The position numbers were made by a program, and so were the translations under genes. DNA of 64,000 nt from assembly GCF_009914755.1 (NCBI RefSeq), contig NC_060948.1; one strand, written 5' to 3'. Each line of letters starts with the position of its first letter. Within the stretch, counting starts at the first letter, position 1. The notes under the pieces are model-generated. The model had not been told where the DNA came from. It made no database searches and saw only the letters and a program-made list of their open reading frames with translations. Of this stretch, positions 1 through 64,000 are shown piece by piece. The DNA comes from the human T2T-CHM13v2.0 reference genome, Homo sapiens.

Positions 1-228
1 CTGAGACAGGGCCTCACTTGAGGCCAGGAATTCCAGAGGAGGCTGGCAAATAGAGTGAGATGCTGTCTCTAGAAAAAATAAATAAAATTTAAAAATTAGC
101 TGCTTGTTTTGCAGTGTGCCTACAGCCCTAGCTACTTGGGAGGCTGAGGTGAAAGAATTGTTTGAACCAGGGAGTTTGATGTTGCTGTAACTTATGATCT
201 TGTCACTTCACCCCAGCCTGTCCAGAGG
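1..228 (+). mobile_element. Old, diverged Alu (AluJ-like), 5' end outside the window
   Basis: Alu motifs 'cacttgaggccaggaattccagag', central A-rich linker, 'cctagctacttgggaggctgagg' and 'cactt caccccagcctg'. Confidence 0.8.
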
Positions 229-229
229 A

Positions 230-3200
230 TTATCTAATCATACTGTGGACTATTGCCAAATCTGCAGCAGTGAAACTCTGGACACATTCTGTGTCTGGTA
301 AAGTCACACTTTGGAACCAAGAAGAATTTCCAGCCTTACTTCCCTTGACAGAGCCTATCGCTAAGACAGTCACAACATAGATCCAGGATAGAATTCCAAC
401 AATAAATCCCTGAGCAAAAACTATAGCTGAAACTGCCATACCATGGATCCTCGATGAAATGCCACCAACAAATCCCTGGAAAAAATACAGCCTGAATATT
501 TAGCAGTAAATACCTGGCACTATCTGAATTTAACCCAGTCTCATTGTGGATCTTGGCTTATTTGTCAGTAGGAAACTACTCTACACAGTTCCATACTGAA
601 ACAATAACACTGTGAACCCACGTTGAGTCTCCAGCAATACTTTCCTGGAAACAGTTGGGAACTGATATAATCACATTAGGGACCCATGCTGAATCACTAG
701 TGATGAATTCATGGATATATTCTTCTATATGTGATACGGTCACAACACCTATCCAGGCTGAATCAGTTATTAAATCACTGGACATACTCTGAAACTGATA
801 TACTCACAACATGGATTCTGGCTGAAACTCTAGGATTAAGTCCCTGGGCACGTGATATGTTCCTACCATGGACCCAGGCTGAAAGTCCAGCAGTATCTTG
901 GATTCAACCATGGATTCTGGGTAGAATGCCAGCAATGAATCCCTGGAGAGAGGCTACAGCTGACATTGTCCTACCCTGGAACCAGGCTGAATTTATGTAG
1001 AAGGAAATGCCTGGACACCGTCTGAAACTTATACAATCACAAAGAGGATCCTGAGTGATTCTCCAGCACTAAATTCATGGACATGGGCAATAGCTGATGC
1101 AGACCAGCTGTGGACCAAACCTGAATTTCCAGCAGTAAATCCCTGGACAAAGTCTGTAGTTGATAGTACTATACCATGGATACAGGATGAGTCTCCAGCA
1201 ATAAATCCATGGACACAGTACGTATCTTATATGATCAAACCATGAGCCCAAAATGACTCTTCAGCAGTAAATCTCTGTACACTACCTGAATCTGATACCA
1301 TTATCCTGTGGACACAAGCTGAGTCTCCAACAGTAAATCCGTTCACAGAGGCTGGAACTTCCACAGTCACACCATGGGCCCAGGCTGTATCTCCAGCAGT
1401 AATTCCACGGACACAGCCTATACTTTCCACAGTCGTACCTTGGACCCAGGTTGAATGTCCATCAGTAAATACCTGGAGAACGTCCATAGCTGATGCCATC
1501 ACACTGTGGATAGGGGCTGAATTAACCGCAGGATATCAATGGATACTGCCTTGGGCTGCTACTGTCACACTGTGGTCACAGTCTGAATCTCCAGCAGGAA
1601 ATCTTTGGACACAGTCTGTGTATGACACAGACACACCATGGCCTCAGGCTGAATCTCCAGCAGTAGTTTGCTGGACAGAACATGTAGCTGATACACACCG
1701 TGGACTCAGTTTGAATTTTTAACAGTAAAGCCTTGGATCCAATCTGTATCTGATACGCTCATACCATGGACCCAGGCTGAGTCTTCAGCACTAAAGCATT
1801 TGACACAGGCAATAGCTTATACAATCAAGCTGTGGAACCAAGTCAAATCACCTGCCATAAATCTCTGGAAACAATATGAAACGAATATGTTCACATGGTG
1901 TACTGAGGTTGAATCTCCAAAAGTAAAGGAGGGGACACATCCTATACCTGCTACAGTTATACCACTGAACCAAGCTGAATCTGTAGGAGTAAATCCCTCC
2001 ACAAAGCTTGAAACAGAAATACTCATACTGTGGACCCAGGCTCATTCTAAAATCAACAATCTCTGTACATATACTCTACTTGATAGAGTGAAACCATTGG
2101 CTAAGGATGTTTGTGTAGCAGTAAACCCATGGAGACAGTCTAAAACTGAAATAGTCACATCATGGGCCCAGGATCTGTTGCCAGCAATAAATCCCTTAAC
2201 AGTGGCTGTACCTGGTATAGTCACACTGCAGTACATGGCTGTATCTCTAGTAATAATTCCCAGGAGAGAGGCTCTAGCTGATACAGTCATAATATGGACA
2301 CAGACAAAATCACCAGCAATCAGTTTCTGGTTGTAACCTCTGCCTGGCACAGTCAAACTATGGACCCAAGCAAAATATACACCCGTTATCACTTGGAACC
2401 AGGCTGAATTTCCAGCTAGAAATCCCATGATACAATCTTAGCCTCCAATTGTAAAGATCTGAACAGAGTCTGAATCTCTAGCCCCAAGTCCTCTGTTATA
2501 GGTGGAGACTGATACAGTCATACCATGGACCCAGACTGAATCTTTGGCAGTAAATCCCTGGACAAAGCCTGTTGCTGATACACTCACACTGTGTACACAG
2601 CCTGTAACTCCATCATTAATCGTTTTTTCACAAACTTTTCATGATACACTGAAAGCATGGGCTCAAACTGAATGCTTACCAGTAAATACCTGGACAGAGG
2701 CTGTAGCTTCCAAAATTATACCCTGGACCCAGGCTGAATTTCCAGCAGTAAATCCTTAGACAGAGCCTTTTGCTCATACGGTAACAATTTTGGCACAGGC
2801 TGTATCTTCAACAGTAAAGATCTGGCCACAGCCTTCATTTAATACAACCAACTTATGTATTTAATACAACCAATCTGAATCTGCAGCATTAATTACATGG
2901 ATACAGCCTGCATCTGATACATACATAGGATTGATCCAATCTGAATCTTCACCAGTGAATTCCTGGAGACTGCCTATATCTAATATATTATCATTGTGGA
3001 CCAAGCCTGTATCTCTAGCAGTCAATCTGTGAATAGAGGCAATAGCTTCCATAGTCATACCTTGGACCAAAGCTTTACTTTTAGAAACAAAACCCTGGAC
3101 ACATCCTGTATCTGATATACTTATGCTGTGGACCCAGGTTGAATCTTCTGCAGCGATTACCTCCACACAGGCAGTATCTGACACAATTATACTGTGGCTG

Positions 3201-3545
3201 CATGCTGCAGGCCTCCAGTAGGAATTACCTGGATACAGACTGATCTGATCTTCTTATATCTTCTTATATCATGAAACAATGATGAATCTCAACAGAAAAT
3301 TCAGGGGCATGGGCTGTAGTTTCCACCGTGTTACCATGCAACCAGTTATCCCTTCAGCAGGAAAAACCTGGACATCTACCTGTGTCAGAATCAATCACCC
3401 CGCAGACCCAGTCTGAGTCTCCAGTAATGAACACATGGACAGAGGCTGCAGCTTCCACACTCTCAAAGTGGACTCATGATGATTTTCCAGATGCAAATGC
3501 TTATACACAGAGCGAAATGGGCACATACTGGACAATGGGTAAAAC
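230..3545 (+). repeat. Degenerate 66-bp (2 x 33-bp) coding tandem repeat, consensus peptide about WTQAESPAVNPWTEAVADTVTP
   Basis: Recurrent 'ccatggacccaggctgaatctccagcagtaaatccctggaca'; caggctg at 1381 and caggttg at 1447 are 66 nt apart; ORF fragments 1800-2336 and 2502-2759 show W about every 11 residues. Confidence 0.92.
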
Positions 3546-3556
3546 TGAAGCTAAGA

Positions 3557-6150
<2,594 letters not shown>

Positions 6151-7214
6151 CCCTATAAAGCTGTTATAATTGATCATTTTCTCCTCCTGAAATTGAGCCG
6201 AACAGAGAAACACTATTAACGAGTCATTTTGGCTGCTTGTCCAAACGTGTACCCTTTTTGCCAGTAAAAACTGTTTATTCCCCAGATCGGTATTTTATAG
6301 CTTTGTCAACTGAGATAACTGCCACACAAAGCCAATATAAAATCAATTCTATCCAACCAAGCCAGTTTACAAGCATTTGGCTTCCTGGAAGAGTTGTTTA
6401 CCAGCTCTATGGCAGGAAATTAAAAATTATCAAGACAAAAGAAAGCCCTCATGTCCCAAGTACCTCTCTTATCTCTCTTTATGCTTTTTCTTTATTCATT
6501 CTTGTTCTCTTCCATCTGTATGTACACTGACCCCTTCTTGTTCAGTCTTTTCTTCTTGTACTTTCCTTTCATTCTGTATTTTCCCATCTTGCTCAGGTAT
6601 TTCTCCTCTGGTCTCCTCTCCTATTCTGCTATCCATAGGCTCTTTTGCTAATCCTCCTCAGAATATATTTCCCTCAGCATTTACTAAAGAGTCAATTCTT
6701 TCTCATTCTTTTTCATCCTTGCATACTGCTCCAGCCGCATTTTTAACAAAACAACCTCTCCTGATGCCTGGATCTCAGTCTGGACCCAAGCCTGAACAAC
6801 AACCTCTTAGGTATTCAGAACTCAGTGTTTCCCTGGGTGAGTGTCAACTAGCTGTGATTTGGAAAGAAAGTTTCCAGGCTTTCTGGCTCTTCAGGACAGC
6901 TGTTATTTCCCATGAAACCACAGGCAGCTTTAGTCGAGTCAGATATTTGAGTTAATGTACTTGGTATGAAGACTCCTGTTGAACCCTAAAACCAGAGTTT
7001 GTAGCAACAGAGGTTATGTTCTCAGACCGTTGCAAAACCAAAATTTAGGTTATTGTGTGAATCAGCAGAGATGTGTAAATATTGAGAGAATATTTTTTTT
7101 TTTTTTTTGCCAAACAGGATGTTTGAGCTATGTGTTATGAACACAATTCTATTCAGACAGCAGTATTTTAAAGATAGCCTTACTCCTTAGAAAGGTTTTA
7201 TTATTTTCACTTGA

Positions 7215-7400
7215 GGTATATACATATATACACACACTATTGGATAATAGTATAACATCTTGGATACTAGTATCAGATATAAATAATAATATACTACATA
7301 TATAAACTATATATACATATATTTATATATAGCATCTATATAGTATATATGTGTATATATATAGTATATATGTAATAGTGTGTGTGTATATATATATACG
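7215..7400. repeat. (TA)n/(TG)n low-complexity tract
   Basis: Imperfect TATATA/TGTGTA runs seen directly. Confidence 0.8.
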
Positions 7401-7603
7401 CTTTATTGTTAGAAGGGGAAGTATGAAGATAACCTCTGTACTATATCTAAAATTGTGGGATGAATAATGTATATTTCTATGTATTTTCTCAGAATTGAAG
7501 ATAATGAATTTCCAAGCATTTTTCTAAAAGTCTAAATTTAGATGTTAGAAAAGGAAGGGTAGTAACACTAATCACTCTATACCATGTGTGGGTTCCTCTG
7601 CAG

Positions 7604-7924
7604 AGTGTGGATTATGCCCTGGCATTATCCCTGTCTGTCCCAACTGCTGGGAGGCAGAAATTGGTGAATTCTGTTGGGTGATTTCTGCACAAATGTTTTT
7701 CTCCCATTTTTGTGCTGGCTCCATACTACATGAACAGTGGATCATTAGCACAGCTAGATGTGTCAATTTTATGTAAGTCTGAGCAATTCATTTCAAGATT
7801 ATGATATCATTATAAAGCAAGTAAAACATTGAGACTGTTACTGAATATGTTTCTTTTCTATTTATTTATTTATTTTTGTTTGTGTGTGTGAGACAGAGAT
7901 AGGGAAAGAGAGAGAGATAGAGAC

Positions 7925-7969
<45 letters not shown>

Positions 7970-9301
7970 GAGAGAGAGAGACTCTCCCTCTATTGTCCAG
8001 GCTAAAATGCAGTGGTGTGACTCACATTAGCCTCAAACTCCCAATATTAAGGGATGCTCCCACCTCAGCCATCTGAGTACCTGGGACCGCAGGCACACGC
8101 TACTGCATCTGGATAATTTTGTTGTTGTTGTTCTTGCTGTTGGTAAGGAAAAATTCTCATCATGTTGACCAATTGGTCTCAAATGATCCTTGAAAATAGT
8201 TTCTAAAGTACTATTTGCAACTGAGTGCTTACCTGGACTTCATGTGATTCACGTGAACTCCAGGGTTTTTTCACACTGAAATGTGGAAATAATAAGATTT
8301 TTTCCTTGATTTTTTTTTCCCCCAAAAAAATGCAGAAGCCCTGGCTGTGGTCCGAGTGGGGCTTATTGACCTCCAGGATCCTGCCCAAGCTGAGATTGTA
8401 ACCTTTGAGCATGCCATGCCCTATTTAGGTCCCAAGGGACCTCTAGGACCTGGGTTGATCTTCCTGAAGCAACCACTACATTTTCAACCCAGGTTCCTTC
8501 CTATACGCCTGGAGCAATGTCTGGAACAAGAGAAAATATACAACTATATGACTGTTGGCTATGTAGTTGGTCCCTTATGAGGGGGTGACTAAAGAAGAAG
8601 ACACTGGAATGAAAGAGAAGCATGTTTAGGAAGAGAATAGTATCCTCTCATGAATAATAAAAGATTTGTCTTTCCCTTCACCATACTTCTCCCTCTAATG
8701 TGGGCTAAAATTTGAAGACAAACACAAACACCTCTTCTCTGTTTTCTATCAGAAAGTCCTGGAATTGTGCAAAAACGGCACCTGAGCATCCTACAAGTCA
8801 GCACTTGTGCCCAATTTTGGCTCAAGCTGAATGAACTCACTTTCTGGGTGGAGGCCAAGAAAGCCATGTGGATGGCTGACTATCAGGTGACAAATTCATG
8901 GGGTATAAATATCAGGGAGAAAGAGGAATATCTTGAAAACCAAAAGTTACTTCTGGCCCTCCTTTAAAATATTGTTTGATATCTTGCCTCTTGTTTCTTG
9001 CAAGGTGACTTGGGAGCACCTTTCGTATGCCATCTACAGCAAGAGGACACTTGGGTGCAAGTGGGAATCTTGAGTCACTTTGAGGACCATTGCACAAAGC
9101 CCTAGGTCTTCAGCCAAGTGCACCCTTTCCTTTTCTGACTCCAGGGAGTGACACAGTCTAGCTATGCTCCCTGGTACAAGCAAGGGCCCATGACTACCTC
9201 TGCTTCTATGTCCCATTCAGTCTCTACCTCTACAAATGCTTCAGCTTTTACCTCCACCCCTGCTTCTCTTTGGCCACACTTCTCTCTGCCACAGCCTCAG
9301 A
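7604..9301 (+). pseudogene. PRSSLY: Exons 2-5: first trypsin-like domain (catalytically degenerate) and Ser/Thr-rich linker
   Basis: ECGLCPG...WEAEIGEFCWVISAQMFFSHFCAGSILHEQWIISTARC (7604-7772, cag/gtaagt); VVRVGLIDLQD...LIFLKQPLHFQPRFLPIRL; QKRHLSILQVSTCAQFW; GDLGAPFVCHLQQEDTWVQVGILS with in-frame TAG and TGA. Confidence 0.85.
7855..8190 (-). mobile_element. Old Alu (AluJ-like) with a (GA)n microsatellite near its tail
   Basis: 'ctctattgtccaggctaaaatgcagtggtgtga...cccacctcagcc'; (GA)n at ~7905-7980. Confidence 0.75.
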
Positions 9302-11959
9302 GTAAGGCTCAAAAACTTGGTAGAGGTAATAAAGGAAGAAGAGAATGGAATTAGAAAAGAAGAGAGGGAAGCAGAGAGGAAAGAAAGCTCTTCCTGTAAA
9401 ATATATGAGTTTTTTATCTACCAAATCACAGAAATTATTTTTATCGTGGTTTACAAAGGTATTTCACACTTGATCTATGATTCAATTTCCATTGTATCCC
9501 TGTATGATATAGATTACTGTATAATATAGGTCATGAAACATGATTACTATAGTTATGTTAATTGCTTACTCTTATACTAGATAAGTAGAATGGATTGTTC
9601 AAGTTCTTATGGCAAAAGATGAATAGGACTAACATTAAGACACACTCTCCTAACACAAAGTCATTTCTACCACACAGTATCTTACATGTGTAATAGAATT
9701 ATTTTGAATTGAATATATTTTAAGTTAAAGACATTATGATGTTTGGAAACAGCATAGCAGTTGGTAAGTAATGTGTTTTAGGTGCTGGTGTACTAGACTG
9801 TATTACATTGTGATTATCAGTTTCCTCCTTCCCTTGGCTATCAGAAAACCTATCACAATATTAGCAATGGCTATTTCACATTACTGTACTTCCACTTATT
9901 TCCTTAGAAACTGAGGGATCTCTTTTGGTGTCATGTACTAAATGTGCACTTAACCACAGCTATATTATAGCTAACACCTATTGTCATAGCTACAGTGAAT
10001 AACACATTAAAACACAAAGGAGGCCACAATTATTTGCTCACATTCTGCAAAGTCTGATTCAAAGACAACTACACTTAAGATCATAGTTATGCTTCTAATT
10101 TCATCTATATTTCCTCACCTCTTCTAGAGAGAGCCTATCTTCATCGTTTTTATATCTGTAATATGTGCATTAACTGGCATTGCTTCAACTCAGTTTTCTG
10201 AGAAACTCTCAAATGTTTTTTAAAATATGAGCTATTTCCTTAACCCCAAACTTGAATGTTCTATTTAAACTGTCATTCTGATATCACACTAAGATTGTAA
10301 GTTCAGGAAGATAAGCTCCCTCCAATTTAGAGACAGGAGCCTTATCTCCAAATTTTTCCTTGTTTATCTAATATCTCCAAATCAAATAATTTTTTGTTGC
10401 CCATCTACTTTGATAACTTTTAAGTAGCTAAAATCATAGCTATGTAAAGGTTGCAATGGGGAGAAAGCTGGAATGACTCCCAGTACTTTGACTGAAGAAA
10501 TTTAAGTTAGGACATAAAGAAACTGTGAACTTAGAAAAATAGTAAAAGGAAAACTTTTTTTTTTTTTCAGAAAAATGTAAAAACAAAAACAAAGGAAAAA
10601 CAGAAAAGAGGTAGAAGTTTGTGTTTGCTAGTCATATTTAACAATGCTGACCTGGTTAGCAGAAATAGGAGGGATCTAAATTTTTTTTTAAATGGTCTAC
10701 ATGTGGCAATTCTATTCAAATTAATTGTGTGAATTTTCCCCTTGGCTTTGGCAGATCAGATTTATCTGCGATATGCCATGCCTTGGAAGGCTGTCATCAT
10801 CATCTGTGGGAGTCAGATCTGCAGTGGTTCCATAGTTGGCAGCTCTTGGATTCTCACAGCTGCCCACTGTGTCAGGAACATGTAAGTTTGTGCCTGCCTC
10901 TTCCCATGTCCTATAATTCATTATCCCATAATTACATTGCTGGAAGTTTATCTGTCCAAATTCACTTCTATAATGCATGACCATCTCACTTATACAATAA
11001 CTTTTTTGTTTTAGGCTAAAAAGAAATTGCCTCACTGTGTTTGGCTTATTAGTACCTCTGTTAGTTATCTCCTCTGCAACCCCATTGTCTGTGGACTCTT
11101 TATTCATAGATTTCTGATTTCAATGAAGATGAGCTAGGAACCTTGTGTATCATGACAAAAGCGATATTCCGGAAAGCCTGATGTAGGTTTAAGGTTCAGG
11201 TTTTCTAATGATTGTACTGTAATAAATCTTTGCCTATGCACTCAGGGATCCTGAAGACACTGCTGTGATACTGGGCCTGAGGCACCCTGAGGCACCACTG
11301 AGAGTTGTGAAGGTGTCTACCATTCTACTGCATGACAGATTCTGGTTGGTGACTGAGGCAGCAAGAAATATTCTGGAATTGCTACTCCTCCACGATGTCC
11401 AGACTCCCATTTGGCTCTTATCACTCTTGGGCTATCTGAGGAACCTGAATAGTTCAGAATGCTGGCTCTCTAGGCCACATATTGTTACACCAGGTCAGTG
11501 GTTATTTTTCTTATTAGCGTAGTTGTTCTAAAAAAATGAGGTTCATATTTTTAATATTATGATTCAAGGCATAAGTGTAATCACATTTGTATACATTATT
11601 AATTATAAGATATTTAATCCACATCAGAGACCCACTAGGAGATTTGTTTTTGTTTTATAAGATGATGGTTCTGATGATGACTTCACAGGATTTTAGATCT
11701 AACAAAAATTATATGAGGAACTTTCTCTGTACAGTCCAGATTTGTAAAGCAAGGTAGAGATGACTTCCTTCCCAACTCTTTTCTCACTTCGGTACAAAGG
11801 AAAAAGAAGGGTTTTGTATTGTTTTGTTTCATTTTTACTTCTTTATGAAAATGTAGCTTAACTTGACTTGGAATTTTGAATTTCAAAGGTAAAAATTGAC
11901 TTGTTAATTTTGCAGAGTAGAATTTAAAATGTTATTAAAAAGTGACAAGTCTGTCTTCA

Positions 11960-12250
11960 TTGACTCACCCCGGTAATTCCAGCAATGTGGGAGCTTAAAC
12001 TAAGAGGACACTTTGAGTCCAGGAATTTGATACCAGCTTCAGCAATATAGCAGGACTTCATCACTAAACACGTAAACAAAAACAAAGCCTGGTTGATGTT
12101 GCACACAGGTAGTCCCAGCTATGTGGGAGGCTGAGGCAGGACGATGGCTTGAGCCCAGAGGTCGAGGCTGCAGTAAGTGAAGATTGTGCCAATGCACTCC
12201 AGCCTGGGTGACCAAAGAAGAACTTGTCTCAAACAAACAAACAAACAAAA
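11960..12250 (+). mobile_element. Old Alu (AluJ-like) with (AAAC)n tail
   Basis: 'cttgagcccagaggtcgaggctgcagtaagtgaagattgtgccaatgcactccagcctgggtgac'. Confidence 0.85.
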
Positions 12251-12253
12251 AAA

Positions 12254-12647
<394 letters not shown>

Positions 12648-14313
12648 TTAAAGTAATGACGAGACAGAAGTGATGAGACAAATCGTAGTCTTATCTTAAT
12701 ACTTAGGGTTTAAATTTAACATATATTCTTAAGGATATAGTCCATTTGTCTTTCTAGGAGGGACCAATGACAATCCAGAAATGTTAGGCGCAAGTGATGA
12801 AAGCTTCCAGCTGTGCCCACCTGTACCCTGACATAGGCAGTTCCATTGTTTGCTTCATTACTCAGGACAAAAACTCTGATGAAATTGTGGTACATCATCA
12901 ATTTTTTTCTTACTACATGATAGAAACTATAACTTTGTTCCTATACAAAGGGGTGTATACTGCATATGCCTAAATGATAAATATAAGTGAATTATTGATC
13001 AGTAGGAAACCATTTTAAAATTCTTTAATTACAGAACAAAGTCTCTAAAAAAAATCTGTTTTTAATCTCTGAGTTTTCTTACATACGATTTCAATCTCTA
13101 GCCATACTGTATAGCTATTATGCTGCTGTACACACAAATCAGACATTCTATATTATTCTCTTATTCTAATAATAGTATCTTTACACCTCAGAGTTTAAAA
13201 CGAGTCTCACCTTTTTCTATTTCCCCAATTAAAATAACTTTTTAACATTTAATCTTCAGTGATTTTTTGTAGTAATATTTTTGAAGGTATTTGATCAGGA
13301 TGATTTATTATGCACTTATCTGATGTCTCCTTTTCTTCTGAATACATGTTTTAATATCTACTTATTAAATCTATGATTAATAATTTGGAATAGGGATTTA
13401 AATCCAAATTCTATGTTGGAATTTACAGGAGTCAGTGAGCCTACGAAAAGCATTTATGTGCAGACCAGTATCTGACAATGGCAGTTGGAGACAAATAGGC
13501 TTCACCAGTCTCAAAGCCCTAGCTACTACAGTGAGTCCACATTTTTCCTGGATATTATCTACTTCAGCAAAAGAAGGTCACTCAATAAACCAGGCCCTTG
13601 TGCCTTGGGTAGAAACTCCGAACTCCTCTAGTCTCCTTAAACAACCAACCACACTGCCACTTTCCTCAATAATAATTACGGCAGCCCAGGGACTTTGGTA
13701 GCCTAGTGACTATAACTACTGATGCCACAGTCTGGTCACAGTATGATAAAACGCCAGAGCATCAACAAGGAAAATTTTGACTTAGCCTTCCAAAATCTAT
13801 CTAAATATACCTTCAATAAATATGGCTTTTCTTCGTAATAACTGCTTTCTACTACTTCCTGAACTAATGCATGGCCTTGGATTGTTTTCATTCTTGAAAA
13901 TGATTCAAAAGTTCATATTTAACATGAACGTGAATGCAGGATTTTATTTATCAGCAAAAAAAATTTTCAAAATGATGCGAAATACAAATGTGGAATTGTA
14001 TTTGTGAATATTAGTCTTTCAAATTATATTTTTATCCCAACTAACTCACACAATGTTTTGTAACTATCTGCATATTCTCCTCAGGTGGGGGAAAAACAGT
14101 ATCAGAGTTCTTGAAGAATTTATGAAAAAGAAAATGACAATACTATACAAGGTTTAACCTATTCACAATACTGTATTTAGTGAATGAAAACATTACTTTT
14201 AAAATCCTACTTAAGTATTGAGTAAATAAATAAAGCATATTATTTCAATAACTCTAAAATACGTGTTCACGAAGACAATACAACAAGGGTTAAAATACAT
14301 AAACAAACAAATG

Positions 14314-14630
14314 AGGCTGGGCATCATGGCTTGCACCTGTAAGCCCAGCATTTTAAGAGGCCAAGGCGGGCAGATCGCTTGAGGTCAGGAGTTTGAGACC
14401 AGCATGGCAAATATGGTGAAACCTCATGTCAACTAAAAATACAAAAATCAGCTGGACATGGTGGCATGCGCCTGTAATCACACCTCCTTGGGAAGGCTGA
14501 GGCAGCGGAATCGCTTGAAGCTGGGAGGCTAAAGTTGAGGTGAGCTGAGATCATGACACTTCCCTCCTGCCTGGGTTACAGAGCCAGACTCTGTCTCAAC
14601 ACACACACACACACATACACACACACACAA
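14314..14630 (+). mobile_element. AluS with (CA)n tail
   Basis: 'ggctgggcatcatggcttgcacctgtaagcccagc...gaggtcaggagtttgagaccagc'; CA repeat at 14598-14629. Confidence 0.9.
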
Positions 14631-15029
14631 ATCTAAAAAAATGGAAAAAAAAATCTGTACTAGAAAAAGAGCTCACAGGCAAACTCACATATCTAACAGG
14701 AAAAAAATGTCCTTTAAACAAAGGTGGCACAAGAGGCAAATTTAAAAAAAACAAATGTATCAGCTTGCATATAAAGTACAAATAATATACTGAAGAGAAC
14801 CACAAGGGGAAAAAAATCAAAATTTATAAGTATGTACTCTAAAAGAAGCTGAAAGTCACTTAAAAATTTTCTGGATTCTATGTCTCTATATTGCAAAAAT
14901 GATCATAAAATTTGCAGGAGCAGAACAATCAAAATCTATCTTAAAACTCAGTAAGCACTTCAAGTCTCACATAAGAATTGTAACAGAAAATGGATGTGTC
15001 TGCAGTATTTCCACACAAATCTGAACAAA

Positions 15030-17390
15030 CACTATTTCTTCATACTCTTTGTTTCACTATTCTAAGAAAATAACCTCCATATTAATATTAGGTGATGCGA
15101 CAAAGCAGGTCTTCATCATGATAAGCAACACTGGGTGTCCACACCAGTACCCAAGTGGGTCTTAATTCCCGGCCAGTTTCCCTCCCTGGGCACATACCAG
15201 AGGAGTCAGCCATTTTGCAGTCTCTTCACATTTCCTCCTCTGAGCCCAATGTGGTCCTCCAGATTCTCTGTGTAGTGGCCTCTTTTGTCTGGGTAGCAGG
15301 GAAGTGTGAGTGAAGACGGCAGAAAGGAGAAATCACGTCAGGGGAGCCTGGGTTCATCGTAACCGAAAATGATGGGCCTGGGAGAGCCATTCTGGGAGGA
15401 CGCAGACCTAGACAGGCCTTGGGGGGACATCTGCATGGAGGGTGAGAGGGCCCTGGTTGAGCCCAAACTGAGCCCCAAGTGTTAGTCAGCCTCAGGGTGG
15501 GGAAGGGAGCCAACTAGAGATGTTGAGCAAGTTATCCCTTAAGACTTGCTTCTCACCCACTGACCTTAGACACTTATGCCTCTCAGGTGACTTAAGGTGC
15601 CCTAATCCTGAAATGTGAGTGTTACAGTTCCCTGAAGTCCGTTTCTCCTTCAGCCCATGGATGGCCTGGGATTGCTCACTGCAGTCTCTTCCCTGAAGCT
15701 TGGGTTCTCCTAACCTGACCTCCTCTCTGTTCCCTCTCTAATGGCCTCCCTCCCTCGGGAAGTACTGAAGGGGATTGAGCCACAGGCCCTGGCTGATGAT
15801 CTGGGGGACTGAAGAAGGGGGTACAGGACAGGTCAGGTCATGGCTCAAAGCCAGTTCCCCAGAGGCCAAGGAATGACCAGCAAGGTTTTTCCCATGATGC
15901 CCCACCGTGGCACCCATCTCAGCAATCCTGCCGGGACCTGGGTAGCCAGGGGCAACCAACCAGCTGAAGAAGGTCAGATGTAGGTGTACTGCCTGCAGCT
16001 GGAGGCTTGACCTTCATGATCCCACAACCACTGGACTGCAGTGGAATGAGACACCCTGTTTCTTGGAGGGATAGGAATCAGGAAGGTTCATGCCAGACAT
16101 ACCCTCCCACACACAACCTCCCCTACCTTGCTGGGAGGCACTCCTTACCAAGGATGCCAACGCAGTACTCCTGAATGATCACTTCATTGTGGAAGTAAAG
16201 GCTGTTACAAAAGGAAACCTTCATCCTGATGCCAGTACCTGGGGTGGCTGAGTTCCTCCATCTACCTGGTCAAGAAGGAGAAACAGGATGGACTCAAAGG
16301 ACCATTTCATGTAGCTGGACTGAAGTGGCCTGCTAGCTGGAGTGAAGCATGTGTTTCCCCTTCTCAGCTGTCCTGCTTAGACACCCCTGGGCCCCAGGGG
16401 GACCGCAACCTCACCCAGGCACTGGACCACTCCCACAGATTCAGGCTCAGCAGCCTAACCTGCAAATCCATCATGTAGCTCAGCAGGACTTCATCATTTG
16501 TGACCCTGGTCCATATCTGGGCCCAAGTCTTGAGCACCATGTGTTTCTGGGGTAAGCCTGCTGGACACAGGCACAGGGAATAGGGGTAGTTCCATGGCTG
16601 GCATGGGCATAGAGACTCCCCTTCCTCCAGGGACTTTCCCAGGGAAATGTGCCCTTCGACTTTCTGCAGTGCATAAAGGGTCCTTTGCGCTCCTATTCTC
16701 TCTTGTGAGTGCTGTGCTTTGCTTCCTGTCCCTACTCTACGTGCTCTCAGGGCAACTGCAAGCAAGCTGCCCTCCTATCTGCAGAAGTCTGGCCTCTGCT
16801 CCCTTCATTGTTCCTCATCCCCTGACTCCTGGATGACCTCCAGTGCCTACCAGCTGGCTCCCCGCAACCCTGCTCCTGGGACCTAGGCGCCCACCCCCTG
16901 CTGCCAGCCATCCCGAATTAGCAGCTGCGAAGACATGGCTCTGGCCCGGAAACCGGGGATGCCCTGTGGCTTGAGGCATTTACAAAGCCCAGCTGCAAAT
17001 GATGGACCTCCAGCGAGTCCGTTGCGGGCCGGGGCATACTGGGGCCAGGGCCCGGCTCTGCCCAGTGGTCCTCCTGCTGCTGCTCCACGTCGGCCTCTTC
17101 CTTGGCCACCACTTCCACTTCTGTCGTGATGTCATTTACCAGGAGCACGCCTCTTCCCCCCAGGCCGCCCTCTCCCGCAGAGCCTCCAGACTTAACACGG
17201 TGCCCTCCTAGGGCTCCCACAGACCAAGGTCTGAGCCGCCCACCCCACGCCCCTGGCACCCCTAGACTCTGGGGGCCGCTCCTCGAGAGGCCCGGGGGCC
17301 TCGCCTAGCTGAGAATCACGGTCTCACACCTACGTGGACCCAGGATTCCTGGGGAGTCCCGCAGGGCCCACAGTCCGCCGCAGTCACCAT
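15030..17390 (-). pseudogene. TSPY: TSPY-family unprocessed pseudogene (copy A)
   Basis: Minus-strand peptides LLVNDITTEVEVVAKEEADVEQQQED...PGPGPSMPRPATDSLEV..LQLGFVNA (exon 1, ending ~16937) and NDEVLLSYMMDLQ (exon 2, ~16460-16520); exon 3 ~16149-16261, exon 4 ~15890-16055, exon 5 ~15720-15800. Exon-1 donor reads AT; internal deletions and frameshifts. Confidence 0.88.
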
Positions 17391-18170
17391 GAGGTCCAGA
17401 TTCCCTGCATGGTTAGCTGCATACAGGAGCCATAGGCAGAGGCCCTGGACTTCCAGAGCCCCGCTAGCAGGCACCGCGGCCGGTGGGTGCTGCACTCACA
17501 GCAGCCTCTGCGCCACCAAGGCAGTGAACACAGGTCATTGGATGGGCGACCACGGCAGCTTGTCTCTGGTGTGCCCAGGGCATAGGACAAGAGATCCTTT
17601 GGAATACCCCTGGGAGTGCAACATCCTAGGGAGGATGCATGGAACTTGGAGTCTGTATTTCCCTAGATCTGAAAGAGTCCTTGCGGGGTTTTGAATTCCG
17701 GTGCTGACGAATTCCACCCCAGGAAGGTGCCAGATGACTTTCCTCCCAGATGCCCCCTCGGCCCCACTCCCCGAAAACCACCGCCGCTGCCCTTGCCCCA
17801 GCAGGCAGGACTAGACCCTCTCTCTTGCCTCTGGATCTCCAATATTCAGTACCATCAGCCTAGCCTGCCTAATGAAGTGAGATGTTTCATGTGTTCCCTG
17901 TGAGTCAATGGCTTGCGGCACTCAGGATGCCAGTTAGGGTATAGGTCTTCCATGTCACAATTCCAAAGGGCTCACAGTCTGCGTGTGCCTGAACCCACCA
18001 CCACCTTGCACAAGCATCTTCTCAGAGGAGGACTACCGCGGGAGGATGGAGCTGCAGGCCACCCAGGGGAGGGGCTCCTCAGGAGACGCCTACCGCTCTT
18101 GCAATAATTGGCAGATGCCCACTGCCTTCCCAATGATTGGCTGGAGGTAGGCGTGATTTCCGGGCATGGC
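17390..18170. promoter_or_regulatory. GC-rich divergent promoter region between the TSPY pseudogene and the RBMY copy, with an inverted CCAAT pair
   Basis: Raised GC/CpG content at ~16900-18270; 'ccaatgattgg' at 18130-18140 just upstream of the RBMY-like first exon. Confidence 0.55.
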
Positions 18171-18954
18171 TTCCCACTCAGGCCAGCTGCAGCGGTCTTT
18201 CCTGCAGTTGGCCCTGTGGTGTCCCGAAGCCGGATGCATACGACCTGAGTGACGGGAGACCCTGAGGCTGTTTGTCCTCCTGAAAAGCACCTGTATTTTC
18301 TGTTTCTCTGGACAGGTTGGTCTCTCGGCAAGACTAGAAAGCAAAGGTTTGGGATTTTGTCTATAAAAGCGAATGGGCTTTCTATATGTGGGCTTGAATT
18401 AAGGGAGGAGACAGTGGGGAGAGAACTCCTTAGTGCTCTAAAGAAACTCATTTTTGTTAAACTCTTTGATTTTTCTTGAAGATTCTACCTTTAACTGTCG
18501 GACATATCTGACATGTGGGCAAGTTCTGGGAGATGGTGCTAAGGCGCCATTGTTTTCATGGGCACTTTTTATTAAAGCAGTTTTTCTCTGTGAATGTCGT
18601 CATAATTCAAAATACAGGCAACATACTTAACCACTGCGATTAAAAACCCGTACTTTAGTCAGCACATGTCACATATGTGATTTGCTTGGCGGGAATTATC
18701 AAATTTTGACGTATTTTAGTGTATGTAGAAGTCTGGGGCCATAAATAACCTCGGTTTAAATTTGCCTCTGTAAAGCCTGTAATTGTCTCCTTCCTTGTAT
18801 GACAGTATTTGAAACATGTTTCATGTATCTGTGGCACCTAAGTAATTTAAACCGAATAAGTGGGTGTAATGGAGTTAAATGGAGTTGGATAGACTTAAAC
18901 GAAAACAAAATAAATCTGCTTGTTATTCTACTATCTTCACACACTGACTTACTT

Positions 18955-19040
18955 TTGTAATCCTAGCATTTTGGGAAGTGCAGGTAGGAGGATGGCTTGA
19001 GGTCAGGAGTTGGAGACCAGCCTGAATAACATAATGGGCT
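18955..19040 (+). mobile_element. Alu left-arm fragment
   Basis: 'tgtaatcctagcattttgggaag...cttgaggtcaggagttggagaccagcctg'. Confidence 0.75.
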
Positions 19041-19054
19041 CCTTTACTCTATTG

Positions 19055-19430
19055 CCATTTTCGCACCAGGGACCGGTTGGTGGAAGACAATGTTTCCTCA
19101 GACAAGTGTTGCCCAGCGGAAGAAGGCAGTGAGATGGACACGTTTAGGGGTACGGGCTGGCGGCAGGGCCCCGAGGGGCACGTGGTGGGGCGGGGCTTCT
19201 GGTGGAAGAGGTGTGAGAGGGGGCAGGTGGGGCAGTGGGGCTGTCACCGGGACAGGGTGGGGCAGGAGGGGTGGGAGGCGGCTAGGGAGGTTTCCGGATG
19301 AAACTGTGCCACCTCAGGTCATCCTCAGGCGTTACATTCTCCACAGACAGGTATTACAGGTTATCCTCAGGCATTACATTCAGGCCACAGACAGGTATGG
19401 CGTGAAGGCCAGTGTTTGGGGATCCTTGAT
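19055..19430 (+). mobile_element. MER1-like (hAT-Charlie) DNA transposon remnant with expanded G-rich centre
   Basis: 'gcaccagggaccggttggtggaagacaatgtttcc' and 'ggatgaaactgtgccacctcaggtcatc' match the MER1A consensus as remembered; ends 'tttggggatccttg'. Confidence 0.7.
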
Positions 19431-19532
19431 CTATTATATATTTCAAATCACTAAAAGATGCTAAAATACTTAAAATGATCTCCCCCTAGAACATTTTAAT
19501 TAGCTTGATTTAATCTTTCATACAAATATCAC

Positions 19533-19812
19533 GCTGGGTGTGGCGGTTCACACTTGAAATCCCATCACTTTGGTAGTCCCAGGCCAGTGGACTGCTTGAG
19601 CCCAGGAGTTGGAGACCAGTTTGGGCAATATAAGGAAAACCATGTCTATTTAAAAACAAACAAACAAACAAAAAAAACACACACACACAAAAATTGCCCA
19701 GCCAGCTACTTGGGAAGCTGAAGCGTGGGAGGATCAGTTGAGTCTGGGTGGAGGAGGCTGTAGTGAGCAGTGCACTTTAGCAACAGGAGATATACATCTC
19801 AAGAAAAAAAAA
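19533..19812 (+). mobile_element. Old Alu (AluJ-like)
   Basis: 'gctgggtgtggcggttcacacttgaaatcccatcactttgg...cttgagcccaggagttggagaccag'. Confidence 0.8.
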
Positions 19813-20137
19813 TACACAAAACATCACACCATACCTCATAAATATATAGTTTTCAAATAAAATTATTTAACTGGGAGCATCCTTCATATTGCAACTTAGG
19901 AAAATTACAGTAGCTTTTCTTATCTAATTTTTATAAATTAGATTTTGTCACCTACATAATAAAATGCAGCATTTGTCCATGAAGTCAGTGCCCCTTTTGC
20001 TCTGTATGTTATGAATTTTACATATTTAAACTAAGAAATACTAAAAAGATGTTAGCCTCTGGAAGGGACTTTTACTTGAATTTCCAACACAGTATGTAAT
20101 AAAATTTTATCTTTTTAGTTTGTCTATTTTTATCTAA

Positions 20138-20284
<147 letters not shown>

Positions 20285-22125
20285 TAAAGCCATGTGTTTT
20301 GTGTGTGTGCGTGTCTCTGTTTGTGTGTATTTTCGTATGTATATTTCAATATGTTATTTAAAATATGTAGGTTATGTATGTATTTTAAAGTATGTATTTT
20401 TCAAAGTTCATTGTATACATACATTAAAATGCCTTGTGATTTGTAAACTCTTATTTTGAAGTATCTATCTGATATTTGGAAAATTCTCATAGCAGCAGGT
20501 GAAGGGTAAGAATCACTTACTGCTTAGAAAGGAAAATGAGGAAAAGTAAATGTGTTATGGAGTTAGGGAACAAACTGGAATAAAATAGGCTGACTATAGG
20601 GGTGACTTAGTATTAAGAATCATAGTAGTGATGTGAAATGCAGTTATTTTTTGGTTTGATGTAACTTTCAGATGGTTAGTAACTTGGTGAGTCCATTCTA
20701 TAAATATAAAATGTTTTTATGTATCTTAGTTCTTTTGATAAAAGGTCGAACCAGTAAGTCCAGAGATTTTGTGGTCATTATTTTTGAGAATGCTGCAGAT
20801 GCTAAGAATGCTGCCAGAGATATGAATGGAAAGGTAAGAGTCCCTTATTAATAATACTCTAATTCTGGTTTTCAGTTAACAGTATTTCTAGGTCTTTTTA
20901 GTATAACTAAAGTGTTGAAGATAGTAGAATGCCATATGGACTGAAATGCTTTAGCCATCGTCTTCTTTGTGCCATACACATGCAAGTGTATTTGGAAGGG
21001 TACTGCAATTAACATTACATAAATTAATATATGGTAACTTTTTTTCTATTTTTGTATTTCAATATGGGTGTAAATAGATTTTCAAAGGTTTCCAAGAGCA
21101 TTAAAACCTAGAAGGAACCCTCCTCTAAATGAAAGGACTAAGTTAACATTTTTTAAATGCTATCAGTGGAATTACTTCCAATTCATGGAAATACTTCTAT
21201 AGCATATACAAACTGTGGATAGACATCTAGACAGACTCACAGGAAGGAAAGATTCTCTCCCATTTTCTGCAAATATATTCTTGAGAAAGTACATTTAAAT
21301 AAGACCTTCACATTTAAGGATGTGTTAAGTACTTGAAAATAGAAAACAATATCAGAACATTGAAGTTGGACAACAGAAGAAGTAACTGGCATTTTTTGCC
21401 CCATCCTTGCTCTTTTCTCCTAAGGATGTTTTTTTTCCTGTCACCAGAGTGATTTATGTAACATGAATACCTAATTGCTCATTTTCCCAATGTGTTTGAG
21501 AACGTGTTTTGATCAAACCAATGGTCTCTTGTCCAATTGAGTCTTAAATCTAGGGATTGTGTGTTTACTAAAGCTTTAAAATTTTATGTAATTCTATTAA
21601 CTATTGAATTCCTTTACATTCTAGTCAAGATCATTCCATTCTGGGCCCTTTAGAGCTTTTCTGCTTTCTAACATTATCCAAATCTGTTTTTCTGCTTTAT
21701 AACATTATCCAAATCTGTTTTTAGCTCCTGTCACTCTTTATGGTACCCCTAAAATGATTTTTTGGACTTTTTGACAATTATTCTTTCCTATGTATGTCTC
21801 AGAAATAACAATTCATCCTTCAAAAACAACTTCAATTTTCTATTTTCTTCCTCGTTGCAAATCGTAGATATTTTATACTCACTGTACCATGTATTAATCT
21901 ATTGATGGTTAAATTGTCTACAGTGCATATTTAAGGCTTCCTAGTTGCTTTTATTTTTGTTGCATCTAGTAGAGTTGCTGACACATAGCAGAAAGTACAT
22001 TTTTATTCACTCTTATAAATTAGTATTTTAAGCTGTGGTAGAAACCCAGAGTAAATTTGTGGTAGTTGTGGAGATAATTTTTACTTACGTATAGTAATCT
22101 ATGATAATTTCCTTTTCCCCCCTAG

Positions 22126-22466
<341 letters not shown>

Positions 22467-24504
22467 AATGCTATTTCTGAATTACTTCATCTCACATATT
22501 TTATTGTGTAAACATAAATATGAAGTTATATGCACATAAATGTTAAGACGGCCAACAAAGGAGGTTCTTAGAGTTATCAGGGGCAATTAACAGTTTAAGG
22601 AATTTTGACTGACTTTGAAACACTGGGAAGGAAGCAGCCATGCGCAAATCTGGGGAAAATATTTTGGGCCCAGAAATAACAGCAGAAGTTTCAAGGTAGG
22701 AACAACTGGCAATTTGGCTGCAAGAGGTCTTGTAAGGGATTTAAGATCTTCCCCCAAATAACAAAAAACATGTAATTTTAAAATAGAGTTATTTATTATC
22801 TGAACTGTTTTCAAAAATTACTTTGGCCTATAGAAAAGATCATACTGAAAAATGTTACTGTGAAATTAATTAGCACATTTAAGCATTTCTGAGAAACAAC
22901 ATGAAGTACTATATTAAGAGTCATTTTTTAGGGGCACGTCTAAGGCAAAATAAGAAATGAATAAGGCAAGAAACCTTAATGAGATCAAACAAGGATCACA
23001 TTTACAGAAACGTTTCTAGAGTAAATATAAAATTATAAATCATATGGGGATATTTTACGTAAGTGTTAGCAGATCAAACAAGAAACAACTCATATGACTA
23101 ATGTGACTAATCATTTTGAATAAGTAACCTCATTTTTTTAAATGACACAAGTTTCCTTGGGACACTGAAACTTTTAAATCAGTGATGCGAATACAAAGAT
23201 GAAGTGGATGATATATTGTAAAAAAAAGACATGCCACATTCTTCCATAGAATGTGTGATGGGTTAATCTTTTTTGTTTGAGGTGTTTTTTTTTTTTTAAT
23301 AATTGAGGAGTTTTCAAGGAATTTGAATAATAGAATTTGTGTTTGATCCCTTAATGGAAGGCGTGTGTTCAGTAAATGTCTCAAATTTGGTATTGTGAAA
23401 GACGTGTTCATTTTAGGAGGAAAAAAATTTGCTTTGGGAGAAAATATCTAGAATTGAACTATAGTTGATGTAGAAATGTTTGTAAAATGTGCTTAGGTTT
23501 AATCTTGCCAACGTTATTGATAGTACTCTTAATACTTTTAGTCTTTGGATGGAAAAGAAATAAAAGTAGAACAAGCAAAGAAACCATCTTTTCCAAGTGG
23601 TGGTAGGCGGAGACCACCACCTTCTTCAAGAAACAGAAGCCCTTCAGGAAGTCTGAGATCTGCAAGAGGAAGTAGTGGAGGAACAAGACCGTGGCTGCCC
23701 TCACATGAAGGACACTTGGGTAATGTTCTAAAATATAAAGATGGAACCATAGGACTGAAAGAAAATAAGTTTGAAGATATCAAAATTTCCCAATTTTATT
23801 TATTTTGGGAAATTTACTTATTGGTAAGAAGTAATTTTCTTATTGATAAGAAAATTAACTTATTGATAAGAAGCAAAATTATTTCTAAGTACTAAAGGTG
23901 TATTATAAGAATGATTGCACTAATATCTAAAATTTGTTTTAAAATTGTAATAAGTTTGCATTGAAATAACACAAATTTCAAACTGAATTGAGTTTATGAA
24001 TGCTGATTGCCTGTACTCAACAGGTTTTCTGAAGAACTCATTTATATTAATTATACTTCATAGAGTTTTCTACTTTGGGGCCCAGAACTTCATATCGGTT
24101 GTATTATCAAAATACAATGGAATATTTAAAACTTTCCAACAGGAAAAAAAGTAATTCAGTACTTAGGATTGATTTTCCAATATTTGTTTTTTTTTGTGTA
24201 TACATGTGCAAACATGTATGCAAATCTATTGCTTTGTAATTTTCATATGGAGAGTTTGTACATTGGCCTGCCATAAAGCATTTTCAATTTAAGAAACGTA
24301 GAACTTTAATTTCTAAAAAAAGTCTATGACTCTGGAAAGGACAAAACACCACTGCTTCACAGATATGTATGTATCTTTCTTGCTGGAAGGTGAGTCACTG
24401 AAAATGGTATTTATGAGTGATTTACACAGTAGAAATGAGGGGTCAATTTCTACATAAAAAAGAAAAACAAACTATGTATTTAAAAATATATATATATATT
24501 GGAT

Positions 24505-24810
24505 GGGGGTGGGCGAGGTGGGTCACGCCTGTCATCTCAGCACTTGGGGAGTATGGGGTGGGTGGACCACGAGGTCAGGAGTTCCAGACCAGCCTGGCAA
24601 CCATGGTGCAAACTGTCTGTCCTAAAAATACAAAAAATTAGCTTGGCATGGTGGCACATACTTCTAATCTTAGCTACTCGGGAGGCTGAGGCAGGAGAAT
24701 CACTGGAACCTGGGAGGGAGAAGCTGCAGTGAGCTGACATAATGCCATTGTACTCCCACCTGGGCAATAGGGCAAGAGTCCATCTCAATCAATCAATCAA
24801 TCAATCAACC
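24505..24810 (+). mobile_element. AluS with (AATC)n tail
   Basis: 'cacgaggtcaggagttccagaccagcctggcaaccatggtg...gaggctgaggcaggagaatcac'. Confidence 0.9.
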
Positions 24811-26209
24811 TATTGGTTAACATATTATCTATTAACCAACCTTCAAAAATCGATCTTTAATTTTGTGTTTTAATGACCAGATGTGTAATTAATTGGAGAT
24901 GTGTTTTTAAAGTTGAAATTGCAGTGTTTGCTGCATTTTACGATGCATAGCTTCATGGTAATTTTGTCTCCACTGATCTTGAGGGTGAGATTCAATAATA
25001 CTCTGCCATGTATGAGAATGTGCGTACTCTAACCTGTAACACCACCTAGTAATTGGCATATATCTACAGATTTGTAGATATATAAATATTTTTATATTAT
25101 TTAATAAGCAATTCTTAAAGATTATTAAAATTTAGCATAGTCTAATCTGAAAATTAGTGTTTCACAAGGAAATTGTAAGAATTCTATACTATGTTAACAA
25201 ATTTTAGAGATAATATATTTTCCTGATGTGTCACCTTTTGATATTGCAAATATTTGAGTTTCTTTGAATGGAATTTAGTTTATCTTTTTGATATGCTTTG
25301 AAAATTTTTCCTCATAATAGAATGATATAAACAGTCATTTATCATTTTTTAATATTTTTTCTTTATGTATATTATACTTAGATATTTTACTGATAGATTT
25401 CTGCTCCCTGTTCACTCCCCATTTTTCCCACATCTCTCTCTCACACCAATATATTATAATTCTTGAGTTTCCTTCTAGATTTTCTAAACAGACTTTTATT
25501 GCTTGAATTGTACTAATTTCATATAGAAATGTTAATTTTATTAGTTTAGACAAATGTGAATTTGTAACATTATAATATGTAGAAAAACAACAAAACTTAG
25601 CCATTCAAGAAACAGTGATGCTAGTTAACTAAAATGATTTTGTTTGAAATACAGATGATGGTGGATACGCTCTTGATCTCAACACGAGTTCTTCTAGGGG
25701 AGCCATTCCAATTAAAAGAGGTCCATCTTCACGAAGTGGAGGTCCTCCTCCTAAAACATCTGCTCCTTCTGCTATGGCAAGAAGCAATAGTTGGATGGGA
25801 GGCCAAGGTAAATGCTACCTGATAAAAGACCATATTTTTTGTATGACTAAAAATGAGCTATTTTAACTGGATTCTTAAATTTAAGTTCATTGAACAAAAC
25901 AGAAGTGACACATCATTGGGCATAATTACTGATCAATAGCTTTTATTATACTTTCTATCTCACTAGGTACACTCAGATTTATGTTGAAGAAATACTCGAG
26001 CTTCTCACTGCAGTTGAAAGAAGTGATTAGAGTGAGGCCAACATTCCTCTTAATCCTGTGTTTGCTAGATAATTCCCCTTAATTTTTCTAAAAGTCCCTA
26101 GCAGTATTCTTTGATGATAGGCTTCTTCTTCTAATGAATTCTTCCATTTCCTAGGTCCCCTGGTAGTGGTCCCCTGGCAAGCCAATTGAAAAATTGCTTG
26201 TTCAGTTTC

Positions 26210-26500
26210 TTTATTGGGTTGGAGTCTTGCTCTTACCAGGTCAGAGTGCATTGGTGAAATGATGGCTTACTACAGCCTCAAAATCCTGGGCTCAAACAAT
26301 TATCCTGTTTCAGCCTCCTGAGTTGCTGCAACTACAGGCATGCACCACCACACCTAGCTAATTTTTTTTTCCTGTATTTTTGTAGACAGAGGATGTCACT
26401 ACATTGTCAAAACTGACATAAAAGCCAGCGGCTCAAGCAGTCCAGCTGTCTCTGCCTTCCACACTGACTCGCACTGTGAGCTGCTGAGCCTGACCATCCA
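26210..26500 (-). mobile_element. Old Alu (AluJ-like)
   Basis: 'ggagtcttgctcttaccagg...cctgggctcaaacaattatcctgtttcagcctcctgag'. Confidence 0.8.
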
Positions 26501-27954
26501 GCTTCTGAGACCTCAATAATGTTTATGTGCAAGGCATTCTTACTGCTTCTATGAAGATTCAAAAGAACTACAAGAGCATTTAGCAGAAAAGGAGTCACTG
26601 GGCTTACCTATTATTTAAAAATAAAATCAAGTCTTGAAAGGTAGACATGAAGGAGTCCAATATTCTTAAATTAAGTGGATATCATAGAAGTGCAGAGATG
26701 TGAAATATAAGGTCATGTAAATCAATAATTAAGATTTTACCGGGATGTTTAAACATTAACACAAGATCCTTAGCGTAAGACTGGAAATTATTTGAGGAGA
26801 GAATTTAGAACTAAGCAACCTGAGGTGAGCGGTAGGATTGAATAGAAGTAATATTTTTGAGAAGGAGAATTGTTAAGATTGCAGACAGAACAGAAGAAAG
26901 CAAGACAGTAAATAAAAGTTCTTAGCAAAGAAGTTTAGGCAGAACAAATTAAAATTCTTACTTAGTCCTCCACCCCAATATGGAGGAAATTGAAAACTGC
27001 TGTTTTCAATTTTACATTTCATATGTAGAGTATCGGTGAAATTAGATATTTATTGACTTCAGCATACATAAGCCAACACATTTCCATTGGAAAATTAGCC
27101 AGTGAACATATCATAGGTGAAAGACTGACCTCTAAGGAATAGCACATAAAGAGTATATTAAAGGAGAACATTTTCTATTTTGAAATAGCAACAATGTCGT
27201 AATGACCCCTTTAACAGGATTGCTTATTGCAGTAAAAGTAAATCTTGGCCATCATTAGAAAGTTTTCACTAGTATATTTCAATTTGTCAACATTTAAGGT
27301 AGAGCCAACCACTTAGAGATAAAGAAGACCTTTTATGTAAAAATTTAGCATCCAATCATTCAAAGGTAGCATCATTTGTGTGTGTGAGGTGGATTGAACA
27401 ACATAGGAAAATTTACCTTCTTCAGCTGAGAAGGGACAATGGATGTAAACTTAAAAATCTGTGAAGAGTTTGGTGCTTTTACATGTCTTCCCTGTATCAT
27501 TGGTAGTCATCAGTAATTCATATGAAAGGAAAAACAATAACTAACTAGTTATTTACCATTACAGATGAACTTTTACCTAAGAATTAATGTCTGTCTTCAG
27601 CTCTGTTAGAAGAACTGGCCTTGCAGTAGCCATGGGATTATCCAAAGCCATAAGAAATATTCACAGTGTCATGACTTTCTAGTAATTTAGGGAATGAAAA
27701 ATGGAGTCATAGTGGAGTCATAGAAGAAATAATTTTAAAAAGTTGTTTGAGAGAAGAGAAAATAGTATTTCGGATTTGCTGTTCTTTCCCTGTTTCATCA
27801 TTTTAATATTAAAGGTCCCATATCACGTGGAAGAGAGAATTATGGAGGTCCTCCATGCAGAGAGCCAATCTCTTCCTGGAGAAATGACCGTATGTCACCA
27901 AGAGATGATGGTTATGCAATTAAGGAAAGGTAAAGAAAATATTTTTTAGAAGTT

Positions 27955-28770
27955 GATTTTTTTTGTTATGGTGATGAAATTCACATAATAAAATTAAATA
28001 TTATAAGGTAAACAGGTGGCATTAAATACATCCTGTGTTGTGCAGCAGCTAACTCCATCAAGTTCCAAAACATTTTCATGACTACAAACTAAAACTCCAG
28101 CTACCAGTTAAGCAGTCCCTTTCATTTTCTTCCTTCCCTCAGCTACTGGCAAACATCAGTCTTTGCTCTGCCTCTGAACTTACATGTTGTGGGCATTTAA
28201 TGTTAATGGGCTTATACACTACATGACTTTTTGTATCTGTCTCCTTTCCTTTTGTATCATGTCCCGAAGTTTCATTTACATCATAGCACTTAAATCCTTC
28301 CACAAGCGGTTAACCCATTATTTTATTTGGGTTGTTTCTACCACAGTATTTCTATGCTCCAGTATTTGTTTGAGTACACTTATTCAATTCTGGGTGTATA
28401 TATAAATGGAATTGCTTGGTTCTGTAATAATTATGTTTGTTTTCTTGAGGAAACACCACATGTCTCCATAGCAGCTGCATCATTTTCCCTTCCAACTAGC
28501 ATTGTATCAAGGTTCCAATTTATCTTCACCCTCTCAAACACTTGCTATTTCCTGCTTTTTATTGCCATTCTAGTGTGTGTGGGAAGTATGGTATCTCACT
28601 TTGGATTTGAAATGCTTTTTCTGAATCACCGATTATGAGTATCTGTTCCATGTGCTTTTTGGGCATTTGCCTATTTTATTTGGAGAAATATCTGTTTAGA
28701 TGTTTGGCCTTTTAATTTTGTTTAAGTTGTAAGTTAGTTATGTTTTGGATACTAGAAGTTGAAAATTTAA
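27955..28770 (-). mobile_element. Old L1 (L1M-type) 3' fragment in an RBMY intron
   Basis: 'aattgcttggttctgtaataat...cagctgcatcatttt...tatggtatctcacttt...ggcatttgcctattttatttggagaaatatctgtttagat'. Confidence 0.7.
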
Positions 28771-30705
28771 TATTTGTTGTTTAAACTTATGCCCACAGAA
28801 ATCATCCACTTTCCCGAGAATCTAGGGATTATGCTCCACTGTCTAGAGACTATGCATACCATGATTATGGTCATTCTAGTTGGGATGAACATTTCTCTAG
28901 AGGATATAGGTATTACAACATTTCCTGGACTTGTCAAATAGAATTCTTAAATGGTTCATTCTGACATTAAGAATTTTTTTTTTCAATTTAGTGATTGTGA
29001 TGGCTGTGGTGAGGTGATGTTAGAGATCATTCTGAACGTCCAAGTGGAAGTTCTTATAGAGATGCATTTCAGAGATAGGGTAAGGGTCCGGGATGGATTT
29101 GTAAATTATAGAATTGTGTTTAATAGACCAGATCGTTATTTTAATGAAATTCTAAGGAAAATTACGAGGGACAAATATAACATGTCTAAATATTGAGTAT
29201 TCTTAACAGAAGAAAGCATAGGGAATGATATGAAGGTGAGAACTTCAGTTCACGTTCAGAAAATGTGACTCAACTTTTACTTTAGAATTAAATTTGTTAA
29301 GCTTCAAAATAACTTCTCTTACACTTCTTATTAATAAAACCTTCTGATTATTGCAGGCATAATTAATATCCTGTCGACAAAGACAGAGGAAAGTAGATAT
29401 TTCCAAATAGTACTTTAACTTAATCATGCTTTAGTGATAGCAGTAATAATGTTTAAATATAGTCCAACATATTATTTTATCAACCCTGCAGGGTCCCCTG
29501 CAGGGACCTCTCATGGTGCACCATCTGCAGGAGTGCCTCTGTTGTCTTATGGTGGAAGCAGCCACCATGATTATAGCAATAAATGAGATAGATATGGCAT
29601 AAGTCGGGAGAGTTACTCAAGGAGCTGTGGTGATTTTTATTCCCGTGATTGTGGGCACGTTGACAGAAAAGACCAAAGCAATCTACCTTCTCTGGATAGG
29701 GTACACCCTGCTCCTTGTGAAACATGTGGTAGCTCAAGATATTTGTCATCTACAGGAGATGGTGGGGAAGGTGGATCTGACAAAAGAGGCTGAAGCAGAT
29801 ATGAAAGCAAGTATTCAAATAATAGTTATTGCATACTAAACCTTGTTTGCAAATCGAAAATTGACCTGTTATTTCTGCATTGTTACCTGCGTCTTACTAA
29901 AAGAAACATGTATGTTTTGTGGAGAGAGGTAGATACTAACTTCCTCCATGAATTTTTTGAGGTATTCAAAGGAATTTTATTTCCAATAAATAAAGGGAAT
30001 TTTATTTCCAAGTAATTTCATACTAGCTAATGCTATTTGAAAACTATCTGTTTAGATGTAATATCTACATTAAAATTTTCAGAATAAAATTTTACATGTA
30101 ATGCAAAATGCCTAATGTTTTTGCTCAGCTGCACATGCTTAAAAGCAAATTCAATAAGAGAGTAAATTGCATTGTTTGTTGAACATTTTCCTTTATTTCT
30201 TTGAACATAAATAGATACAAAATTAGGCATATGTTATGTCTCCCTTGCAAGCTGCACAAGTTTTCTAAATAGGCTGTTTCTCTTTAAAAACTTACAAGCT
30301 TACAATGTTTGAGTAGTCTTCAGAAAGACTACAAGACTCTCTGCCTCACCATATGTTTATCCTTTAGAGGAATAGTACAGGTCAAAGGAAATAATTAGAT
30401 GTGGTTGATATTAAAATTTAAGACATCCAGAACATTCTACTTGAAGCATTCTGTGACTGAAGAGGGATAATGCTAATGAAAACTTTTTTTTACCTAAATG
30501 AAAAGTGAACCAGCTAAGTTTCTCAAGTGCATAGCATAATGAAATTAAATTTTCCTAGTTTAAATGGTGGAAAGTAAGTGTTTGGTCTTGGGAGGTAGTC
30601 ATGTTATTTTTTTCTTAAAAGTTTTGACAATGGTTGTTGTAAGTCATGGTGTAGTAATAAGTTGTTACAAATAGGAATAATCTAGAGTGGTTGGAATTTT
30701 ATCAG

Positions 30706-31010
30706 TTTTTTGTTTGTTTGTTTGTTTGTTTGTTTTGAGATGGGATGTAGCTTTGTCACCCAAGCAGGGGTGCAGTGGCTCCATCTTGGCTTACTACAAC
30801 CTCCACCTTCTGGGTCCAATCTATTGTCCTGCCTCAGCATCTTGAGTAACTGGTATTAGATAAGTGTGCACTACAGCTGGCTAATTTTTTGTATTTTTAG
30901 TATAGACAGCGTTCCACCACACTTGCCAGCCTGTTCTTAAAATCCTGATCCACCCTCCTCAGACTGCCAAAGTTCTAGGATTACAGGCATGAGCCACCAC
31001 TCTCAGCCTA
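30706..31010 (-). mobile_element. AluS
   Basis: (TTTG)n tail, then 'gagatggg...ctttgtcacccaagcaggggtgcagtggc...ggattacaggcatgagccacc'. Confidence 0.85.
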
Positions 31011-31489
31011 TCAGACTTAATTGGTTATATGAATGGAAGCACTTTCAACCTCATACTTTTGGGAAGTGAAGTGTATAAAACAAAACAGCAGCATAACATT
31101 TCAGACAGGGGATTGCTTAAAGGTTTAATAAATCATCAAATGGTAAAAATAAAAAGATTTGGACTTAAATAACTAAACCAATTAATTTTTCTGATTATAC
31201 ATTGTACAACCTAAAGAAATGAAATACATGAAGTTCCAGAAGTTTTACAATCCATAATTCTTACAATTAACAGACTAATCTGCAATGAGGAAATATTTTC
31301 TTGATAAAATTTTGACAACATCTTCAATTTCTATAGGTAAGGGTGCAAATAATTTTAAAGGGAGAAGTTACCAACTTGGATTTTCAAGTGAGTTATTTGT
31401 GTTATGAAGTTGTGTTTTCATTCACCTACAATGTAGGATTGTGAGGATGAAGTGAAAAAATAAAACTCCCTAGTCTTATGTATCTTACT

Positions 31490-31790
31490 GCCCATGTGTG
31501 ACGGCTCAGGTTTTGAATTCCAGCACTTTGAGGCAAAGGCTTGCTGATCACTTTAGGTCGGGAGTTCCAGACCAGCCTGGCCAATACCATGAAACCCCAT
31601 CTCTAGCAAAAATATGAAAATTTGCTGGGCATGGTGGTGCACACCTGTAGTATGTTACAGTTAATTGGGGGGCTCAGGCAGGAGAATTATTTGAACCTGG
31701 GAGCCTGAGGCTGCAGTGAGCCAATATTGCACCATGTACTCTAGCCTGGGTGACAGAGCGAGACTCCAAATCAAAAATAATTATATAAAT
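31490..31790 (+). mobile_element. AluS
   Basis: 'gatcactttaggtcgggagttccagaccagcctggccaa...ctagcctgggtgacagagcgagactcc'. Confidence 0.85.
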
Positions 31791-31844
31791 CTACAAATAT
31801 GTAAATAATAAATAAGGTATCCTTCATTTCAAGCATTTATTCTT

Positions 31845-32155
31845 TGTTTTTTCTTTTTTAGACACAGGGTCTCCCTCTGTTGTCCAGCCTGGACTGCAGT
31901 GGCACCGTCAAGGCTCACTGCAGCCTCGAACTCCTTGGGTTCAAATGCACAAGCCTTCCATTTCAGCCTCCCAAGTAGCTGGAATTACAGACACACACCA
32001 ACCACCGTGCCCAGCTTTTGTGTTTGTGTGTGTGTGGTAGGGACAATGCTTTGGATATATTGTTCAGGCTGGTCTCAAACTCCCAGACCGAAATAATCCT
32101 CCTTCCCTGGCTTCCCAAAGTGTTGTGATTATAGCCGTGAGCCACTGAGTCTGGC
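31845..32155 (-). mobile_element. Old Alu (AluJ-like), inverted relative to the neighbouring Alu
   Basis: 'cagggtctccctctgttgtccagcc...gctcactgcagcctcgaactccttggg'. Confidence 0.85.
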
Positions 32156-33002
32156 ATATCTTTTCTCATTATGAGCGACATTCCACCTCACTGAGTCTGG
32201 CGTATCTTTTCTTGGTATCAGCGACATTCCACCTTCGCTCTATTAATTATTTTGAGATGTACAATAAATCATTATTAAGTGTAGTCATCCTGTGCCACTG
32301 AACACTAGATATTATTCCTTCTAAGCAAGTATAATTTAACCCACCCCCATCCCCTCTTTGATCCCTCGCTTACCAGTTCACATTACTTGTATCAAAATAT
32401 CACATGTATGCCAAAAATACCTACAACTTTTACGTACAAATTTTTTAAATAAGTAAAAATTAATAAAAAAGGGTATCTCCAACAAAGTGATAAAATAGGA
32501 GGCTCTAATTTGTTCCTCCATCCACAAATGCAACAAATAAAGAGCCACACCCACATCAATTCCCTATGAGATAAACTTACAAACAAGTTGGGATACTCTT
32601 GCATGTAGGGTTATGAAAATACTTACTTAAAAAAAGGTAAGAAAAACTGAATCATGATCTTTTTCTAGCGTTTATCTCTGACACATTGCCCTAGAATCAA
32701 TAGGGAACTGTTATTTCACAGCTTCTCTCAGAGAACTGAAGTATTAATCCACATATGTAAAGCCCCAGCTGTTAACAGCTGCTTCTCAATGAAATGATTC
32801 CTCACTTGCCTATCTCTGGATTCTAACACAGACTGGCATTCATAACTCTCCTAGGACCTCCAAGATAAAAGAGGGATTTAAATAGACATTCAAGCACTTC
32901 TGAAACTGTTTCCTCCTGGCTTACTGGATGTCAAGCAGTCAAGAAAGCTCAGCTCCCACTTTGTACCTCAAAGAACTTCTATTGTACATCTAACGTCTTG
33001 AC

Positions 33003-33270
33003 TTTTTTTTTTCTTTTGAGATGGAGTCTTGCTCTATTGCCCAGGCTGGAGTGCAATGGCACGATCTCGCCTCACTGCAACCTCTGCCTCCCAAGTAGCT
33101 GGGATTACAGGTGGCTGCCACCATGCCAGGCTAACTTTTGTATTTCTTAGTAGAGACAAGTTTTTGCCATGTTGGTCAGGCTGGTCTCAAACTCCTGACC
33201 TCAGGTGATCCACCCACCTTGGCCTCCCAAAATGCTGGGATTACAGGCGTGACCCACCACATCCAGCCAT
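33003..33270 (-). mobile_element. AluS with an internal deletion
   Basis: 'gagatggagtcttgctctattgcccaggctggagtgcaatggc...ctcctgacctcaggtgatccacccacc'. Confidence 0.92.
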
Positions 33271-33604
33271 GTCTTGACTTTTATAGCTTCTGCCCAGGTA
33301 TCTTGCTTCTAACCCTCCTGACTTTTGTATCTGTCAGGGTCCTCTGAGAGCAGGCACGTAGGCATTTCTCATCAGTCTTCATCATCACTCACTCTAGCAA
33401 TATACTGAGCTTCTAAATTTTCCTTCCAAGAAGTCAAACTACCCAACTATTGCCCTGACTTCTCAGGGTGATGACTAAGATTTTGAATACCATCTTGCCA
33501 ATCTCGGGAAGCTAATGAATCCCAGCTTTTTGTAATCTCGAGATTCTAAAGAGGAAAAAGGATTGTTTTGTGAAAACTCAGCATGATTTTTAAACTTCCC
33601 TATT

Positions 33605-34040
33605 CATATAGTTTGAACATTTGTCCCTCCAAGCCTCAGGTTGAAATGTGGTCCTCCACACTGTAAATGGCACCTAGTGTGAGCTGTTTGTTTGTGTCAT
33701 GGGGATGGATGCCTCATAAATGGCTTGGTGCCCTCGCCATGGTTAATAAGTGAGTTTTCCGCTCTATTAGTTCCCACAATGCAGCTTACATCCAAATAGG
33801 TTGTTGAGAAGTGCCTGATTACCTTCTCCCCTTCTCTCTCTTGCTCTCTCCACATGTGACATGGCTTATTTCCTTTTACCTTCTGTCATGAGTGGAAGCC
33901 TCCTGAGGTTCTCGTCAGATGCAGATGCTGGCACCACAGATCTTTTACAGCCTGCAGAACCAGGAGCCAATGAAAGATCTTTTCTTTATAAATTTTCCAG
34001 TCTCATATTCTTTTATAGGAACACAAAGAGACTAAGACGT
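33605..34040 (+). mobile_element. MaLR solo LTR (MST-type)
   Basis: 'atatagtttgaacatttgtccctccaagcctcaggttgaaatg...gcagatgctggcacca...cagcctgcagaac...aacacaaagagactaagac'. Confidence 0.8.
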
Positions 34041-34254
34041 GTATCTCTGGCTGGTAACTTGCCTATATCAGTAAGCAGTGGAGATCAGCATTCACTATTT
34101 CTTGTGTTCCATACGGGACAAAGAGGTGGTTTTCAGAGGTCCCATGAGCTCTTCCTTATACCCAACCCTTGGATTGCTCTACCTTTCAGCTTCTCCATGG
34201 AAGCACCCAACCTTTTAAACTCCTCCCTTAGGAACAGTATTTTGTTGTTGTTTT

Positions 34255-34575
34255 CATTTTTATTTATTTGTTTGTTTATTGAGATTGAGTCTCACTGTGT
34301 CACCTAGGTCGGAGTGTAGTGACATGATCTCAGCTCACTTCAACCTCCACCTCCTGGGTTCAAGAGATACTCCTGCCTCAACCTTCTGAGTAGTAGCTGG
34401 GACAACAGGCACATGGCACCAGGCCTGGCTAATTTTTGTTTTGTTTTGTATGTTTAGTAGAGAGGGGATTTCACCTTGTTAGCCAGGATGGTCTTGACCT
34501 CCTGACCTCATGATATGCCTGCTTCGGCCTCCCAAAATGCTGGGGTTACAGGTCTGCGCTACTGTGCTCAGCCTG
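34255..34575 (-). mobile_element. AluS
   Basis: 'gagtctcactgtgtcacctagg...ttagccaggatggtcttgacctcctgacctcatga'. Confidence 0.88.
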
Positions 34576-36379
34576 GACCAGACTTTTAACTTGCCTGTTT
34601 CTAGGGTCTGATGCGACAGAACAGGCATTCTGTGACTCTACTAATTCCCACCCTCTCTGCAAAAAACCTCAACTCACAACTATCCTTAGATACGGACACC
34701 TGAGTGAATGATTCTATAGCTTGGGATTGGATCTCTGACACATTTTTTTGACTGTAGAACTGAGAATAGCCACACAGATAGGATAAAAGAACAGTTTTAA
34801 TTTGATGCTTTTTCTCCTCCCCAAGCCAGCACAATGTTGCATACAAAAAATTCCCCTGAACTCAAGTTTCTTCACAGAGGAGAGCGTTGAAGATGTACAT
34901 TCTGTCCTTTCTTTTCCATTTTGCAATTCGTCACATGAAGTTCTCTCTAGTCTTACCCTGTGGGAAACAGTGGGGGTATCGGACAATGGCGGTCAATTAG
35001 AAACAAAGTACATGGATGGGGCTCACAGTGACCATAACAGTAATCTTACTCATGGCTTTGCATTCCAGCCAGCAGAGTTGCACCATCAGAAAAACTAGGC
35101 AACAGCATCATTCTGCAGCAACCAAACATGGTTAATGGGTCTGCCAGGCTCAAATCACTGGCCAACTGCCAAATCCCACCCTGGTTTTCTCTGCAAAACT
35201 TCCAAGGCTGTGACAAAGAGGCAGCTTGGTGATTATCCACGGAAGGGTCATGTGACCCCACCCATTCCCAGCTGCCATACTTTTGACCATCCTAGCCCTG
35301 TGTGCTCCACCCATCCCCAGGCTGAAAAGCAGAGGCAATTTAGTGGTTAAGGATGAAGTTTCTGGCCCTACCTGGACCCAGTGGGCAAGTAGCTTATATG
35401 ATAAGTCTTGGTACCCCTGGAAGGAAGTTCACTTCTGATGTATCTAGTGGAAATCACCGGGGTGTTAGAATCCCTAGAGCACATGACTTTATTGAGAAAC
35501 AGAATTCCAGTCTCGGCTCCAGCCCCTCCCACTGCTGTTGGGAAGCAACTACCCTGCTGGGGAAAGGGCCTGTCTGAGCTAATGAATGTAGGCTGTCCAG
35601 GCTCTGTCCAGCAGAAAATGGATCTAGACTCTCCAGCCTCTGTCCCCTATAGGGATGACCCACTCTCAGCTCTGGCCTTTCCACTTTAGTCAGGGAACTC
35701 TATAATCCTTGAGAAACTTTCTGGGCAATATGCAACTTTCTTAGGAGAGACCAGGCTCTAAATGATCTGTTCAACAGCGGGTGTCAAGGGACCTGATTGT
35801 CAGCCCCAGGCCCTTCTGCGGCAGGCAGAAAATTAGCTCAACCGTGCAGAGACCTTCCAGTAACCATCACAGCCAAAATTACAGGCATTCCATTCTGTGT
35901 TCTGCAACAGAATCTAAGTGGACACAGTCTCAGCTTCAGCTTGTCCAATTTCAATTTCTGAAATGGAATCATTAGTAATAAATAACCTACAAGCCAAAAA
36001 AAAAAAAAAAAAGCCCAGGAACCGATAGATTCCGGATGAATTCTACCAGATCTACAAAGAACTGCATCATATTCCATTGTGTGGGTGATCCCAGTTTGTT
36101 CAACTGGTTGTGTATGTATGCTTACACACACACACACAGGCACACACCTGTGTTTCATGTTCCCTCAAAAAGCTGCAGTGGAAATGCCAGGCCAGCCTCT
36201 GGTATCATCCGAAGGATCAGTGGGGAAGGACCCACGCCTTTGCTTGCATTACATTGTTGCCAGCAACCCTGTCCACAATGGCATCTTTTCAGTGGTTTCT
36301 TACAGCTCTTTAGAGAATCTGCAATTATGTTTATTTGTATGGTTTACAATATATTCGTTAACCTTTATCTCTAAACTTG

Positions 36380-36530
36380 AGGCTGGGTACAATGGCTCAA
36401 GTCTGTAATATCAGTACTTTGAGAAGCTGATGTTGGAGGATGCTTTGAGCCCAAAAGTCTGAGACTACAGTGATGTATGATTCAGCCCGGTGACAGAGCA
36501 AGACCCTGCCTCTAAGTAAATAAATAAGAA
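36380..36530 (+). mobile_element. Alu monomer (FLAM/FRAM-like)
   Basis: 'ggctgggtacaatggctcaagtctgtaatatcagtactttg...gtgacagagcaagaccctgcctct'. Confidence 0.7.
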
Positions 36531-37134
36531 AAATACAACTGATAGTAATATTTTTGTTTTACAGTTTGGAAACACAAATTTCCTTGATCAAATAAATGAA
36601 TATTTGATAGTCACTAACACAGGACATTTGCTTGTGTATGGGAACCAACGCAGGAAAGCAGTAGGATTAGATGCTCTTTCCCCGTAATCCCTGAACATGT
36701 ATATACTGTGATGATGATAAGGGGTGAATTTGGATCAGGAAGTCTTTCTGCCAGAGCCATCAAAACTGTGGAAATAAAACCCTCCACAAATCAGGAAACA
36801 AAACAGTTTTTACTGATAATAGTAACTATAAAATCTTTTGCAGATTTGGTTTCATTTTTAATTTAGTGTAGATTAGGCAGCGTAACACAGACTACCCTGC
36901 CCCTAATAGTATGCGATTTGATGACAAATGTCAATTAGACTTGGTTGTTGAAAACTACAAGAATCTTAGTTAACAGCGTAGTTACATGAATAATTTTGAC
37001 AATATAAACCAGCTTATTTTAAACTTTCAGTTAGTCCACTAGACACCAAAATATTATTTTAAACATAGTTCAGAATTGATGTGGATAATGGGCAAAATGG
37101 CAAGCTTCTATTTTTATTCATTTCCTTTGGTTTT

Positions 37135-37965
<831 letters not shown>

Positions 37966-38419
37966 TATCTGTTTTAAAGCTCAGTTGATTAGCAATATTA
38001 TCTTCCTGGAATGCTTTATGTTTACAAAACAACTATAGCATTATTATTTAGCCCCTTCGGATAAAATATGGTAGTACTCAAAACATACATACAGTCAGTG
38101 ATCAAAAGATCAGTGTAGGCCAGGACCTAAAATGAAAGACGAGTTGCTGCAGTTGACTAGCATTAAAGCAGACCAGAGTTGACCCATACCCAGCCAGGAG
38201 ATGTGAACAGAGGCTTTCAAAAAACTCCATCAGATACATGTTAGATTATTCTCCAGCCATAGCAAGGGGACATTAAAGATCTGTTTGTGTTTAGAAGAGT
38301 CTCGATGGTTTGGCTTTTCCAGGGTATTAGCATTCGTGGCATTGGCCTTTAAAGCTCTCCGTAATTACTCAAATCAGTAGACAACTCAGTTTTTCTAGGA
38401 GTCTAAAGTGCTTTTCAAA

Positions 38420-38900
38420 ATTATGTAAAACTTAATGGCTTAAAACAATAATTATAATTTACTAACTTCAGTCTCTGCAGTCTTCCACAGTCTCTCAGCC
38501 AAATGATTGTGGTTCAGGGGCACTCAGGAGGATGCAATCTAATGATGGCTCAGGACGGTGACATTGTCAGGTGTCTTCTCATCTCCCTGGTGCCACGGCT
38601 AGCATAACTCAAATAGTGGGGCTGGACTGCTGAGATTCTCGGGCATCTCATTCTATTTCTATGAGTCTCTCCATGGGATGTCCCTTCTGCATAGTGTTAT
38701 CAGGGTGTTAGACTTCGTGATATACTCGTCAGGGGCTCCTGAGGAGTTTGGCCCCATGAGAGCAGGAGACTTAGGCAGAGCTGTGATACCTTTTCTAACC
38801 TAGGCCAGAAGTGGCCCAGTATCCAGAAAATGCTTGCACTGTTTTCTATTCATTAGAAGCAAGTGCTGTGTTCAGTCCCATCAGGAATATTTTCAAATGG
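38420..38900. mobile_element. Probable old MaLR (MLT1-type) LTR remnant
   Basis: 'aaaacttaatggcttaaaacaataa', 'ttttctaacctaggccagaagt' and 'ttctattcattagaagcaagt' are typical MLT1 words. Confidence 0.55.
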
Positions 38901-40949
38901 GTTTGCAGAGAATTTCAGTGTTTTCGACCAGTACAATGGCGATGCCTAATAATTACTTATTTTTATAAGTGCTGGATGGGTTTTACCAAGCATAATAGCA
39001 GATACAGACTTTTAAGCTTAAAACCTAGATGTCATAGCTCTGAACATTTGGTTGTATGTTGAAATAATTCTTACGGAAAAATTGACTTTGAAATGAGAGC
39101 TATAAATAAATAAAATAAATGAGATAAACTCATAAATATCTGCATGAAATGCTTATAAAGAGGTCAGCCTTAAAAATGTCATGAGGTCTAATGTGCCACT
39201 ATTTTACTATTTCTATGGATATGACTTGGACAGGAGGACAAGGACTCAGGGGTCTGCTGGTCAGTCTCTGCAACTTGAAACAGCGGCTGGGGCACCAGGA
39301 GTAACACTTCCAGCCAACACCATGTAGTGAGGACAAGGAGTCCATCTGGGTTAAGGAGGGTGTCAGCATAATGTGACCTGAAGGAGAGGTACACCTTCTA
39401 CAACCAGGATCAAGTTCTCTGGCATTGAAATCCGCCATGCCCAGCTGTGGCAGAGTGAATTGCTCAGCTGGTGCTGGGTTTCTAGGTGTGTTCGGGAAGC
39501 AGCTCCCTGGGCTGGGAAGGATCCCCTCATTCCCTTGCCATGTGGGAGGGTGAGGTTTGTGGCCTCTGCTCTGTCTGTTCCAGCTCTTTCCCTTCCCATT
39601 ATCCTGCTGCTGGGAAAGATGGCAGGACCCTGGAATGGAGAAGGGCCCTGGGTTGTTGACAGTGCCTGTGGGTGGTCATGTACTAGGAGGAGAGTCCTCA
39701 CTGAGCCTCCTGTGAGCTTGGAGGCTGGGAAGGAACACTTATGGGGCACTGGCTGTTCCAGAGTCCAGGGGCCTGTCCCGGAGAAGCCTGGGGGGAAGTC
39801 GTTAAGCCTGTGGTTCTGCAATCTAGGTGGAAGAGCTGTATCTGCCATGGCTGACATCATCAGGGCAAGACACCCACTGGGTGGAGAGCTGGACTTATGC
39901 ATTTTTATCCCTGTCCTGAAGGGACCCTGCATGCCTGCCTCTCCGGGGACCAGTCATCCTGGGGACCCCCTCTCTGGGACCACTCATGACCATAAGCTTA
40001 GGCTCTTGTGTGCCTTGCTTCCTGTCTGCCCAGGTGAGGCAACCTGGAGAGGATATGCGGGGCGAAGCTCATGTGCACACGTGCAGCACTGGAACGGGGT
40101 GTCACCAGCCAGTTAGGCCGCTGCTCACCAGGCCCTCTCCTGAGCTCCCACCTGGCTAAGTGGTAAGTGTCCCATCTACATGACCCTGCAGCCCAGGGTT
40201 TCTCCTCCACCTACCAACCCTCTTGGGGAGAATGCCATCTTCCCTGGAGACTCAGGACCTGCTGGACCCACATGCTGTCCTCCTCTCTCATGGGCTGGAC
40301 ACTGTCTAGTGCACAGGGATTCCTGGATAGCGAATCCCAAAACCCCACGGGTTCCATTGCTTCTTCCCTGAATGCCTGCCTTCCCCAACCGAACACACAG
40401 GAAGACCCAGCTGCTAGGTTTTATTTCCCGCCAGGTGTCATTTCAGGTCCATGACATCTCCTATAGGTAGCTCGCACCAGGCACCCATTTCCTCCTACTA
40501 CCTCTGCCATTTGTGAAAACCATGAGGACTCTTCCTGTCTCCCAAAAGGGCAGGCTTCACAGGTCCTGAAGTTGGACTGCCAAACCCCGCAGTGCCCTGC
40601 TTGCCAGCTCAAGAGCTGAGTTTGAGGCACACATGTGGGCAGGAGTGTGGCCCCCCCCAAATCAAGGTACACAAAGGTACACAGGCACAAGTGTGCACAT
40701 GCGTGCACAGCTCAGACACGGAGGCTAGAACATACCCACCCTCATACTGGTATGATTGAAACTGGGTGACTACACCAATACTAATGTGGACCTTAATGCT
40801 CAGCCACATTCCTTCGCTACACACACAGAGAAGGTTCCCTGCCATTTAACTGATCATCTACAATGGTATTTACTTTTACTTTCATACTTTTTTTTAACTT
40901 ACCAAAGTATGTTGCATTCTTTCCCCCGTCATGAAAGACTTTGATACAA

Positions 40950-43800
40950 GTAAGGAGGAAGGGCACTTTTTATAATAAAATCCTGTATCTGCATCTGTAT
41001 TATTAAGGCATTTAAAAAACTTTATGTCTATTTTTTAATGTCATAGGAAATGTCTCAGGGGCCGGGGAAACATGAGTGAGGATGGCAGAGGGGAGAAAGC
41101 ATGTCAGGGGAGACTGGGGTCATTGAACCAAAACATGACACGACTGGGATAGCCATTCTAGAAGGACACAGACCTAGACACGCCTCAAGTGCACCTCTCT
41201 GTGGCAGGTAAGAGGGCCCTAGTGGAGGCCAAACTGAGCCCCAGGTGGTAGCAGGCCTCAAGGCGTGGAAGGGAGCCAGAGAAGGATGATGCGGCAGCTA
41301 TCCATTGAGATTGCTTCTCACCCATTGACCTTTGCCACTTCTGTGTCTTAGGTGACTTTGGGTGCCCCAGTTCTGAAATATGAGTGTTACAGTTCCCTGA
41401 TGGGCTTTTCTCCCTCAGCCCAGGGATGGCCTGGGATTTCTCAGTGCAGGCTCCTCCCCGAGCCTTGAGTTCTCCATGTGTGTCCCAGCTCCAGGACCCA
41501 CAGGCCTCTGAGCCCCCAGCCCTGGGTTGCTTACCTGGTTTCCTCTCTGTTTCCTCTCTGAGGGCCTAACTCCTTCCGGTAGTGCTGCAGGGGGATTGAG
41601 ACAGAGGCCCTGAATGATGATCTGGGGGACTGAGAAAAGGGATCCGTGACTGGTCAGGTCATGGTTCAAAGCCAGTTCCCCAGATGCCAAGGAAAGACCA
41701 GCAAGGTCCTTTCCCATGACACCCCTCAGCGGTGCCCACCTCAGCAATCCTGGCTGACCTTTAGTGGTCACGGTCAGCCAACCAGCGGAAGAAGCTCAGT
41801 TAGGCTGTGTCCTGCCTGAAGCTGGGGTCTTCTGCTGCATGACTCTAGAAACACTGGACTACAGTAGAGACAGATGCCATGTATCCTGGAGCAAGAAGAT
41901 TTGGGTAGGCTCATGCCAGGCCTAGCCTCCCACACTCCACCCGCTCTATCATTCCGGGAGGCACTCCTTACCGAGGATGCCAACACGATATTCCTTAAAG
42001 ATCACTTCATTGTGGAAATAAAGACTGTGACAAAAGGAACACTTCATCCTGCCACCAGTACCCTGGATGGCTGAGTTCCTCCACCTGCTACACCAAGAAG
42101 AAGAGGACAGACTCAAAGGATCCATTTCATCTAGTTGGGCTGAGGGCCTGCTGGCTAGGGTGAAGCATGCGTTTTCCCTTCCCAGCTCTCCCACTGAGAC
42201 ACCCCCAGACCCCAAGAGGACCTCAACCTGACCAGGACCCTCGATCCCTCCCCCAGACCCAGGCACCCTAGCCTGATTTGCAAATCCATCCTGTAGCTTA
42301 CTTAGCAGGACTTCCTCATGGTTTCTGAAACCTGCCGACATCTGGGTGTGCGGCACAATCTGCCTCTGGTCAAGGAGCCTCCAGATGACTGGGTGGGTGT
42401 GCCAGGAAACACCCTGCAACTTTGCAAGAGCTGGGAGACTGTTGGGCAGGGCTATCCCCCAGACCTTTGGCCTGGCACTTTGCATTGGTGATCCTGTCTC
42501 TGTCCAGCATGAGGGGCACGGTAACGGATATGGTGGTCTTGTGGGCAAGTGGAGGGAGGCCCAGAAAGACTCTGCCAACAAGGAGTGGGGAGCACAAGTT
42601 GGCAGGGTTTGGGTGTGGGGTGCTGTGGTGTGAGGCAGTTGTTTCCTCAGAGTTCCTGAGCTGCACATGGCCCTTGTGCACTGGGTGCTAGATAGGCTCT
42701 GCTGAGGGTGTCAAGGTGTGTGGTACCCTCTTCTGTTCTCCCTGAGGGGTGGGTGTGTCCACTTGAGGGAACCGGTGTGGGTAGAAAGGACTGCAGGGCT
42801 GTACCTGGTGCTCCCCGTGGGGCTCATGTGTGTGCAACGGAGGCATGTGTGCAAAGGAGGATATATATGCTCAGGGCCCGCAGCTCTTTGGGTGCAACAC
42901 AGGCAGAGGGAAGAAAGACTGTCTGGGTACCTGGTGCCTGCCTTGCAGAGGACAGCAGCCCCGTGCACCATGAACCCGAGTCTTGAGTACCTTGTGTTTC
43001 TGGTGTGAGGCCTCTGGACACACACACATGGGGAGTGGGTGTGGTTCGATGGCTGGTATGAGCATGCAGACTCCCTTTCCTCCAAGGACTTTCCCAGGGA
43101 AACGTGCCCTTCAACTTTCTGCTGTGAGTGAAGGGTCCTTGACACCCCTATTTTCTCTTGTGAGTGCTGAGCTTGGCTCCCAGTCCCTATCACATGCTCT
43201 CAGGTCACCCTCAAGCAAGCTGCCCTACTATCTGCAGTATCCTTGCCTCAGCTCCCCTCGCTGTCTCCCATCCCCTGCCTCCTGGCTGACCCTGTGTGCC
43301 CCTGGCCTGGCTCCGTTGCTCCCCGCCCCCGGAAGCCCGACTCCCACCTCCTGCTGCCAGTCATCCCGAATGGGCAGTTACAAAGATATGGCTCTGGCCT
43401 AGAAGCCGGAGATGCCCTGGATGATGGCCCCTGTGCCCTCCAGGCCAGGCAGACACTTCTGACAAAGCTTCTGCCTCAGCCATGGGCAGGGCATGTGGCC
43501 TGGGGCATTCACGGAGCCCAGCTCCCTGTGAAGGACCTCCAGCGACTCTGTGGCCGGCTGGGGCATGCTGGGGCCAGGGCCAGGCTGTGTTCACTGGTCC
43601 TCCACCTGCCGCTCCATGTCGGCTTTCTCCTCAACCACCACCTAGACCACCGCCGTGACGTCGTCCACCACCAGCACCTTCTCCTCCTACAGGGGCACCT
43701 CCACACTCCGTGCCCTGGCTGCCCTCTCCTGCAGAGCCTCCAATTTCAACAGGGTGCCTCCTTTGGAGGTCCCATTGCCTACAGCCTGCACTGTCACCTT
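40950..43800 (-). pseudogene. TSPY: TSPY-family unprocessed pseudogene (copy B), 5' end missing
   Basis: Minus strand EEKVLVVDDVTAVV*VVVEEKADMERQVED...PGPGPSMPQPATESLEVLHRELGSVNA...GAIIQGISGF*ARA (exon 1 ending 43390); IVPHTQMSAGFRNHEEVLLS (exon 2); SLYFHNEVIFKEYRVGILG (exon 3); colinear with copy A through exons 4-6. Confidence 0.9.
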
Positions 43801-43855
43801 CACGTCTGGATAGGTATATCCTTAAAATATACGTAAAGAAAAATAACTTAAAAGT

Positions 43856-44285
43856 GTTCCTGTTTCTCCACATCCTCTCCAACATCTGTTGTTTCCTGAC
43901 TTTTTAATGGTCGCCATTCTAACTGGCATGAGATGGTATCTCATTGCGGTTGCAGGGCCATGGATGAAGCTGGAAACCATCATACTAAGCAAACTATCAC
44001 AAGGACAGAAAAACAAACACCACATCTTCTTACTCATAAGTGGGAGTTGAACAATGAGAACACATGGACACAGGTGGGGGAATATCACACATCTGCCCAG
44101 TTGGGGGGTGGGGGACTAGGGGAAGGATAGCATTAGGATAAATACCTAATGTCAATGACGAGTTGATCAGTGCAGCAAACCAACATGGCGCATGTATCCC
44201 TATGTAACAAACCTGCACGTTCTGCACATGTACCCTAGAACTTAAAGTATAATTTTAAAAAATGAAAAAAAACTGAAAAGGAAAA
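43856..44285 (+). mobile_element. 5'-truncated L1PA 3' end with a short inverted 5' piece
   Basis: 43856-43950 is antisense L1 ('cctgtttctccacatcctctccaacatctgttgtttcctgac'); 43951-44285 is sense L1 ORF2 end and 3' UTR ('atggatgaagctggaaaccatcat...catgtaccctagaacttaaagtataat') with an A-rich tail. Confidence 0.9.
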
Positions 44286-47200
44286 ATGGCTCTCCAAACC
44301 CAAATACTAAACAGAAAATTAGTATCAAGTGGCCTAGAATGTAATTTACATGAAAATGTCACAAACATTCAGCAGATAGTTTCTAAATGCTACAATAAGC
44401 CTGACAGTCTGCAAGAAGCTCAGAAAAACATGGTCCTTGCTCTTCTCAGAGTGCAGTTGTTACAGGCACAGATAAATGAGGAATAATAAGTATGATAACT
44501 GCTGTAATAGGCAAATACAGGAACTATAACTGGAAATAAAGACAATGATTTTGATAAACAAAACTTTAATAAACAATGAAATATTTAAAAAAAAAGACTC
44601 ATGATTTTAATAAACGTTGCCTCCTTCTTCCCTCCAGAAGAAAACTCATGCCTCTGCTTTATTGGCTGACATGTTCCTAAGGAGATGTAACAGGTCTGAT
44701 TTGTATTAGTAAATCACATTTGCCTCATTTATGAAACATGTGTTTAAAAATCCTCTTAAAGGTCAAATGAGACTATTTGCTGTTGCTGGATAAATTGTCA
44801 AGTGCTACCCAAATATTATTTTCTCATGGTGATTTATACCGTGTGTATATTACATAGTTAGCGTAGCATTCTCATAAAGGAAACCTTGAAACACATCTGC
44901 TGCTCGGTTTTTATTTTTCAACTGTTTCAGTCATTATTATTTATCACATGCTTTCTAGGGGCTTTTGAATTTTAAAGAGATATGTATACACCAAAAAGAG
45001 AAGGACAATGAAATTGTGAGACTACAGTCATAATGATTTCATTGATTAATTCAATTGTTTACAGGGCTAGATTAGATTATATTTCTCCCAAAAGATTCTC
45101 GGAGAAATTCTAAGATGACGCACCCACTGTTTGAAATGGCCAAAAAGTTGTTGCTTAAGTTAGAGTTAACTCTTTTTAAAGCCTGAAGATAAAGTAATAG
45201 TTTCGTGAATTACAACAGGGAAAATAGGATTTTTAGTGCTACTTGCTCTCATCAGAAATAATCGTTAACTTTTAAATTGTTCTTTATGTCACATTAAATT
45301 TTTCATTTCCATCTCATGTTTTGGATGTGGTATGTATTTTTAAATGCATTTTCACCCTTATTGTGCTTCTGTGAGAAACTGCAGATTTAAGTTCATATCA
45401 TAATTATCTTTTAGTTTTATTTGTTTGTTCCTAAAGGTTCACAGAAATAAAGAATTCCATTTATGCTTGTATCTTTCAGCAACCTCATTTCAGATAACGG
45501 TGCACATTATTGCAGGTATCACATGTACAGGTCCAAAGGGAGAAAAAGAAGAAAGTAAGCTTTTAAGTCTAAATATTTGTAACACTAGATCAGAAACTCA
45601 GTATTCATAGTGAAATCAAAAAATGATCACAGTCAATTCCATCTCATACCTAGACTGAAATAAGAACCTTCAAAAGCAAAGAAAGTTAAGAGCTTTGGGC
45701 TTGTCAAAATTTTCCTATACAGATAAAATTATTGGTGACTTTCTCTCACTAGAAAACATAAACAAAAATTCATCCTTCATATATGTGTAAATAAAATATT
45801 TTTATTTCTATCAGTTATAACATGCAAGCAAGTAATACAGTGAAAGTACAATAATAAAACGATATAAGGAAATTTCTCTGTGTCAACAAATTCCATCGAG
45901 GCCATTAATTTTACAAAACCCATAGAGAATACTTCATGAAACTACATTATACTCTACTCTTTAGTATTTTACTTACATTTTAAATAATCAACAAATTAAA
46001 TAAAATTCTTAATCATTATTTATTACCAATAACATTATTCTACTCAAGTAATCCTTTTGAGATTAAATATTTTAAATAAAACATTAAAAACAAATTGTAT
46101 TGACTGATATCAGCTTTTGATGAAATAATACTTCTGTATTTGTAGTCATGTGAAGTATAACTTTCTCCTCACAATGGATCTTTTATAACACCAGTGGTAT
46201 TGCTTTCTCTGATACAAAGCCTTTTTGATCTCACAGCTTTACTGTATCTACATATTACATTCCTCCAGATAGTAGGCTTCAAACAGATGGAAAAAATTAT
46301 ATTTGTGACAAAATTCTAGGAAAGGGAATGGTAAAACGGGACAATAATTTCTAAATTTCTAACTGTTCATCCATGGATTTGGATATATTAAGATATAGAC
46401 AAATATTTGCACACTGCAAGTTTGCACATGTGTTTATAAATTTAAATGAGGTATCCATAATGTATGGGTTGTGTAATCTTTTAATTAATCCTCAATTTTA
46501 CATGTGGGAAATTTGAAAAGGGTTTATCCTTATCAAATACTCAATTCGAAGTACTATACTGAATGTATAGTACTTTGATGTAAAGCCAACAAAATCTCTG
46601 TCAACGTTCATTTCAATTAATCCATTGATGTTAACTGCTGATAGCTTCATTCTCCTTGATCCCTGTTGGCAGCCTGAAAGCTAATTCTCACTCTAATTCA
46701 GCACTCAGGGTGCCACCCACAAGTGACTAACACCTTGCTGTGGATTGTGACCTCTGACTCTACCACTTTTGTCCTATAACAGTCCTACCTTTGCATATTT
46801 AATGAACTTTGTACATGGTTAAAAAATAAAACTGTAGTGAAATGTCAGGCCATGCTGTGAGATGTTCCATTGCTTCTGTATCTCTAATTAGATGTTCCAT
46901 TGCTTCTGTATCTCTAATTGACCTTTCATGTTATAGAGGACAAGAAAAACAATTCAATACATTACTTAGTAACCAATCCAATGCACCCTTTCTTATTAAT
47001 ATGCCAAACCCATCCCTTCAAGGCACTGACATCTAAACACAGCTAGATGTATCAAAATCTCTTCTCATTAATAACCATTATGTTAATCACTGTTGCCCAG
47101 ATCTGGACTCTGACTGTGAAATCCTAGGGTGGAAATTGCTATAATGGCTCAAACTGCGGGAATGACTATGTTTCGGCATAATTACTGCTGTCATCTTACT

Positions 47201-47794
47201 GAAAAATATCACATTAGATGGCAGCTTCTAGTTACATAAATCCTGTTGATTAATGTCCAGCATTTATGATATTGCACAAGTAAAGATCTTTGATAACTTA
47301 AATGATTAGCTGAGCAATAATTAAAATAACTCACAGCAATTTAAATATTCATTTACTTACTAGAAGTGCCATACATCATTAACTCCTGATGAAAACAAAG
47401 TGGGGAAATTGCAAGTGCTGAACTGGTTACTGAAGTATGTATTTCGGGGTATTTTATAAAACTATCCATGCCATGTATGATGCCTCACCTGCAAGGATAA
47501 AGCTTTAACATATATGAAAAATAAGTGTCTTTGGTTCTTAATATCTTCCTACATTTGTCTTCATAACTTCAACACAAAAACACTCATATACTCGACTTTT
47601 GGCTGGGCTGACTACCAGTTATTAGGATTTAAGTAAATAGAATAAAGATTTCAAAATTCGATGACCAAATATGAGAAATCACACTCTCCCCGTAACATAC
47701 AATTATTCTCAAGTGCCACTGCTAATGCAAAATTGAAAGAAGAAATTAAGTCTAATATATTGCAATATTCTAAAATCTAAAATTTTTTCTTTGA

Positions 47795-48090
47795 GGTCTG
47801 GTGGTTCATGCCTGGAATTGCAGCTCTTTGGGATGCTGAGAAGGGAGGATTGCTTCAAGCGCAGGGTTCAAGACCAGCCCAGGCAACATAGCAAGTCCTA
47901 TCTCTACAAATGTAACTAATTAAATACTTAATTAAATTGGGCATGCTGGCACACATCTATCTTCTATTTACTCAGCAGTTCAAGGTCGTAGTGAGCTGTG
48001 ATTGCACACTGCACTTCAGCCTGGGCCATGAGGTAAGACTTTGTCTCTACAAAATAATTCAATATAACAAAACAAAATAAAATAAAAACA
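47795..48090 (+). mobile_element. Old Alu (AluJ-like), internally deleted
   Basis: 'ggaggattgcttcaagcgcagggttcaagaccagcccaggcaacatagcaag...cactgcacttcagcctggg'. Confidence 0.8.
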
Positions 48091-49259
48091 CTTTATTTGT
48101 TTTTTGGAAGTTTGCTTAATTGCTCCAAAGCATAGACATTGTTTAAAAAGTTAAGCAGTTCATGGGGAATCGGCAGTGAACATTGTTTATATTGTTTTCC
48201 AAAAATTAGGATAAATGTTAGAATATTATATATAAATATCTCATAACCTTTTGTACAATAAATATTGACAAATGTCAAGCCATCGTGTTTATAGACTTTT
48301 CCTTCAAAATATTCATAGTTTAATTGGAGGATGAAGAGAAGAGCAATAATTGCAATGTACTCTGACAAGTGTTACAATAGATACAATTTAGTAACTTAGC
48401 TGGAGAGGAAGGAAGTGCTTAACTGGGTTTACAGGGGTTGGGGGAACTTTCTCAGGTCAGGAACAACTGATGCATCTGTAAGGATACAAATTTGCAAGAC
48501 GAATGTTTGGGAGAAAAACACTGTAGAAAAAAAGAAACATTATTTCTATCAATGATAGACATACTAACAGTGCATATGATGCCATCTGCCCAATTCTTAG
48601 ACTATACTAGCTCAATAAATATTTCTTGAATGAATCCATGAATGGAAGATACTGGGAAAAGAATGCTGGAAGGGATTTTCAAAATCCAGTGAAACAAAGG
48701 TGAATACTCTGGACTTTACAATTTTGCCTGCCGTTCTTTAAGTTCTTGTTATGTTTACTACCTCATAAGCTCTGTTTTACTTTTTGTTGTTTTCACAAAT
48801 ATCACGCATGATATCGTTCCTGAGACTAATTCTCTCTTGATCCCTTGATACTATATTTGTCTCTGATACTCCTTTGTGTGAGGTCCTGGGTTTTTATGCC
48901 CACAGCTACGTCACTCACCTCTCCCTGGCACTATTCTGTAATAGAGAGGCCTGGCCCCTGGGAGGCAGGGTTCCTAGGCTCTCATAAAAATTACTTCCTG
49001 TTTCAGCTCAGTCAAGGGATGACACTGCAGAGATTAGAGAACAAAAAGATGAGAGAAGCCAGTTTGTGTCGCCTTCCTTCTCAGCAGGGTATGTTTCCAC
49101 AGTGATTCCATGCCTGCAGGACATGCTCTCTGTGTTTCCATTTTCCATGTAGTGACCCGAATCCTAGACTGGCTCTTCTAATGCCGTTTTCTCCAATTGT
49201 CTTTTTGAAGGATTTGGGTACTATTGTACTATTTTGGAGTTTAAAATTTAAAAAAATAT

Positions 49260-50039
49260 TGATATGGACAGGGGGGCAGGGAAGTGCCTGATAGAGGAGG
49301 GTGTGGTTCTTGGCTAGGGATTCACCCTCAGGCTTGTGCTCATTGACCTAGGTGAGGCCATGCACTTCTGTTTTCTTGCCCAAATTGGTGAGGACATGCG
49401 CTTCTGTTTTTTTGCCCAAGTGTTGCATTTTCCAAGAGCACCCTGGCCTGCCATACCCCCATCCTGTGCTATCAGAAACCCCGAGACCCTAGCGGGCAGA
49501 GACACAGTAGCTGACGTCGAGAAGAACCATCAGCAGAAGAAGACACAAGCAATTGGACCTGGAGAAGACACCGGAGGAAGGAGAGCGCAAGGACAGAGGC
49601 GGCAGGCCATCCACCGCAGAAGAACACAGAGTTGCGTGGGGCTGTGGAAGGAGAGCGCTCACCTGCCCCATTTCAAGGGAAAACCACCTTCCCGCTCCGT
49701 CTCCCTTCTGGCTCCCCATCCATCTGCTGACAGCTTCCACTCAATGAAACCTGCACTTACTCTCCAAGCCCACGTGTGAGCCAATTCTTCAGCTACACCA
49801 AGGCAGGAAACCCCAGGATCCAGAAAGCCTTCTGTCTTTGCAGAAAGGCAGAGTGTCTAATTGAGCTGACACAAGCCGTCTACAGATTGATAAACTAAAG
49901 TAACACCGTGTAACACATGCCCGCTGGGGATTTAGGAGCTGTAAACATTCACCCCTAGATGCTGCCTGGGGTCAGAGCCCCACAGCCTGTCCTCATTGCT
50001 AGCTCTGCAGCGGGGGATAAGGGACGTTTTCCCGTTGCA
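49260..50039 (+). mobile_element. Solo ERV1 LTR (LTR1/HUERS-P2-like)
   Basis: TG...CA termini ('tgatatggacagg'...'ttttcccgttgca'); internal 'gacctaggtgagg', 'tgttgcattttccaag', 'ccccgagaccctagcgggcaga' and 'agctgtaaacattcacccctaga'; flanks atat/ctat. Confidence 0.8.
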
Positions 50040-52594
50040 CTATGAGTCTGTTTCCAATGCAGTGTGCTTTCTGCAATACTGCAGTGTTACCTCATTGCAT
50101 ATATTTGACAAAATAAGTTACAAACTATAATGTGAGAAGAAAATAAATGGTGGAGAATAAGGAAGAAAAATGAAACATTGTGTCAGTAAGGAATGTTTTT
50201 TACTTCATGTAACAGAAAAAGTAAACATGAATTAAATAAACAGGAATTTCCGGTTTTCACATGTTAACCAGCCACAGTTAGGCATTTGGCGCCTTTGATC
50301 AGTTGCATTGCTGCATGGAAGTAGCGTAGCTGCATGGTAGTAGCACTGACTTTTTTTTTTTTTTTGCTATTTTCTCCAAGGTGAAACCTAGCTCAAATCC
50401 AACACCATGTTGGGTCCAGTTGTTGCTAGCCAGCTTTGCCCACACTCTGGTTTTTCAGTCTTATCAGCTTCTAGTGTATGCAGCTACTTTAACAGTGTGT
50501 TTTTGCTAGTCATGTGAAACTGCTGCCTGAGATTTTCTATTCTCCTGCAATCATCTAGTATTTTTCCTGGCTCAAATTATGTGACTTGCTCATTTTTCTC
50601 CTCAGGACACTGCAGGATGTTCTTTACCTGGTTTTTTAAAAGAGCATTGGTAAACCAGTTTCATTTCCCTCAAATACTTCTGAGAATTCCTGAGAAACTT
50701 ATACATGTCTCACTGGACTGCACCACTGCCCACTCAGCTGCCTGTTATTGACTTCTTTCTTTAGATAAGATCCCCCAGACAGCAACTGCATGGGCCCTCC
50801 CACCCCCACTCCCACTAAAGACCAACATCCAATGTTTAAAACATTTTAAGTCTTAGATATAGCATAAAGGGATTATGGAATACAAAACAACACATCAGAC
50901 ACATATATTAAGAAAACTTCAGCCAGTATCAGTCTTTGACAACAAAGGTAACCATTTTAACTACACGGTATAAATATATTTACACATAAAGTGTATGCAT
51001 AGGGAAATGTTTCTCACATTGTATATACTTTCTCCAGTGATGTCTTAGGCACTCATTTAAAATAGGTCACTGATTGAATTACAACTGTAACCTATAATGA
51101 AAATAGCAGAGTAGAAAGGTGTAGAAAGGCTTTTTTTTTTTTTTAAACAGCTCATATGTACACATTGTTTGGTCTTCCAGTTGTGCTGTTTCTTTTGTAT
51201 GAGTGTGTATATGTTTATGTAATTTTAGATAGTTACAGAGAATAGATTTAGTCGAAGTAATTAGAAATTAAGCAGACTTCTTTGTAATAAAAAAGGAAAT
51301 GATTAACTTTAATTGAATTTTAGTGCAACAGTAAAACTGGATAAGAATTTATTCTTACTCAGGGAAAAGATGTACTGTGTTTTGCAGACTGAAAGAGTTC
51401 TTTCCTGAGTAAGCCAGTGTTGGCCTTTATTGCAGAAATAGATTGTTTTTGGTAGACCCCTACAGCCAGCTACCTGCAGAGAAAGAAATTCTACTAGAGA
51501 GGATTCTAAATTGAGTATTAAATACTCTTTCTTTAGGTGAAGCATTCACATACAATATTCTTTTACATTCAGCATAATTATAAAAGTTAATTTTAGAACA
51601 CTTTCCAAAAAAATAAAGCAATTATAAAAATTAGGGAGATAATTGTATATTCCTCCTTTAAAAAGTTTTAGCCTATTCAAATCTAACAAGTCCACTCTGA
51701 AATACCTGTAAATAAGATACGAAATGAATAAGAAAATACAGCAGAATGTACCAGATGTTTTCTATGTGTTGGATATACATACATCTGTTAGTTTTTAATG
51801 GCAGACAGAGTGCAGTCTACATAATTTTATTCATAGGAGATGCCTATGCATCATATATTCACAGATAACTATTATTTCTCTGAAGATTGAAATAGAAAGC
51901 TAGGAAAACACAACACAGCACATACACTGGATTATATTTAAGCAAATGTGAATTGTATAGTTACATGATCTCTTCCAGGGGCTTCTTATCACTCTCTCAC
52001 TGGGTAGTCTAAGGATTGATTAAAGTTCCTAGGCTCTTTCAAGCTAAGAAACACTATGTAAGTGCTATGCATTATCATGGTAACACGAGAGTGAGGCATA
52101 AGTGATTTGCAACATCATAGGCTCTTTGAAATGTGCGTCTAGTCTGATTGAAAGTTTTCTCTAACAGTGTTTTATGTATTGGAAAGTGCTTATCATATTT
52201 GAAGATGAAATGTGCTCTACTGAAATCATGCAAATCTGCAAAATCAATCTTTGTTCTATATATTAGTATAATGATGTTTCTCAAAATAGAAGAAAACTTG
52301 GGATATGATTTCAAAGGTAATTTATAATAAGGTAGAATTTTGACATCAATTATAACTTGTCTATTATCATTTGATTGACTCAGCTGTTGCTCTCTTAATT
52401 AGTGCAACTGAAGTCTAGTTAATTTGCATAAAGGTAGCTATCCCATCTTACAGACTTTTAAAGACAGTCAGGAGACTATTCACTGTTTCTATAAAGCTTA
52501 CATAGATTTTATCAACATGTTTCAGTCATGTATGACTGACTGCAATAGCATCAGTTCTAAAATGTAATTTATACATTAATAATTCCTTTAATAT

Positions 52595-53390
52595 TTTTAT
52601 TTTTATTTTTATTATGGATTCAGAGAGTACATGCACAGGCTTATTACAGAGGTATATTACATGATGCTGACATTTAGTCTTCTATCGATCCCGTCACCCA
52701 GATAGTGAACATAGTACCCAACAGGAAGGTTTTCAGCCCCTGCCCCTCTCCCTCTGTCCCTCCTTTGGAATCTCCAGTGTCTATAGTTCTCATCTTTATT
52801 TCTGTGCACCCAACCAAGTTTTAGCTCCTATTTATGAGAATATTCAATATTTGATTTTCTGTTTCTTCATTAATTTGCTTAGGTTAAGGCCTCCAGCTGC
52901 ATCCACGCTGCTGCAAAGGACATGATTTTGTTCTTTTAATGGCTGTGTACTATTCCAGGGCTCATATGTACCACATTGTCATTGTCCCATCCTCCACGGA
53001 TGTGCTCCTAGGTTTATTCTATGTCTTCGCTATGGTGGTGAATATGAGAATTCTTGTGTCTTTTTTGGTAGCTTTAATAATTTATTTTCATTTGAGCATA
53101 TACATAGTAATAAGATTGCTGGGTGAAAGAGTAGTTCTATTGTGAGTTCTTTTAGAAATCCACAAACTGCTTTCCACAGTGGCTGAACATTCTCTCCACC
53201 AGTGTATAAGTATTCCTTTTCCTCTACAGCCTTGCCCACATATGTTTTTTTTTGGGGGGGGCTTTTTAATAATAATACTCATTCTGACTGGTATGAGATG
53301 GTATCTTGTTGTGATTTTGATTTCCCTTCTCTGATGATCAGTGATGTTGAGCACTTTTCTTATGTTTCTTATCCACTTGTATATCTTAAG
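52595..53390 (-). mobile_element. Old L1 (L1PA/L1PB-type) 3' end
   Basis: 'cccgtcacccagatagtgaacatagtacccaacagg...gcctccagctgcatccacgctgctgcaaaggacatgatt...cattctgactggtatgagatggtatct'. Confidence 0.88.
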
Positions 53391-54939
53391 AAGATATTTT
53401 AAATAAACATACAATTATTTCCTCTACTCATAGGTCAAATTCTGCCTATGTCCTTCTCTCTTTTTCTACTACATGATTTTACATGGATAATGAGTCAAAA
53501 AATGTGATGTGCTAGTAATACATTTTATTTCATACTTATAAATGTAAAATGTTTTTCTTTGAAAGATACCACATTCTCCAATTTTTAATTTTTTTAATTC
53601 CTTTAAAGCGGCAATGGGGACAGGGAAATTTTAAAGCAATTACTTCACAAGGTGATTCCAATTTATACAGAATATTGTTCATTGTAAAATTATTTTGTTT
53701 TTGAGTAAAATTAAAATATGTATACAAATACAAAATAACATAATAAATACTAATTTTACCCCACTTAAAAATAAAAGCTATTAATATTTTCCTTGTTCTA
53801 TGTATATTACCTCTGGTTGTAATTGGAATACACCCCATCAGGTTCATTTGCTTTTCTCCATTTCCAGAGGTGCCATTATCATCAACCTGTTATTACCTTC
53901 ATATTTTTATAAATTTATTAAAATATTTATTTCTAAATAATACTATTTTGTGAATTTTTAATGTTTCTGTGAATATATAAGGTGTGTATTATTTCACATT
54001 TTTTGTTAACATTCTTACTGAGAGCTGCCATTATTGATGGCATAGTTCTCAGTCTACAGAATTTCATCATGTTCCATGATGTGTTTGTCCAAATGCTACA
54101 AAGAGAAACCTTCCCTATGCATCTAGGTACACATGTGTGAGAGTGTCTAATGAATATACTAGAAGAATGGCTGGACTGCAGTGTGCATACAGTTTTAATT
54201 TTGAGGGGATGAAATATATTCTCATTAGGTCCCAGGGCTACCACTTTATTACTATTGTTTATCCAAGCTAATTGGCTTAGCATATGTCTTAGATTTTTCA
54301 TTTTTAATGAAGTATTATTATAAGTTACATTGATTAGATCCAGCATGTGTTTGTTAAATGTTCATTTTGTTTAACAATTATAGCTATTGTCAGGGCTCCA
54401 TCATTAGGTGAGGAAAATAAAATATTAACAGAATGATGACTTCGGTAGGGGGATAAGTCTGAAAATCAACTTTATTTTCCTAACACGGTTTATACAATAC
54501 ATAGATAATGCTTCTTTTTCAGGGACAGCATGCAGCAGAGTGCTTGATAATAAATCAATATGCACTGAGTCAGTATTGGCTAGGAATGGCTAGTTCCTTC
54601 CAATCTTCCCGGGTGATGGAAGAAGTATTTGACATAGTTTTTTGTTTGTTTGTTTGTTTTTTCTATATGGTTCATTTACATGACACTGCCAGATCATCAT
54701 ATGGTGGGTTTGGGGAAAATGAAGGAAATAATAGGCTAGATATATGTAAATTATGTGCTAGAAATAGAAGCTTAGCACAGAGAGAGTAGTTAATTGGTCT
54801 GGCCACAGTGGTTTTGTCATCTCTCATATGCCTACAACTATTTATTTATGGGCTATTTGCTTATGACGATTTAAAAAAAAATCTGTTTCAGCAGCAATGA
54901 CTAAAAAATGCAAGTAGATATTTAATTAAAAACAACTCT

Positions 54940-55266
<327 letters not shown>

Positions 55267-58200
55267 TCAATTTCCTTTTCAATCAGATTATGGGTTGAAA
55301 AGTGTCTATAAACGCATGGTGTAATCATAAAGCCTTGTATTCTGTGATTGGGACCACAGTCTAAAAGTGATATCCAGAAATCCAGAATATAGAAGGCTGA
55401 GGAAAAAAACCAGCTGCTACTTCAAAAGGTAATACTTAGTTACATTAAGAAAACTATGCCTGAAGATGACATTTTCACAGATTTAATATGTGAATTTGGA
55501 AAAATTGAACATATAATTCTGAGATGATTGGCTTTTTATTGACATCAAATTACTGTTTTTTAAAAACAATCGTGTACATTTTTAATTCTAATTTTTCTGC
55601 ACTTAAGAAATATGCATCAGTAATTGTTAGTATATTAGCTCCATTAGCTACAGAAGAAATTCCAAAATAATTGAATAATGCCATCTAGATGTTTCAAACA
55701 GAAAATTGGATTAAAAAATGGTTTGATTTTTAATCAATCATTGGAACCAAAATAAAGCTGTTGAAATATTATTGTGTCAGGAAAAAAAACATTGAACAAT
55801 ATGATACTTTTTTTAAAAAAGTTCACTTGAAAAGCTAAACATTGTGGATAACTTTTATTGGTGACAAGAAAAAGCAACTTTGGAAAAGTTTTTGCAAGTA
55901 ACTTTATTTAAAAATCAATATAAAATTAAAACAAATGCATTTTCCTAAAAAAACTACAGGTAATTATTAAGAAACAGATTAATACATATAAATATGTTCT
56001 AGAATAATTATTCTTCCTCTTATTTGTAATACTTCAATAATAAATACAAAGAAGTTATTTTTCTATTTTGCCTCAAGATATGTAATTGTGAATTTAAATT
56101 TCTGAAGGGATTTCATTTTCAGAAGTAATTGGAAGGTAACGATTTCATAGCTCCATTGATACAGTAAAAAAAAAAAATGCCTGTAAGGAAATAACATAAT
56201 AAATATTAAATAATTTTGCATATGTTGGTAACCTTTTATTCTAAAAAAAGTTTCCATTGGAACAATAAATATTTTAGTCACCCTAATTTTACTAAATATC
56301 ATTAGATAATCCTGTGATTGATGGAACCAAATTATCATTCCATACATCCTTGACTACACTTGATATTATTATTTTAATAGTTGCCAAACAAATGAACAAA
56401 AGTTGGAACGTAATGTGGTTTTGATTTATATCCCCAGATTACTAATGAGCTCAAACATCTAGCCATTTTTCATTGGTCATATGACTTTCTTCTTTTCTAA
56501 AATGTATCTATTTACCTGTCCTGCTTTCTTCTACTGGGCTAGATTGTTTATAGATTTTCTTGTGTAGTTATTTTGATTTTTTGGGGCGCTGGTAATTTTA
56601 TGTATATTTTTCTTAGTGATTTTCTGGAGTTTTATAAACCCCCAAGATAATTTTTAGAATTTATGATCTGAAGATTTTCAAAAAGCTAACTCAGAAGTCA
56701 TTTGTGGCCATAATGCTAACTTCTAATGGAAAAAAATAATTTTGCCACTTTAGCAAAACATACTTTAAAGATACTAATTAGAAAGCACTGAAGTGCTCAA
56801 TTCTATCTTTTTAATAAAATTTGCATTTAAATAGTCATTTCAACAAAATCTTTTCCCCTACAATAAGAACCAATTATTAAATGTTGATTACGTATCTCCT
56901 GCATGGTTTTCTAAATATTTCACAATTGTCATTTTGGTAACAATCACTTAGCATACTTGTTAGAATTGCTGGCTCTCCAGGTCTCATTTCAAATGATTGA
57001 ACAAGGATTTTGAACCAAATAATGAGAAATATTTGAATATATATTTTATGACCCATGTAATTATTTGGGGATATTTGTGAAACTCTGGTCTGACACTTAA
57101 GATAAAGTAAAACATCAACAACAACAACAACAACAGCAACAGAAAGAAAACACACAAAGAACATCAAGTCAGGAGTCAGGAATAAATACCTTATCTTTTC
57201 CTCACTCCTGCCTTCTCAAGTCATATGCCCCTGTCTTCTTTCTCATTCTTGATAAATACTACTCCATCTATCTAGCACTTCACAGGAGTAATTAACCTGT
57301 TAATTTGCAATTTAGCAAAAAGCAAGAAACCTACTTCTGAACATTTTCTTTAGGAACATGGTTCTAGCTATACACTGTGTGTCAGGTAATGCTATGGATA
57401 GCCATAAAATAGCAGTATTTAACAAAAATATTTGACCACGGTGGCAAAATTAGCTTTTCTAAATGATCCACTGCTACTAAGATTACCTTGATATTTTGGA
57501 GACTGTACTGACATTTTGAATTTCACATATTCATGGGAGATTGGAAAGTGTCTTCAGATATCAGCGTCTATAATGTTAATACTTGTATTAACTTCCACAT
57601 TTTTCTGTGTTAAAGCAGGTGTGCAGTATTGGATGAACAGGTATGCCACTGAAGCATAGCTGTGATTAAAATTTTATACGTTTTCATGAAATTGCACATG
57701 ACAACATCTCCACAGAAAATTTAGATTTTTGGCTCACCTGGGAGATGTTCAAGAAAAGGACATTTTATATTCTTAATGATTTCCCAGCTGGTTCTTAAAG
57801 CGAGGTAGCACAATACTGTGGAAAGAGGCAGTTCTGTCATCTGACATTAGACTTTAATATATGCTAAATATTTTGAGGCCCAAATTTCAGATGTATGAAG
57901 TGGGGTCTAAAATATCTAGCAACTGTGTGTGTAGTTATAAAGATCATATAATAATAATTGACTCTGTTGGCCTGGTACTTTTCTGTAAAACAAAGACATC
58001 ATTTAACTATTTAACTTTGTTACTTAGTATAGCTTCATTTGGGCATTTTTAAGGAATATTTATATTGTGATAAAGAAAACAGTTAATACTGGCAGAGAAT
58101 GGTACTTACTCCAACATTGACTTTGCAGAGCTCCAGCTGTTCTGTAAAGAAACTGACGTGAATTGCAAAGAAAAAAAATAGTGGATGATTGAAGGTTGTT

Positions 58201-58442
58201 TAGGGGCCAGTCTTTATTTACTAAGACTATGTAATTTTCGGAGAGGACACACAACCTGTGAAGTGTTGGGCGTGAAGGATGAAGACTCATCAAGAAGAGG
58301 CTGCCTCAAGGATCATCCTCTACATTTCTAGCTTGAAATACAAGGTATATAGTGCTGTGAATTTCTGAAATAGTGGAATACTGTAGGGGGAAACATGTTT
58401 GGAGGATGAAATATAATATAATTAAAATAATCCCTACTAACC

Positions 58443-58560
58443 AGTAGAGATGGGTTTCACCATGTTGGCCAGGATTGTCTCAATCTCTTGACCTAGTGAT
58501 CTGCCCAACTCGGCCTCCCAAAGTCCTGGGATTACAGGCGTGAGCCTCCACACTCAGCTA
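58443..58560 (-). mobile_element. Alu left-arm fragment
   Basis: 'agtagagatgggtttcaccatgttggccagg...ggattacaggcgtgagcc'. Confidence 0.85.
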
Positions 58561-58945
58561 AAATTTTCATTTTTTATTAAAGCCTTTTGAACATTATTAA
58601 CAGTATTTTTCTGATATTATAAACTATTCTCTAATATTTTCTTCTAGCAATTTGGCAGCTTTGGTTTTTACATGTATTTTTAAAATCATAGTCCATTTAC
58701 TCTTGTGCATACTGTGATGAAAAGATTTACTTTTATATGTCTTTAACAAATGTGTTTAGTCCATTTTGCCTTCAATTTTTTTCTTAGGATATTATTGAAT
58801 AGTGCATCACTTCAGCATTGCTTAGACTGCAACTTCTGTCATAATAGTGTATTTACTTCTGGGTTACTTCTATTTGCAATAGATTTCCATACTACAATAT
58901 TTAGAAACAGCTGTATGAAAGTGGTCCCTATTAAACAGAGTCCTC

Positions 58946-59240
<295 letters not shown>

Positions 59241-61469
59241 AGTCCTCTTTTCCATCTTCCTCTTCAACATCATTGTTCTCCCACACTTACTACAAATTTG
59301 CCCAGATGAGTCCCATCCCTTTTCAATTCTGTATTTAGAATCAGCTTGTCAATGTACATGAAGCATCTTGCTGTAACTTTTATTATGATTGCCTGAATTT
59401 TTGTATTAATATAGAAAGGCACGTCTTATCATGTGAAGATTTTTTAACAATTGCCTGGCCACCTTTTTATGTATATTTTGGCTTTCATTTATTATGCCCT
59501 TCAATAAAATTTAGTACCTCTCTTTGAAAATTGTTGTGTTTTTTTAAATGTTTATTTTTATATGGCTCATAATTTTGTTCTCATAAACTCTATCAATTGT
59601 AATTAAATTCTAATCATATTGTTTAGAATTTTAGGCACAACTTACCTATATGCTTAATTACTCGTTGTTAGTGTTATTGTTTATATTGTTATTGCTAGCT
59701 TAGGGATATGCTCTTCTTTATTAATTTGTCTACTCACCTTCTTGAATTTTCCCTTTTGTGTGAATTTCCTTTTTACTGAAACTTAACCTTAAGAAATTAT
59801 TTCAGCAAACAAATTGTTTGTACTACATCCTTTCAAGTTTTATATATCATGAAGTATCTTTATTTCACAATCACATTTTAATGATAGTTTTTTAAAAATA
59901 TATATATTATTTTAGATCATGGCTTGAAAAACCCCTGCTGCTTTATTTTTAATTGTTGCTTTTTAGAAACTTCTTGCTAGTGTAAATGCCATTCACATAT
60001 AGGAAATTTGTCATTATTTCTAGTACCCCTTAAGATAATTTCATTGCGTTTGGTATCTGTTTAGGGTGTTTTCTCTTTGTTTGTTTTGGGGGAGAACAAT
60101 AAATTTCTACTCTCTGAGCAAGTTTTTTAAGTATACAGTACAGTATTGGTAATCGTAGTCACCATAGGGGAATGTTTGCATCAGCTATCAGTGAAGTTCC
60201 AGCTGTCAAGACTTGTTGCGGATAATGAGTTTCCCTCTCCAGATGTCTCAGATCTATAATGGTATAGCTTACTTCTCCCAGCATTTAAAAACTTTTATTC
60301 AAAAAACAATAGTTGCTGCAAATGTGGAACCTTTGCACTCTGCCTGATGTCTACAAATATTTATTATCTTGCACTCAATCTGAATGTTCTATATCAGACC
60401 TATTATCTAATTTTCACTACCACTGTCATAGCTTGTGACTGAGGATCAGTGCAGGGACAAGCAGTGGCCCTCCTCGCACTCCCGGCCCAATGTATTACAT
60501 ATAAAGTAAGTGAAAACAGTGTGCTTACTTTGCAGATACTGCTTTAAGACATATCTCTAAGCATCTTGTCTATATTCACTTAAGTTTAGCCCTCATGGAT
60601 ATCCCAATGACATTGTGCTGACTTATTCTCTACTTCTGTTTAAAAAAAAAAAGTTTACTTCATTTTTGTTAGTTTTTATTCTGCCTGTATTTATTCTTCA
60701 TTTTTAAAGAGAAGAACATGACACAAGACTGAAATATTTTATGCAATCTACATAGAATTAACCCTGTATGTCACTTAGAAAGCCTGTGTGTGTGTAGAAC
60801 AATTTGAGTTGTGTGTTCCTTTTAATTATTTTGCCACTGTGTCAATAGGTAGAACTTGTGTTCTTCTCCATTAGTTAACAAAAATAATGTGTGGGTATGG
60901 TTGTGTGACTTTAAAACTCAAAACAAGTTTATTTGATTATAAAACATTCAATTTTGTGAAATCAGACATAGATTTAAAAAATATCTTTAAATCAATTTAA
61001 AGTCATCTAACTTCTTTTAAATTCAATTAAGTACCTCTTTTTGTTTGTTTTTTGATGGTCTCATATCTTGCTCCATGTCATTTTCTCAGAGAAAATTAGT
61101 AACACAACATCAGCTTTACCAATTCAAAATTTTCAGTGCCTTACCTCCGCTTGATCTTAAAGTCTTAGCTGATTTTATTGGTAGACTACACCATCTTTAT
61201 TTCAACTAAGTTCTCGAAGATTTCAAAACTGAGGGGTTAAATAAATTACTTATCACCTATTTCTGTGAACTACTCCTACTCAGGGTGCTGGAGATGATAC
61301 CATTTCATGGTCTTAAGTTTCAAATCAAAGACAAACTAAATCAGATTGAATTATTCACTGCTTTTCCTGGGCCACCTGATATTATGGTCCAATCAGGAAC
61401 ATTTTAAAGCCTGTATGTTAGGTCAAAAAAAGCACAAGGCATGGTTCAATTGGACTCCTAATTTAAAAT

Positions 61470-61672
61470 GAGGAAAGGAGAAGGGAAGGAAAGAAGGAAG
61501 GAAAGAAAGAAGGAGGGAAGGAAGGAAGGAAGGAAGGAAGGAAGGAAGGAAGGAAGGAGGAAGAAGAAAGGAAGGAGGAAGGAAGACAGAAGGAAGGAAG
61601 GGAGAGAGGAAGGAAGAAGGAAGAAAGGGAGGGAGGAAGGAAGGAAGAAAGGAAAAAGGAAGGAAGGAAAGG
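61470..61672 (+). repeat. Polypurine (GGAA)n-type microsatellite
   Basis: About 200 bp almost purely G/A, built on 'aagg' units. Confidence 0.95.
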
Positions 61673-64000
61673 GGCCAGCAAAAAGCTAAAGATAACTTAG
61701 AGCTTGTAATCATCATGAACTCTGTTACTATATTATTTCATTAAATAAGAAAGCCAAAATTTGTGCTACGCAGGAAGTGTAAATGGAAGTGGATCTCTGT
61801 TATCTGTATATTATTTGTAGGTTCTGGCTTCAACTGAACCAGTCAAACCCAACTTGCACCGTTTGGCATGACCTGGTCATGCTCCTACAGCTTTTTAAAC
61901 ATGGTTCATTTTTTCTGTTTATGGCTTTATTTCTTCAGTGACTTCCAGATAGTCTTATTAACTTTCAGTCCCTTATTCACTCTCAGCCTCTCAGTTTATT
62001 ATTTCTATGTGTTTTTTTTTTTTTTTTTAACTTTGTATTTTAGGAAAGACCCCAGTGGCACACATCTCCTTTAGTTTTACTCTGGCACTAAAGTTGATGT
62101 AGGGCCATCAATCCTCTGTCTTTAGAATTATACATAAACTATGATTTACACCCAGTTTGTCATAAAAAATTGTATACATTTTCATTCAACCTCTCTTTCC
62201 ACTTCGCTAATTCACCTTCTTGTCTTCTGAATGCTTTTCCAATTGGACCTTGCCAGCCACCTCCCCTTTCTAGGAAGAACTTCCTTTTTTCAACAATGTA
62301 AATGAGACTGCTTTTCTAACAGCAGTGATGGCTCTAATTGAACTTCATAAATCTTTACAAAATTACAACTCATAAATCTTTACAAAATTACAATTGCCAT
62401 CAGTGAGGTACCACTGAAACTATTTTTGTCAAAATAAATCTTGGCATTGGATGGGCAGAGATGTGGGGATGGACTTTTCCAAAGGAATACCATCACTTTG
62501 TTTCAGTGTTTAGAATACACTTTTTTGGCGGGGGGAGGTGGGTAGAAGGGAATAACTGTGCCTTCAATGAGTTGGAATAAAACAAACCATCATCATTTCA
62601 ATCTATAATTATAAGAACTTCAGAACAACCGGTAACCTGAGTTTAAACTATAGTATCAGTTCACAAAATTCCGCCTTTTGATAATATAGCGTATTTCCCA
62701 AGAGGAACACTCTTTAGTCAGATGGGTCGTGTATTTACAAGTGGCTTTGGAGACTTGTGATTTTACACCAGCACCTACTGTAACTAGAGTAGAGTTACTG
62801 GTTTCCTAGCTTTGTGTCTCTCTATATGTCAACAGGGGGAAAAAGACTTAAATAATCAAAACTGATGACTCTAGAGGGAATCCCTCTAATGCCTCGGCTG
62901 TTATTAAGGCACCCTGAGGGGAACACTTTAATGGCTCTTGACCATGGCCCTTCTTTCCTGGCCAATCTGCCCCCTGGATCTTCTGTAAGACCAGTATAGC
63001 CTCTGTTAACTTTAACTCAGCAGCAAGGCACCTTTTTCTGGCTCCATAGTGCCTACTTAAAACAAAACAAAACAAAACAAAAACAGAAAATGCATATCTT
63101 GAATATTGTCAAATAAGGCCTCAGTTAAAACAGAAGACAGAAATTTCAGACCAATTGATACATCATGTTTTAATTCAGCAGAACTGTCTTCTATTTCTTT
63201 ACAAGAAGTGATCACTTGGTAATGAGAAACCTGGAAAAGTTGTGAAAATTAATTTGCTTCTCCAAGAACATTCAATAAATCATCCTTTATAATTTTACTG
63301 AAAAGGCAGGAGAGTGATGGTCTGCATATCATCCACTATTCTCTTCACTGCAATGAGGTTAAAAGATAGCATGAACAATGACGGTTAATACTATACTTAC
63401 ATTTTAACGAAAAAGTTAAGGTTTACAATGCATTTTATTTTACCCAGAAGTGGGTAGCCATTATTCCAACTGTATTCATTTGGGTGAGTTTGAGGATTAA
63501 ATTCTTAATGTCTGGAACACAGTGTACAGTCGTATCTTATTCTCCCTGTCTTGTGGGTAGCTGATCCACAACATTTTGAAGAGTTGTGTCACAGATTCAT
63601 GGGTATAAATGTGAAATAAGTGAAAACTAGTATGTATCTTGAGTATCCCTTATTCTTGCTAGACACAATGTCACGGACGCAGTACCTCTCACAAAGTTTT
63701 ATGGATCACTTCATCACTAATAATCTATGGCAGAGTTTCAAATTACTATAACTCCTAGGAGGATTTCTACTTTGGGATTCCTGGAGCCTAGGTTTCCGTT
63801 CTTCCTACAAATTACAGGTTTCATTATTTGATGACAAATCAACTATTTAGTAGCAATATGTGCTGAATGGTTGTGTAAAGTAAAGCTAATAAGCTTTGTA
63901 GGATGGAAAGTATTTAAAAATGATTGTCAAAGGAGTCTATTTTTAACAATGGAAACAGAAACTAGCAAGTGCATATGTTGAAGGCAGTAACATGCAGAAC

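What the first reader, a model, noticed from the sequence alone, without database searches (positions are those of the whole stretch)
230..3545. Trp-anchored 11/22-residue repeat: an uncharacterised repeat domain
Seen: about 50 degenerate 66-bp units, each made of two 33-bp halves (WTQAESPAVNP / WTEAVADTVTP). Trp spacing is kept even where other positions drift, and the later block (3885-6150) keeps only the 11-aa period. Inference: an 11-mer was doubled to a 22-mer and then amplified. The regular W/P spacing suggests either an ordered solenoid or Trp-ladder stalk, or a Ser/Thr-rich glycosylated spacer. I do not recognise a named domain family.
Basis: partly seen in the sequence, partly recalled or inferred. 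Interest (0 to 1): 0.7.

Follow-up and report, generated by a model that had tools for sequence, protein, structure and literature searches.

The report
Dead PRSSLY gene copy on Y
The repeat is the broken giant exon of PRSSLY, a testis gene that is dead in humans; its tryptophan-spaced 11/22-residue unit survives in working copies of other placental mammals, where it likely forms a long floppy stalk, and the human Y holds 14 such relics that likely spread as passengers beside TSPY.

Summary
The 33/66-bp repeat is real. It is the giant coding exon of an unannotated PRSSLY pseudogene copy. Window 237-13689 aligns collinearly with slow-loris PRSSLY (residues 909-3365, 56% identity), with at least 13 stops, 14 frameshifts, an Alu and a solo LTR. 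Eight downstream exons encode two trypsin-like domains. Ten eutherian orthologs keep Trp at multiples of 11; 13 non-eutherian ones do not. Neither AlphaFold model gave a confident solenoid; a disordered, acidic Ser/Thr/Pro-rich stalk is most likely. Human PRSSLY pseudogenes (Hughes 2022) and the dog repeat array (Li 2013) are in print. Not found in the papers I could search: the human Y holds 14 larger relics, four of them 100% identical over this repeat. One early stop is shared by all 10 copies that keep the site, and copies diverged equally at all codon positions, so the gene was probably dead before it multiplied. PRSSLY's last two exons also sit about 5 kb upstream of the gene in at least 38 units of a 20.3-kb array that I infer is the TSPY array. 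Verdict: a new member of a known pseudogene family, with a modest evolutionary story.

The parts
1..220 (+). Remnant of a 5' intron of PRSSLY with an old Alu-like piece; a 5' exon of the N-terminal trypsin-like domain lies just outside the window (about -364..-230)
   Evidence: 84% to the 10.24-Mb copy over window -796..220; exon 62% to P0047 residues 50-94, with a stop in it
220..238 (.). Deletion junction: about 9.5 kb of intron and about the first 900 codons of the giant exon are missing
   Evidence: match to the 10.24-Mb copy jumps from its position 1556 to 11029; alignment to loris starts at residue 909
232..3545 (+). 22-residue (66-bp) Trp repeat block of the giant exon; at least 8 stops and 4 frameshifts
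   Evidence: loris residues 909-1939, 47-48% identity
613..615 (+). TGA at a Trp codon (loris W1022), shared by all 10 human copies that keep the site
3557..3872 (+). Alu inserted into the exon, with a target-site duplication; empty site in the 6.17- and 5.98-Mb copies
   Evidence: masked 3551-3881 in the hub's table
3885..6150 (+). 11-residue Trp repeat block of the same exon
   Evidence: loris residues 1945 to about 2560
5237..5700 (+). Solo LTR (TG...CA, imperfect 5-bp flanking duplication) inserted in the exon; family LTR7/HERV-H by recall only
   Evidence: empty site in 5 of 5 other copies that align here; ends
6150..6922 (+). Non-repeat 3' end of the giant exon (Ser/Pro/Cys-rich linker)
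   Evidence: loris residues about 2560-2817
7602..9303 (+). Four exons (7602-7773, 8326-8583, 8752-8886, 9004-9303) of trypsin-like domain 2; 2 stops, 1 frameshift
   Evidence: 76% to loris; published rabbit and bull/pig PRSSLY primers match at 7602 and 9127 with 2 mismatches each; the dog primer did not match
10748..13701 (+). Four exons (10748-10882, 11247-11492, 12757-12889, 13429-13701) of trypsin-like domain 3 and the hydrophobic tail; 1 frameshift
   Evidence: 70% to loris; intron positions; tail translation
12545..18000 (+). PRSSLY 3' tail plus downstream spacer, also found in units of a 20.3-kb array at chrY 8.96-9.8 Mb (inferred TSPY array)

Best explanation
The repeat is the decayed giant exon of a PRSSLY pseudogene copy with at least 13 stops and 14 frameshifts, and in working PRSSLY of other placental mammals it likely forms a long, disordered, acidic Ser/Thr/Pro-rich stalk that would hold catalytically dead trypsin-like domains on the surface of post-meiotic germ cells. 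SHOWN: identity of the gene, exon layout, lesions, 11/22 period in 10 eutherian orthologs, loss of the catalytic His and Ser in domain 2, 14 larger relics on chrY, one stop shared by 10 of 10 copies, equal divergence at all codon positions and introns. INFERRED: a 33-bp unit arose and expanded by unequal crossing-over in the eutherian stem; part of it doubled to 66 bp; weak selection kept Trp; the protein is secreted and anchored by its hydrophobic C-terminus (GPI by analogy); the stalk is O-glycosylated; Trp acts as a periodic weak sticker. On the human lineage the gene was hit by an early stop, then copied in a burst as the upstream flank of TSPY, and again inside AZFc segmental duplications. 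This copy now makes no protein.
For: Collinear match to loris P0032 residues 909-3365, 56% over 2286 codons, 70-76% in protease exons; the same exon order with bat P0001. Relatives of P0001 include a protein named PRSSLY, and published PRSSLY primers hit the window (2 of 3). Trp gaps at multiples of 11: 47-85% in 10 eutherian proteins (shuffle mean 7%, max 27%), 0-20% in 13 marsupial, monotreme, lizard and amphibian proteins. With the tested column left out of the search, Trp1 is the best-kept position in loris (0.71) and mole (0.73); all non-Trp positions are at most 0.64. Repeat region in loris and mole: 25-26% Ser+Thr, 10% Asp+Glu, under 4% Lys+Arg, under 0.5% Cys. AlphaFold on fruit-bat P0003: repeat pLDDT about 22 with no secondary structure, two folded trypsin domains, a C-terminal helix. 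Catalytic motifs TARC and GDLGAP against TAAHC and GDSGGP of kallikrein. Window versus 6 other copies: protease exons differ 0.142/0.121/0.137 at codon positions 1/2/3, 22-mer block 0.134/0.133/0.125, introns 0.136. Of 87 Trp-type sites, one is a stop in 5 of 5 lineages; the background rate is about 6% per copy. Hughes 2022 report Ka/Ks near 1 in the upstream ORF.
Against: Disorder is inferred from weak models on 16-sequence alignments. The second model (loris, 361 aa, mean pLDDT 45, pTM 0.27) had three helices of about 22-residue pitch at pLDDT 75-83 and a short two-strand patch, so local order is not excluded. In mole, Trp12 (0.52) is no better kept than several other positions. Nei-Gojobori dN/dS among copies was 0.69-0.84, not 1; I attribute this to transition bias and protein-guided alignment but did not simulate it. 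Only one stop is clearly ancestral, and gene conversion could spread a stop among copies. Signal peptide and GPI anchor were judged from hydropathy only; the eutherian models I held are cut at the N-terminus. Mouse knockouts are fertile, and a second study found no sex-ratio effect, so any function of the stalk is slight or redundant.
Confidence: 0.8

Rival explanations
1. In intact PRSSLY the 11/22-mer folds into an ordered rod, either a beta-solenoid with a Trp ladder or Pro-punctuated 22-residue amphipathic helices like those of exchangeable apolipoproteins (likeness recalled), perhaps on binding lipid.
For: Strict 11-residue Trp register over 1000 or more residues in several orders; Trp1 best kept; three 18-19-residue helices at about 22-residue pitch with pLDDT 75-83 in one model.
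Against: No hydrophobic harmonic stands out at the 11/3-helix or beta frequency (25-100% of column permutations reach the observed amplitude). There are 0.8-0.9 Pro per 11-mer. The 11-mer block has pLDDT about 22, and 263 of 361 residues are under 50 in the second model. No solved or Pfam relative. The one ESM Atlas search gave at most 0.76, within chance.
Confidence: 0.15
2. PRSSLY was amplified as a working multicopy testis gene family in early simians and the copies died later; the shared stop spread by gene conversion.
For: Star-like radiation of copies; dN/dS 0.69-0.84; a majority of copies keeps the protease exons free of stops and 83% identical to loris.
Against: Stop at window 613 in 10 of 10 copies whose flanks differ by 11-18%; exon divergence equals intron divergence; loris versus four non-rodent orthologs is 84.5-87.3%, slightly above the 83% of the human majority.
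Confidence: 0.2
3. The array is a non-coding minisatellite or transposon relic, and the peptide pattern is incidental.
For: No long open frame (longest 214 aa in the block); third codon positions are no more variable between units than first or second.
Against: In-frame continuity into conserved protease exons; open 1000-3900-aa frames with the same unit in 10 eutherians; hits only on chrY. Third-position conservation follows base type: A/T columns 0.75-0.80, G/C 0.60-0.63.
Confidence: 0.01

Closest known systems
PRSSLY (protease, serine-like, Y; dog DYNG) and its human pseudogene (Hughes et al. 2022, PMC9178871; I read abstract, background, results, discussion, methods, the first part of supplements 1, 2, 3, 5 and 9, and searched all nine)
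   Same: Giant coding exon followed by small exons for trypsin-like domains; Y-only; pseudogene in human, low testis transcription reported (0.17 TPM).
   Different: The paper's human model is the copy at chrY 10.24 Mb, about 85% identical to this one. The paper calls PRSSLY single-copy in good assemblies, speaks only of 'loci' for human, finds 'no identifiable domains' upstream, and its main text has no hit for tandem, tryptophan, TSPY, AZFc or catalytic. Figures were not visible.
Dog DYNG repeat domain (Li et al. 2013, PMC3759724; passages only, supplement not available)
   Same: [quoted passage not shown]
   Different: The passage gives no unit, period or Trp pattern; Supplemental Fig. 5, unseen, may show them.
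PRSS55 and other testis trypsin-like surface proteins
   Same: Closest paralog per Hughes 2022; trypsin fold and hydrophobic tail.
   Different: PRSSLY has two or three tandem trypsin-like domains, lacks the catalytic His/Ser in domain 2, and has a 1000-3000-residue repeat insert. The GPI anchor of PRSS55 is recalled; I saw only a search listing.
Mucin-type PTS stalks encoded by giant exons (MUC16-like; recalled)
   Same: One huge exon, Ser/Thr/Pro-rich tandem repeats, fast turnover, no cysteines.
   Different: Only about 25% Ser+Thr, and 6% Trp in fixed register, which mucin repeats lack.
TSPY composite repeat (Rhie et al., bioRxiv 10.1101/2022.12.01.518724; passages only)
   Same: About 20.2-kb units, 931-kb array, solitary TSPY2 in proximal IR3, matching the 20.3-kb array found here.
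   Different: The main text has no 'PRSS'; units are said to hold five unnamed new repeat annotations, which may include these exons (not checked).

Membership tests
PRSSLY | Orthology of the C-terminal trypsin-like domains to named PRSSLY proteins | tested here: met
   70-76% to loris over 545 codons; query P0001 is 74% to a protein named PRSSLY; 2 of 3 published primers match. No PRSS family tree was built.
PRSSLY | Giant upstream coding exon plus small protease exons | tested here: met
   6.7-kb exon with inserts plus 8 exons; the same intron positions in 5 other copies
PRSSLY | Y-linked, absent from X | tested here: met
   all hits on contig C24; one weak intronic hit on C5; the searches score only the best candidates
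PRSSLY | Intact reading frame (functional gene) | tested here: not met
   13 stops, 14 frameshifts, 2 insertions, 5' deletion: a member as a pseudogene only
PRSSLY | Testis-specific transcription | not testable with these tools
   no RNA data; the paper's 0.17 TPM is for its own model
Active S1 serine protease | His57 and Ser195 in the same domain | tested here: not met
   Domain 2: His replaced in 13 of 13 orthologs screened, Ser replaced in the 12 where the motif was found. Domain 3 keeps TAAHC in 6 of 6 eutherians, but the GDSGGP site reads PGSAV in the 4 matched; that position is assigned by motif only.
Solenoid or apolipoprotein-type 11/22-mer repeat | Regular confident fold or amphipathic periodicity | tested here: inconclusive
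   low-confidence, mutually inconsistent models; no dominant harmonic
Mucin-type PTS domain | Dense O-glycosylation | not testable with these tools
   composition only
Non-coding satellite or transposon (Dfam) | Match to a Dfam consensus | not testable with these tools
   no Dfam library; the block is unmasked in the hub's table

The most novel reading that the evidence does not exclude
PRSSLY sat directly upstream of TSPY on the ancestral primate Y, was killed by one early stop, and was then carried by every TSPY duplication. The human Y now holds about 60 relics: 14 large ones (one just upstream of the inferred TSPY2, four in AZFc) and a two-exon tail in each of about 46 TSPY-array-type units. 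These give a neutral, datable record of how the TSPY, RBMY2 and AZFc amplicons arose. The Trp 11-mer stalk is a eutherian invention that came with Y-restriction of the gene.
Probability: 0.6. Interest if true: 0.55.

Novelty: new member of a known kind. Interest (0 to 1): 0.4.

Why it matters
The locus has no RefSeq row, so it is an annotation gap repeated four times in the infertility-linked AZFc region and many times elsewhere on Y. A gene described as single-copy has 14 large human relics and apparently forms part of the TSPY repeat unit. That ties the TSPY array to its ancestral neighbour and gives neutral markers for dating Y amplifications. For the living protein in livestock, dogs and rodents, the defined 11/22-mer and the missing catalytic residues recast PRSSLY as a probable pseudo-protease on a long stalk, which can be tested. 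The copy in this window itself almost certainly does nothing.

Tried and rejected
Tandem Repeats Finder missed the array. Pfam on 10 window ORFs gave nothing above cut-off, nor on 5 ortholog fragments. One ESM Atlas search on sheep residues 1-400 gave scores of at most 0.76, within chance. phmmer against 1.84 billion representatives gave 14 hits: 8 are short ORFs 91-100% identical to human Y copies, 4 match other PRSSLY regions, 1 (P0048) is a probable ortholog fragment at 31%, and 1 (P0044) is an unrelated 5227-aa surface protein matching through a short stretch. So the repeat was not found outside PRSSLY. The unit-to-unit codon-position test did not show the usual third-position excess at lag 66 (0.52/0.53/0.55); base composition explains it, so I do not use it as evidence of coding. 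Nei-Gojobori ratios were set aside for direct codon-position counts. The MAFFT alignment misplaces the 10.24- and 8.55-Mb copies where they carry deletions; those rows were masked or left out there. A second majority stop near window 5118 is ambiguous (likely CpG decay), and five majority frameshifts are not shared by all copies. The second AlphaFold model was not sent to a fold search because of its low confidence. The partial copies at 5.92, 7.94 and 8.45 Mb and the array units are known from coordinates and identity only; their sequences were not read. Holmlund 2022 was not held.

Full report
Observation. The periodicity is real. Over 230-3545, base identity is 0.498 at lag 66 and 0.411 at lag 33, against at most 0.288 at any lag in 100 shuffles; in 3885-5235 and 5700-6150 lag 33 leads. 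Forty-two gapless 66-bp units cover 2768 of 3316 bases (none in 5 shuffles); the consensus is WTQAESPAVNP-WTQPVADTVTL and its halves share 20 of 33 bases. TRF misses it and Pfam has no family for it.

Identity. A homolog search with the 214-aa ORF at 1692-2333 returned one protein, a 1513-aa bat protein with trypsin domains. It matches the window collinearly out to 13689. Its protease part retrieved proteins named PRSSLY or Y-linked serine-like protease-like and long orthologs from mole, sheep, rodents and slow loris. A frameshift-aware alignment of loris P0032 to the window covers residues 909-3365 at 56% identity (47-48% in the 22-mer block, 53-57% in the rest of the giant exon, 70-76% in the protease exons), with 13 stops and 14 frameshifts; stops inside unaligned insertions are not counted. 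Two of three published PRSSLY primers match with 2 mismatches. An Alu (3557-3872) and a solo LTR (5237-5700; family name recalled) interrupt the exon, and other copies show the empty sites. The repeat begins abruptly at about 232 because about 9.5 kb was deleted; a 5' exon survives just outside the window.

The repeat in living orthologs. Trp-to-Trp gaps are multiples of 11 in 47-85% of cases in 10 of 10 eutherian proteins (shuffle mean 7%) and in 0-20% in 13 non-eutherian ones, so the unit looks eutherian. In the early block Asn10 alternates between halves (51 of 75 pairs mixed, none double); the late block lacks this. With the tested column left out of the search, Trp1 is the best-kept position in loris and mole; Trp12 is so only in loris. 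The region is 25% Ser+Thr, acidic and nearly free of Cys. Among 1.84 billion representatives, 13 of 14 hits were human Y ORFs or probable PRSSLY fragments and one was unrelated.

Structure and mechanism. AlphaFold on fruit-bat P0003 folded two trypsin domains and a C-terminal helix and left the 11-mer block at pLDDT about 22. A 361-aa loris 22-mer segment gave mean pLDDT 45 and pTM 0.27, with one helical patch at 75-83 and one short strand patch. Hydrophobic periodicity favours neither an 11/3 helix nor a beta strand, and there are 0.8-0.9 Pro per 11-mer. Domain 2 lacks the catalytic His and Ser in the orthologs screened; domain 3 keeps His but apparently not Ser. Wallaby, platypus and anole proteins have a hydrophobic N-terminus and three trypsin stretches; the nine C-termini examined have a hydrophobic stretch. 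I infer a secreted, membrane-anchored pseudo-protease on a disordered, probably O-glycosylated stalk, with Trp as a periodic weak contact. An ordered fold remains possible (about 15%).

Copies on the human Y. The 22-mer block occurs at 11 loci, four of them 100% identical over 230-3545 (22.79, 23.46, 25.30, 26.92 Mb). By number and spacing (3.45 Mb from second to fourth) these are probably the AZFc blue amplicons; that label is recalled. Protease-region probes find 14 loci, plus a fragment at 8.45 Mb. All six other copies aligned are broken. The human model of Hughes 2022 is the 10.24-Mb copy. A TGA at window 613 is present in all 10 copies that keep the site; of 87 Trp-type sites it is the only one stopped in all five lineages compared, against a background near 6%. 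Window-versus-copy divergence is flat across codon positions and equal to introns (protease exons 0.142/0.121/0.137; introns 0.136). The tree is star-like, with the 8.55-Mb copy as sister of this one. Against this reading, Nei-Gojobori ratios were 0.69-0.84 and gene conversion cannot be excluded.

Link to TSPY. The loris gene model runs on from PRSSLY into a NAP domain, and that part matches DNA just downstream of five human copies. The gene after the 10.24-Mb copy is 98-99% identical to units of a 20.3-kb array, which fits TSPY2 and the TSPY array as described by Rhie et al.; I saw no annotation for those places. PRSSLY's last two exons match those units at 79-83%, about 5 kb upstream of the gene and on the same strand. 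Each search scored 40 of 60 candidates; together they list 38 distinct units. Sixty minus 14 leaves 46, close to the published array size. Probes from 10700-12000 find no array hits, so units carry only the tail. In this window RBMY2CP follows the spacer instead of TSPY.

Literature. Hughes 2022 (PMC9178871; main text except references, parts of five supplements; figures unseen, sequences cut at about 400 bases) reports human, chimpanzee and rhesus pseudogenes, no identifiable upstream domain, Ka/Ks near 1 upstream, single copy in good assemblies and a mild female-biased sex ratio in mutants. Li 2013 (PMC3759724; passages) notes the dog repeat array; its supplement could not be read and may define the unit. 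PMC7617377 (passages) found no phenotype for Prssly deletion. Searches: PRSSLY, 23 papers, 21 listed, none on T2T primate Y by title; PRSSLY + pseudogene + human Y, 2; PRSSLY + TSPY, 6, of which one was read in passages without the link; a five-term search gave 0; no 'PRSS' in the main text of three Y-amplicon papers. Subscription papers and bioRxiv supplements were not searchable, so 'not in print' holds only for these searches.

Verdict. Real, explained, and a member of a known family as a pseudogene. The unit definition, the pseudo-protease reading, the copy census, the shared stop and the PRSSLY tail in the array units were not found in the papers searched. Interest 0.4.

Noticed in passing
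window 14018-18000: The spacer between the PRSSLY tail and RBMY2CP matches at 79-83% several loci at 22.28-23.24 Mb, some in 23.5-kb-spaced pairs (RBMY-type units by spacing, inferred), and at about 71-83% the 20.3-kb array units: RBMY and TSPY units may share upstream DNA.
   Followed up: partly
window 15654-15830 (-) and 41737-42050 (-): TSPY/NAP-like fragments with no row in the annotation (E 5e-4 and 2e-10 against the loris NAP part). The GC-rich 16900-17500 stretch on the minus strand looks like a TSPY first exon by recall.
   Followed up: partly
P0032 residues about 3370-3873: The slow-loris NCBI model fuses PRSSLY with a downstream NAP/TSPY-like gene, probably a prediction artefact that records the adjacency.
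   Followed up: partly
G000:C24 about 22.3215-22.3277 Mb and 6.174-6.176 Mb: Copy-specific insertions of about 6.2 kb and 2.0 kb inside the giant exon of two other copies; not identified.
   Followed up: no
G000:C24:8540094-8570000: The 8.55-Mb copy shares about 90% identity with the window's flanks for at least 7 kb upstream and 14 kb downstream, so the AZFc segment and this Yp locus come from one later duplication.
   Followed up: partly
P0039-P0043, P0049, P0051, P0052: Short 'proteins' in the public representative library are ORFs 91-100% identical to human Y PRSSLY relics, probably human DNA in metagenome sets.
   Followed up: partly
P0004 residues 1-244: Sheep has its own recent 22-mer expansion (lag-22 identity 0.46, lag-11 0.09), so the array is still turning over by lineage.
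   Followed up: no
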